64,000 bases of DNA from Trichosphaerium sp. ATCC 40318 (Eukaryota > Protista > Tubulinea), in NCBI GenBank assembly GCA_038496445.1, contig JALMLS010000322.1, forward strand, positions 62,001-126,000, given 5' to 3'. Below are positions 1 to 64,000 of the stretch, one piece after another. The translations under genes and the position numbers were made by a program. The notes below the pieces were generated by a model, which worked only from the letters and a program-made list of their open reading frames with translations, searched no databases and was not told the origin of the DNA. The stretch's first letter is position 1; every line of letters begins with the position of its first letter.

Positions 1-435
1 GGTGTGACACAAGCTGGTATTGGACCAATAAGGTACCGGGAAACATTCATAAAAGTAGTCAGTATCTAAACATAAAAAGGTGGATGTCACCAGAAAACAT
101 GAACAAACTGTATTCACCAAAGTCTGATGTTTGGTCATTTGCTTGTTTACTGGTACGGTTTCACTTTGATTAATTTACTACGATTGTCACTGTTAGATAA
201 CTACAAACCTGTACTGACGTTATTATAGTTCGAGATTTTCCATGAAGAAGTACTTTGGGCTGATGAGAACAACTTATTGACACTTGCTGTAGAAATCAGA
301 GATGGAATAAGGGTACCGAGTTTTGATGATCAGATTGTACCTGAAAAGTATCATGACTTGATGAACTCATGTTGGTCATTTGAACCAAATGATCGCCCGT
401 CAATGGACACTGTATGTAAACTACTTACAAACTAA
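1..435 (+). CDS. 3' end of receptor tyrosine kinase (partial; tandem paralog of 627..5000)
   Basis: Spliced frame GVTQAGIGPIR|WMSPENMNKLYSPKSDVWSFACLL|FEIFHEE...CWSFEPNDRPSMDTVCKLLTN*; near-identical to 4565..5000. Confidence 0.9.
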
Positions 436-626
436 ACAAACATTTGTGTATCAATGCATAACTTGATACCGGCTCAGCGACAACATCATGTCCTGTAATA
501 ACTAGTTGTTGTATCAACATTTCTATGAGCCAGTAGGAGTGAAGTGATAGACGTAAAGTGAACTAGATTAAAAATGTGACTTAAACAAACAAGCTTATTT
601 TACCGTAGTAACTATAAAACGACCAC

Positions 627-3600
627 ATGCCTGAACTGCTGGTAAAGCTGATCGTTTTAATGGCTCTAGCTCAATGTATAGCTTCAAGGTGTTTGTACCA
701 CACAGACTTCCAGCCAAGGAGCTTAGGAAATGAAGAAGGTGATACAAACATTTACGTATATGATGTAACATTAACCCCGAACGTACCAACTCCTTTTCCA
801 TCCGCTTCAAGCGGACTGATCTTAAAATTGAACGGTTTGCATGTGACAGGAAGCACAATGTACGTATTCAATAGTTTAGGCGTCGCTGTAAGGTGTCTGA
901 TGTTCCAAAAGAGTGAAAGATAGATTCCTGTATGTGGTAACGTACAGCCAACAAATCATACGAATTGACCTCACAGACACGTCGCCAGAGCCCGTGGTGG
1001 TTGTTAATAGTATTTCAAGCTTATCATCATCCTTCGGGTACAAATCAAAAAAACCTTAATGAGCTCTTACCTCGCTCCTACTCTGGATACTTTGGAATCT
1101 TCTAATTAATTTGTTGAAATTTTCAACAAAAAAAATCAAAACGAAACGTTTTTTGCACCTTGCACGTGTTCAATGCCTAAAAAGGCTAGGAACTGAAGAA
1201 CTTTTTTTTTTTTTTGATAACATTAATTAATTCTTCAAAGGTGTATGGGGCGGTACACGTCACCAGCAGGACTTGGTGCTGACAAGAGCGGTGATTTTTT
1301 GTACACGTGTTGTGACTTTACAGGTGAAATGACTGGAGAAGGGCTAGTAAAAATAGATATTAGGAATAACATACTTGAGGTACAGTCGTAGTTTATTTAT
1401 TACAAACCCTTACTAACATGGTTTTTTTTATAAAAGGGCACTGGTGTACCTCTTGATATTAGTAGAGACTTTTTATTTTGTGATTCTATTAAAGAAGTTG
1501 ATGATGGCAACGCTTTCACAGTAATGAGCTTTGATGCCTTAATAGTACGACACACTTACAAAACAACCTGTTGCTGTTTCCCATACTCATCCGATTATAG
1601 AAGTATTTTCCTGCAAATAACTCTCATGAATTATTCATCGGAGATAGCTTTAGACCACTTGTTGGTGGTTCTCAACACAGCGACAGTACGTTTGTGTGTA
1701 ATTATAAAAACTTCAAAATTCCAAACCAAAAGTATACCTTTCACACAAGTTTTAACGTTGACCAAGATAAATTTGTGACTGGAAATAAAAGAAATGGCTA
1801 TGGCATGTTCTTAAATTACAAGGTAATTTATCAAAAAATTCAGACAATGAGAGATTTGACCTGAGATAACGCTATTTTGAGTTAGCGCTAAGCCTGATTT
1901 TTCGGGATGGTTTGTGAACATTAGGTAGACCTCGTGCAACTCTGCAAGCTATCTATTAGTGTGCCCGTATGGAGTAATTTATGTGATCATAAGATCAGAA
2001 AGTCACATGCGTGCTACAAATCGGGGTGGCGTTTTAAAAGTGGCTTAAAGTTAAAATAAAATAGCGCTATTTCAGGTCAAATCCTTAAGGTCATTTCTTC
2101 TTCCTTACAACTTTATGTGTAGGTTAATGGCGAATACAATCAGATACCGTATGGACCTAACTTCACAATTGTTAATAATGCACAAGACAACACTGTCGAC
2201 ACAGACACTGGTATACTTTACACAGTATCTTTCTTTAATGACAAGGTAAACATCAAGAAGTCATCTGTTCGCACCACTAACAGCTTCCCTTAACACTAAA
2301 GATTGTTGCCGTAGAACTTAGTTCAGGCAAACTTCTGGGTACTGTTTCTATTCCTACTTTGAGAAGTAGTTCCTCTCAGGTACATCAGATAAATGCAAAC
2401 AAACTCAATTTACAGCGTACATAGTACATCAATATTGGACCTTGTCCAAGCTTGCCGGTAACTACTTCTCCAACAAATGCTCCAACAGCAAGTCCTACGA
2501 CGAAAGCTCCTACTACTGTAACTCCTACTACCAATCCTACCACAGAGTCGCCTACAGTTACAACACCACAACCGACAAACTCACCAACAAGAGTACCAAC
2601 ACCAATACCAACGGCAATACCAACGTCAACACCAACGGCAGTGCCAACCAACTCGCCTACAGACTCTCCAACAATAGCTCCAACTGATCCACCTACTCCA
2701 GAGCCAACAGGTACGAAGCAATACTGTTAATTGGCCTAACACTCTATATAAAGCGCCAAGCATAGCTCCAAACCCTCCCATATTTGTACCAGTAGGAACT
2801 CCAACAGACGTACCAGCTTTGCCAACTATGAGTGGTTCACCAAGTGCAGTAACTCCTGGTACTCTTTATAAATAACATACCGGAGAAACTAAAAGTACTG
2901 GTAGGAAATAGAGTACAGATCAATGCACAATTTGAAGTTGATACAACTTTGGATGTTAATAGTGCCCTCACATCAATTCAAGAAGGACTAAAGTCAGTTA
3001 CACGCAACAATTTGGGTCTACCAACTTCTTCTTTTGATGACATATTCAAAGAGTTTTCTCTCATACTTTCATTAAAACGACAAACATCTTACACTCTTTC
3101 TCTCATTACAATACAACCTGATTCAAGTATTCTATCTCAAGGTACCCAACCTCGCTTTCAAACCATGGATTCACATACACAATAGATATCGCTCCATACA
3201 CGTGTTGTGTTTTGAAGTTCATGTCATCTCAAGTATTCGAAGATACAACATTTCCTGGTATTACAGTTGACACATGTACTCGTATGTTCATTATCTTGAT
3301 ATCAATCTTGAACTCATTATCGCTTAGCTGCAACATCAGAATCTATTTGTGTGTCAACAAACACAGGCAATACAACCCCAAATGATGGCTTCTCTTATCT
3401 GGGCATTATCATTGGTGTTGTTATTGCTGTACTTGTTCTTCTTGCCATTATCATCATTGTTGTATTCTACTTTTCAAGGAAAAGGGTACAACGCATACAA
3501 TCCAATGTAAATTGTAATTGACGTAAGTTTAGAAGACACCGAATGCGGGGCAAACAGCAAGTGGTAAGGAATGGAGAAGATATGGAGAACTAATTTTGAT

Positions 3601-5000
3601 ATAGTAAAACACGTGACTACAAATGACCCAAATGAGAAATACGGACATATTCATCTATCAAGCTGTGAGCTTCCCAACACTGAGGCTCCAACCATTTACA
3701 ATTATTAGTTAACCATACAGAAACTAAGCCAAAGAAGAAAAGCGGTGCTGTGGAAGCATCACATATTTCTACAGTTGAATCATCACTGCGTACAGAGCAA
3801 GATGAAGAATCTTCATCTGAAACTCAACGTATAATGAAAGGTAGCATTTACGAGTCTAAAAGATGTTTGTAGGTATAGTCACACGCCACATGTCTCGTAA
3901 TTGGATCATACAGTTTGAAGATTTGACTTTTGGACAGAAACTTGGATCAGGTACTCATGTTTCTCCGAATTTGAATCGCTAATGTCTTTGGCTATACAGG
4001 AAGTTCTGGTATTGTAACAAAAGGAAAGTGGCGATACAACAATGTAGCAATAAAGAGTTGTAACAGTGTAAGTAACGACAGTTTCTACGCTGAAGCACAA
4101 CTCATGGTTGAACTCAGACCTCACAATAATGTCGTACAGGTACAAGGTATCTAAATGAGCACTATCAACAAACGCATTGCTTAGGTGTATGGAGTTAGTG
4201 TACATGATGATACTTATTTCTTGGTCATGGAGTTTATGGAAGGTAGATAATATTTAGACTAACACTTACTAGAGTTACTGATTTATCCGCTTCTAGGTGG
4301 TTCTCTTGATTCACTATTGTATGATGAAACGTTCTCATTTGAAATGTCAGAAAAAGAATCTATCATTCTTGGTATTGCAAGAGGTCTTCTCCATCTTCAT
4401 GAAGAAGGTATTGTTCACAGGTATGCATTAGACACCGCATGGAAATACGTGTTTATGGAAGTGTTAAGGGACTTGGCAGCACGTAATATACTTCTTGATA
4501 AGAGTCGTACTCCAAAGATCAGTGATTTTGGTATGTCGAGACTACTTGGAGCGAGATATGACGCTGGCGTCACCAACGCAACATTTGGACCGATAAGGTA
4601 CAAAAAGCAGCTAATCCTATAATACCTTACAAAACACAAAAGGTGGATGTCACCAGAAAATATGAACAAACTGTATTCACCAAAGTCTGATGTTTGGTCA
4701 TTTGCTTGTTTACTGGTACGGTTTTACTTTTGATTAATTTACTACGATCGTCACTGTTAGATAACTACAAACCTGTACTGACGTTATTACAGTTCGAGAT
4801 TTTCCATGAAGAAGTACTTTGGGCTGATGAGAACAACTTATTGACACTTGCTGTAGAAATCAGAGATGGAACAAGGGTACCGAGTTTTGATGATCAGATT
4901 GTACCTGAAAAGTATCACGACTTGATGAACTCATGTTGGTCATTTGAACCAAATGATCGTCCATCAATGGATGCTGTGTGTAAACGACTTACAAATTAAT
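627..5000 (+). CDS. Receptor tyrosine kinase: signal peptide, beta-rich ectodomain, Pro/Thr mucin stalk, single TM, Tyr-kinase domain (multi-exon)
   Basis: MPELLVKLIVLMALAQCIA signal; PT-rich ORF 2452..2730; TM LGIIIGVVIAVLVLLAIIIIVVFYF at about 3400-3475; GSGSSG, VAIK, HRDLAARN, DFGMSR, GPIRWMSPE motifs. Confidence 0.9.
1853..2083. mobile_element. MITE-like element inside an RTK intron
   Basis: Terminal inverted repeats GATTTGACCTGAGATAACGCTATTTT vs reverse complement GATTTGACCTGAAATAGCGCTATTTT (24/26), imperfectly extending to about 42 bp; host intron 1823..2121 is far longer than typical. Confidence 0.65.
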
Positions 5001-5237
5001 AAGTATTTGTGAATCAATACTGATAACTTAATACAATCTCATATTTTTCCTTTCTTTACAAATAAGGCGTGTACTTTTTGGAGTCATTAAAGTCGGTTAA
5101 GCCGTCAAAAGCTGGATAGAGCTAAGTAGCTATCAGACGATGACCACTTAGACCTACCTCCTTAGGCAGATTTTTTGGTTGTCATACCAAGTAACAGGAA
5201 ATCAAGAGAAAAACAGTTGGATTTTGAAACTTTTTGT

Positions 5238-6617
5238 TTATGTCTCGGTGTTATAGTCAAACTCTGAGGAGTTTGTAAAATTGTGAATGTCAATAGCAAC
5301 TTCACAGCTCTCTCTTACGACCTATTGAATAACAACTTAGATATATTGTGGATCAAGAAAGACGAGTAAAAAACGTACAGCTGCTGAATCCTTTGCAAAA
5401 GTTTGTAATACAGGCATTGATTTATCGTCTCCTATAGCGCCTATGGCCTCAGCTGCTTCATGTCGAACCATCATATGCTCTGATTGATCTTGGAGAACCT
5501 TTTGAAGGGCAGGAACAGCTGCAGGGTGTTGACATTGTCCCAAAACCTTTAGAGCTAAATTAAAAGAAAACCCCCAATAAGGCTGCTCGTACATATGCCA
5601 ATTCGTGTTTAAATAGTGCGCTATCATCATTGAAGCCTTCTGTAATTGCCTAACGGAAGGTTGAGCTTGTTGTTATCATCGGTGATCGTACAAGAACAGC
5701 ATCAGTAGTACATAAATTTCGCAAAGCGAAGAGTGCTCTGTATCGTTGAAAAATCGTCTTTTTTGTGTTTAGTAATAATGCCTTTAGCTTTGCAACATCT
5801 TTAGAGTCATCTATAGGAGGTGCAGGATCTATACTTTGGTATGTATCGTTTTGTTCATTTAAATGTGCCTTCTGCCTTAGCATAAAAGTAAGCGGTTTTT
5901 TGATGAAAAAAAAGAAGTCAAATAAGGAATGTGCTACACGTGGGTTCTCACTTACTTGTTTTTTTGTTTCCAGTCGATAAGCTCTATCGCAACAACACAT
6001 GTTTCTGCAATCTAAGGAACGTATAAGGTTGAATACTGACCTTAAATGAAAAAAAAAACATGGCGCTTTAGAAGAGCGCGAGACAACGTGTTGGCTCCAG
6101 AGTTACTGAAACTAGGTCTATTTTTTCTGTTTGGATTTTTTCCGAGCTTCTGGAGCTAGGAATATTTTAGCAAAATGCGTACTTCTGGTAGACTGTGACT
6201 AGTGTACTTTTTGAGTACATCAACGCTTTCAGGGGATCCAATAGCGCCCAAAGCTTCACCAGCCTTTTAAACTGTTAGAATATGGAAGTCTACGCGTAGG
6301 GTACCTCGTGGCGGACCATAGAATTGAGTTTTTCATTTTCCAAGGCGTTTACAAGGAATGGGTTAGCTCTTGGATCATTCATTTGCCCCATGCAGTACGC
6401 CACTTCATGTGCTAGCAAAACAGAAGGGTCTGCAAGTGCTACACGAGGTTAGAAAAACTGTAGTTACGAAACGTAACATTTACGCACAATTAGCCAGCGC
6501 AACAATAGCAGCCTCGCCTCCCATGTTTTTTAAAGCAAAAATTGCTCTAGTACGTTTCCACATTGGTGCTGTCGTGTCTTCCAGTTCACCTTGAAGTTTA
6601 GATACATTTGTGGCCAT
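5238..6617 (-). CDS. DOHH: Deoxyhypusine hydroxylase (multi-exon)
   Basis: HEAT repeats with LLAHEVAYCMGQM, MVRHEAAEA, SIDPAPP, RYRALFALRN, LFKHELAY|VLGQ and VRESCEVA motifs. Confidence 0.95.
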
Positions 6618-6758
6618 TTTTGAGTGTTTGGTTTGTAATACGCGGTTGACTTAAGGGACATATTTGTGCGCTTACATTTGGAGCACCCTAGCCTCAAATC
6701 AACGCAGTAGCGTATATTTCGAGCCTGTCATTGTTGTAATAATTCAATATCTTACAGC

Positions 6759-9742
6759 ATGTTCTCGACACGCACAAATAACTACTCTGGAACGCCAGTA
6801 CGCTTGTTTTGTTTCGTTACAATATTGATTTGCGCAGCGATCGTACAACCCTTTCCAAAGCACTGGACAGTCTGGCTATGGTAATATGGGAGGCATGCCT
6901 TATCAACAAGGTGGCATGTCACAAACCATTGGAGATCGCATTTTAACGTGCTCAGACGCGAAAAAGCGCTACTTTGGTTCGTTTTGTTTATTACATTCAC
7001 CAATCAGATTATTGCCGTTAATTTTACTTTATACTAGACCTCGACACTTATGCCAAGAACCTACTGATGAATCGCGAAAATCCTGAAGAGTTTACCTCAT
7101 TTTTCCCTAAACTTATCACCGCTTTATTTGGTGGCGCAGGATATAGCAGGTACGCTTAATAACACCGAAATATGCAGTGTCAATACAAAATCGCGCCAAA
7201 ACATTTCTGAAATTCAAAATAGTGGCGGCTGGATGGCACAAGGAACCGAAAAAGACGTACTGACAAATTCGTTGTCTCCTACAAGTCCTTTCTTTACCAC
7301 TTTAACCCATTTCATGTGCGATTGGAATACAGTGTACGAATATCCTATTACTGACCTACCAGTTACGTAACATCACATATTGGAATACAAAACACCACTT
7401 CAAGAGCCCAAAATCGCAAACAAAAACAAATCCTGACTTTCCACTTTTTTTGATACAGTTGTTGACGTATTTATAGGTTTCAGTACAAAGGCGTCTCGCT
7501 AATGGCAACATGAACCAGCTTCCTCCTTTTTTTAAAAACAAGAGATACTCTCCTGACTCTGTTTCTGTTGGTATCCTGTTTGCTCTTTTTTTTTTCTTTT
7601 TTTTTTTTTTTTCTGACATTTGATTTGCGCTATTCTTCTTTAACTGGTCTGAGATGTCATGGAATATTACTTATTTGAATTTGCACGGTTTGCGCTTTGC
7701 AGTCCAAGCTCTTCCGAAACATATAAGCAAGTTTTAAAGTGCTACTTGGACTATTTCTTTCCACACAGTGGTTCTGTTAATGTACGGTGTATCAATCTTT
7801 ATCGTGTTTGACACTTCATGTTATAGACCTTATTTTCTGGTGATCACCAACGTACAAGAAAATTGACACATACTATGGTTGCCATTTTGGCAGAGTACTG
7901 GATGGACACGGTAAGCTTTTTTTTGTTTAACTTTTTTTTTGGCTTTTTTGATGTTTGTTTGATTGGCTTTGTTTCAAGTATACATACCTTCTGTTGATAC
8001 CTGATTTAGGGGAAGTTATTCAAGACTACTATTTCAGCCACACAGATTTTGTTTATACACATAAGCACTATGCCTACGTTTTTCTCTCAAGGTGATGATG
8101 AAAACAGTTTCGAGTTGGAGTGTGTTGGATACCTTAGGTTTAAACTATACAAGCTACTATCCAATATGTTAAAAAGAAGCTATTGGGAAGTATGCTCATT
8201 CTCGAAAACTGCATTTACATGGGTACGATGGAAGCAGTGAATCTTCCTTTTTTTTCTGTGAAGTTTGACACGTTTTTTGTTCTTTAGTTGATTGACCTTT
8301 GGAATTTTTACATTTCTCCAAGGCCAGGGTATGTTTATATCTATGTGAATAGATACAATATAATTATATGCGTAAATCACTAAACGTGTTTTTTCCAGCT
8401 GCAACACACATTCATGGATTAAAACAAACTTCTTATTCTACACACCAAAATTTATTGATTATCTCACCATGGCTCTTGATTTTGATTACACAAAAGCCCG
8501 TGATATTAATTTACTATATGATGTGCGTATTGAAGTAAAGATACTGTTATTAGGTTACCTTACAAGAATTATATTAGATTGTCTATATATTCCACGAAAA
8601 CAGGGACACCATCTTAAACGTTGAAGAAGAGTATCACAGTACGCTAAAAATTTTAAGAAGAGTAACAATTACAGCCTATTTAAATTGGTATTTCAAAAAA
8701 TCATGCATTTATTTATCAACTCGTACTTCTGTGAAATTTGTGGTTCGCGACATTCAATTTACCGGCGCAGTTTGAGTTCAACTACTATTTTTCCTTGCAC
8801 CTCACAGAAATACCTTACGCTGTATTCTGCGGTAAACACCGGCCGCGATTTTCTTGGGTAGATTCGATAATGTTTTAATTAATTATTATTTATTATTATT
8901 TTTTTTGGTTACTGATGCTTTCTTAAGACTCTATGTGGTCACATGAAGAGTTTGCTGTTGCTTTTGATGTTGAACCTAGCTTTGAATATATCCCGTTACA
9001 CCATGGATCTCATATTAATCTCGCCATGAAACTCATAGGTATCCTAAAAGGATACAGGGTATGTTCTTATAGTATAACTATTATATGTTCTTACTTTTTT
9101 CCTTTCTTCATCTTTTTGTTGTACTAAGTGGCAATGTCTAGAGCGATAGTCTTGTAACTACTACTATTGGTGCTATTGCTAGAATTTTTAATATTGATGA
9201 AGAAACATGTGATAGAATCCCAGCAGAGGCAAAGAATCAGACTTTTTTTACACAAATATACGGACCTGAGACGGACAACAGAAACTATCTCACAGATGAA
9301 GGAAGAGCCCAAGTCAGAGATGGTAAACTTAAATGCGATCTTAATGGTATAGATTATATAGGGAATTGGCATTTACGACCTGTCACAGTGTACGTTTCTC
9401 ATTTCTTCTTCAAAGTTTGCTCCGCTTTTTTATTTTTATTTTTTGGATAGTTCTACTTTGATTTTGTTTTGTTGATGTCTGGCTTCCTAATGCTTTTTTT
9501 CGTTTAGATGGGAATGGTCTGTGCTTGTTAAGCTTTTATTCATTATTAGCCGCATTATTGAGTATTTTACTGGTAGATGGATTAACTTACGTCCACTTGC
9601 TTTTATTCCATATTGGGTTTGTACAATTATTGTATTTTCCCTTATTTTCTTCTTTTATATTTTCATTGTAAGTATTATTGATGTAATGAACCAACCTTCG
9701 ACACCACCTATAGACTGGGAGAAGTTTAAGGATTTGGTGTGA
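6759..9742 (+). CDS. SMPD4: Sphingomyelin phosphodiesterase 4 (neutral SMase3)-like protein (multi-exon, C-terminal TM)
   Basis: FPKLITALFG..GGW, YEYPITDLP, MEYYLFEFA and C-terminal LVKLLF..WINLRPLA plus TM resemble SMPD4 family motifs. Confidence 0.7.
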
Positions 9743-10079
9743 ACGTCACTGTGTCCGAAAAAAAAACACAATAAAAATCCTCATTTGTAATTGCTGTTGT
9801 ACAGGTGTAGCTACTCAACAGGTTTTTTTATCTTCATAAGTATTTGATTTCAAATCATCATAGAATGTGCTTGTGGGGATGTAGTAGCGGTCTGTTGATG
9901 CTAGTCTGTGAAACGTTGAAAATGAGCTAAACAACAATAAATTAACAGTAGCTAAGGAAGTGTTGTGACTGTGTTATGTTTAACTTGGATTATGTTTTTT
10001 GAAATATCTCAAAAAAAAAAAAAATGCAACAACAATAGAAATTAGCCGCTATAACTAACAGCATTAAACTAGCCAACTT

Positions 10080-12170
10080 TTATTCTGAACTACCAACAAA
10101 TTGAGCAATCTTGAGTTGCATATATGCATTGAAGCGCTTTCTTGTACATGTCAACCCTGTGTTAGACGCTTTCACTCCTTTCAAATGAAGGATGTACAAC
10201 TCAAAAAACTGAGCAGGAAGTGGAAAATGCTGCGCATTGCTACCAGGTTCTTCAGCATCTAAACAAGTACTTAGTGTATACAAAATTGCTTTTTTGGTGT
10301 ACTGCATGTTATTGTTGGATCCTTAGTTGCGACGATTGTTTGTATATAGTAACTCAAGCTGTTTTTTGGCCTCAGTTTTGCAAGAGTCTCAGTAACAGAA
10401 ACTGCCTCCTGGAGTTTTCCTGTTTCAATAAAACTCAATGCTTGCGCGGTGTGTATAACCCATCTATCGTCTGCCATAATCTCCTAGTTCTTAAGTAAGA
10501 TCCTTAAAAGATAACGTGATGTTTTTACCTTCATCAAATGAGCTGGCATTATACCAACACCACATTCAAGTGCTATTTTTGAATACTTGATACACTCCTC
10601 GAACTCACCCAAAGCAAGTAGTCCCAACACCAAATCTTAATAAAAAAACGTTGTTAGTGTCATGTGATGCTGCAAAATCACAAAAAAATACCATCAGCGC
10701 CCTCTCTTGTTGGTTTTGAAGCGACAGCTTTTTTAAGAGATTCAACGCCTTCTTTATACTCTCCTGCTAGACAAAGAATCGATCCATAGTATTGCCAGCC
10801 AGTAGGTTCATTAAACATATCAGACGCTTGTTTCATAATCTTTACAGCCTCTTCAGCTCTCTTAGTACTGTAGAAAAGTTAAGACTCGTTGAGATAAATG
10901 ACATTAAGGTGACGTACTTGACATAAACATTAGCCATTGATGTAATAGTGATGTAATTATTGGGTTTTCCCTCGATGATAACTTGATTTTTTGGATCGCT
11001 CTCCAGTACTTTATTGTACCACTTCAAGGAAGCGTCAAAATTTCTCTTTGCAACAAAGCAGTCTCCAACAAGTCTAAAAACATTGTTACTACACATATAG
11101 GGTCACAATGGATATACGAACTTACCTGGTGGCAAGAAATTGAATCTCCTCTCCAGAACATAGTGATATTGCTTTTTGCAATTGTTCAATTGATTGGTCG
11201 TACTTCTCTAATCACGTGTTAATGAATACGTAAAAGAGGGTTAGGGTGATAACTCACGAAGTTGTCTATACAAGAGTCCACGCTCATAGTATCCTCTGGG
11301 AAGATTAGGATACAAACCTATTGCCGAATTATAATGGCTTAGAGCTGTTTCTAGTTTATTAAACCGTCTCATAATTGTCCCTCTTCGCCTAGGTTTTTAT
11401 ATAAGATACAGTATTACAGTGGGTACCGATTACCAATAGGCTTCATAAACGACAGGAGAAGGAACAGCTGAGGAACGTCCAGTAGAATCAACAGTTTGTA
11501 CAGCGAGATTTATTACACTTGCAAAATCTTTCAGCGCTGTGACAACAAAGTTAGGTGGACCTCATGTATCTACCTTACCTTTTATAGCCCCATCAGGTCC
11601 TACCTGGGACAGCAGATGTTTCTGGATTAATGTCGCACGACCAAACTGAGCATTGACATTATTAGGCGCTTACAGAAAACAAATTAGCTGAGAAAGTGTG
11701 CAAGGACTATAGTATACTTACAAATTGACAATGCTCTGTCAAAGTCATTGAGAGCCTCTTGAAATCTTTCCAAGAAGCAATACACTGTTGCTCGGTTACT
11801 AATAACAACAGTGTTATCTGGAGAGTGCTCAATGACGTCATTGTAGTCAGACAATGCTTCCTAGAAGAGTGTCATTAAAACATTACTTTCTAAGAAATAC
11901 ACGTGTCTTAAGCTAAAAATCAGCCGAAGCTCTGTTTTGTACCTGATAGCGCTCCAAATGGCGGTAACAAAGACCTCGATTTGTTTTAACGTTGACAAAG
12001 TCAGGAAATAGCTCTAAAGCCTCGTTGTATTTTTCAATAGCTTTTTCGTGCTCTCCACGCTGCATAAGCGCTATTCCAGCTGTATGAGCTTCTTGAGCTT
12101 CTTGAGTCGGTATGGGGTCACTTTCTGTTCCATGGATGACGTACAAGTTCGAAATAGGTTTATCGCTCAT
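10080..12170 (-). CDS. Tetratricopeptide-repeat protein (multi-exon)
   Basis: Repeated TPR units: AGIALMQRGEHEKAIEKYNEALELFPDF..NRGLCY; SNRATVYCFLERFQEALNDFDRAL; GDCFVAKRNFDASLKWYNKVLESDPKN. Confidence 0.85.
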
Positions 12171-12569
12171 GATGTCTTAGTTGACACTGGTGTTTTCATT
12201 TTCCAACTTAACACAACTCTTAAGGTACGCTTTTACAAGAATTGATCTCTGACTGTTTACAAACTTGGAAAAGATGGTTTGAATCACTTTTACTTCAAAC
12301 ATTATCTAAGTGCTACAACTTTTTAACACTACATTTAGGTGTTTTTTAATAGTTGTACAACTATAGCGATGCTACACCAGTAGGACAAATATCTCAAGTG
12401 CTGACCCTGACGCCACAGTTCAATACTACATTTACTCTAGCAATAGGTTGTACTGTGTAAGAAACCAAGATAGCTGTTGTGAACCTGGGCAATCTAGGTT
12501 TGTGAGCTCGATTCTGGCAAGGATGAGAAATAAGATGTACTGGGGTACCTTTATTGTGTACAACAATAT

Positions 12570-13991
12570 CTATATGGACAGATAGTATTCATAAGATCTG
12601 CCTTTGTTGTTGACAATATCTACATTAGCTCCGCATTCAAGAAGTCGTTCCATTTTCATTCTATTGCAATACTTGCAAGCAAGAAGAAGTGCAGTATTGC
12701 CTTCATGATCACAATGATCAATAACACAATCCTTGTGTTTCAAAACCATATCAAAAACATCATAGTACGCTGTGGTTTCATAGTCCATGGCAGCCAATAG
12801 TGTTAACACAGTACTCCCACTGCTATTTGGACGGTGGATAGGAAGATCATCAAAACACGTGCAGTGATTACACAACATCTTTAGTTTCTTGAAATTGCAT
12901 TCACGGAATAATACCCAGAATAAATCGACATCTTGCAATAAATGTTTGATGTAAGGTATGTTAACATCACGTATGAATCTAGGTACATGATAAAGAAGAT
13001 TCCAACCTTTGTTATCTTTGATTGAAACATCATATTTTGGTATCTTTGTTAAATCAAATATCCAATCATTTTCATCGTCATAGTCATCATAATCAACACA
13101 TTCACTATAATCTAAACATTGAGAATTGTAGTGCATCAAAGCAGTTTTACCAAAACAATCTTGTGCATTTACATCACTGTGTTTAATCAAATACTCAAGG
13201 ATTGCAACATCACAACTCAATTTGCAACACATCATTAGAATGGTGGTTCCGCATTTGCCTTGTTCTTTGAAGATTTTATCACCCATAAGGGCATATATCT
13301 GTTCGAAGTGCTCAAGGTAAATGTCAAAGTAATCAAATGCCTCCATTAAAGATGTGTATGATAGCTTATCTGTAACAAAAAACTCATCAGCACATATCGA
13401 TTCTTCATCAGAGGGAATATCTTCATCTACATAGGGAGCATCAATCAAAACAAAATCTTTATCATTGTCGCTCATGTCTTGGCTTCCATCGTTATCAAAA
13501 AGTAGTTCGTATTCCTTCTTTTTTCCATTTTTGAGGTGGTTGATGAGTAGCTCTTCAGTGTAATGTTGTAGTACTGTAAAGAACTCACTTGAGTACTGAG
13601 TAGTATCTGATGCGAGGTTAGCAGCTAACTCCAAAACAGAACGCCTAAATTGGTCTGGTGGAATTGCAAACTCTTTGGGGTCTATTTTAATGTATCCAAG
13701 ATGCATTGGTAAGTAATTGATCCAAAAGTATTTTAAGGTCATACAACTGAAGCATTGGTACTCTTCGAGGTATCCACGTTGGTTTAAAACGCGTTTTAGT
13801 GTATAATCGCTTACGTTACACACAATCGCATTAAAAAACTTTGATGTGCGTTTAAGATGTATTGTCGTGACTACAGGAGATGATACGCAACGATAGAAAG
13901 TAAATTCAAGTATTTCAGGAGGAAGGTCGCAAATAGATGTTGTTGCTGTTCTGTTTGACTCTTTCTGCCGTCTTTTAGACGAAAGTGCCAT
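12570..13991 (-). CDS. Intronless F-box + histone-H3-like segment + acidic tract + ankyrin-repeat protein (473 aa)
   Basis: ICDLPPEILEFTF (F-box); ankyrin repeats GTTILMMCC, DVNAQDCFGKTALMH, DHEGNTALLLACKY..LLECGANVDIVNNKGRS; single uninterrupted ORF. Confidence 0.85.
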   Translation of the reverse strand: MALSSKRRQKESNRTATTSICDLPPEILEFTFYRCVSSPVVTTIHLKRTSKFFNAIVCNVSDYTLKRVLNQRGYLEEYQCFSCMTLKYFWINYLPMHLGYIKIDPKEFAIPPDQFRRSVLELAANLASDTTQYSSEFFTVLQHYTEELLINHLKNGKKKEYELLFDNDGSQDMSDNDKDFVLIDAPYVDEDIPSDEESICADEFFVTDKLSYTSLMEAFDYFDIYLEHFEQIYALMGDKIFKEQGKCGTTILMMCCKLSCDVAILEYLIKHSDVNAQDCFGKTALMHYNSQCLDYSECVDYDDYDDENDWIFDLTKIPKYDVSIKDNKGWNLLYHVPRFIRDVNIPYIKHLLQDVDLFWVLFRECNFKKLKMLCNHCTCFDDLPIHRPNSSGSTVLTLLAAMDYETTAYYDVFDMVLKHKDCVIDHCDHEGNTALLLACKYCNRMKMERLLECGANVDIVNNKGRSYEYYLSI

Positions 13992-14218
13992 CGATTGAAG
14001 ATAACGACGCGATAGGAAAATAGGTGAAATGAAATAGTTCGTGACGAGACTTGACCTGTAGTAGGCCTTATTATCAATGCAAATACAACAATCTTACATT
14101 CTTGGATTAACATTTCCACATAATCAACAGTAGACTTGATGTCGTTACTTTTACACTTCATCTTTCTTATTTTGACAATGTATTGAGTTTCAACTGTACA
14201 AATCTTAAAAGTCTTGTG

Positions 14219-16129
14219 TCACATGTCAAACGTTGCTGTTAAACCTAAGACTATAGTTAAGATTGTATGGAATCTAATTAAATTGGAACGTACCTCTATG
14301 ATCTGAAGGGATAACACTGTACTTTGCTCTCCTTGTAATATAATTTTTATTGCTTACTACTTGACTATCAAGTAGCCTTAGTGTTTCCCCATGATATAAT
14401 ATGAAGTCAATTCTCTTCTTAGGCTTCTTCTTAATAGTGATGTAAGTCCACCCTTTCTATAAAACATAAGTACATTTGTTTGTAAAAAGTTTAAACGTTT
14501 TAAAGTATAAACTGCTGAATTACCTTCACTTGTTCCTTCATTGTAGTTGCTTCCGGATGCGCCGTTGACCATGCATCCTTGAAAGCTGGTACCATACTTT
14601 AAAAACTAGTGTTAGAGAGGTGTATATTGCGGACAATAAGTTACCCTGATAATTGTATGTTTCCTTGCATAAAATTAAGAAAATCGCCATCGAAGTTCTC
14701 ATTGAAGTCACCAACAAGAACACGAGGTTCTGGAAAATGATTTGCAAATTCATATAACTCTACAGCATTTCTACGCCTAGCATGATCGCTCAAAGTAGAG
14801 TGCGTGGTGAGAAAATTAACGACACCTTTGAGCAAGAGGTTAGTCAAGAAAACAAAGATATTGATAACCAGAAAGGCTTGTACCTTTGGGTGTCTTTACT
14901 TCTGCTTGCAAACAAGCCCTTTGGTGTTCGTCTTCTCCATCAGAAAAGTTTCTTGACATGTATATGAACTCACTGCTTAAAATAGGGTACTTTGAGATGA
15001 TTGCTATACCCTACAGGAATTTGTTTCTAAAAAAACTTGCGATGAAGTTGTACCTCTTCAGTGTGCTCAAAAACGTCATTCCCATTCCAGTTTCGGCCAA
15101 ATTTAATATAGTTCATTGCTGGTTGGTAAATATATTGATAGTCCGGTAGGTGTTTCATGAGGTGCATGATTTGACTCCCCATTCTTTGCGAAAATTAAAC
15201 CCGAAGCGTTTCTATCCAATGGACGTACCTTCTCCCGTTTTTTGGTACAGGATACTCATAGTTGGTGTACCGTACTTCCTGTAAACCAACAATATCAGGA
15301 TCCTGGTCCTTAATTTGATTTGCAACAAGCCTCATGCGTTCCATGTAGTACTGAGATAAATGCCAAATGTTGTATGACATAATTTTTAGAGGAGGACTAT
15401 CAACTTCATTATTCGTTAGTGTTTCTGAGTCCAATTCTTCTACGACTACAGCATCCTCAGTATTGTAGAATGTGTGACGTCTTACAAACCAGTAATCTTT
15501 ATGATTTCTGAAGAGTTGGATATCGTGTTGCACGATACCATCATTTTGAATGACTTGTATTTGTACATCGTGTACTTCCTTTAAAAACGCGAAATTAAAA
15601 CCAAAAAGCACGTGATGGCTTGGAAAATTGCTTCAATGTTGGGTTACGTACTCCGCATCCAAAGTTTCTATTCACTGCCAAGCCATTGCTGTGTCTGTAC
15701 TTGTAGTACAGAGGCTACGCTAAACCGTTAACACTTGTACGATTATTCTCTTGAATTCGCACAGGATAAAAGAACATACCTGTTGTGTTACGCTTACAAG
15801 TTTATGTACGTAATCATCAACCTCCGGGAGATTTTGGTTATGAGCAGACAACCAAGCATCAAGCACGTCTGATTTAGCCTTCTAATATGGATTTGAGCGT
15901 CTTGTAAGTATTTATGAGAGCATACAGCCAAAATATATGATGCTTCCGTGCTTTTCAAATCTAAGCACGACGAATCGCCTACTAAACCCGCATATCCAAT
16001 TATACTACGTTCCCAGTCGCTAGCAACGTCACCTATTTTTTGTGAACTCTTAAGTGCCTCCTACGCGTTATACATACCTGTACAAGCGTACAAGGCTATA
16101 GCCACAAAAAAAAGAATGCGTGTCACCAT
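14219..16129 (-). CDS. Endonuclease/exonuclease/phosphatase (EEP) family protein with signal peptide (multi-exon)
   Basis: KIMSYNIWH, DPDIVGLQEV, LVGDFNE, PSDHR motifs; N-terminus MVTRILFFVAIALYACT. Confidence 0.85.
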
Positions 16130-16225
16130 CAATGTAGCGACTTTGGCTTGCTGGGTTTGTGGCGTCAAAAACTTTTCTGAAGCACGTTTTTATTCCACGT
16201 CAACGGCGCCTCCTTTACGTCTGCG

Positions 16226-19200
16226 ATGGCAGCCAAAACGCCTTCCAACACGCCTCGAAATAAAACGCCAACAAAGCGCAAAAAATCTAAAATAAAGCCT
16301 GTTGAGCTCGATATACCAGAAGAACTCAATTTTAGTGAAGATCTACAACGATGTATTGCGGAGATTCTTCCTAGTGATGATCCTATTGACAAAGCAAAGT
16401 TTAATGCCACCGAATACATTAATGGCATGTTTCAAGACGGTACAGCAACTAATACAGCTTTTATGTCTGATTTTTACAGAGAAAGCGCTCACCAACACTC
16501 TGGACGCTCAAGTGGCTAAACTTACTCGTAGAATAAATCGGTACTACAAATACGTCGTTTAAAACTAATAAACTCAAAGAATTGACGAACAGATAATAGA
16601 CAGCGTCACTAAACAAAGTAGAGCAGGCGTACAAGGAAAATCCGAGTTAGAACAAGCGAAAGAATCCATCAAGGTAAATAACAATCTTCCTTTTACTTGA
16701 AAATGCCATACCGCACTGTACCGCTCCGTTTTTCTTTCATAAATGCCAAAACGCACCTGTCAAAATGTTTAACTTCTAACGCAACAAACCAATTAAAGGA
16801 ACTGTTTACTAAAGTAACTGATATTAAACAACGCGCTGAAGAGTCAGAAAAAATGGTTCAAGAAATTTGTAGTGATATAAGAGACTTAGATTACGCAAAA
16901 AAGAACCTTACAACAGCAATAAAGTCTCTAGAACAAATCAATAATGTTGGTACGTGTAGTGACCTTTTTTCGTTTCTTCATCGCTTCTAACTCGTTTTCT
17001 AGTACAAGGTCTTGTTAAAATTAGAGCCTTACTGTCTCAACGTCAGTTCAAAGAAGTCAGTCACTTATTCAAAGTACGCATTGGGGTTTTTTTTATTTCT
17101 TCTTACTTTATTTGAAACGTTAAGTTCTATTGTATAACTAATGATTTAAGGCTATCACGGATATATTAGAGCAGTTTAAAGATTATCAACATGTCCCAAA
17201 AGTAAAAGAGTTAAACAGCGCCACTGAAAAACTTGCTGAGGAGTTAAAAACATGCGTATTCAGCGAGTTTGATGAGTACGTATTTTCTCAATAGTTTGAG
17301 ATTGCTTTTTTTCTCACTCGGATCTCAAGTGTTGAAATCGAAAAGAAGTCAGAGCGAGACCTCAATATGCTTGCAGATGCTATTAGCGTTGTAGAAGCAC
17401 TTGGAGAAGATGTCAAGGCTGAATTTTTAAGCAACTTTACACAGAAGATACTACAGCCTTATCATGATCAATTTAAAGGCGATGTACGTACATCTTATGA
17501 CATTATCATTCAGTAGCCTTTAACTTATAATAATTTAAACAGATGGCTGGACTTCAGTACGCTGGTAAACGATACACGTGGTTTATGAACTTGTTGAATG
17601 TTTACGCTGATTATTGGTCCAAAATCTTCCCAGAAAGGTACACCAAAACGTCATTTCTCTTTTTTGGTTTTGTTAACGTTTGTACTAGTTGGAATATGCG
17701 AGAATACCTCAGTTGGGATTTTTGCTCTACTACTAGGTATAGTTTATCTATATGACGCCTTTTTGTGTTGTCTTATGGTCTGTGTAGTCAAGAATATATT
17801 GAAATGTTAGACTCACGAAATATTGATCCTAAAGTATTCAGAAAAGCTCTCAAGAATACTGTAATGTTTGAGAAGGAGCTCATCAAGTTATTTGCAAAAA
17901 AGGTAAAGTGTTTAGATAGCGTTTGATTAATAAGTATGTTAACATTTACGGTAGGGAGACAGACCTCCAGAAGAAGTATCTCTTGATCCATCTCTAAATC
18001 CACATTCAGCAAAGGCAATTGAGTTAAAATACAAGCGCTTTAAGAAGATGAGAGAATGGGTATGACATTGTACCATGTATAACTAGAGTTGTATAGTTGA
18101 TTTCATTTTAGGAAGAACATAGAACTGAGAAGCCATCAGCTGCTGTTCGATTTAAGCATATTATATCTTATTGCTTTGATTCTTATATGAATATATACAT
18201 GGAGTACCTAGACGATGTTTTGAACGATCAATTCTCTCAAATAATGAGTCAAGAGACTTGGGTTGTCGAAGAAACAGATAGGTAAGTGACATAGCTCAAT
18301 TAGGCTCTCGTGCAAAAACGAAAAACAAGTTTTTGTTTTTTGCCTACAAGAACTACAGTTTTACCTCTTTTTACTTTGTCTAATGTCATTGGTAGATACA
18401 AAGTTCTAGGATCTATAACAACCCTCATCTTTTCTTTTTCAAAGCGTACACAACAAGAGAGTTACTTACCACCGCAAGCAAAGCTTCTTTTGTTAAAGTT
18501 ATACGCAAAATATCTTACTTTATATGCTTCAAAGCTAAAAGACAGGCTTCCTAGGTACTATGTGTATGTATCCTATTTTATATTTATTGAATTGGAACCA
18601 TTACAAGCAATTTGTTATGGCCAGTTGACGTATACATATTGCCAACTACATTGTTTATAGATACTAATCTATAAACGTGCTATCGCATTTTATCACTAGT
18701 TTATATTCACGTATCATTTATATATTATGCTGTCAATCTCGTTGCAGTGCTATACCTTTTTTTGGTTTATCTGACACCTTGTTTTGTAGCCTAGAAGAAT
18801 TGAAAGCTCAGCGTGAACCCTTGAATAAAGATGAGGAGTGTATTGTTTGTAGTATAATCAACACAGCGTACTATTGCAGTAACACTACAACGAAGATGGA
18901 AGAGAAGTTTAAAGCATCAATTGAAGCACAATATCATGACAGAATATCGCTTGAAGATGAAGGCGCACAGTTCCAAAGGTAAAACAACACCAACTTGATT
19001 TTTTTTTGAAAGTGATTAACGTGGTTGTTAGTATCATTGCTTTAGCGTTCAGTGTGCTTGTAACTGCGCTTGAAAAGAAGATTGAGCCTTACTTTGATAA
19101 GATAACCAAACTTCTTTGGGGTACGTAACAAGCTGAGGTTTTGTTAAGTTGCTAACGTCCTTCTTTCTTTAGACAAGGCAGAGATTGTAGTTGATCAGTC

Positions 19201-20144
19201 TCAATATGTCACAGACGTTATTGAGCTTTTAAGTGATACTATTCCATTCTACAACAAATGGATTGTTGTCAGTGATCACTTTTCATTCTTTTGCACAACG
19301 TTTGTTAGGTAAAATCGAGTTTGTTTTTATACATCAACTTGCTTTCGCTTACCAAAACGTCCAAAGGTCATTTATTCACATGTATGAGACTACTATCAAG
19401 ACTTGTAAAATTATTAGTACCAACGGCACTCAACAGCTGCTATTGGATATAGAGAATATCAAGATTGCGTTATTAAGGCTCCCAGTACAAGGCATGGGCG
19501 ACTCTGCAAAGGTCACTGATAGGTAAGTGCGAAATCTTTTTTTTTAAAAATCGTTATTCAAAAAAAAACTAGCCAGAAAAAACCGTAAATGATCACCTTC
19601 TAAATAATGTTTAGGTATGCTCGAAGGGTCAAGAGACTTATGGGGGCTGTTGAGAATTATATCAAGGCACTTGCATGCCCTGCAGATACGTTGGTAGACA
19701 GCTACAAGTTGTTGATACCTGATCACTCTGATATTGGTTTGGTTAAGATTATGCAACTCAGGGTAAGTTTAAATCACATAAACAAGCGTGTAAAAAATAG
19801 CCTCAAAACGGTTCACTGGTGCAAGCAATACTAGGGCGTATTTTGGTTGAAAACTGCTTACTGCACAGTGAGAGCCAACTTTGTAAACTAAGAACTAAAT
19901 TCTTAGCTTTCCCTCTTTTTCTTTGCTTTCCTTTAGGCTTATTTTGCTTCTTTAGGGTATGAAGAGAGTTGAGATGGAAGCTATACTCGATGAGTATGGA
20001 TCAGAGCCAGATTCATTAGCTAGATCGCAAGTTAAGTCGAACTTGATTTCGAATTTGAATTTTTCTGGTGTAGTTTCTGTAGGCGATCAGAGTACTATCA
20101 AAAAGTTTTTTTCGTTTAGAGGTAGTAGTGGAAATCCATCTTAG
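16226..20144 (+). CDS. VPS53: GARP/EARP complex subunit Vps53 (multi-exon)
   Basis: LPSDDPIDKAKFNATEYINGMF; AEESEKMVQEICSDIRDLDYAKKNLTTAI; IINTAYYC; QQLLLD. Confidence 0.95.
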
Positions 20145-20526
20145 AAAAGAGAACAAAAGAAACAGAATCAAAAAGAAAATGTAAATAAGCCAAAAAAAGA
20201 AATTAGAAAAACGAAGAGTTCTTTGCAGTTACGGAAAAAATCATAGTTCGTTATCTTTTGGTTTTTTATGGACTTGTAGAAGATCATATAAGCAATTAAT
20301 CTCGTAAAATGATTTTGTATGCTATTACGAACCTAAAAAAAAACACCAACTTCCTTTTTCACTCTTTTTGGCCATGTACCGTTTCCGAAATCGAAACGAC
20401 TTTCCAAATTCGAATAAAGGAACGTCAACCGGCAAAGTTGGGCTAAAAGAAGACGAGATAAATAATAAATTTAGTAAAAACTACGAAGTCTTTTTGTTCG
20501 TTGTGTTTGAAGCTATTTATACTAGA

Positions 20527-21558
20527 ATGACAGCTCCTTATCCTCACACGTTTAAAAATATCGTTACCGATAAAATGCACCAGTGTTTAGGACGTGTATC
20601 AACGTCTTATGCTCGCAAGTTCTTGCCAAAATACAGAGCCACCAAATTCATAGCCCAAGGGTCCTTTGGCGTCGTATACAAGGCAGTAGATCAACACTTC
20701 AACCGACACACTGTTGCTATGAAATACGCCTTTTCAGAGGAATCAAGTAAGATGCTCGTACGTTCAAAGTAGTCTAATCATACTTGTTACTAACGTATTG
20801 AGTAGGAGGAGGAATATCGGTTCCTACAACGTACTGTTCATCCAAATATTATGTCGCCAATCGAATTTTATCAAGATGATCAAGAGTCTTTCTTAGTTCT
20901 ACCATACGCAAAGATGGACGCCCAAGATTTAGCTTACATGGGTATATCAATACAAGCGAGCGCGTATATTATAAAATGTGTACTATCGGCGATCAAGGCT
21001 CTTCAGTGCATAAAGATCATTCACCGAGACGTAAAAACAGCCAATATCTTGCTTAGACCTGACGGTACAGTGAAGCTATGCGATTTCGGGCTTGCAACGG
21101 ACTATCACTCTGTGGAGGAAGGGTTTGTAGGAACGCCAGGATACGTAGCGCCATCGACACAGTTCTACGGTTGGCAACTAAACGCTGATATTTTTGCGAT
21201 TGGTATGACTGCTGTAGACCTTGTACTCGCTTGTCAGTATGATACGCCATCAGAAATCGACTGTAGAAACGGTTCGTGGATCACAAACGATTTGAGAGCC
21301 AAAGAAGCAAAAAGGACGTTAGACGAAAATACTAGCGTCAACAGCGATGTCAAACATTTTGTACATCTCTGCTACACAGAATCTGTAAGTTCCTTTGATC
21401 ATCTCACTACACATCCGTTCATCAACAGTGCATATAAATCTGCTTACGAGCTACAACATGAAATGAAACGAAAATGTAAAAAAAAAAAGTTCTTCTCTTT
21501 ATTTTAAGGTCAAACACCACTGTTATCACTCGAGGAGAAACTCAAGCATCACTTGTAA
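20527..21558 (+). CDS. STE20-like Ser/Thr protein kinase, divergent (2 introns)
   Basis: AQGSFGVVYKA, VAMK, HPNI, HRDVKTANILL, KLCDFGLA, FVGTPGYVAPS. Confidence 0.85.
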
Positions 21559-21964
21559 TTTTATCACCCTAAATAAATCCTTGTTATTATAGTCATTACA
21601 TACTGTGGCATCTTGGTAAGAACAGTTCGTACAGTGAAAGCCAAAACTGCTTCGGGATCAAAATTTAAATAATTCTTGATGAGGTACCCACTCGAGTACT
21701 GCCTATGGTTTCATGTACTTTTTGCAACAAAGACTATAGTACAAATAAGTGTACATTGCAACTTTGCTTGATGAGTGCGTTGACAAATTACAGCATCTTC
21801 TTTGCATGGAGCATTGATGACTAGAAAATGCTTATGCACTGCTTTAACAGTTACTCTTTTTGCCCAAAAACACATGCAAGAATTGTATTTGTTGCCAATA
21901 GTATAACAATTTACAACCATTATCAAGCTGATTTATTTACAAAACTAATAGTCCATATTTTATT

Positions 21965-22585
21965 CTATGCATGTGAGTACACTACTGGAACTGGTATTAT
22001 CCCCTGCTCAGTTTTATTTACATTTCTGAATGCCGTAATAAGAAAATAAAATATTAGTCCTACTATTGCGACTGCAGGTAACCCAATTCCCAAAGAAAGT
22101 CCAAGTATTAAAGCCAAATTACTCTTAGATGTAACATTAACGTCTAACAATCCAGCGTTGGTTTCATTAATGCCAGCAGAAATAAGCACAACAACATGCA
22201 TTGAGGGACTTCGAGTTGTTCTAAATAAACCAGTCTTTGTTAGAATAATTTCCCCATCACATGTATAGTTTTTTTGTGTTATATCACTGTCCATAGATAC
22301 ACTACCAATCATTTTCTTGTCGATGTAAAGAGCGTATGTTGTGTTTGGAGATGAAGCTGTGAATGTTATGTTAATTTCAGCTTCTCCTCTGTACGAATGA
22401 AGGTTAAATTCCTTTTGAATTGGAAATTCGGATGGAGGTTCGCGAATACTTGTAATGTTGCATTGCGTTACTTGTGTTGTTGGAATAAATATTTTATTAG
22501 TAACCCATCCGTTTAATCCAGAGTTTGAAGCACTACAAAGTACAAGGAACAATAGGATAAAAAACGCACAACCGTTGCTACACAT
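21965..22585 (-). CDS. Intronless single-pass type I membrane protein, unknown function
   Basis: Signal CAFFILLFLVLCSA, beta-rich ectodomain with N-glycosylation sequons, TM LALILGLSLGIGLPAVAIVGLIFYFLI. Confidence 0.7.
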   Translation of the reverse strand: MCSNGCAFFILLFLVLCSASNSGLNGWVTNKIFIPTTQVTQCNITSIREPPSEFPIQKEFNLHSYRGEAEINITFTASSPNTTYALYIDKKMIGSVSMDSDITQKNYTCDGEIILTKTGLFRTTRSPSMHVVVLISAGINETNAGLLDVNVTSKSNLALILGLSLGIGLPAVAIVGLIFYFLITAFRNVNKTEQGIIPVPVVYSHA

Positions 22586-23166
22586 TGGAGAACTATTTGT
22601 TTTGAAAACCTGAAAACACAAAAAACTGTTGCGTTCACTTAATAGCTTACATCGCTAGTTAAAGTTATAATATTATATCCGCATGCGTAACAGTATCAAG
22701 CTCAGAGTATCATCTATGTCATTGATCAGTAAGTGTCGCGATTAGTTGTCCCTTTCACGTAACACTTTTCACATTTACTGAAACCTTGTAATTTAAGGAT
22801 TGAAATTTCAAAGTTGTTTCCCAACGTTCTTCCTCACTGCGATGTTTTACTATCTCCTATTCTACAACCACTTAGCTGTAGTATCTCACCAGGCGTAGTA
22901 GCTTTCTTGCTATAGTAGCATCCTTTGCTCCTACACTTGCGTTTACCTCTTGATAAGCAGCAACTGCCTCAAACTTCTATTGGAGGCCTAACCTATCACG
23001 TGTGGGCATTCCGACAATCCTAAGTGCATGAAGAAACTTAAAAAAAACGTTTATTCTGAGTACATTTTCGAAACCTTAAGCCTGCGCTTTCCATTATCGT
23101 TTTCGCTCTCCAAAATAATCTGTTAGATTTGTAGGACATCTATGGAACTACATAATTGTTATAATT

Positions 23167-24064
23167 TTATGATAATCGTTCAAGTTGTTGACGCATGCTT
23201 AAGTTATCTTTTTCATAGCAATTGCATTTCTGTTGTGTCTCGTGAAGAAGTTTCTTAAGTTCAGCTATTTCTTCTTTATATTCCTTACAAATCCCATGAA
23301 GTCTACTATTCTCTTCTAATAGGTTCCTTTTATCCTTATTGAGCTGTCTAATCTCTTGTTGAGCCATGCTTCCATTGACAAAAGGGTTGTTAAAAATACG
23401 TTTTCTTTTAACCTTTGGTGTCACAGCAGGTGATGTCTAAGTCAATTATAAATTAATATACAATAAGATTATATCATTTACCTTGGTAGAGTCAATGAGT
23501 TTTGCTAATTCAGATTGAAGATTATTGTTAAACTGTGCATTGAATTTTGCTTTCGATTCACGTAAAGATTGTATTTCATGTTTTTTGGGTTGTTCCCCTT
23601 TTTCTTCATTTTGTTTTTTGCCTTCTTGAGGTTCTCCGTCACTACTTATAAGTAAGAACCTATGTATAACAGTGTACAAAGATTTTACACAAAATCAGAA
23701 GTAACGGTGAATTAGGAGCACTAAAGAAAAGTAACACGTGCGGATTTACGTCAATAACGTGTTGTTTGGTGGAACCGTTTTTCTTTTCTGACTTTTGTTC
23801 TTCTTCGCTTTCCGCGGCTACCTCTGGATCTAAGAACAATGCTTCCGATATCTCTGCTTCAATAGCACCGAATAAAGATCTATCTTCGATTATATCGAGA
23901 GAACTACTTTCTACACCATCCTCCTGATCGCTAACGCACGTTTTATGTTACAAACAGCGAGATAAAACTAAATGTTGGATAATAAAAGCGTACTCATCCG
24001 TTAGGTCGCTTAATTCCCGCTCAAGATCAAGAAGCGCATTGTCTAACTCGTCTGTTGTTGTCAT
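23167..24064 (-). CDS. Acidic/coiled-coil protein of unknown function (multi-exon)
   Basis: MTTTDELDNALLDLERELSD start; heptad-rich exons 23446..23679 and 23167..23424. Confidence 0.6.
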
Positions 24065-24342
24065 AGCCCCTTGTTACTTTTTTTTATAAGCACGTGATAC
24101 AAGTAAATCCTGAAAACGAAATAGAGAGCAAGAGCTATAGAAATATATGAATAGAGGAGTAACTGAAGTATTAATAAGAATTGCTTGTGTAGTTTCGTGC
24201 TCCTTAGGATTGGATGACTTAATCTGGTGCACTATCGCTTGACAATTTTGTCACTTCTTCATCTATGAACTAATTAGGGTTCTATTGAAGCGCTTGAACA
24301 AAGAAAAAGGTTGTACAAGTAAAACAATGGTAACTAAGTGAA

Positions 24343-25492
24343 TTAACTTTTGACAAGTTTATGTGGAATTATGTGGTAGTATACAACAGGACTAAACTCT
24401 TGGGATACACTCTTTACCCAGGACTCCATCTCTTCTTTTGTTGCACAGGGAGGATTTTTCTTACGACCACGTGGTTTATGATACCTAAGTCGTATTGTAA
24501 CGTCAGAAAGAAATAATAATTGAAAAACCATACTCTGATACATGTGTTATGACTTTATTATCATTTTGTAGTTGCACTGTTGCAAACCGTCTATAAAACT
24601 TATCTACGTTCATTCCTAATAGTATATGAATAAATCTAAATCATTAATTTGTTTACCGCTCATTGATACCAGAAGGAGATTCTGTAATCTTACAGCACCA
24701 AATTCTTTGTCCCGATGCTTTTCACAAAATTCTTTCAACTTTTTGGGATCTACCTTATTCTTCTTTCTACCAAATCTTTGCTTCCATATTGTCACGTGTG
24801 GCTTAAAATATTTTTTATCTGTAACAAACCAAGGGCACTCTTTTTGCAACAACTCATTCAACAGGCCCACGGTAGCTAAGGCATACAAATCTCGTCAAAC
24901 TCAAAAATCGAAAATGAAATCTACTTGTGTTCAAATAGGATACTACCAAAGACTCTAAACTTGCGCAAGATGGGTCCTTTATCGAAACCTGCCCATATGA
25001 CGGTTGAACCAAAACAGGAAACGCCACGTAAAGTCATACATGGTGTATCACTACAACGTAAAGTGAGTTCTGACTTGAAATTTAATTTCGACGTGCCAGT
25101 CAGTAAAGATTGAGCTAAAAAGCACTTGAGCCTACGATAAAGTGAGTAAAGCATCCTTGGCCGTCAGTTGTACTTTAGGTAACACTTGATAAAGCTTGTT
25201 TATTTCTATCGTGTTGTATACATGACCTACAACAAGCCTTTTATAGCGTTAGAGCGTAATTAGCTTTTTAAACGTACGTTATGTGAAGTTTTGCTTCAAA
25301 TGTTTGAAATTGTGCTGCAGTGCCAACATTGAGTACTCTCCTGATCGTTAATTAACGTAGACCCGTTTTTAACCGTTTGTACATTATCTCGGCTTGTAGT
25401 TCCTTAACGCGCTTATGTATTCCCTCATCATCTATTTTGAGCGTAAAAAAGAAGTTAGGTACCAATCGGGGACGAGGTGCTGTGTTTGCCAT
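24343..25492 (-). CDS. AKAP7-like 2H phosphoesterase (multi-exon)
   Basis: PRLVPNFFL N-terminus, two HxT motifs (KLHIT, FKPHVTIWK), LRGVSCFG..VIWA, EFGAVRLQNLLLVSM. Confidence 0.8.
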
Positions 25493-25662
25493 TGCTAAAT
25501 TACCCAAAAACAGACGAAATTTCAAAACAAACGTGGTACCATCACGATCCGTTTACTAGAGGCAACAATACCAAGTAAACCAATACGGCTATTTCACAAA
25601 GAACTCAGAATTAAATAAGCAATAACTAAGCTTAGTACTGTGGCACAAAAGGAGAATCTTTT

Positions 25663-27346
25663 TTACATTCTTGAAGCTGACTGTCTACTAGTAGTAGTAG
25701 CAATAGCTGCTCCTTCCAAGTCTGCTACAGCTTTTCTCAACTTTCTACTACGTGGATCACGATCAGCAAATATGTATATAATCAATGCTATTCCCGAAAC
25801 AACTATGAGAACAGCAATGACTATTACAACAATCAAAAGAAGAGGAGTATTGTTTCTACAAAGTCCTTCTGTTGATAGCACAATAAACAAAGACGTTTTT
25901 GTTCGTTCTTCTCTACCTACGATGTCGTTAGATTACAATTCCGGAAACGGCAATTAATTACCTATCACGTGGTCGTAGCAATTGTCTTTGGACGACACTA
26001 CTATATCGTGATATTGGCCTTCCACACATGTATACATAGCCACTAGGACTCTTTGATCTACAAGGATTTTAGTAAAGCTATGACTTTTGAACACTGACTA
26101 TTATGTGGATTTTCGACAGTTAAATGAATAGAAGCATTAACACCAATGTTATAGCATCCTTCGATTGTAAGAGTGTTTTTTGAATTTAAAAAGAAACCAC
26201 CATTGCGCAAAGTGAAATTCCCAGTCTAATAGTAATCAGCGCAAACCTTATCCACAACAATACGTACGACAACAACATCGTTCATCACATCTATATACAC
26301 TTGTCCAGCATGTATAGTGCAATTCGTCCTTGAATTCAAACACACTACACATTTAAGTACATAACATAACTATTGAACCGCCTTACTATTTGATTCAAGC
26401 ATTCCATTGGCAATTGTTGGAGCAAGCGAAGGTACTATTGGCTCCATAGGTTCGTTCGCACTGGTTGGAGGCTCTCTCAGAGCTGACCCAGTTGGTTCAA
26501 CCGTAGTCACATTGATGGCATCCTCTAATGTACAAGTAAACTTCACATTTCACAAGCTAAGACATACGGCACAGCACAAAAGGAAATGTTGCACCACATC
26601 TAATATCCGTAAATCGTCCATTTCTAAGGCTCATGCATCTTCTCTGAATATATGTAACGTTGTCTCCCTTGGGATTCATAAAACCTTCGATTTTGTGTTT
26701 TCCATAAAAATAATTGTTCAGACAAGCTGCAAAGACAGTTTTGTTAGAACACCTTTGTTTTTAGATCAGTTGCATTATAATGACACTCTTTCGTTCACGT
26801 ACTCTTCCGAGAACAGTTGGGTTTCAAAGAACCCTCGATCGCTTAGTCGCCATCGAAAGGAGTTAAGTAGCTCAAAACACTTTAAACACTCGGGTCGGCT
26901 TGCGTTTTTGGAGCACTCTTCACAACTACATTCGTATGGTCTTCCTCTATTATTATATCTGTGAAAGTCAATGTTTCATGTGGCATTCGACATCACGTAC
27001 GCGAAGCACTCGGGTACAATGTCCACTTTTCTCCGTATACTTAACCAATAGTTGGCGCCCGATACCAAGTTGACACGTGCTTTTGCGAAATCGTCAGTCG
27101 TAAGAATTTCTGCCATTGCAAGACCTCTTCACCAAACGATTTAACGCAAATACCATTGCGAAATATTACATACCGCTCTTGACACATCGTCTCAGCTTCA
27201 ACGAAGCCACGTGATTCATGTATTGCAGTGTATTTCGCAGCCTAAACATAGTCATTAACAAATAACAAAAGATGTTTTACTATTTTCATTGTAACAAATA
27301 GAAAAGGATAGCCGACGTAATTGGGGAATATATTACCGTGAAGCAT
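25663..27346 (-). CDS. C-type lectin-like membrane protein (lectin-like domain, PT stalk, beta domain, TM); 5' end uncertain
   Basis: GFVEAETMCQER..MAEILT..YWLS; TM LLLIVVIVIAVLIVVSGIALII; paralog of next gene. Confidence 0.65.
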
Positions 27347-27880
27347 AAAAAGATAGTTCCTAAAATGCTTAAAAGTAAAATAGAATGCTGAGCCAACTGC
27401 CTAAAATGCTTCTTGATTAGATATTTCAATACAACTATAATTGAACAAACATTATTTCCCGACTTGTTGTTGCTGTAAAGAAAAAATCATGCACTATAAA
27501 CCTAGAACTCCTCGGACTCCGGGATAGGGAAAAAACGGGCTGGCCTACATGTCCGAGAGCTTTTGGTGCCACGGAATACAAAGCTAAATAACTAAAGCAA
27601 ATATTGAATTTAGCAAAGCTATGTTATAAACAACAGCCAATCTCTGTACCGCAAACCATTTCCTAGCCTATCACAGATGACATTGCCAACGTTTTTATAA
27701 ATTTAGAAGTCCGCCCTTTTGAGGTAGACCCTTGTACATACCTACATTGTGCACAGCTGCCAAGTATCTAGTTTGGTTCGAGGTGGACTCTTTTGTATTT
27801 AATTATGTATGTGACCTACCACTTAGTGGCTTGATAAAACGAGAGCCATAAACGATTCGGCAATAACCAGAGTTACTTTA

Positions 27881-29640
27881 TTAACAACGAGGTTTGGTCT
27901 TGCCCTCAGAAACTACAGAAAGCTTTTGTATATGTTTATCAAATTTGCGATCCTTTAAGAATGCATACAATGCAATAGAGATTACTCCAGCCAAAACCAA
28001 AATAAGGGCAACTACAACAACAATAATAATAACAACACTAACTTGGCGATCACATGTTGGAAACGATTGTAGTAATACAGACAGCTTGTGAGCGTCGTAC
28101 TTCTCATAACCTATAATCGTGATTAGATCATTTTACACTGTCTACCTGTTGTTACGTACCATTAGTATCAATGCATTCATCACCATCATCCACGATAATA
28201 GTGTGCGGACCTTGATTCGTACAATGAAAGTTTGCAATTGTAATTTGGTTACCTAGGATACATGTTACTGGTTTGCGTTTGAATTAGATTTAGATGTACC
28301 GTTGTGTAAGTTATCGCCTGACAAATGTACAGATACATTACCAATAACATTATAACACCCTTCGACAGTAATTGTGTGCTCTGAGGCAATGCGCACTTTT
28401 GAGTCGAACACAGTAAGGTTACCACTCTGTTATTAGGTTAAAAGCGAGTCGCTTTGCTGAACATGTTGCAACGTACAATCTCGATGTTGTTCATAACATT
28501 AATAATTAGTTCATCGCCTTCTATTGTACACAAACTATTGTTTCCTGAGCACACTATTACGTGAAGAGTCAGAAGAGAAGAGAAAAAAAAACTGAGTTTA
28601 ACCTTGAGATTTTAGAAGTGAATCAAAGCGTGACACAAGTTTTGGAGCTGTTGTAGGTAATTCCGTTGTAGGAGATACTGTTGTGGGAGATGTAGTTTTT
28701 GTAGGTGGAAGAGTGGTTGGCGTCACTGTTGGAGGTAGAGTTGTTGGAGGTGGAGATGGTGGAATAGTTTCTGAAAAAAGAATTAGAAAAAAAATCAGAT
28801 CTGATTTTTTTCAAGTTTCGTACGACATAAAACAGGGAGGTACGTTGCATTACAATACATATCATTTAATTGACCATCAATAAAACCACCACAATATTCT
28901 TGATCTATTTCTCCGTCTGTGTTAAAGTCTGTGTATACAGACGGATTGTTCGGGTGAAAATACGTCTTTAAAAAATTTGACAGCTTCCTGTCTGTGGTGT
29001 TTCTAGATAAACAGTTAATCTTGCAAAGATGAAAGGTAATAGCTTACGCATCTCCAAAGAGCTTTGTTTCTGTTAGAGGTATACCGCTTCCCCATTTAAG
29101 AAGTGACATATATTGTAAACAAGCCGGACAATTTGTACGTCTTTGTTTACAATCTAAGCAAACACAATCATACGGAACGTTAAATGTATCATAGCTAATA
29201 ATAGTTAGTGCACTACGTATCATCTAAAACATACTTGGTACATATTATTTCGCCTGGCTTATCTCTTCCGAGGTCTATCCAATATTGGGTGCCTGGAGTA
29301 GTTAGTGCTTGAGCAGCTAACAATTCGGCGTCCGTCAATATTTCAGCAACTTTCATACCCCTTTCAGGAACTGAGATTACACATAAATTACTTTTCGCGC
29401 ATGGTACCTGTCCGCACAATATACCTTTGCTTGCTGAAAATCACCAGGAGTGCCAACAACGATGTATTCCGTTGCCTGAAATAAGAACGTAAATCGAACT
29501 TGTTTGTATGTATTAGACGTACAACAAATGACACGAGAAATACCCACGTGACTAGCCAACAAGCTATTACGCCAAAATACCTGCTAATACATTAAATAAT
29601 GCTTTCAGTTACTTTTGTTTGTAGATTCGTACCTTACCAT
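27881..29640 (-). CDS. C-type lectin-like membrane protein, tandem paralog (multi-exon)
   Basis: Signal MVRYFGVIACWLVTWVFLVSFV; DFQQAKVYCADR|GMKVAEILT..QYWIDL; PPT-rich stalk 28640-28770; TM VSVVIIIVVVVALILVLAGVISIAL. Confidence 0.7.
28788..28811. repeat. Perfect 24-bp palindrome in an intron
   Basis: AAAAAAATCAGATCTGATTTTTTT. Confidence 0.8.
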
Positions 29641-29936
29641 TGATGCGAAGCTTTTATAAACAGTTACGGAGTTCTTCTGACACCCAACTAACAAACAATG
29701 TACACGTGCAGTAGGTAAGTATTTTGTGCGTCAACAGACTATAAATACAAACGAACAAAAGATTAATGCACTCAACGCCATAATATATGTTAAACCGCAT
29801 CAGTTTGAAGTTACAGCATTGGATTCCCACAGTAGGTTAGCATTGCAGTAACACGCAATATGGTGTTAACTGATACAAGTCAATTGGGTTCACCCGCCAA
29901 ATCAGACTAAAAATCAGGTAGTAATTGTAGTCCAGT

Positions 29937-31216
29937 ATGGCCACGTTTTATGACGAAGACGTTGGGAAAGGTACTTATGCGTACAGAACGTGTAAATAAC
30001 GTTTTTAACAGAACTACCTGTGGATGGCTCCAAATTAACGGTGGCGCAGCTCAAGTCGATTCTAAGCGCCAAGAATGTCCAGATCCCACACTTACGTGAC
30101 GCGAAAAAATCGGTACGTTGTTTTACGTCAAATACACTTGAATTGCACTAAAATTACCTCAAATAGACATACGTAGATCTGTACGAAGAGAATATCGCTT
30201 CTCGCCGAAACGAACCCCGAAGCGAACCAATTACTCCAACAACCTTCGAAGAAGTATTAGAAGAACCAGAGCTATATGAAGAATATGATGAGACCAGTCA
30301 AGAAGAAGCAGCCCCTCAACAGTGACGTCAAAGGGTTAAACTGGTTTTTTTTTTTGACACAATTTCAGACCGCCCGTTACGCCCAAGAAGCGCAAACCAA
30401 TTGTAAAACAAGAACAACCTCGTGGCTTGATTGACTTTTTTCTGCTATTTATCATACTTGCCTTCCAGTGCAGTACGGGTGCGTGTACAGCTGGAAAAGG
30501 CCTTTACAATCCATTTTCTTTTGTTTTTTTTTTTCGTTGACTCTTATTAGTTTGGCTTACTGTTTGTTACTTTACTGGCGCAGAACCAGTTTCTTGCATT
30601 CCATTCCCACCAATTGATCAGGTAATCAATGAGCTTTACAGTACGCCACAATCCATTTGTTAGATAGATACTGGCTAACTGATTACCTCAGCTCAGTACG
30701 CTCCTGAAGACTACCTGACAATTGAAGATTATATTACTCGTATTTTGAGCATTCACAACGGAAAATACCAAGTACATCATTTTTGTTAGCAACACCATTC
30801 TTACTAGCCCCAAATTGTGGTGTAGAACTTGCAGCAGGCATAGCCAGAGAAACGTTAATTGACAAGGTTGCTGTCAGATTCGAGTTGGATACATCACAAG
30901 CTGATGAATATATCACAAAGCTTACTTCTGGTTCAGATGTATCTATTGAAGCAAAAACTGAAGCAAGGTACATATTAAAATGAATACTAGATTATGTTTA
31001 ACATGCTTTTTAAAGGCTTGACATTATCTCTACAACTGGTACAAAAGAGCTCAAAATTACGTTTCATTTGTTAACTTTTATTTGTTTACAGTACCATCTA
31101 AAACACCGATGGCGTGCTACTTAAATAGATGGCAAACAGACCCAACTGTTATCACAAGCGCTGGTATCATCGGTGGATCTATAATGCTTATTGGTGTCAT
31201 AGAACTCACCCAGTAA
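29937..31216 (+). CDS. HEH/LEM-domain inner nuclear membrane protein (Src1/Heh1/Man1-like), two TMs (multi-exon)
   Basis: VDGSKLTVAQLKSILSAKNVQIPHLRDAKKS|TYVDLYEENI (HEH); TM1 near 30430; Cys-containing lumenal domain; TPMACYL then TM2 GIIGGSIMLIGVI. Confidence 0.7.
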
Positions 31217-32589
31217 GCCGCAATGAAGATTTACCTACCCAGACTTCGAGTTAAGACTTAACTACATTTGCTTTGAGCAATCTTTCACAGCTTGATTCAA
31301 ATCATAAGAGTATTGCAGAACGTGGCTTGTTTTTATATTAAAAAAGCATCAACAACGTACCAGAAGGTCTATTAGACTATTTTTTCTTTTATTGCTTTCG
31401 TTATCCGTTCAGCAAACTTCTCTTCATCAACAGCGCGTTGTAGATCGGCCTCCAATTTTTTAACATAGCCTAAGTTACTTGCAACATGATTCTCTAGGGA
31501 AATAACACGTGGCGCGTCTTGATGCCTATCAAACATGTTTTTTTAACTGACGACCAACAGTGAGAAAACACGATTGCTTGCGCCTCCTCTTAATCCTTTC
31601 GGAGGGTTTTGTCGAATACAGCAAATTAGAATAAATTTTTGTTATAGGGAACCTTTTACGTGCAATAGCACTACGTGCAAGCTCTGTGAGCTTTCCACCT
31701 GCTCCATGTGAAGTACTTTTGAACTCATATTATGTAGGGTGTGACATGTAGCTCTAATGTAAGCCCTGCGTTGCAACAAACGCAGAACTATAACCAATGC
31801 TACGGTTATTTAGGTATGTTAGCAGTGCGTGTTGTTCAATGCTAAATATGGCGTCAGCGTCGGTCAGCCGATTGTCGTCTCAGATCACATTTTTCGGCCG
31901 AAGTAATATAAAAAAGGTGTAAAGCAACAATGACGCTGTGTTCAGTCTTATACAAATATAAAACGAGATATTGAACAAAATAACGCTACGATCACGTTTT
32001 TTGAATAGAAAAATGCTGATGGTGTTTAAAGTGTCAGTTACTAGTACCACGCACTGTTTTTAAATTAATCAAGCGATTGTAGAGTGGTTTTAAGCGACTG
32101 AAATAGATCAAGTTTTAAAAAACGCAATCAAAGCTAAAACAAACGCCAATAGATTTTCAGTCGCTCGTATAATGCACAATGCCCTAACATGGGTTACAAC
32201 ACCAATTCCAAGCGGTATAACCAAAAAAAAGGCAAAACCGGTACGATCACGTTTTTTGAATCTACCACCTTCCTAAACTACTATTTCAAGCGAAAAATGA
32301 GCGAAAAATTGTAATCTGAATGACTTTAGAGCCTCTTTGGCAGATTTGACGTGCATTTAGGAGGCAGAATACCCTATTACGAGGTTCTCGGCTGTCGTTG
32401 CAGAGCGTTGTTTCCTTGGTAGAATTTTCACATAACCACTAGTAATAGGCACTGGTGCACATTGTATATAAGTGGACTGTGCGTTATGCAACTGCGTAAG
32501 TGAAGGCTAAAGACTGTTTAGAAGTGATATGGATACTTATACGCTTTGCACCGACGAAACAAAAAACTAAAGTTTGATCAAAGCTGTTT

Positions 32590-33190
32590 CTATTGGTGCG
32601 CTGTGGCGTTATACGCGGTTTTAAGAAGTTTCTCCAAAACCACTTTTTTTTTATGGATGATTTGTACTTGTTTATAAATCGATCGAATTTCCTCAATAAT
32701 GAGCCTGTCAGAATTAACTATTCTGCTTGGCGACGCTACTACGCATTGAGCGTAGAGGGCGCCTGTTCTGCTGAACGTGTTGTTACCTTCAGTTACGGTA
32801 CTAGCCTTGGGGGAAACCGAATATAATCCAAGGCAACGGCATCGTACTTTCCCACAGTAGGTGAGTTCAGTAAGGCGCTTACAGGCAAGGACCTCCGTGA
32901 CACCGAGTATCCTGGCACCATGCCTAAGACACTGGTAACAGTGTACTTTTTTTTTTTTGATACTACGCAAGTACCAACTTGAATTTTCGTTACTAAACAT
33001 AAATAGTGGCTGAGGCGTTGGTTTTTTTTCATTAATACGTCTCATTGTCATTTCTTCTTTTCTTCTAGCACTACACACTTTGCTTCTATGAGACTTTGAA
33101 CGTCTCACTTTTGCTTTCGTCTTAGTCTTTCCATTATTTCCTGCCTGATATTCACTTGAAGGTTGTGGGATCTGACGTGTTGCCTGGATC
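32590..33190 (-). CDS. Basic/Cys-containing ORF, unknown; may be a terminal exon of the upstream gene
   Basis: Open frame of at least 172 codons; no recognisable domain. Confidence 0.35.
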
Positions 33191-33370
33191 TAGATACAAA
33201 GCCTACAACAAACATTAAGGTACTAAGCTTCTAGGCAGATTTCTTTCATTTTCACCGAATAAATAATTGTATTGTACAACACTCCTTTTTTTTATAATTA
33301 CAAGCCTGCAGCGTTACTTTACAGATACTAAAATTGTCTATTGATTTTCCACTTTTCTTTTTTGCAATCC

Positions 33371-34567
33371 TCAAAATGACTCATCAAGGCCAATAACCTC
33401 GTTGTCTGACATACTTTGTTTTGGTTCTGTTGGCTTAAATAATTGCACTTTTGTAGACTTTGGGACTGGCTTGGACTTACTACGGTATCGTGTTGCTGAA
33501 GGCATAATGCCAGTTGCTCTAGCTAAACGCGTAGGAGACATACTGAGCCGCTTTGTTTCGCTTGGCTCCTCCTCTGATAATTTATGATGCTTTCGATTGG
33601 ATCGTTTGTGTTCTGGAGACATACGTATGCCTCTGGATGGTTTTTGTTTACGAGGTGATATATGCCTTATTCGTTTCCTTGGAGATATAGAACGAGGCGA
33701 CGTAGATTTTGTTCGGCTATTATTTCGTTGCATTATAGGCGAAGACATGCGGCGTCTTTGCTCAGAACCTGACAGAGCGCGTTAGTAGTGTTTAATAACA
33801 CGCTTTACGTGCGTCTTCTCCTCGATTTTTTGCTAGTCACTTCCACCTTTGTTTTAGGAAGCACAAACGACTTTGGACGTTTCTCAGAGAACTTCCTTAG
33901 CTTGGCTGCTCTATTTCCTCGGTCGGTCAACCCCAGATTCTCTTCTAACGTACGTAAAATGATTCTACCCTATCACGAAGCATGTCAGCAAAAAGAGCAA
34001 ATAAAAGAAAAATTTGTAATTAATAACTATGTAATTCCAGTTTTCAGTCATTTAGTACCTCGTATTGATTTTTTAGATGTATTATAACGCGATGAGATGG
34101 TACATCCCTCTTGCAGTATGTGAAGCTGAGAATATCCAACCCTTTTGTTAGCTTTGGTTCGTTCACGTGCTCTAAGCTGAAACGCGCCAGTGTTTCCTTA
34201 TGAAAACAACGTTAAAAACGGTTTTTTATGCCATTAATGTATAAACAGGAAAATATAGTACCTCTGTTGTTGGATTGGCTAATTCTATCGCAGCATCACC
34301 AATTAGCATCTTTGTAACCTTTTTACCCAATCCAAAGTCCCTCTAATAAATTAGTTTACGTGTACCGCTTGGTTTTGCTACCTCAACGATCCATTCGTGC
34401 TTCCGTACGCGTTTAGGCGCGTTCCTTGGTGGTTCTGGCTCTTTGCAGCGTAAGCAGTGGTAGATTTAGTTTACAATACCTTTCAAGAAGTTTAATGGTG
34501 ATACTTGTGAGCGCGATCGAGTGCGTCTATTAGACTTTCCGAAGCTCCACTTTCGACGTTTGCTCAT
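33371..34567 (-). CDS. Basic protein with repeated SP[R/K] motifs, unknown (multi-exon; model uncertain)
   Basis: MSKRRKWSFGKS start, several GT-AG introns, C-terminal TSPRSISPRKRIRHISPRK region. Confidence 0.5.
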
Positions 34568-34794
34568 TGGCGGTGGTGAGTAGTGTGAGGTAAGCTTATC
34601 GGTGAAAGATTGACAGGCTAAAAAGCTTGCTTGGTGTGTTACTATGTTAAGAGGGCAGCTGTTTTGGGTAACTTAATAACTCGTGTTATTGCCTTTCTCG
34701 GCATTATTTTTATGCGTTGCTAAAGCAGAACAACAATCAGTATCGTTTTAAAAAGGGAAGGACAGAAATACATAATTAAAGCAGTTTACTTTAT

Positions 34795-35056
34795 GTTGGC
34801 ATAAAGGATTCGTTGGGAACGTCAAAACGTCAGAACCACCAAGTATTGTGAGAATACGTGGTTTAACGAAACAACAGCAAAAGAAACTGAAACAAAAAGG
34901 TTTTACGCGTAAACCAAACTCTGAATACGTCGTTCCAAAGGGTTGGAGAGTGTGGATGTAACAAGATGCATCGAAACCAGAAACATACACCAAAACACAC
35001 TATATGCCAAGGAAGTGTCACGACATACAATTCAGAGGCTCTCTTTTCTTTCTATA
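34795..35056 (+). pseudogene. Truncated, frameshifted inverted copy of the orphan ORF 41229..41552
   Basis: Encodes HKGFVGNVKTSEPPSIVRIRGLTKQQQKKLKQKGFTRKPNSEYVVPKGWRV, then frameshift/deletions; N-terminus missing. Confidence 0.85.
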
Positions 35057-35696
35057 GCGACAGCGGTTTGTAACGTTTAAAACGTGGCGAACCAATTCAT
35101 TTTTGCTGTGGGTTAATTAAATGGCTGCACAATAAGACAGCAAGTGTTAGAGATGAAACAACGCTACGTGAAACTAAGTACAGTAAACAACCTACCGCTA
35201 GTCCCTACCATACCCGCTTCTTAGATCAGGCTTATGTGTTAGCGCGTAGCTGAGATGGTAAGCTTAAAGTAGAATAGCGCAATAACCGTACGCAGTAGCA
35301 TAATCTCGCTAACACAGAACTTCCCGCTGAATCAGGATTTGTTTAACGGTACACTTACTTTTGAATAGCAAATACGGCTGGATGGGCTTTTCCTGTCAAA
35401 AACTGTAAATCTTCCTGTGAGGCACATGTCACTCATTCCTTTCGCCCAGCAGTCCATTAACGCGTGTATAACCCGTAGATACAATAAAAAAAACTTGTGT
35501 TTGAGTTTTTCCAGGTGTCAAATTTTGGCGCGTTTAGAAAGAAAGGTTTCAAATGGCGTATGGAAGCGTTTTACGCAATTTCTAAACTGACAACCGTTAC
35601 AGGTTTTATCAACTTTATTGCAGTTTAATTCGCGCCAACCAATGAAAACTCGCTTGTTTTATCATTATCATCTAACTCAAACAGGAACAACAACAA

Positions 35697-37349
35697 ATGT
35701 CACTCTCTTCAGAAGTCCTCACCTCCTTTTCCAAAGACTCCTTGATGGATATCACCAACTCGGCCCACATCGAAGTTGAGAACCGCCCTACAAAGGCTAA
35801 CCTCGTCAACACAATCACCGACACTGTTCAAGAAAATGCCGTCAAATACTTGATCAAAAATCTCAAGAAAACCCACCTAACCTCCATCAGAGGTACGCTT
35901 TCGCTTTTATCATTGTTGTAGAGCTAATACAATCGTAGATAAAATCACTGATATTGATTTCACCTCAAAAGAAACGAACAATCCTTCCAGTAAGACAGTT
36001 ATGATCGCGCGTATAACCGATCACGTTTGTAGGTACGTAGAGGTGTTCTATTATTTTACGCGGTTTTTGTAAAGTTACTTTCAATAACGTCTTTCTGTGA
36101 TTTCTCACTCTATTTTTTTAGCTGTGGTATCGAAGAGTTCTTCTCTGAGCATTCAAAAGAAATCGCGGTTGCTGTACTCGTAAAGTTAGGTTACGTTCAA
36201 GCAGACCTCAAGAAGAAGTCCAAGGACGACTTGGTCGAGATGATTGTTGGCGAGTCCGACTTGCTTGGCCTTCAACTCTTGTTCCAACGTTTGCCTACTC
36301 CAATGTTAAAATACTTGGCCGAAGACGAACTAGACCTTGAGTACGTTACTACTTGTCCTTCGTTTTTTTTCTCTTTCTCCTCCTTTCGTATTGTCTAACT
36401 TTTGTTCGTTTAGGATCCAAACTACCAACAAAAGCCTCATCACTGATGCTATTATCAACAACGAGGATGTTATCCGCAAGGTTACCAAGCCAAAGAAAGC
36501 AAGAGTCTACAAAAAGAAGCCTGCCCTCGTCAAAGGAGTCAAATACGAACCTATCTTCCAAACGTACTTCAGAGATGAACTTGCTGAAATTTGCGCCGAA
36601 AACGGTCTCTCCTCCAGCGGACGTAAAAAGGTAACTACCCTTCTTCCCTCTCGTTAAATCTCGTCTAACTTCTGGTAGAACCTCATCGAAAGCATTCTAG
36701 AACTCATTGCTGATGGCGAAAAAGTCGTTATGCCAGGCACCAAAAAGGCCAAGAAGCCAGCCAAGAAGACCAACAAGCGCAAGGCCGCAAAATCCCCAGC
36801 AAAGTCCAAGAAACGCCGACGCGTCTCCGAAGAAGAGCAACCTGAATCTGCCTCTGAAGATGAGGAAGAGTCTGAGGAAGAAGAAGCCTCTGCTTCTGTT
36901 GAAGAAGAAGACGTTGAAATGTCTGATGCTGAGGAGGTTGAAGCTGAGGAAGCCGAAGACAAAGAAGAAGAAGCTGTGGATGAGGAATCCGCTGCTGATG
37001 AGGAATCTGGAGACGAAGACGAAGAGGTACTTTCATAAAAAAAATTTGCTTACGATTATCTCTTTACTTACTTTCTCTTTAGCTTAACCTCGATGGTAAA
37101 ACTATCTGCTTGTCTGGCGCATTTGAAATTGATGGCGAAGCAATCAAGAGAGATAGGATTGTAGGAATCCTTACGGAGTTCGGTGCCACTGTCGCTAAGA
37201 GCATGAGCAAGAAAGTTGATATGCTCATTGTTGCTGATATGGACAACTTGACCACTTCTAAGCCTGCCTTCGCTAAAAAGCACGATATCGCTATCAGAGG
37301 ACCTGAAGTCATTGAAGCTATCCTTGATGCTGAGGGTGATGAAGAGTAA
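35697..37349 (+). CDS. SAP-domain, basic + acidic tract, C-terminal BRCT nuclear protein (multi-exon)
   Basis: FRDELAEICAENGLSSSGRKK|NLIESIL (SAP); KKAKKPAKK tract; E/D tract; LDGKTICLSGAF..FGATVAKSMSKKVDMLIVA..AKKHDIAI (ligase/RFC1-type BRCT). Confidence 0.8.
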
Positions 37350-38059
37350 ACCAGATAACCCTCCTTTTCTAAACGTGTACTTGTATCCCTTGCCAAAATT
37401 AAATCTCATTTCTACCTATAATCGTCTCACTTTATTTTTTTTTTTGGTATTACAATTACTCGTATAAAATTCGTTACGCCACTATTTTCTTTGTTGTTCA
37501 AGCGACTAGTGACGTGTTATCTGTTCCTTTTTGGTGTTGTAAACAACTTACCTTAATGGGGGTTACCTACACTGGCTAAATCACTGATTTCGATTGTCAT
37601 ATTGGCCAACGCTGTTACGTTTTTTGTTTTTCATCAAAATTACGCTATTTACGGTACGTACAATTAGGAATTGACAAAAAGATGAAAACGATTGGTTCAA
37701 GCGCCTGTTGAAAACAAAATGACGTTTGAATTATGTGTCAAATAGTCAAACGACAAGCTTGCGTTCCGTCACTGTTGTAAGGGTGGTCGTGCGTTTAAGG
37801 AACGTTAAAAGGGCTGGTTGTGGACGACAACTTTACTAATTTGAACGCTACGCGAAAGCGTAGTATGTATTATTGTTACTTGAGTTACGTAAAGCTGTTT
37901 TTTAGCTCAAGCGAAAGTCTTGGTACACAATTGTGTCGCGTGTTTGAAAAGAAATGCTCTGCCTCTAGTAAAGGTGCAATTGCATACGCGAACTAAGTGC
38001 TAGTTAGGAGCCGAAATGTGTTCGTTTATTTGTAGTCTACAAAACAAAAAGGAGTTTGT

Positions 38060-38404
38060 TTATGCTGTTTCAACCTTTGTACATATAAGGTTTAGTTTGC
38101 CGTCTTTGATATACTCGCTAAAGTCGCTGATAGATAGTGGTGGAAGTAACTTATTTTTGCAACCCTCAATAGAAAACTCTGTATCTGCGTAGGAAACCTT
38201 GTGTGTATCTTCCAAGAGTACTTTTACGTTATTGAAAGTCTCACCTTGGGAAATCTCGGTGAAGGTTACGTCTTTACCTTCAGGCAGGGTAATTATAAGC
38301 TCCACAAGCTCGAAAACGTTCGCTTCCTCTCTGAAACTCTTTATGCCTTTTGTCTTGCTTAGATCAATGTCTAACTCCTTTGCCTTTTCCAAATCTAGTT
38401 CCAT
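38060..38404 (-). CDS. Small intronless ubiquitin-like-fold protein
   Basis: VELIITLPEGKDVTF..SQGETFNNVKVLLED..LLPPLSISDF pattern fits a beta-grasp fold; no C-terminal GG. Confidence 0.55.
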   Translation of the reverse strand: MELDLEKAKELDIDLSKTKGIKSFREEANVFELVELIITLPEGKDVTFTEISQGETFNNVKVLLEDTHKVSYADTEFSIEGCKNKLLPPLSISDFSEYIKDGKLNLICTKVETA

Positions 38405-38918
38405 TGCTTTATTGTGATGTGTGGTGTGATTTCGTGTTTGTATACTTTGACGGACTTTTTTTTAAGGTCCAAAAAGTTAAAAATACCATCACCTCAAAAA
38501 AGTCATCGATAATTTAGCGTAGCCGCAAATACTGCAGCGTTTTTTGTAGTGTAGAGTTTTATGATTCTACTGATTAGACATGCCGGAGTGTTTGAATAAA
38601 AATAGCCTTTTCAGGCAAGAAAAAGAGAAACAGGCAGTGTCACAAGCGTAGATTGTGTACGCTATTGTACCACAACCGTTAGAGAGCCGGGTGACACTCA
38701 TAGTTGCACGCAACAGCAAAAAAGTCCAAAGCAACGAAACTACTAGTAGGTTAAATCGAATATATTCGTTCTATACAATAGTGGTCCTACAGACGCTCTA
38801 CCACTTGTCACGCTTATTTATTTTACCCAATTGCTGTAGAGGCACCTTTACGTTTAGTTTACGCGAAAACAAGGGTTAAACTTGTCGCAGAGCGTCTTTT
38901 TACTCTTCGGTATCATTT

Positions 38919-40060
38919 TCACAAACAAGCGCTTCCACCACTGACAGGAATATTTGCGCCTGTAGTAAACGAAGACGCCTTGCTTAACAAGAACAAAGCA
39001 ACTCTGGCAACTTCTTCTGGTTTTCCCAAACGGTTCATTGGAATACGCCTTTTGAGTTGATTCTCCTAGATGAGAGTAAACAACATGTCACCTGTCTTTT
39101 GTAGATACACTAGCTACACGTACATACTGGGCTTGAGGCATCCTTTTTGCTGTTATTTTCAAAATTGGTGTTTTTGTGAATCCTGGACATAAACTGTTGA
39201 TTCTGAACAAAAAAAACAAAGTCAGTAACTTTGTGCCACATGTAAGTCGCTCAAAGGGTACTTTCTCGCTACCTACCTAATTCCAGAACGAGCATATTCT
39301 ATAGCTGCTCCTTTTGTCATACCTATAACTGCGTGCTTAGAAGCACCATACGCGGCGTTGAACCTGTACAAGATGATACATTAGTACATGTCATTCAGTG
39401 TCAGATTGTGTACACAATGAGAAATTGGATAGTAAAATTCTGAGCGGTTTACCTAAATCCGACTAGACCAGCTACTGAGGCTGTGTTTACTATTGAGTAT
39501 CCATCACCACCTTGTTCTAACATTCTCTCTAGTTCATATTTCATGCACAAAAAAATACTCCGCGTGTTTATGTCCATCTACGATGTTTTAGAGTAGCTAC
39601 ATGCGTCAAGTACGGTTTTTAAACTAAATGATGTGCCAAAAGTGGTATTCACTGTAATATAGCGTGAATGTTCGTTATTTACGCGTACCACTTTGTCGTA
39701 CATCCCTGTTGGGTATTTGTGTGATAACGCCATAGTGCCGCCAATACCAGCGTTATTAAACGCAAGATCTATGCGCCCGTAGAGCGCTATAGCAGTTTCT
39801 ATCATTGTTTTCACCTCTTCTTCATTTCCAACATTAACTTCGTGAGCACACGCCTCACCGCCTAATAATGTTGGATGGAGCGTTTATACATACTAACCTT
39901 GCTCTAGAATAGTATCAACTGTCTCTTGCGCGCCGTCATAGTTTAAATCGCACACAAACACTTTGGCGCCTTCTGAAGCGCATAGCAAAGCTGTAGCACG
40001 GCCAATACCTGAAGCACCACCTGTACAGATAAGAACCTTCTCTTTCAAGCGCTGTGTCAT
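38919..40060 (-). CDS. Short-chain dehydrogenase/reductase (multi-exon)
   Basis: [50 protein letters not shown] motifs. Confidence 0.95.
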
Positions 40061-40295
40061 TCTAACACTTCAATGAAGCAGTCTGTATTTTGTCAAAACC
40101 AGTCCGTTCTGAGTTTGGGTTCGTTGTCAAACAAAATTAACTTGTCACGTGATTAGTGAAAAAGCAAGCGACCATTCGTTATTGCAACAAAGTGGTTACC
40201 AATTAACGATTACAATTTATTTTCAGCGATTGTTTGGCTTTTTTTTGTAGCAAAGAAAACATGCATTGTGACGTTTGGGCTTTCCGAAAATGTTG

Positions 40296-40371
40296 TGACC
40301 ATACAAAGGAATGATGGAACCAGTGTACCATGTTGTTAGCATGGCACTCTAACCAGCTGAGCGATACGACC
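40296..40371 (-). pseudogene. tRNA-Ile-derived element A (anticodon loop CTAACAA, remodelled T-arm)
   Basis: GGTCGTATCGCTCAGCTGGTTAGAGTG CCATG CTAACAA CATGG TACACTGGTTCCATCATTCCTTTG TATGGTCA vs intact tRNA at 58519. Confidence 0.8.
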
Positions 40372-40488
40372 TTTCAGTATTGCACATACACTATTTTGTG
40401 TGTTATTGTAACCAAAGCTACCCATGTATTAGGGCTAGTAAATAAACGAATAATTTACCTAATCATAAGTCTTGTTGCTTTGCTGGTG

Positions 40489-40621
40489 TGAGCCATAAGA
40501 CCGCGTTGAGCCATTAATTCACATAGTTCTGAGTAGCGCAGGGCTCAACGCGGTCTTTTGGCTCAGCTGCTCTTTGTGCTCATACGGTGAGCCAATGGTA
40601 AGGTTGAGCCCAGCGCTACTT
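40489..40621. repeat. Nested inverted repeats / hairpin element rich in TGAGCC motifs
   Basis: 40489..40512 pairs with 40542..40565 (23/24); 40532..40549 pairs with 40603..40620 (17/18). Confidence 0.85.
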
Positions 40622-40642
40622 TGGTTCGCCTAGATCCATTAA

Positions 40643-40701
40643 TATGGGACCAGTGTACCGTGTTGTTAGCACAGCACTCTAACCAGCTGAGCAACACGAC
40701 C
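40643..40701 (-). pseudogene. tRNA-Ile-derived element B (3'-truncated)
   Basis: GGTCGTGTTGCTCAGCTGGTTAGAGTG CTGTG CTAACAA CACGG TACACTGGTCCCAT. Confidence 0.8.
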
Positions 40702-40791
40702 TTTCAGTATTCTACATACTATTTTTTTTTGAAGGCCAACATCGTGATAGTATTGCAGCATACCTCGTTTAGGCTTTTTTTTAAAAGTGTT

Positions 40792-40868
40792 ATGTCATAA
40801 GAAAGGAGAATGGTACACATATTCCCTGTTTATTAGCACGGCGCTCTAACCAGCTGAGCAATACGACC
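40792..40868 (-). pseudogene. tRNA-Ile-derived element C
   Basis: GGTCGTATTGCTCAGCTGGTTAGAGCG CCGTG CTAATAA ACAGG..TGTACCATTCTCCTTTCT TATGACA. Confidence 0.8.
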
Positions 40869-40903
40869 TTCATTTCACATACAATTTTTGTTGAAACCTT
40901 TTT

Positions 40904-40974
40904 TAGTCACAAAAAGGGAGGATGGTACCCGTGTGCCCGTAGCACGGCGCTCTAACCAGTTGAGCAATAAGACC
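40904..40974 (-). pseudogene. tRNA-Ile-derived element D (anticodon loop deleted)
   Basis: GGTCTTATTGCTCAACTGGTTAGAGCG CCGTGCTACGG GCACACGGGTACCATCCTCCCTTTT TGTGACT. Confidence 0.75.
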
Positions 40975-41228
40975 TTTAGTTTTTGTACACAAAAAAAATC
41001 TTGTATCCATAATGAATGAGTCCGATGCCTGTAAGGCTTGTGCATGCGTGTTGTACCTGTAAACAAAAATATAATAAAGACAACAACTTTTTACCATGTG
41101 CAACTTGACTTCGTCTTTTTTCCTTTTACCCTTTATTCCATTAACACTTATTCTATCTTTCTCTACAAAGTTTGTTTGTTTTATTGGTTCGGCATGTCTT
41201 AAACGTTACAAACGCATGTCAAAGACCG

Positions 41229-41552
41229 TCAAAAGGAAAACAGAGCAGTTGATGAATGTATGTTTGTCGTGACACTTCCTGTGGCATACAGTTTGTTGTT
41301 ATGATAGATATGGTATATTTCCTGTACGTTTTGAGATACCTCTTGTGTTACATCTACTCTCCAACCCTTTGGAACAACGTATTCGGAGTTTGGTTTACGC
41401 GTAAAACCTTTTTGTTTCAGTTTCTTTTGCTGTTGTTTCGTTAAACCACGTATTCTCACAATACTTGGTGGTTCTGACGTTTTGACGTCCCCAACGAATC
41501 CTTTATGCGCCAACTTATTTTTGTGTTTTGTTGGTATTCGTTTCTTCTCCAT
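41229..41552 (-). CDS. Orphan intronless basic protein (107 aa)
   Basis: Intact ATG-to-stop ORF; its core is duplicated at 34795..35056. Confidence 0.6.
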   Translation of the reverse strand: MEKKRIPTKHKNKLAHKGFVGDVKTSEPPSIVRIRGLTKQQQKKLKQKGFTRKPNSEYVVPKGWRVDVTQEVSQNVQEIYHIYHNNKLYATGSVTTNIHSSTALFSF

Positions 41553-42168
41553 TCTACGTTACCGTGATAGATATTATGGCGTTTTATAAAAAGTAACTGT
41601 TTTAATTGTGTATTTCTCGATTCTCGTTTTGAAACATGCACAGACGCTGTTTTGCTTCTTAACGCACAAAATACTGGAGTAGAAAGGCATTACAACTTAA
41701 ACTATTAAGTAACAGTCAAAAAATCGACAATACTCTCAAGCGATCTTCTTGTAATTCGTGACGGAGTAGTACGAGAACCCGCAAGTGCTATGGAAAGCGC
41801 GTTCTGGAAGTTGTCATAGCATATTCAAGTCACGTGTCTAAAAAAACGATTGTGCAACTTGAAATTCAGTACGAGTTTTCCTGTGTTGTGCACTCAAGCT
41901 AGTCTATAATAATTACTCGCAGCTATTCAAGAAGTTTGTCAGTGAGTGCTTCGCATTACCTAGAATAGTACACTTTTTGAACATAGTTATGTTCTATGTT
42001 TTTACAACAAAAGGAGGAAAGGTCTTCTTTATTACACTATAATATAACAATGAAATGATTATTTTCACGCATCCACAGGATTTTTATTGACACCATAGAA
42101 CTAATAAAGTACAACAGATTTGTTGAAAGGAGAAAAACTCGATTACAAGCTTGGGGAAATTCTTGAGC

Positions 42169-44099
42169 TATCGTTTGCTTTTCTCATTTATTTGATCTTG
42201 TCGCCTGTAAGGCAATACCTATTTCTGAGAGTCAGTGCATGGTACTAGAGCAACCTACATTGCTACAAATATCTTACCTTTTTCCTCAGGAAGTACACGT
42301 TAAATATAACAAAGGCAATAATCACGGCTAGAATAACAACGCCTGCTGTGATGTAGATATATAGCAGAAAATCCACTTTATCTTCAGTAGATTCGTTTTG
42401 ACCCTCGGTTGTCTGTGGCCTACTCAATATCATCGATATTTCAGGATCATACGCTAGCCTATAGTTTGTGTTGTGAGAATCGAAAAAATCAAAAACCATG
42501 CGTGTAGTGGCTATTACGTGTATATCTTAAATAATTCGTACTTTTTTTTGAATTGGGCTTTAAATTGAAAGGTTAATCGAGCACCCAGGCACGTGAAATT
42601 GGCGGTATCGTGATATCCATAGCAATTCTTTACTTCAGGAGGTTGATTTAAGAAATTATTTAAGCTGATTGTACTACATACACGTGATTAATTATTGCTT
42701 GAGTAAGCAAAATAGTGAATAGCGGTTTTTCCCTTTTGGTGTCTTTCACCAATACACTCGTTTCCGTACGTCTGTTCAGTGACTTCTACAAAGTCAGTGT
42801 CATCCGCTATTGCGAAATTTTGATAGCTGAAAATCAAGGCTGTTCCATTTAATGTACCAATGAGGAACTATAAAATGCTCAATGGAAAGTTCATTTCAAA
42901 ACCAATTTCTTTGACGTACATTAATAGTGATGTTGTTAGTAAGCTACAGAATAATGTTAATAAAAACCATTAAAAAAACAATCCATCTTTAATACATACA
43001 CCGTTTGTGGCAGAATATTGTACGTCAACGGGCGATCTGTTTGTTGTTAGAAGATCTTCCACAAACTCGTCAAAAATTTCGTTTTGAAATACAAGTAATA
43101 TTGTATAATCAAACGCTATGACTGTATTGGGTGAAGAAAATACCCAATCGGTAACTTCAAAACCCATCTTGATGCTAGAAGGGCTAGAAAGTTTAGAAGT
43201 AAGCAATACAAATCGCAATGTGGCTCAATTTTGAGGCTTTTCTTAATCCGTACCGAACTTCGTTTGTGTATATTTGGCTAACATTTTTCCTCACAAACCC
43301 AATGTTTACATCAGCGGGTCTATAAATACATTAACTAAAAACATATCTAATATTGCTGAATTCGTGGTTTGGTTGGGTAGTACGTACTCGTCAACTAGTA
43401 CTAGATACATCGTCCCTGTACTACCATTATCGAGGTCATCAGACAACGTCAGGGCTTTGCCCGTAGCTTCTGGGATCCAATGTGACGCTGGTCCTTCAAA
43501 GACATCTGCTCGAGCTGCAAGTGGAAAGCGCAGAGGCTCTACTTCACCTGTTGTATTAAGCTGTTGTAGTGTCAGTAAAAAAAGGTAAAGATTCACAGAG
43601 AACACGCCTTCGAAAATATTTCACGTGTTTTCAACTATTGGGTTTTCAACCAAAAGCCCAAGTGTCAACTGCAACAATAGTGTACGTACCACCTCTTCCC
43701 GCAAGTTTGATGTCAAGAGACCAACTTGAAGCCCATATTGCTAGAAGTATTTAATTGCGCTAGTTGTTTTTATTTGATTGGGTTGCCACGTGAGACGTAC
43801 ATCTAAGCCTGTAGCTGCTTTTGGTACGATATTTGTGTACCATTGCTCTTGTTCGGGTGCAGCAACGGCCTATAATTGTTTAGAGTACTGGTACATGTAA
43901 GGATTTTTAGGTAGACTTGTGTTAATGTTAATGGACTTGAAAATAAAAACTCGTACAGATACAGCATAAAATAGATTTTCCATACTAGCACTTGATCCAC
44001 ATGATATACTGTAAAAGAAACCTAGTAGCGAGAATAAATCGTTATTGGCAATCCAAATAGGTAAATCGTACATAAAAGAAGGAGTAACAAGCGCGGCAT
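42169..44099 (-). CDS. Type I membrane protein with ComC-supersandwich-like ectodomain (multi-exon; 3' end approximate)
   Basis: Signal MPRLLLLLL|CFFYSISC; SIKMGFEVTDWVFSSPNT and LAYDPEISMILS just before TM YIYITAGVVILAVIIAFVIF resemble dictyostelid ComC-type domains. Confidence 0.55.
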
Positions 44100-44696
44100 G
44101 CTACGAAGACTGGTAACGTAAAACAAACTAAGTAGTAGAATACAGAATTTGAATGACTATTGTCCGTTTTCAGTCAAGTTAGTCAAAACCTGGAATTCGC
44201 TAGTTTTTTTCGTTAAAAGTAATGATTCCAAATAATACTAAAACACACTATTGGAAAAGAAACATTGTTAGTATTGTAGTCGACTTCTTAGTAACAAGTC
44301 TTGCTGCACGTGATTACCACTTAGAAGATTTAACCTTCCACGTGATGCGAACAGAACGATGCACCATCCTACAATTTACTGTCCAACTTGTCAGTTGTCG
44401 TCACACGTAAGAATATAATCTCAGTCGTATCTCAGTTAGGTACAAACCCCATGAGAAGAACTATTTCTTAAACCTTGGGTGATCGATGAACAAGTTTCCA
44501 TTCTACTAAAAAGAAACATCTTCACCACTTGTCAGTAGGATGTCATGCTCTTTTTTTATAACTAAGCAAAAATATTCTCCGCCACATCTTCTCACTTTGA
44601 CACCTTGCTAGTAGCCTAATAATCTATACCACTTTGTTTTAGTGGCAGCAGCAATCATCAGAAGAATTTTAATAGTAGGTTTATTGTACAGGCATA

Positions 44697-46274
44697 TTAC
44701 TTTGGCACAGCTATTGCGATGATGACACCAATAATTACAAGGATAATTACAACAATAATAACCACAATGATGAGTTTCTAAAGGGGAAGATAAATTAGAA
44801 AAATTACCTTTAAAATAATAACACATTGCAAAGCCACCACGTACTTTTCTATAACCCGCTTGGTATTTATTAGCTTGTTTCAGCTCTTTGACTACTTGCT
44901 CTACAAAAACCGTTTAACAACCGAGACTGCAAGTTCAAGGGAAAAAAAAAGAAAAAAGAAAAATCATAAGCCACCAGTCTCTACTATTAATTCCCTAATT
45001 ATTTCAACTACGTACGAGTATGATCCTTTGTGCTTGCTACATTATGCTCAATATTTCCAAGTAGCTCTGATTGCTCTTCAACGAGTGTAGACATGTCTAT
45101 AAATAATTGATATAACTCAAGTAACGCTTTTTCGATTTTTTCAATCTCTTGGTGGCGACTCTACAAAAAACAACGCGTAAACAAAGGAAATGTAAACATC
45201 AAAAAAAATAAAAGGATTGTTTACCTGAACGTAACTAAGTGCTTGCTTCGCATTTGTTTTACGATCTTGAAGAGCGGCATTAGCGAATACTTGATCTGCG
45301 TCACCATTTTGTATAATATCTTCGAGTTCGTCTTCAGTAGCCTCAGGTTTAACTACAAAAACATTAAGATTTATTTCACCCTTTTTTTTGTGCCACAGGT
45401 ACAACACCACGCGTAAGTGATAATTGTTGATTTACTGTACCTGCAAGGATTTTGTCTTTTGCTGCTTTTTTGTACTTGTCTCGGTTTTGTTGTTGGATTT
45501 GTTGATACTCTTGCATAATATCCATGTACTGCTGCAACATTGCCCTGTGTATGTTCTCTTGGATGCGCGATTCAGCTTGATCATCAATGTTATCCGTTAT
45601 TTCAACAATAGTTTTAATTGATTGCTACAATTTAGTTGGTACCAATGAACAATAAACACCGGAGAGGTTTATCCGCGTTGAACGCTGAAATGGTCTTTTT
45701 TGAAAATAAAACACCATTAGTGCCCAAGACAATTTAACGAACCTGTATAGTACGCGCAGTGGCATTGGTTTCGAAAACAAGCTCGTCGAGCTGATCTTGC
45801 AGTTCTTGAGGGTAGTGTTAATTTTCAAGTAAGGAATTTGGGCACTGTAACTCTTCTTCGCGTGACGTAGTCACAGAAGGAACATTGGTAGTAGATAAAC
45901 AAAATTGCTACAAAATCGACGCTACAACAGCAGAGTACTTACGTTTGCGTTTTTTCGAATCAGACTCGTCAAATAACTTGGTATATTTGCTTTTAACCAT
46001 CTTCACGTTTTCGCGAAGCTTTTTTATCTGGGATCTACCGTCCTTCACATGTTCAAAAAATGTGCCTAGAAGTCTGTTTGCAAACTAGCGACAAAAAAAA
46101 CAAAACAACTTGCCCATGAACTGTTCCCCACTGTCGTCGCCCATCCCATCGCCTATACCAGTCTCCACATCAACTTGCTCGAGAGCAGGGTTCCCCTATT
46201 TCAATTAGGCTCGTACGCATCTTATTTAGTCGTACGGCTGCCCGTCCTCTCAACTCCGCCAGTCTATCTTGCAT
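44697..46274 (-). CDS. Plasma-membrane syntaxin (Qa-SNARE, STX1-like; multi-exon)
   Basis: MQDRLAELRG start; KPEATEDELEDII; RHQEIEKIEKALLELYQLFIDMSTLVEEQSELLGNIEHNV; C-terminal TM. Confidence 0.9.
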
Positions 46275-46359
46275 TTTAACGCCTGCGGAAGTTGGTAGAT
46301 TTGAAAAAATTAGTGGTACAACAAAGTCAAACAATACAGTTCAGAATTTTTTTGGCACA

Positions 46360-47460
46360 ATGCGTACGTCTTGTATTATTTGACATGCATAAATACCTAG
46401 TGTTTTACGCTCAGTGGAACAATCTAATACAATTTCTTGTCCAGAAACACCACAATACTAACCAAAGTATGTAGGTTTTAAATGCTTTGGTGGATTAGAT
46501 GCGCCTGATTGGATATTGAAGGAAATTAGCATCATCGCAAAAATTGTACGTCTTTGTGTCCACCAACGTCAAGCAATCGACTTACAACCTCAACGTCACT
46601 TATTTTGAAGTAATAGTCAGCGGTTAAAGTGCGATTACTTTGTGGCCAAATTTCAAAGCATTTGGGCGGACAAGGCATTGATGTACGACCATTTTGGTAA
46701 TGACAGGTCACTAAAATTGCTTATAGTACGCTAAAGTTGTCGCTTATTTCAGAGGTAAAGACAACTCTGTATCTGGTACACGCACCGATCATTTCGCTTA
46801 TTATTAACGCTTTTACATAGTCGATGTGTCGGACATCAAAGCTGCAGTAGCTGCGCTTAGCTACTTGATTACAAGCGCTGCTAAATACAACTGTACAACA
46901 GGTAAAGTTGGAATGTTACACTTTTTTTAACATAACATTACAGATACATTAACACACGAGCTTCAACAACTTGGATTGCCTAAAGGTACCTCACCAGCTC
47001 TTCGCCTAGCTCATGTTTTGTAGAACACTGTGACGGCTTATCACGTGTTTATGGAAAGAGCAAGCAAGACTTACAAGGTCGCTTCCACAAGGACTCTCTG
47101 CGCTGTATGTACTCTTACCAAGTACTCAATTAACAACATCTTAGTACCCAAGTTGTCAAGTGTGGAGTACAGGCTCGATTTTATACTGAGCGCAAGTGGT
47201 CTAAAGGTACTGAAAATGACATTTTCTCTTCGACTATTAATACAACATTTCAGGAAGTTAACGTTCCAAATGTACAACTCAATTTAGGTGTCAGTGAGAC
47301 AGGTAGTGATGTAAAACATCACGCGTTTGAAGTTAGTTACACCAAATTCAAAGCGCTTCACGGCGGTACGCGCAACGGTTTGTGATTTGACACTTACGAA
47401 TACTACGTAGAATTAAAGGCGGCGCAGACGCTAATGCACAATTTGGCAGAAGACGAGTAA
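46360..47460 (+). CDS. COMMD4: COMM domain-containing protein 4 (multi-exon)
   Basis: MRFKCFGGLDAPDWILKEIS; ELQQLGLPKEHC; VEYRLDFILS; KFKALHGELKAA. Confidence 0.9.
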
Positions 47461-47661
47461 ACGGTTCCCCAAAAATTGCTCCGTAGTGTAAAGTTATAAA
47501 CCCTCCCATATTTTGTATCGTGATTATTTGTTTGTTGTAGTCTTGTGTGTAAAATTATTAATGCGCTTTTATTGTGGCACTCACAAACACTAGAGCTTTG
47601 TTTTTTCTTGTTTACAGCGCGCCAAGTGGTGTGTTTTTTTAATTTTTTCTTGGTTACGTAA

Positions 47662-47927
47662 TTAATCAAGCTACAGTAATGTTAGAGATGCGTAGAGGCA
47701 AAAAAGAGCCGTCATACCTTCCAAAAGCCGATATCGTTAGCGTATTCTCTAAAGCAACGTCTGCAGATCATCATGTTGTACTTTCTGATGACAGCTCTGT
47801 GTGTACCGCATACGCGACTGTAAAGAGAAATTAGCGAAAAAACGAGCAATATTGTTAATTACCATTGTCTTGCTCCTCTACCGTGCTTACGTGGGTGAGA
47901 CCACCATAATTTACCTCCTTCTGGCAT
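47662..47927 (-). CDS. RPS29: 40S ribosomal protein S29 (uS14)
   Basis: [16 protein letters not shown]|[33 protein letters not shown]|LD*. Confidence 0.95.
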
Positions 47928-48288
47928 GTTGATTGTGAGTTAGTCTGATCTCTTTGGTTAGCGTTTTATCAACTAAACAAGCACAAAAAACGCGTACATA
48001 ACAAAGAATTAAAACGTGTCTTGCACTGATGACGATGTCAGGGAAATACAGTAGAACTAACTTAATACAAAGTGTTAAGTCATATCAAATTCTGCCAGGT
48101 CTCCAGGGCAAAAAGTACTTTGACGTGCTGTTAGATCTCCTGGTCACGTGCTGTGAAGTCCTTCGCCGATCGCCGCTTAGAAGGCTATGAATAGCTTAGT
48201 GCTACCTCTTTCAGCGCCACATTCGCGAAGCAATCGGTTTACAAATAAAAATTACAGTGACATTGATTTATTGGACATAGTATTTACA

Positions 48289-49289
48289 TTATTGTTGTGC
48301 TTGTGGTTGAGGTTGCGGCTGTTGTTGTTGCGCAGTGTCATCCACTGGTGCGTCAGCATCCCTATCAAGCATTGCTTTGAGAAAGCCTGGCGTTTTGAGA
48401 AGGCGACGTCCAGTGGTTTGAGGGTAAACGTCTTCCAGAAAATAATACAAATGACCAACAGCAATACCCATTACATCGAAGATTGAACCGCCCTGCAACA
48501 TATTAGCAACAAATTAACTTCAATAGCCGTACTTGATCAACAAGCAGTTCAATGCCTAGAATGACCCAAGGAAGGTATGGAGCATTGAACGTGAATAATC
48601 CCAAGAAACTCATGCGCACGTGAGGGTTCCTTCTTGACCAAACGTAAACAACCATCATGGATAGAGAAGGGCCCAGGAATAGCGGATTTGGTGCGATTTT
48701 AGTGTACCAAAATAGAAAATCTATCGACTACAGTGTGGTTACTTGGGAGATTAAGTGTGGACTCTCTAACTTACCAACAACAAAAACCCTCCAAAGAGCC
48801 ACATGTAAAGATAATCGGCTGTTCTTCCACGGAAACTGCCTTCCTCTGAGAGTCTACTATGACGTACACTGGCAGTTAAAGAAAAAAAATCGCGGACGTG
48901 TCACAGCATAACAAATTCATGAAATTTAGGTGGATACAGAAATACCATATGAAAAATGAAACCGAGGCCTGGGTTGCCAAAGAACAGGAAATTCGTCCCC
49001 AATCGCCAAACCTAATTTGAGTGAATAAGAATTGCAATAATAGCGAGTAATTTAAACGTTTGAGGATCACACACGCCCACAAGGGTTCGTGACCGTTAAC
49101 AATCATAATTACACAAAAATGATCGATAAAACGCACCTGGCCTTCCCAAATAAGTCTAAAGTTCAAGTATATGTCAATCCATTGTATTAAATCGAGATAC
49201 ACGGCAAGTGTTGTTAGTAAACAAGCAGTCATGTACGCCTTCGTAATGATAGGCAAGTTTCTATACCAATCTTCAACGGGAGAGGGCAT
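48289..49289 (-). CDS. DERL2: Derlin-2-like ERAD membrane protein (multi-exon)
   Basis: [14 protein letters not shown]|[49 protein letters not shown]. Confidence 0.92.
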
Positions 49290-49403
49290 ATTGGCGTCTT
49301 AGTGGTGTTTGTGGCTCGTTGTTGGAAGAAATTATTTTGACTGAGTCAAAAAGTGACGTGGAAGCGAAAAAAACGTCGAAAAATTGTTTTATCCTTGGCA
49401 AAC
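49290..49403. promoter_or_regulatory. Bidirectional Derlin/STT3 promoter with a UPRE-like motif and a palindrome
   Basis: 114-bp head-to-head spacer; TTTTGACT-G-AGTCAAAA at 49335..49351; TGACGTGG at 49354..49361. Confidence 0.45.
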
Positions 49404-52400
49404 ATGAAGACGAAGTCGGGAGCGAGCAGCTTCCAGCTTTCAGCAGCCACCCAAGCGTCACTGGCGAAGATTGCTGTATTGACCCTCATTTACATTCTCG
49501 GTTAGCCACAGCCTGTTTCTATTACCCTGACCCTTGTAGCCTTTTCCACACGCTTGTTCTCCGTCTTGCGCTTCGAGAGTGTAATCCATGAGGTAAGAAA
49601 GTTTTTGTTTTTTCAAAAGTTTGCTCACGGGCCAGCCATAAATTGGCGTTTAGTGTTATATACCATTTTGGCGTTTTTTACGCTAATACAGTCACCTAGT
49701 TCGACCCTTACTTTAATTTCCGATCAACCAAGTACCTTGTCAATGAGGGCTTCTACAACTTCCTCAATTGGTTTGATTCCGCAGCGTGGTATCCTCTAGG
49801 CCGTATTGTTGGTGGAACTATCTACCCTGGTAGGACGAAAAATGAAAACAGCTTTTACGAAGCCATCACTGACACTCAAAAGGTCTTATGTACACTGCCG
49901 CTATCGTCTATTGGGTTGCCCACTATTTCAACATCCCAATTGCCATTCGTAACGTATGCGTATTTACTGCACCTGCATTTGCCTCCAACACAGCTATGGC
50001 CACATATTTCTTTGCAAAAGAGGTACATAACACCTTTACTCGCTCACAGTTTCTCAATTTTTATTGTTTCATCAACGTTATCGCTTGTTGACTCGAAAAA
50101 CCGTATCGATACAAAAATAACTCGTTTTAGGTCAACAACTCTGAAGGAACAGGTCTACTCGCCGCAGCAATGGTAGCAATTGTACCTGGTACGTTTTTGA
50201 AACTGTGTGACAATAAAACGTGGCGTGTGACTCATCGACCAACGACCTCTTGTTGAAAAATTTTCTTTTACTCAGAAATAATAAATTTCGCTATTTTCAT
50301 CGATTACTCGACACTAAAAAACTTTACAATAGGTTATATCTCCAGGTCTGTCGCTGGATCATACGATAACGAAGCTGTCGCCATTTTCGCCTTGATTCTG
50401 ACATTTTACCTTTGGGTGAAATCAGTAAACACTGGTTCCGTATACTGGTCAATCATGTGCTGTCTTGTGTACTTTTACATGGTTTCCGCATGGGGTGGAT
50501 ACGTTTTCATCATTAACTTGATCCCTATGCATGTTCTCGCCCTTCTTGTCACAGGTACGGCTAAAAAAAAAGAATCATCAAAATACTTGTCCCAGAAAGA
50601 GTTCTTTGTTAAATTTCTTTAGGTCGGTACTCCAATAGGTTGTATATAGCGTATTGTACACTATACGTTGTCGGTACCATGTTGTCCATGCAAATTAGCT
50701 TTGTTGGATTCCAAGCTGTTCAATCCTCTGAACATATGCTTGCTTTTGGTACCTTCGGTTTGATGCAACTCTTCGTTGGTGTCCACTGGGTCCGTGGACA
50801 TATTGGCACTAAATTGTTCGCCGTACGTGCTCGTGACTAGTTTTTTTCAAAGGAAAATATAATTTTTAGTTTATTAACTTCCCTACCTTTAGACTTTCCT
50901 CCGTATCGTAATTTTCACCGTCGGTTCTGTCGTTATCGGTGTTGGTGTTATTGGACAACTTACAGGTTACATTTCACCATGGACGGGTCGTTTCTGGACT
51001 CTCCTCGATCCTACATATGCTAAGGAACATATTCCTATCATCGCTTCCGTTTCTGAACATCAAGTACGTTAAATTACATAATCGACAGTTTTTTTTGTAG
51101 TGGTCTGACGTTTATTTCTCTAGCCTACCACATGGTCCTCGTTCTTTTTCGATTTGCACATTCTCACCTTCTTGTTGCCTGCCGGTCTATACTTTTGTTT
51201 CAAAAAGTTGTCTGACGCCAACATCTTCGCCATTTTGTACGGTATCTTCAGCGTCTACTTTGCTGTACGTAACATGCCTCCAAAAGCCGTTTGGTTTTGA
51301 ATTTTTTTTTCGAAGATTGACTTATTCTTAATTTTGCTCGTAGGGTGTTATGGTTCGTCTTATGCTCGTACTTGCCCCTATTGCATGTGTATTATCTTCC
51401 ATTGCTGTCCACGAAACAATGAAGACTTACATGAACTTTATTACTGCCCCAGAAGTCAAGAAGACAAAGTCACAAAAAGCTAGACAAACCTCTGGTGCTG
51501 ACGCAAATGTCCAAAGACAAATCGCCTACGTCATGATCGCAGGTCTTCTCTGCCTTCTCGTATTGTACACTTTCCACTGCACATGGGTACGTGTTAGACG
51601 AAGATTACTTTTTTTTTTTTCTGTTGTTGTTTTGAGTTACTGTTATTTACTGGTTTCCGTAGGTAACCTCTGAGGCTTACTCTTCACCATCTATTGTATT
51701 GGCCGCCAAGCAACCAGACGGCAGTCGTATGATCTTTGACGATTTCCGTGAGGCTTACTGGTGGTTGCGTCAAAACACCGCTGAAGATGCACGTGTAATG
51801 TCATGGTGGGATTACGGATACCAACTCTCAGCTATGGCCAACAGAACTGTTTTGGTAGATAACAACACATGGAATAACACTCACATTGCACAAGTTGGCA
51901 AGGTACGTTGCTTGATGCAAAAAAATGAAAAAAAAAGATTTTTTTTTTTACTAAATTCTACTTCTTGTAGGCTATGGCTTCAGATGAAGAAGTCTCTTAC
52001 GAAATTATGCAAAACTTGGACGTTGACTACGTTCTTGTAATTTTTGGTGGTCTTACCGGGTATGCCTCAGATGATATCAATAAGTTCTTGTGGATGGTTC
52101 GTATTGGTAGATCTTGCGACCCTAACATTAACGAAACCGATTACTACACTGATAACAACGAGTTCAGAGTTGATAGTGCTGGTGCACCAACTCTACTCAA
52201 CTGCCTCATGTACAAACTCTGTTACTACAGATTTGGTCAAGTATACACTGAGAAAGGTAAGCAAAGAGTTCTTTGTGAAAAAAACTGAAAATTTTTTTTT
52301 TTGGTTTTTCGAGTTGGTTCAGAAGTTTTTTGTTAACGCTTTTATCTGTTTAGGAAGACCATCAGGTTATGATAGAGTAAGAAATACTGAAATTGGTAAC

Positions 52401-52496
52401 AAGGACTTTGAATTAGAACATTTGGAAGAAGCATACACTTCCCAACACTGGATCGTCAGAATCTACAAAGTCAAACCTCCAGAGAACAGAGGATAA
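49404..52496 (+). CDS. STT3: Oligosaccharyltransferase catalytic subunit STT3 (multi-exon)
   Basis: ESVIHE|[58 protein letters not shown]. Confidence 0.98.
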
Positions 52497-52662
52497 ATTA
52501 GAAAAACAAATTTATGATCAAAAAACATCTTACTTAAAAATTTGATGGATTAAGAGGGTTCACGCAAAAAAAAATTGTGCCCATAAAAATAAAACCGCAC
52601 TCAATAGTGCTTTTTCAAAAAAGTCCGATTATTTGTGATGAAACGAGATGAGTGAAAGCTAT

Positions 52663-55199
52663 TTACTTTGTACAAAGTTTGCCTTTTTTCTTTAAAATGG
52701 CAGCATTGACAGCTATTGCTCGCGATGAACAGCCCAGTCTGCGACCTCAAAGCATGCTGATAATAGAATGTCAAAGAGAACTACCATTAGGCTAATAATC
52801 AAATCTTTTCCAAAGAGGTCCATCACTAAAAACAAAATTGTTTAGTATACACTTTTCAATAGTTTCTGATGTACACCATACCTAGTTTAGTGTCTGATAC
52901 ACATGCTGCGCTTTCAGCAGATGTTGCATTAGGAAGAGAGCATGTAGTATTACTCTTATGGTTGTTTGTAATACCAATAAGAGCGCCAACTAAAATGAAT
53001 TGCAAGACTTTCAAAATCAAATCAGCAACAGAAATCCAGTTCAACCAACGTTGAGAAACATCCTATAATCAATACTTAGACAGCAACAGAGAACATCCAA
53101 TAGGTTAGAAAACATTACCTTATTAAGCATAAGCCAGCTCTTGTAGAGGTTACCACGTGGTAGAGTGATACGCCAGTTGAAAATAGCCTAATAAATAGTC
53201 AGTCCAAGATATCAACATCCACGTGTTTTTTTCTTGTTTAAGACGTACCAAGGTGATAAGTGAAGGAATAACAAACATACGCAAGAAAGCAGCAGCTGCT
53301 ACTAATGTTACGATAGATCCATAACCTGGGAAGTCAAGAAAGCATGATGGGCCAACAACTATAAGAGAGTAACATATTTAGGAGAAAGGTAAAAAACCAT
53401 TGGTCGTACAGTAGCCTCTTGTTATATCGCATGTTGCTTCGCAGCATCCGTTTGGGATTTTCCAATCAATAACATAGAAAGTACCAAGAAGTAGTGCTGA
53501 AAAGAAGAAGCTAGAAGTCTAGGAAAGGGGAGATATTAAACTTCTTGTCTTTAATGAGAAAAAAAGAAGAAAACAAGTACTTGTTTGAAGAAAGCGATCA
53601 ACTTCATTGTCTTTGTATAAGGTTTATAAAATGCGGCATCAATCTCCCTTAGCCCACAGCATTGTGATTTATCTACAGAAAAAAAAGTAAGCAAAGCTAG
53701 AGTACGCAAATCAAAAAAAACTCTTTTGTTTTTGTTGTTTCTTGTTTTTTTCAGCGTCTAAAACCACGCACTTTCTCCAAATGATTTGTAACGTGTAGTC
53801 TTCCATAAGGTAAATCCGACAGGAAGGCCTGCGAGTATCAACAAAAATATGGTACCAGCAATCCAGCTCGCTAAAAAAATCAATTGTAAGTATGCTAGAA
53901 TTTGCTTGAAAAATGTCTTAAAGTACATGACATGACACTAATTTTGATGCTTGTTGCAACGTTAGGATCCATGCCCTTTGTAATCTGTTAGCATAACCTG
54001 AAAGGGTTTTCTTAACGCACCAAAAAGTGGCTTAAAGGAGTAGCTGGGATAGTGTCAAATGCGGCAAACCTATAAACTAATCGTAGTTAGCACGTGGGAA
54101 GTCGAAGTATTGTTTCTAACTTACTAGCAAGACCGATAAGAGGGAGAATCACAGCAAGCAACATGGAGATTAGCGTCAATACAGATTGAGTTTTATTGAT
54201 GCTAGGTTCCTTGTCGGTCTTGGTGGGACGCCAGTAAGTCATAATAAGAGTCCTAACAATATGTAAGTAACTCACGACAAATACGTAAAAAAAAAAAGAA
54301 AAATAATTCTTGTTTTGCGCTCTTGTATCTTTACGTACCACCAAACTAATCCACAAAGCAAACCCATATATATAAAGGCACTAGCAGTGCGCCCAACAAT
54401 AAGGAGGTTCGACCAATTGCCATGTTCTTGGTGAGACAAGTTAGACTGTTAAAAACCGTTAGAAGTGCGTGATCAAAAGTAGTGCGTACGATCCATATGG
54501 ATTCCACTGTTGTACACGCTATTGAGTTTTGTTAGAGAGGTTTTTGTACTAACAACGCGAATATCGTTCCAAATGTGTCACGCACTTGAATATGCTGCTG
54601 GATCAGCTAAAAGATGGAGTTAATGCGTGTGGATAGATTGTAACGTACCAATAGAGAAATTATCTAAACTATCAGGCTCAAAACCTCTAAAATATCGCAA
54701 CCGGTTAGTTGGCGTGTGATTGAGCTGCTGGCGTACCGGTGGGCCGTTAGAGCGGTAAATACAATGTGGCATGTTCCATCTACATAAGGTTAAATAGGCT
54801 GCGGGCGTTCTTCTACGCAATGCTTCCTTACTTGGATACTCAGCTTCGATTCGTGTCCAAGCACTACCCAAAGGTACAGCAAGCATCAATGGGATCAACA
54901 ACCACGCAACGACAATGAATCCGGGCAAGTAACACCTGTGGCACAAGTGCTAGCAGTAGCGTTAGAAAAACTGCACGTAAACTGATGGGAGTACCGAAGA
55001 CGATCTCAAAGGCACCTTGGCATTGTTAACAGCTATGTATGTAAGTTAGTGTGCGAGGGACAAATTATTTACCGGCTGGAGGGTTTACTGACGATGTGGG
55101 AGCGACTGGGGTAGGATCTGCCTCAGTATAGGACTCTAATTCAATATCGTCGGTTTGTTTGCTCATTGAGTCTTGTTCAGAAGCGCTAGTTTCACTCAT
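52663..55199 (-). CDS. Multi-pass membrane protein of unknown function (multi-exon)
   Basis: Acidic N-terminus MSETSASEQD; many hydrophobic exons (54087..54356, 52856..53044) joined by GT-AG introns. Confidence 0.6.
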
Positions 55200-55520
55200 C
55201 GCTAGTAAAAATAGTCTGTGCTAGATGGACTACGACTACAGATAATTATTATTTGCGTTTAAGCACGTTTGCTAAAAATATCGATTTTAGTCTGACACCA
55301 CACTCATTTTGAAATGATCAACTAACCTAGCACTCAACAAGTGTCGTGGCGCCTATTCAAGGTGATTTCGTAGTACGTCCGTAACTTAGTGCAAATGGCT
55401 TACTGAAAATGACCTGAATGTACATTGTAATAACATAGTGTTGCTATCGCATTACGGGGTATATTTTAACACCTTGCCACGCTTTAACTAAATACCTAAA
55501 AGAGAAAATTACCGCTAACC

Positions 55521-57159
55521 ATGTTACATTCCTCTCGATCAGTACAAAAGCTTACTACAAGGCTAAAACACCCAAAAGTATGCCTCTACTCTTTGCTAGC
55601 GAATTTCTGCTCTAAAACCCCTTCAGTTAGCGTATTTACCACCTCTGGAAGGCTACCTGTATAAATGGGATCAAAAATTACTATCATTTACAGATTGGCG
55701 TCGTTTATGGTTCTGCCTTGAAGGTAGGCAACTACTGGAGCATATTTCGACTATTCGTTCACATCTTCCTACCCCATTTTTCTTGGCGTACGCTAATTTT
55801 TTCTTGTAGGCGACAAACTGTTCTACTACCCCAATGACTTGGATTTGGAGCATTTAGGCCATATTGAGTTGCGATCAATAAAAGAAATAAAACATAAACC
55901 ATTCGGTAGAAGAAGTAGAGGAGGAGATGTACGCTCTACGCTCTAAAATTAAATTGATGGATTGTCATAAAAAAAAAAACTAATGACACGTTTTGTTCTC
56001 AAGTTTACGTTTTTAGGACGAGAAATGGATTATCGAGATTACTAGCGACTCGAAACCAGTGTATTTGAAAGCTAAATCAAAGAGGGATACAATAGCATGG
56101 ATTAAAGGGTTAAAAGTACGCCAACAAGAAAGAAAAACTTTCCAACTCCTTACACTCTTTTTTTTTTTTGTTTTTCTTCAGTGTTACTATTTTTTTGTTC
56201 TTTGATCTAATACAACCCTCTCTAGAAGTGGCATGGATTTTTTAAACAAGAGTGGGAAGAAGTACTGGCAAAAGATTTAGATGGTAATAAAAGTGGTAGC
56301 GATAAATCAAAGAGCGGAAGTGATGATTCATTGGTGTGTTTTTCTTCGTTTTTTCCTATTATCCTTATCCTGATGATATGGTAGGACAAGGATAAATTTG
56401 CGCGAGCAATAGAAGACGGACAACCGCCACTTCGTATGAAGGATTTGGAAGCCGGTAAGTCTTTTGTTGTGTACTTAATGTCATTGTCTTATTAACTCGC
56501 CTACAGAGCCAAGTGAGTCTGGTACAACTCTTCACGGAGTGTCTAATGACCCAAAAGAAACTATATCTATGCTCACAAGAAAAGTAAAAGACTTGGAAGG
56601 ACGCGTAGCCAGTGATATTTCGAAGCTGTCTGCTGTCAATATTCAACTAGAAAAGCTTAAACTAGAGCATATAGCACAGCGTAAACGTAGCGAAGAAGAA
56701 ATTCAGCAATTAAAACAGAAACTAGCGGATAGAGAAGCAGCTTTTGCAGCAAAGAATCTACAGCTTGAAAAGGATCTTGTACAGAAGGAATATGAAGCAA
56801 GAGCGTATTTTATGACAAGTGAAACAAAAGATGAAGAAATAGATAGATTAACAGCAAACATCGATTCTCTTACAAGCAAAGTTGCAAAGCTTACCGAGGC
56901 GTCATCAACAGGGTCTGATAATTTTTTAATGCCTTTCAAAGAGCGTATTCAAGGACTTCTTTTACAGTTAGAAGGTGCTGAGAAGGAGAACGCAGCTCTA
57001 AAAGTACGTTTAAAAGAGAAAACAGGTGAAGTAGTACAAACACGGAGATGGAGTTGTACTAAAGAGAGCATTGATGAAGTTAGCGCTTGGGCCAAAACTA
57101 CATCAAAACCAAAACCAAAGACTGTATCAGATGAAGCCACTAAAGTGGACACAGCATGA
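55521..57159 (+). CDS. PH-domain + coiled-coil protein (multi-exon)
   Basis: LEGYLYKW..DWRRLWFCLEG|DKLFYY..LGHIEL, YLKAKSKRDTIAWIKGL; long coiled-coil exon 56539..57159. Confidence 0.8.
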
Positions 57160-57399
57160 GAGTTGTATTGTAATAATTAGAAGGGAAAATCAACATAAAA
57201 AAAATTGACTCTACACAGTCATGTATGCGATAATAACTAAAACTTTGTGCTGTGGTCCAGTAAAAACAAAAATCAGTGTAAAACGCATGGTAGCGTTGAG
57301 TACGACTGTTTTTTTACACGTCATTTATTTTTGCTAACACGTGCATCAGAATGCAATGGTACAAACTTCTAAAGATACAATTTACTACTAGAGGTTGCT

Positions 57400-57456
57400 G
57401 AACCCTGGACCCCCGCGTTATTAGCACGGTGCTCTAACCAGCTGAGCTATACGACC
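57400..57456 (-). pseudogene. 3'-truncated copy of tRNA-Ile(AAU), broken in the T-loop
   Basis: Identical to 58519..58575 up to GGGTTC, then unrelated sequence. Confidence 0.9.
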
Positions 57457-58044
57457 ATATTTTGCTTATTAACTATCTCGTAAAAACTCGACCCAGTAGT
57501 TACATTGCAGCCAAATTGTCAGTCACCACCAAAAATAATGTCTCAGCAATGCAAACACCAACAGTAATTGATTCTCCCTTGGCTATTTGCACAAAGTTAC
57601 ACAGGAAAACAAAATTCCAGTGTCGACTTTTATGTTGGTAGCGTATTACTTGAGCTCGTTGTCGCACAAGTGTCAGTTATTGTAACGTTAAACAACACCT
57701 TACATATTACAATCCTCGTTTCATATGGGCCTGAATATTCGTAAATACTCAACCACCGCCATTCCAAAGTCGGCACAACAATGCAATTTTCAAGATATCA
57801 AAGGGTGGCTTGTTATTGCATCCAAGGTAAATTTATATATCTCAAATACCTCCAAAGAAATATGGGTGCTTTTATGCAAATAACAAAAAGCAGTATTGTA
57901 ATTGATGACTTTAAACTCAACAACCACAGAAGGTAGGACCTTATGCCATGGCAATGTTGGCCTCAATTGCGCGAGAGCGTTGCATATTCTTTGTGAAACA
58001 GCAATTGATAAGCATTGAAGATGGAGCGTTACTGGTCTAAAATA

Positions 58045-58323
58045 AGGTTGTGGTTCTATCGTGTACTTAGTTAGCATCCGCCTTTAGGTTATCAACCTGG
58101 CCTCTCACTGGTAATAAACGTTCCATACTCTTTAATAAGAGGCTCACTTATATGGAATGCCTCTTCATCTCTATCAATACTACATAAACATGACGTAAAC
58201 TACGCCGATAACATACCTAAGACGACTTTGGTGACCACCTGCACCAAACGTACAATCGACATATACACTTCCCTTACATGGTTGAAGTAACGATACAGAC
58301 TTGTTCACCAAAACTTGAGCATG
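58045..58323 (-). pseudogene. RsmH/MraW (METTL15-like) rRNA methyltransferase gene fragment
   Basis: HAQVLVNKSVSLLQPCKGSVYVDCTFGAGGH, intron, IDRDEEAF..KEYG; in-frame TGA just upstream, frameshifts downstream. Confidence 0.8.
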
Positions 58324-58518
58324 TCATTTTTGTCATCGTTTTTTTCATATTAGCATTACAATGCCAACTGCCATACTGTAAAACAAAGTGCTTTTGGATG
58401 TCAACAAATTTTGATATTAATTGCTCTAGCTAGACATTATTTTTGGTGGTGACTGACAATTTGGCTGCAATGTAACTACTGGGTCGAGTTTTTACGAGAT
58501 AGTTAATAAGCAAAATAT

Positions 58519-58592
58519 GGTCGTATAGCTCAGCTGGTTAGAGCACCGTGCTAATAACGCGGGGGTCCAGGGTTCGATCCCCTGTATGACCA
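58519..58592 (+). tRNA. tRNA-Ile (anticodon AAU)
   Basis: Full cloverleaf GGTCGTA/TATGACC, GCTC/GAGC, CCGTG-CTAATAA-CGCGG, CAGGG-TTCGATC-CCCTG; T-runs downstream. Confidence 0.97.
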
Positions 58593-58960
58593 ATAACCTT
58601 TTGCCTTTTTTCCTCTGCCTGTATAACTTATTTTACCTTCTATATCTACTATATGTATGTACTCTCTAGTATTTTATGCATATTATGTTGCTTTATCATC
58701 AAAAACGGTAGTCTACATGGGCCGTGATAGGGTCATTAAGTTTGTTTTTTCATGCTTTTCATGAAAAGCTATTTCTCCACTCAGCTGAGTCATACGACCT
58801 TTGTTACTGGTTCAACTGCCAACGCATTGGTTACTGCGCAAAAGCTGATTACAACAGAAGAGTTTTACATATATTGATTTGGCATGCTCTTTTAGTAATG
58901 AGGAATGAATGCGCTTTTGTGGCGAAATAGATTTATACTCTGAATTATGAAAGGTACCGT

Positions 58961-61900
58961 CTATTTGGTGGGTTTACCAAGTACAATACCCATACAAATT
59001 GTATGTGACTCATTGTCATCTTTACTTGCAGGTTTACCGTCATCGTGATATCTAGTTGTTTCAACAACCATACAATAGAATGTAACAAACACGCATACCT
59101 GCAAAGTTCTTTGAAACCAATCTTTTTATAGAAACGGAGTGCACGCGCATTATTAGAAGCCATTTCAAGATGGACTCCAGGAGAACCAGCTCCCATAAGC
59201 GCAAATAGGAGTTTGGTTATCATCGCTGTACCATTACCACATCCCTACAAGTTAAATCATTAGTGCCAAAAGCAAGTAAAAAAATAACGGAAGGCCAAGT
59301 ACCTGTGCACGTGGAAGCAAGTCAATATGCATGTGTGAAGGGTATGTGTTTTGTAGAAGGTCTGGAAAGAAGAAAACTGGATTATAAAAACTACGTATAA
59401 GGCCACCAGCCTCTGACGTATCATCCTCCTTAAACGAGTCAAACCAAAAAAGAACAAAAAAAGATTTTCGTTTTTGACTTTCTAAAGGCGTACTTTTGGT
59501 TCCTTGTACATTTTACGTAGTTTAGGAAGCCACGTATCGTGCATCTTTTGATAAAAATCCTTTGAATCCAAAGCTCCTATGAAGTATTAGAGAAAAAAAA
59601 CACCCTCAAGCTGATGACGGATTGGACGTACCTAATACATAGCCGCACACACCTTGATCATCTTTCTGATGTTGTGAATGTTAGAGATGTTAAAATCGTA
59701 TTTTAGTTACATACCAATAAGAAGGCAAACTTTGAAGACATGACTATGTAAGGACCAACATATCTTAAGAAAAATATTGTTAGAAAAGCTTGGATTTTCG
59801 TAATGACTTGCCTGTGACCTATTATCTTTGGGTCGTTAGGAAATAAGTGTGTACCATCATCACCACTATCCGCTGTCTTAAGACAAACGTTATAAGCGTC
59901 TAAAAGGTATTAATGGTACGCTTAAAAGAGCCGAGTACCATCTTCATATTTAGGCTCATAGTTAATTATTTCGAACTGGTTAAGAGTTTGTGCAGGTACG
60001 AAAGTAGCATCTGGTTTGTAAACAAGTAATGACTCGAGCCGTCTCAGAAATCCTCCACGGTAAGGACCTGGCCTTTAAATTTAAAAAAAAGGTAAGTACA
60101 AGATCAATCAAAGCACGTGCAAAGACATATGTAATACCACGACTATCAAATCCAAGAGTTCTCATTATTATAAGTTCTTGTTTCAGAAACATATTATGTC
60201 CACGTGGAGAAAAACAAAACCTACTTTCTTACCTATGAAATTTTGTAGAGAATTTTACTGATTTGCCTTCTTTTGCACGAGCTTGAACGTATTCAGCGAG
60301 AATATCAGCTTCTTCGGCAGCGTTCCAAAGGTATCTATACATTGAATACCTACAACTGTTAAAAACCTCAGGTGATGAGCATAGAAACACATACAATAGT
60401 TCTCTGTCTTTGAGGTATCCCATCTTATCGAATAACGCCCGAATTCTCTTACATAGCGCTACAAATGCGTCAAGCTTTGTGACTGTGTCTTTTGATGTGT
60501 AGTTACTATGAAACAATGGGTTAGATAGTCTGTTTAAAGAGATTGCTTACCTTGTGCCAAGTAGGAATTTTGCAGACGCCAGGAAGTCATTTACAAGCTT
60601 GCTTTCATTGTGAGGTAGGTAGAACAAAGAAACAAGAAGAACTAAGTCCTCTTTGGTTATTTGTTTCTTAGGCACAGAAGACGCAAAATGAGGTAGCCAA
60701 GAGTCCAGAGCTGTTTCAAAGAGGTTAGGATAATAAATTGTAGAGGATAGATTACCTTTATCAAGAGCAGCTTCGGGCGAGTAGTCAGACTTTTGTAGAG
60801 TTAGACAAACAACATTAAAATGCACGCACAGTTGATGCCCACGCACCCAAGGTGCATATAGGTACGTAATTCGCAACAAACTGGCAGTTAGGATTAATAA
60901 GCAAACCAGCAATCTCGTCCTTGATCGCGCTATCTCTATGAGCAAAAGGACCAAGGAATAGCCTATCTATAGCGTAATCATTGGCGTAGAACTAAAATAA
61001 AAACTAAGAATTCTGATGTTATTACATGAAAAAATAAAAAAGCGTTAAAAACGGACGTACGTTGTCCCAAAGCATTGGTTTGCGTTTGATGACTTTCCTC
61101 AGTTTGCGCATATCTTCGACAGTGGTCTCTTTATCGATAATCTCCTTGCCTAAATGTTTTATCAATAAAAATCATGTTTTTCGGCTGTTAATTTTCTTAC
61201 CTGTCCAAAGTACGTGGATGTTCTTTGCTAGGTTATCACCAACACAGCTTAAATAATCGTGTTTGGATACGTCGCCATCTGCCATTATCTCACAATAGGC
61301 AGTTGGGCAAAACAAGAATAACTGTGGTTTACTAGAACAGTTAAAAAAGAGGTAGATGTCTACTTGTATTGTACGAGTCCTTGCTTTCTGAAAGCTCCAA
61401 TGCCTTCAATACTTCGTTAGTAAAGCAGCACTGAGCCTGAGCCACTGACGAGTAGACTTTCTTGTCCTCTTCGCTCAGCGTAGGTTGGATATCATCCCAG
61501 AGAATAGCGTAATCAACACAACCAACTTGTAATAAAAAATTTAAAAAGAAGCTTCAAAAGGCGTTAAGAACACGTACTTGTGCGCAGCTGTGTTAGTTTA
61601 GCGATGGCTGCCTGAATATCAACGGTTGACGTGTGTGACACATCCAAGCCTGCCAAAAAGTGAGGAGAGGTAATCTAAGGTACTATACCGGGTGCCAGAG
61701 CATAAACAAAGTTGACACCTATGAAAGGTTACAACAAAGCGCGTTTCGCTAGATTTTTTGGTGTACCAGTTTTTTTACATTCATCTACCAACGCCTTGAG
61801 TGATTGAAGCTCGTTTGGCTCATACACTAAAAAATTAAAAAGCAACTAGCCGAAAGCCGGCGTACACATGCGCCACGTATTGCGGTGCTTATCATCGTCT

Positions 61901-62028
61901 TTTGGCGCGTACATAAAGCAGTTCAAGCTATTTCGCTTCATAGTGCTAAATAACTCAAATCTTTGTTCCTGGCGCCAAGGGCGACCATAGAAACCTTCAA
62001 TAACGCCACAATAAAAAGGATCGCTCAT
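58961..62028 (-). CDS. OGA: O-GlcNAcase (GH84) with C-terminal GNAT domain (multi-exon)
   Basis: [61 protein letters not shown]; C-terminal [27 protein letters not shown]. Confidence 0.93.
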
Positions 62029-62146
62029 CTTGATGAGTTAACGGCGAAAAATAAGCGTTAAAAACCGTAGAGCGGCTAATTCGTATGTAAAGTGCTAGTT
62101 TTATTCTCTGGTTACTAGTAAAAAGTCAGACGGTGTCTCTCTGTCT

Positions 62147-62545
62147 TTACTTGTCAGCTTTTTTGAGGTCTGCGCCTTTGGCTACCTCGCTGAGGAGACT
62201 CTTGTGCTCGTTCTTCTTAATCTTGACATCCTTATCGATAGCAGGAGCGGATTTGTCTGTGGTTTCGGCGTGTTTCAAATCAGAACCCTTGGCAACCTCC
62301 TTGAGGAAAGGATCGCGATCAACCTTCTTGATTTTTACGTCTTCTAAACCGAAGAAGTTAGTTTGGGAGTAAAATAAAACCAAACGCCGCTAGTACAACT
62401 ACCAAACGGCCGGCAAAGAACAGTGCTAAGTTAAGAAATACGTACTCTCAATCACTGGTTTGGATTTGTCAGTGGTTTCAGCGTGTTTTAGCTCTGGTTT
62501 GGCTTTGGCGAGTTCGGCTACGGCTTTGTCGTGTGCTTCAGTCAT
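62147..62545 (-). CDS. Actobindin (WH2/beta-thymosin-repeat actin-monomer binder; 1 intron)
   Basis: Repeats LKHAETTDKS (x2) plus LKKADK; strong codon bias. Confidence 0.9.
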
Positions 62546-63559
62546 TGTGAGAGTGGAGAGTTGTTGTGTTGCTTGTTATGTTTGGGCAAGAATGAATTGT
62601 TCAATGAGATTCACACAGACTTGTGAATCAGCAATGGCGCTTGTATCCTCCTTTTCTAGCTCCCGTGAGCCTTATAATTGCCATTACGAGGGCAAAAGAA
62701 AGGTGCAGTTTTTGGTGCGTGGGCGGTTTTTGTACGCCAGTTGTGGTATCCTTGCGAGTTGTTATGCGTTTTAGGTTTGGCATGTACAGAAAACCGCGAG
62801 CAAGTGACACATACAAGAAGCTATTTTTGCATTCCCTCAAACTTCAGGAGTTGTGCGTAAACGGTACTACCAATCTACGTTGGCAGCTTGAACGCGAAAC
62901 CAAATACGTACTGAATAGTTTAAAAACCCAATTGAGACTTTGTTTTTCACAATAGCGCCATTTAGCGCACTATTATGTACCACAACATTGAAAACTATCC
63001 CCTGGGCGAATTGGGAGCGTTCAACGTCTCCAACTTGCGTAATATTACCGATAGGCTGTGTACCACTACTACGTAGCGCATTTAGGTGTCAGTGTGAAAC
63101 AGAACAAAAGTCGACGAATCGGATAACTTTACTCCGCAATGCACTCGTACGTAATGTTATTACCTTCTTAGCGGCTTACGGCCAATAACGGTTTTGTAAA
63201 CGGTTTATTTTTCAAAAAACAATTTAACTATATCTGAGCGATACAAAGAGCGACACAACACCCACAAACGTCTTTTTGACTATTTTTATTTTATTTTTGA
63301 TCTGTGTTTAACAAAAACCTTCCTCTCTGCTTTGCACGTGTCTCAATTGCGTTGTAAAACTCTTTTTTGTTTGAAGTACCAAACAAAATAAAAAAATTCG
63401 CAGATTACTTTGTTTTTACATCAAAAGCTAATAATTGAGGCCTCTTTTTACACTTTTTTTTTGGTTTTATTCAAGTATTGTAAAATAGTATAAACGTGCG
63501 TAACCAAATAAAACTATTGGTTTGTTAAATTCTAGTTTGTTTGAATTGCAGCAACAACA

Positions 63560-63874
63560 ATGAATAGATCCTACCTAGTCTATGATGTAGTTAGCAAACT
63601 CCGCAAGAACAAATAAATCAAAGAACACGTGAGTAAGAAAGATGCTTTGTTTAGAGCTGAGGTGCTGCTCTCACCCTTAAGGTTAGAGGTACGGCAAAGT
63701 AGATTGACTACCAATTATCTAAGGTTTGTTAGGACATAGAGGGTTGTTTACTGGTTGGTTTTTGATCGAAACAACGATGTTGTCATGGAAATTGACACCA
63801 GATTTGATTTTTGTATGACGGCACAGAAAAGTTGGCTAACCCTACAAAGAAAACGAGAACAGCAAATGCAATGA
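63560..63874 (+). CDS. Small protein of unknown function (1 intron, about 90 aa)
   Basis: MNRSYLVYDVVSKL..LRLE|DIEGCLLVGFDRNND..QMQ*; canonical gtacgg..ttag intron keeps the frame. Confidence 0.5.
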
Positions 63875-64000
63875 CATGCGACAACTGGCTTTTGCTATTA
63901 ATAAAGGCATTAAGCCAAAGAAAAAAAGGTAACGTGCCATAATCACATGCCACTTGTATACCTTGAGCATCTCCATCAAGCTTTGATAGATATTTTTCAA

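What the first reader, a model, noticed from the sequence alone, without database searches (positions are those of the whole stretch)
59100..59345. O-GlcNAcase C-terminal GNAT domain retains an intact acetyl-CoA-binding motif
Seen: the spliced sequence [11 protein letters not shown]|[35 protein letters not shown] contains the canonical GNAT motif A Q/RxxGxG and NxxAxxFY. The GH84 catalytic DD (ILWDDI) is also intact. Known: metazoan OGA has a pseudo-HAT domain lacking this P-loop. Inference: a potentially true bifunctional O-GlcNAcase/acetyltransferase reflecting the ancestral state, in a protist where OGA is not generally expected.
Basis: partly seen in the sequence, partly recalled or inferred. 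Interest (0 to 1): 0.7.

Follow-up and report, generated by a model that had tools for sequence, protein, structure and literature searches.

The report
Protist O-GlcNAcase with intact acetyltransferase domain
A single-celled eukaryote makes a spliced mRNA for an O-GlcNAcase whose tail domain, a dead "pseudo-acetyltransferase" in humans, still has every acetyl-CoA-binding residue, so it may show what that puzzling domain originally did.

Summary
A minus-strand gene (62028 to 58961, 20 exons, 676 aa) encodes a GH84 O-GlcNAcase with stalk and a C-terminal GNAT domain.

The GNAT domain matches the bacterial AcCoA-binding enzyme OgpAT (3ZJ0; E 5e-40; model TM 0.92, rmsd 1.8 A) better than it matches human OGA. 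It keeps the OgpAT cofactor and candidate catalytic residues that human OGA has lost: Thr25, His135, the Q-G-x-G-x-G loop, Asn175 and Tyr182. The GH84 catalytic and sugar-binding residues are intact.

Four sponge OGAs, Thecamonas and several bacterial GH84-GNAT fusions keep the same motifs; the fish and hemichordate sequences compared here have lost them. So this is one member of an unremarked "live-looking" OGA class, consistent with the ancestral state.

[quoted passage not shown] AcCoA binding, the acceptor and the presence of OGT were not tested here. Fusion partners elsewhere and a published occluded acceptor pocket hint at a small or sugar-linked amine rather than histones.

I rate it a new variant of a known kind, interest about 0.6.

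The parts
58961..62028 (-). Whole coding region of the OGA-GNAT gene: 20 exons, 676 codons plus the stop at 58961-58963. There are 19 introns of 39-160 nt, all GT-AG except one GC-AG.
   Evidence: Exon table. Joints come from spliced transcript contigs. Exons 2-4 were inferred from length, open frame and homology. P0001 is identical from exon 4 onward.
60830..62028 (-). GH84 catalytic TIM-barrel region (exons 1-8, aa 1-286).
   Evidence: Pfam NAGidase PF07555. The best solved-structure matches are human OGA (exon 1, 64 bits; exon 8, 51 bits). P0001:1-345 scores 212 bits to human OGA against 173 to OgOGA.
61491..61496 (-). Catalytic Asp-Asp pair (D119, D120) in ILWDDI.
   Evidence: It aligns to LLFDDI of human OGA.
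60233..60789 (-). Stalk / helical-bundle region (exons 9-12), with the LFYLPH motif and without the long disordered insert of human OGA.
   Evidence: Second aligned stretch to the human OGA stalk.
58964..60072 (-). C-terminal GNAT (OgpAT-like) domain, exons 13-20, about aa 455-676.
   Evidence: P0001:370-589 against PDB: 3zj0 E 5e-40, 4bmh 8.5e-28, human OGA 3.5e-25. AlphaFold model pLDDT 95.4. Foldseek best match 3zj0, TM 0.83/0.92, rmsd 1.8 A.
59874..59876 (-). Thr480, equivalent to OgpAT Thr25. Human OGA has Met735 here, which was proposed to clash with pantetheine.
   Evidence: Alignments, column table, codon. Residue roles are from PMC3814719.
59303..59428 (-). Exon 18, ending [14 protein letters not shown]. 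His588 and His590 correspond to OgpAT His133 and His135 (candidate base), and Q598 is the first P-loop residue.
59245..59302 (-). Intron 18 (58 nt, GT..AG, phase 0), which splits the P-loop between Q598 and G599.
   Evidence: Skipped in contigs of runs X1, X2, X3 and X5. Absent from transcript contig L001 / protein P0001.
59099..59244 (-). Exon 19. It carries P-loop residues G599-C-G-N-G603 (59230-59244), helix alpha5, Asn630 (OgpAT Asn175), Tyr637 (Tyr182) and Lys639 (His184).
   Evidence: (3zj0 E 5e-8 for this exon alone).
58964..59051 (-). Exon 20, the last beta strands of the GNAT fold and the C-terminus (...[12 protein letters not shown]).
   Evidence: Modelled strand E213-219.

Best explanation
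This is an expressed nuclear gene for a compact (676 aa), cytosolic-type O-GlcNAcase of the eukaryotic OGA architecture: GH84 barrel, stalk, then a C-terminal GNAT domain. The GNAT domain is of the OgpAT type and looks cofactor-competent, not a pseudo-enzyme.

Shown:
- The gene model and the splice.
- Intact GH84 catalytic and sugar-binding residues.
- A confidently predicted GNAT fold closest to the OgpAT-AcCoA crystal structure.
- Conservation of every OgpAT residue that Rao et al. tied to AcCoA binding or catalysis, apart from one conservative His-to-Lys change.

Inferred: the N-terminal half removes beta-linked GlcNAc by substrate-assisted hydrolysis through D119/D120. The C-terminal half binds acetyl-CoA through the Q598-G-C-G-N-G603 loop, the beta4 backbone, Asn630 and Tyr637. 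It then transfers the acetyl group to an amine, with His590 as the likely base.

The acceptor is unknown. My best guess is a small polar or sugar-linked amine rather than a histone tail. The closest solved relatives have an occluded, tunnel-like acceptor pocket. The same GNAT family is also repeatedly fused or adjacent to sugar enzymes (ROK kinase plus SIS, sialate acetylesterase, DegT aminotransferase).

In evolutionary terms the gene represents the unreduced form of the OGA tail domain. Sponges and Thecamonas also keep this form, and the later-branching animals sampled (placozoan and bilaterians) have lost it.
For: - Splice and expression: four runs, three studies; independent transcript protein P0001, 100% identical.
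- GH84.
- GNAT identity: ([14 protein letters not shown] against [14 protein letters not shown] of 3zj0; 141 bits to OgpAT against 92 to human OGA).
- Key-residue table over 28 relatives. All non-bilaterian fusions keep T, H, H, D, Q, G, G, N, Y; fish and hemichordate do not.
- Family-wide near-invariant columns.
- Structure: pLDDT 95.4; Foldseek 3zj0 TM 0.92, rmsd 1.8 A, then 4bmh, then the Trichoplax pHAT 6r45.
- Constraint: all five differences within the GNAT domain between the window and other runs' transcripts are synonymous (6 of 7 overall).
- Residue roles and AcCoA binding by OgpAT and SsAT: PMC3814719, PMC3919268.
- Small-molecule acceptor hint: PMC3919268; fusion partners.
Against: - No biochemical test was possible, and an intact motif does not prove binding or turnover.
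- OgpAT and SsAT themselves have no known acceptor or demonstrated transferase activity; only AcCoA binding has been shown.
- Bartual et al. 2025 (PMC12494797) attribute part of the loss of binding in Trichoplax and human to structural features other than the motif.
- Position 600 is Cys where most relatives have Arg, Lys or Gln.
- His184 of OgpAT (3'-phosphate contact) is Lys here.
- I could not check whether the organism has an OGT, so a role in O-GlcNAc cycling, as opposed to GlcNAc scavenging, is unproven.
Confidence: 0.62

Rival explanations
1. The domain binds acetyl-CoA (or CoA) only as a ligand. It acts as a metabolic sensor or allosteric switch tuning the GH84 half, with no acetyl transfer. 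This is the reverse logic of fungal Ngs1, where GlcNAc binding switches on a GNAT.
For: The cofactor-binding residues are intact. No acceptor is known for any member of this GNAT subfamily (PMC3814719, PMC3919268). In human OGA the tail domain and its linker regulate the catalytic core allosterically (PMC12494797).
Against: Residues beyond the cofactor site are nearly invariant across the family. These include the candidate base His590, Asp592 and the CLxTGDxGxDGT loop lining the acceptor pocket. That pattern is more typical of a working active site.
Confidence: 0.15
2. Despite the motif, the domain is catalytically inert, as in animals. It would serve as a dimerisation or peptide-binding module for OGA.
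For: All seven animal pHAT domains tested fail to bind AcCoA, and they retain a peptide groove and form dimers (PMC12494797). The model also superposes well on the Trichoplax pHAT (6r45, TM 0.81/0.87).
Against: Those inert domains have lost the residues that are kept here. Mutating the OgpAT P-loop to the human sequence abolishes binding (PMC3814719), so the motif matters. Only synonymous changes were seen in the domain between runs.
Confidence: 0.1
3. The gene is not part of an O-GlcNAc cycling system. It is a GH84-GNAT fusion acquired from bacteria and used in GlcNAc or amino-sugar salvage from prey glycans. This concerns the cellular role and is compatible with an active GNAT.
For: Bacterial GH84-GNAT fusions exist, 37% identical over 96% of the protein: Verrucomicrobiae P0091 and operon-type contigs L002 and L003. 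The AU test does not reject this gene grouping with the bacterial ones (p 0.40). An earlier, unchecked note of this scan reports a bacterial-derived NagB-NagA fusion in the same genome.
Against: The best full-length tree puts the gene with all eukaryotic fusions against the six bacterial ones (95/95). GH84 plus stalk score higher to human OGA than to the bacterial OgOGA (212 against 173 bits). The gene has 19 spliceosomal introns and no signal peptide-like N-terminus, since the protein starts directly at the barrel.
Confidence: 0.25
4. The motif is an artefact of a wrong gene model, contamination or chance.
For: None found.
Against: The intron is removed in contigs of four runs and in an independent database transcript. 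The gene lies in a eukaryotic intron-rich context. The domain-wide E-value is 5e-40.
Confidence: 0.01

Closest known systems
OgpAT, Oceanicola granulosus putative acetyltransferase (PDB 3ZJ0; Rao et al. 2013, PMC3814719)
   Same: It is the best sequence and structure match to the tail domain (E 5e-40; TM 0.92; 38% identity). Both share the [19 protein letters not shown] segment, Thr25, Asn175, Tyr182 and the two family-specific insertions. OgpAT binds AcCoA (Kd about 8 uM) and is encoded immediately downstream of a GH84 (OgOGA).
   Different: OgpAT is a separate bacterial protein in an operon. Here the domain is fused to GH84 and stalk in one spliced eukaryotic gene. His184 is Lys and Arg145 is Cys here. 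The acceptor is unknown for both.
Human OGA / MGEA5 (for example PDB 5M7R) and Trichoplax TaOGA54 (6R45, 9QEN)
   Same: Same three-part architecture. GH84 and stalk are most similar to these (212 bits), and the DD motif and sugar-binding residues are conserved. The tail domain is homologous (92 bits).
   Different: The animal tail domains are pseudo-HATs. They have T-D-P-S-V-A in place of Q-G-x-G-x-G, Met735 for Thr, Lys844 for His and Asp884 for Asn, and show no AcCoA binding by SPR (PMC3814719, PMC12494797). The window protein keeps all of these residues. It also lacks the long disordered insert of human OGA.
Sponge OGA-like proteins (Amphimedon, Dysidea, Sycon, Corticium) and Thecamonas trahens 'histone acetyltransferase' (database entries P0108, P0109, P0092, P0120, P0118)
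   Same: GH84-stalk-GNAT fusions in eukaryotes with the same intact motifs, 44-46% identical in the tail domain.
   Different: They come from different lineages. The sponge GH84 domains group firmly with bilaterian OGA, whereas the window gene's position is unresolved. None is biochemically characterised, and I found no paper describing their intact motifs.
SsAT, Streptomyces sviceus GNAT (PDB 4BMH; He et al. 2014, PMC3919268)
   Same: Second-best match (E 8.5e-28; TM 0.89). It has the same P-loop and the HxHID segment, binds AcCoA (Kd 20 uM), and has an occluded acceptor pocket suggesting a small-molecule acceptor.
   Different: It is a stand-alone bacterial protein with an N-terminal extension and is not linked to a GH84 domain.
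Candida albicans Ngs1 (Su et al. 2016, PMC5063960)
   Same: [quoted passage not shown]
   Different: Per the paper, its N-terminal domain acts as a GlcNAc sensor. I recall it as GH3-like rather than GH84, which I did not check here. It is an analogue, not a relative that I tested.

Membership tests
GH84 O-GlcNAcase (OGA type) | GH84 (NAGidase, PF07555) TIM-barrel domain | tested here: met
   Pfam PF07555 on exons 1, 6 and 8 and on P0001 (E 5.8e-39). PDB hits to human OGA.
GH84 O-GlcNAcase (OGA type) | Catalytic Asp-Asp pair and GlcNAc-binding residues (human G67, K98, Y219, W278, N280, D285, N313 equivalents) | tested here: met
   ILWDDI has D119/D120. [31 protein letters not shown] and NPN align residue for residue with the human sequence. 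The human residue numbers are from my own knowledge of the family.
GH84 O-GlcNAcase (OGA type) | Helical stalk following the barrel | tested here: met
   A second aligned stretch (query 226-328) matches the human OGA stalk, including LFYLP.
GH84 O-GlcNAcase (OGA type) | Hydrolysis of O-GlcNAc from nucleocytoplasmic proteins, paired with an OGT (GT41) in the same organism | not testable with these tools
   Only this window is readable. A search of the scan's notes for OGT/GT41 in this genome found nothing, which is not evidence of absence.
GNAT acetyltransferase, OgpAT/SsAT subfamily | Motif A P-loop [Q/R]-x-x-G-x-[G/A] at the start of helix alpha5 | tested here: met
   Q598-G-C-G-N-G603 aligns with OgpAT Q143-G-R-G-V-G148. 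The helix begins right after it in the model (H151-165).
GNAT acetyltransferase, OgpAT/SsAT subfamily | GNAT fold with the two subfamily-specific insertions | tested here: met
   Model pLDDT 95.4. Foldseek 3zj0 TM 0.83/0.92, rmsd 1.8 A over 216 columns, against TM about 0.55 for ordinary GNATs.
GNAT acetyltransferase, OgpAT/SsAT subfamily | Other AcCoA-contact and candidate catalytic residues of OgpAT (Thr25, His135, Asn175, Tyr182, His184) | tested here: met
   T480, H590, N630 and Y637 are conserved. His184 is Lys639, a conservative change shared with most relatives.
GNAT acetyltransferase, OgpAT/SsAT subfamily | Binding of acetyl-CoA and acetyl transfer to an acceptor | not testable with these tools
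   This needs ITC or SPR and enzyme assays.
Metazoan OGA pseudo-HAT (pHAT) | Degenerate P-loop (human T852-D-P-S-V-A857) with loss of Thr25, His135 and Asn175 equivalents | tested here: not met
   The window protein has the canonical residues at all of these columns, while fish P0104 and hemichordate P0094 do not. By sequence it should not be filed as a pseudo-HAT.

The most novel reading that the evidence does not exclude
The OGA tail domain began as a working acetyl-CoA-dependent N-acetyltransferase mechanistically coupled to the GH84 half, and this protist still runs the coupled reaction. GH84 hydrolysis needs the substrate's own 2-acetamido group. The GNAT could therefore re-acetylate de-N-acetylated (GlcN) residues or free amino sugars so that they can be cleaved or recycled. 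That would make the enzyme a two-step editor of GlcNAc modifications, linked to acetyl-CoA levels. Sponges, Thecamonas and bacteria would share the activity, and animals that branch later than sponges would have lost it.
Probability: 0.12. Interest if true: 0.85.

Novelty: new variant of a known kind. Interest (0 to 1): 0.6.

Why it matters
The purpose of the HAT-like tail of O-GlcNAcase has been argued over for twenty years. It was first reported as a histone acetyltransferase, then shown to be a dead domain in every animal tested. The current literature states that eukaryotic OGA tail domains cannot bind acetyl-CoA and that OGA is an animal-specific gene.

This gene, and the sponge and Thecamonas relatives that surfaced with it, show that neither statement holds at the sequence level. 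There are eukaryotic OGAs in which the cofactor site and the putative active site are fully preserved.

These proteins are natural, compact (676 aa) test objects for two open questions: what the ancestral acceptor was, and why hydrolase and acetyltransferase were linked. They also place the loss of the cofactor motifs inside the animals, after the sponge lineages split off. In addition they raise the question of reversible O-GlcNAc cycling outside animals.

Tried and rejected
- **Exon-only searches.** Exons 13 and 14 alone gave nothing or only a weak hit against PDB. Single short exons carry too little signal.
- **Word-index search.** It cannot reach full-length relatives from an exon because of its length window. 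I therefore used the one representative search on exon 19 by reference. It returned P0001, the database copy of this very protein, which then served as the reference for the spliced product.
- **Organism name.** Run and organism names are coded, and the protein occurs only on an unnamed JGI transcript contig. Earlier scan notes call it an amoeba, and one hints at a heterolobosean-like mitochondrial editing system. I did not verify either.
- **Vertical descent versus bacterial transfer.** The GH84-only and GNAT-only trees leave the gene unresolved on a long branch. The full-length tree favours a eukaryotic group, but AU tests reject neither alternative.
- **OGT in the genome.** Not possible beyond a word search of scan notes.
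- **Literature.** Searches for O-GlcNAcase together with Amoebozoa, Amphimedon, Thecamonas, Porifera or protists found no description of an intact tail domain. The library is incomplete, so this is not proof that no such description exists.
- **Last word search.** Run from the Amphimedon tail domain, it added only one more sponge. No cnidarian, ctenophore or choanoflagellate sequence was recovered, so the point of loss within animals is bracketed only by sponges and Trichoplax.
- **Joined spliced model.** One local script concatenated exons 1-5 in memory only to test candidate exon sets for an open frame. Other scripts looked up single codons from the exon table.
Full report
**What is there.** The finding lies in the 3' part of a minus-strand gene. 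Six-frame reading shows GH84-like pieces from about 62030 downwards and a GNAT-like end near 59000. Laying public runs on 58900-62100 gave spliced contigs in four runs from three studies. Nineteen joints were reported, 15 of them listed, and all listed ones are CT..AC on the plus strand (GT..AG on the minus strand) except one GC..AG.

After correcting the ambiguous cuts, and inferring three short exons between 61526 and 61865 from the known transcript length, an open frame and homology, the model has 20 exons and 676 codons. Introns are 39-69 nt, with one of 160 nt. The stop codon is at 58961-58963.

The representative search with exon 19 alone returned P0001. This 589-aa protein comes from an independent JGI transcript contig (L001) and is 100% identical to the model from exon 4 to the end. 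It reads ...[27 protein letters not shown]... So the observation and the splice are confirmed.

L001 keeps the 39-nt intron 3, which explains why P0001 starts in exon 4.

**The hydrolase half.**
- Exon 1 ([11 protein letters not shown]...YAPKDD), exon 5 (ILWDDI) and exons 6-8 (FCPTAYC, LWDNFYANDY, NPN) hit Pfam NAGidase.
- They align residue for residue with human OGA.
- The barrel plus stalk score 212 bits to human OGA, 193 to Trichoplax OGA, 173 to the bacterial OgOGA and 55 to Bacteroides GH84.
- The stalk aligns too, but the long disordered insert of human OGA is missing.
- The protein starts directly at the barrel with no leader, so a cytosolic or nuclear location is inferred.

**The tail domain.** P0001:370-589 matches OgpAT (3ZJ0) at E 5e-40 (141 bits) and SsAT (4BMH) at 8.5e-28. 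Human and Trichoplax OGA come only third, at about 1e-25 to 1e-22.

The alignment to OgpAT is almost gapless, which allows a direct read-out of the residues Rao et al. (PMC3814719) identified.

| OgpAT residue | This protein | Human OGA |
|---|---|---|
| Thr25 | Thr480 | Met735 |
| His133 | His588 | Leu (alignment) |
| His135 (candidate base) | His590 | Lys844 |
| P-loop Q143-G-R-G-V-G148 | Q598-G-C-G-N-G603 | T852-D-P-S-V-A857 |
| Asn175 | Asn630 | Asp884 |
| Tyr182 | Tyr637 | Tyr891 |
| His184 | Lys639 | not compared |

An AlphaFold model built on a 58-sequence alignment is very confident (pLDDT 95.4, pTM 0.90). Its best Foldseek match is 3ZJ0 (TM 0.83/0.92, rmsd 1.8 A), followed by 4BMH and then the Trichoplax pHAT 6R45. 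Ordinary GNATs follow at TM about 0.55.

Seven single-base differences separate the window from transcript contigs of other runs. Six are synonymous, including all five inside the tail domain. The sample is small, but it fits purifying selection.

**Relatives.** The word-index searches with P0001 and the representative search recovered three sets.

1. GH84-GNAT fusions with the same motifs:
   - four sponges: Amphimedon, Dysidea, Sycon and Corticium;
   - the apusomonad Thecamonas trahens, annotated 'histone acetyltransferase';
   - single-gene transcript-like contigs (P0028, P0093, P0107);
   - bacteria: a Verrucomicrobiae MAG, and operon-type contigs L002 and L003.
2. Bilaterian OGAs (fish, hemichordate) that have lost the motifs.
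3. The same GNAT family either alone or fused to other sugar enzymes: GKRP-type SIS plus ROK sugar kinase, a SASA sialate acetylesterase domain, or a DegT aminotransferase.

A column table over 28 sequences is clear-cut. Every non-bilaterian fusion keeps T, H, H, D, Q, G, G, N and Y, and the two bilaterians keep almost none.

**Evolution.**
- In the GH84 tree the sponges group with bilaterian OGA (100/99).
- In the tail-domain tree the bilaterian pHATs sit next to the demosponges on long branches.
- The motifs were therefore lost inside the animals, after the sponge lineages split off. Trichoplax already fails to bind AcCoA (PMC12494797).
- In GH84-only and GNAT-only trees the window gene sits on a long branch whose place is unresolved. 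Its nearest neighbours are two unnamed transcript proteins.
- In a full-length tree of 16 fusions, the six bacterial sequences are separated from all eukaryotic ones, including this gene, by a 95/95 branch.
- AU tests reject neither 'this gene plus animals' (p 0.43) nor 'this gene plus bacteria' (p 0.40).
- 'Ancestral state' is thus the better-supported reading, but an old transfer from a bacterial fusion is not excluded.

**Mechanism proposed.**
- Shown: an intact hydrolase site and an intact, OgpAT-like cofactor site in one spliced protein.
- Inferred: the tail binds AcCoA as OgpAT and SsAT do (Kd 8 and 20 uM) and transfers acetyl to an amine, with His590 as base.
- The acceptor is open. He et al. 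describe an occluded, tunnel-like pocket suited to a small polar molecule.
- The loop CLxTGDxGxDGT that lines the pocket is nearly invariant whatever the fusion partner, and the partners are sugar enzymes.
- I therefore favour a small or sugar-linked amine over a histone tail.
- Rivals are a ligand-sensing role without transfer, an inert scaffold as in animals, and, for the cellular role, GlcNAc salvage rather than O-GlcNAc cycling.

**Comparison with the literature.**
- Selvan et al. [quoted passage not shown] - Bartual et al. [quoted passage not shown]
- I found no paper in the held library describing OGA in amoebae, apusomonads or sponges, or an intact tail domain in any eukaryote.
- The sequences are in public databases but are not remarked upon.
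- The fungal protein Ngs1 (PMC5063960) is a working precedent for a GlcNAc-binding glycosidase-like domain coupled to an active GNAT, but it is an analogue.

**Limits.**
- I did not establish the organism's identity. 'Amoeba' comes from earlier unchecked notes of this scan.
- I had no access to the rest of the genome, so OGT was not sought.
- There is no biochemistry.
- The contigs laid on the gene cannot show minor isoforms or expression level.
Exons were searched by reference, and the spliced product was represented by the database protein P0001.

**Verdict.** It is right about the intact motif and the likely ancestral character. It is too broad about 'metazoan' OGA and about the rarity of such genes, and the enzymatic claim is still untested. 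I rate it a new variant of a known kind, interest about 0.6.

Noticed in passing
P0108, P0109, P0092, P0120 (database proteins; not in the window): OGA-like proteins of four sponges (Amphimedon, Dysidea, Sycon, Corticium) keep the full YPSHLHID..RAQGxGxG and CLxTGDxGxDGT motifs that bilaterian OGAs have lost. Their GH84 domains group with bilaterian OGA. The loss of the cofactor site therefore happened inside the animals.
   Followed up: partly
P0073, P0016, P0025, P0029, P0065 (GKRP-SIS + ROK + GNAT); P0080 (SASA + GNAT); P0116 (GNAT + DegT); L002:434-4766: The OgpAT-like GNAT family recurs fused or adjacent to sugar-handling enzymes: SIS/ROK kinase, sialate acetylesterase and DegT aminotransferase. 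One bacterial contig has GH84-GNAT, an MBL-fold gene and DegT in a row. This suggests an amino-sugar-related acceptor.
   Followed up: partly
window 61650-61688 (minus strand); L001:1-116: The JGI transcript contig L001 retains the 39-nt intron 3, which carries an in-frame TAG. The contig of run X1 has it spliced out. This is either intron retention or unprocessed RNA.
   Followed up: partly
window about 62150-62560, minus strand: Directly upstream of the OGA gene is an open frame with three LKHAETTDKS-type repeats resembling beta-thymosin/WH2 actin-binding motifs. It has no Pfam hit at E 0.001.
   Followed up: no
window 58518-58593 (+) and 57400-58592: A tRNA-Ile(AAT) gene lies about 370 nt beyond the OGA stop codon. 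It is inside the inverted repeat that another first-stage note of this window describes.
   Followed up: no
window 56539-57159 (+): A 206-aa coiled-coil-like open frame with a weak Tup_N match (E 1.7e-4, below the Pfam cutoff). I did not check whether it is a single-exon gene.
   Followed up: no
window 59764-59811 (minus strand): The intron after exon 14 uses a GC donor (GC..AG). It is the only non-GT donor among the 19 introns, and the joint is supported by contigs of X1 and X2.
   Followed up: no
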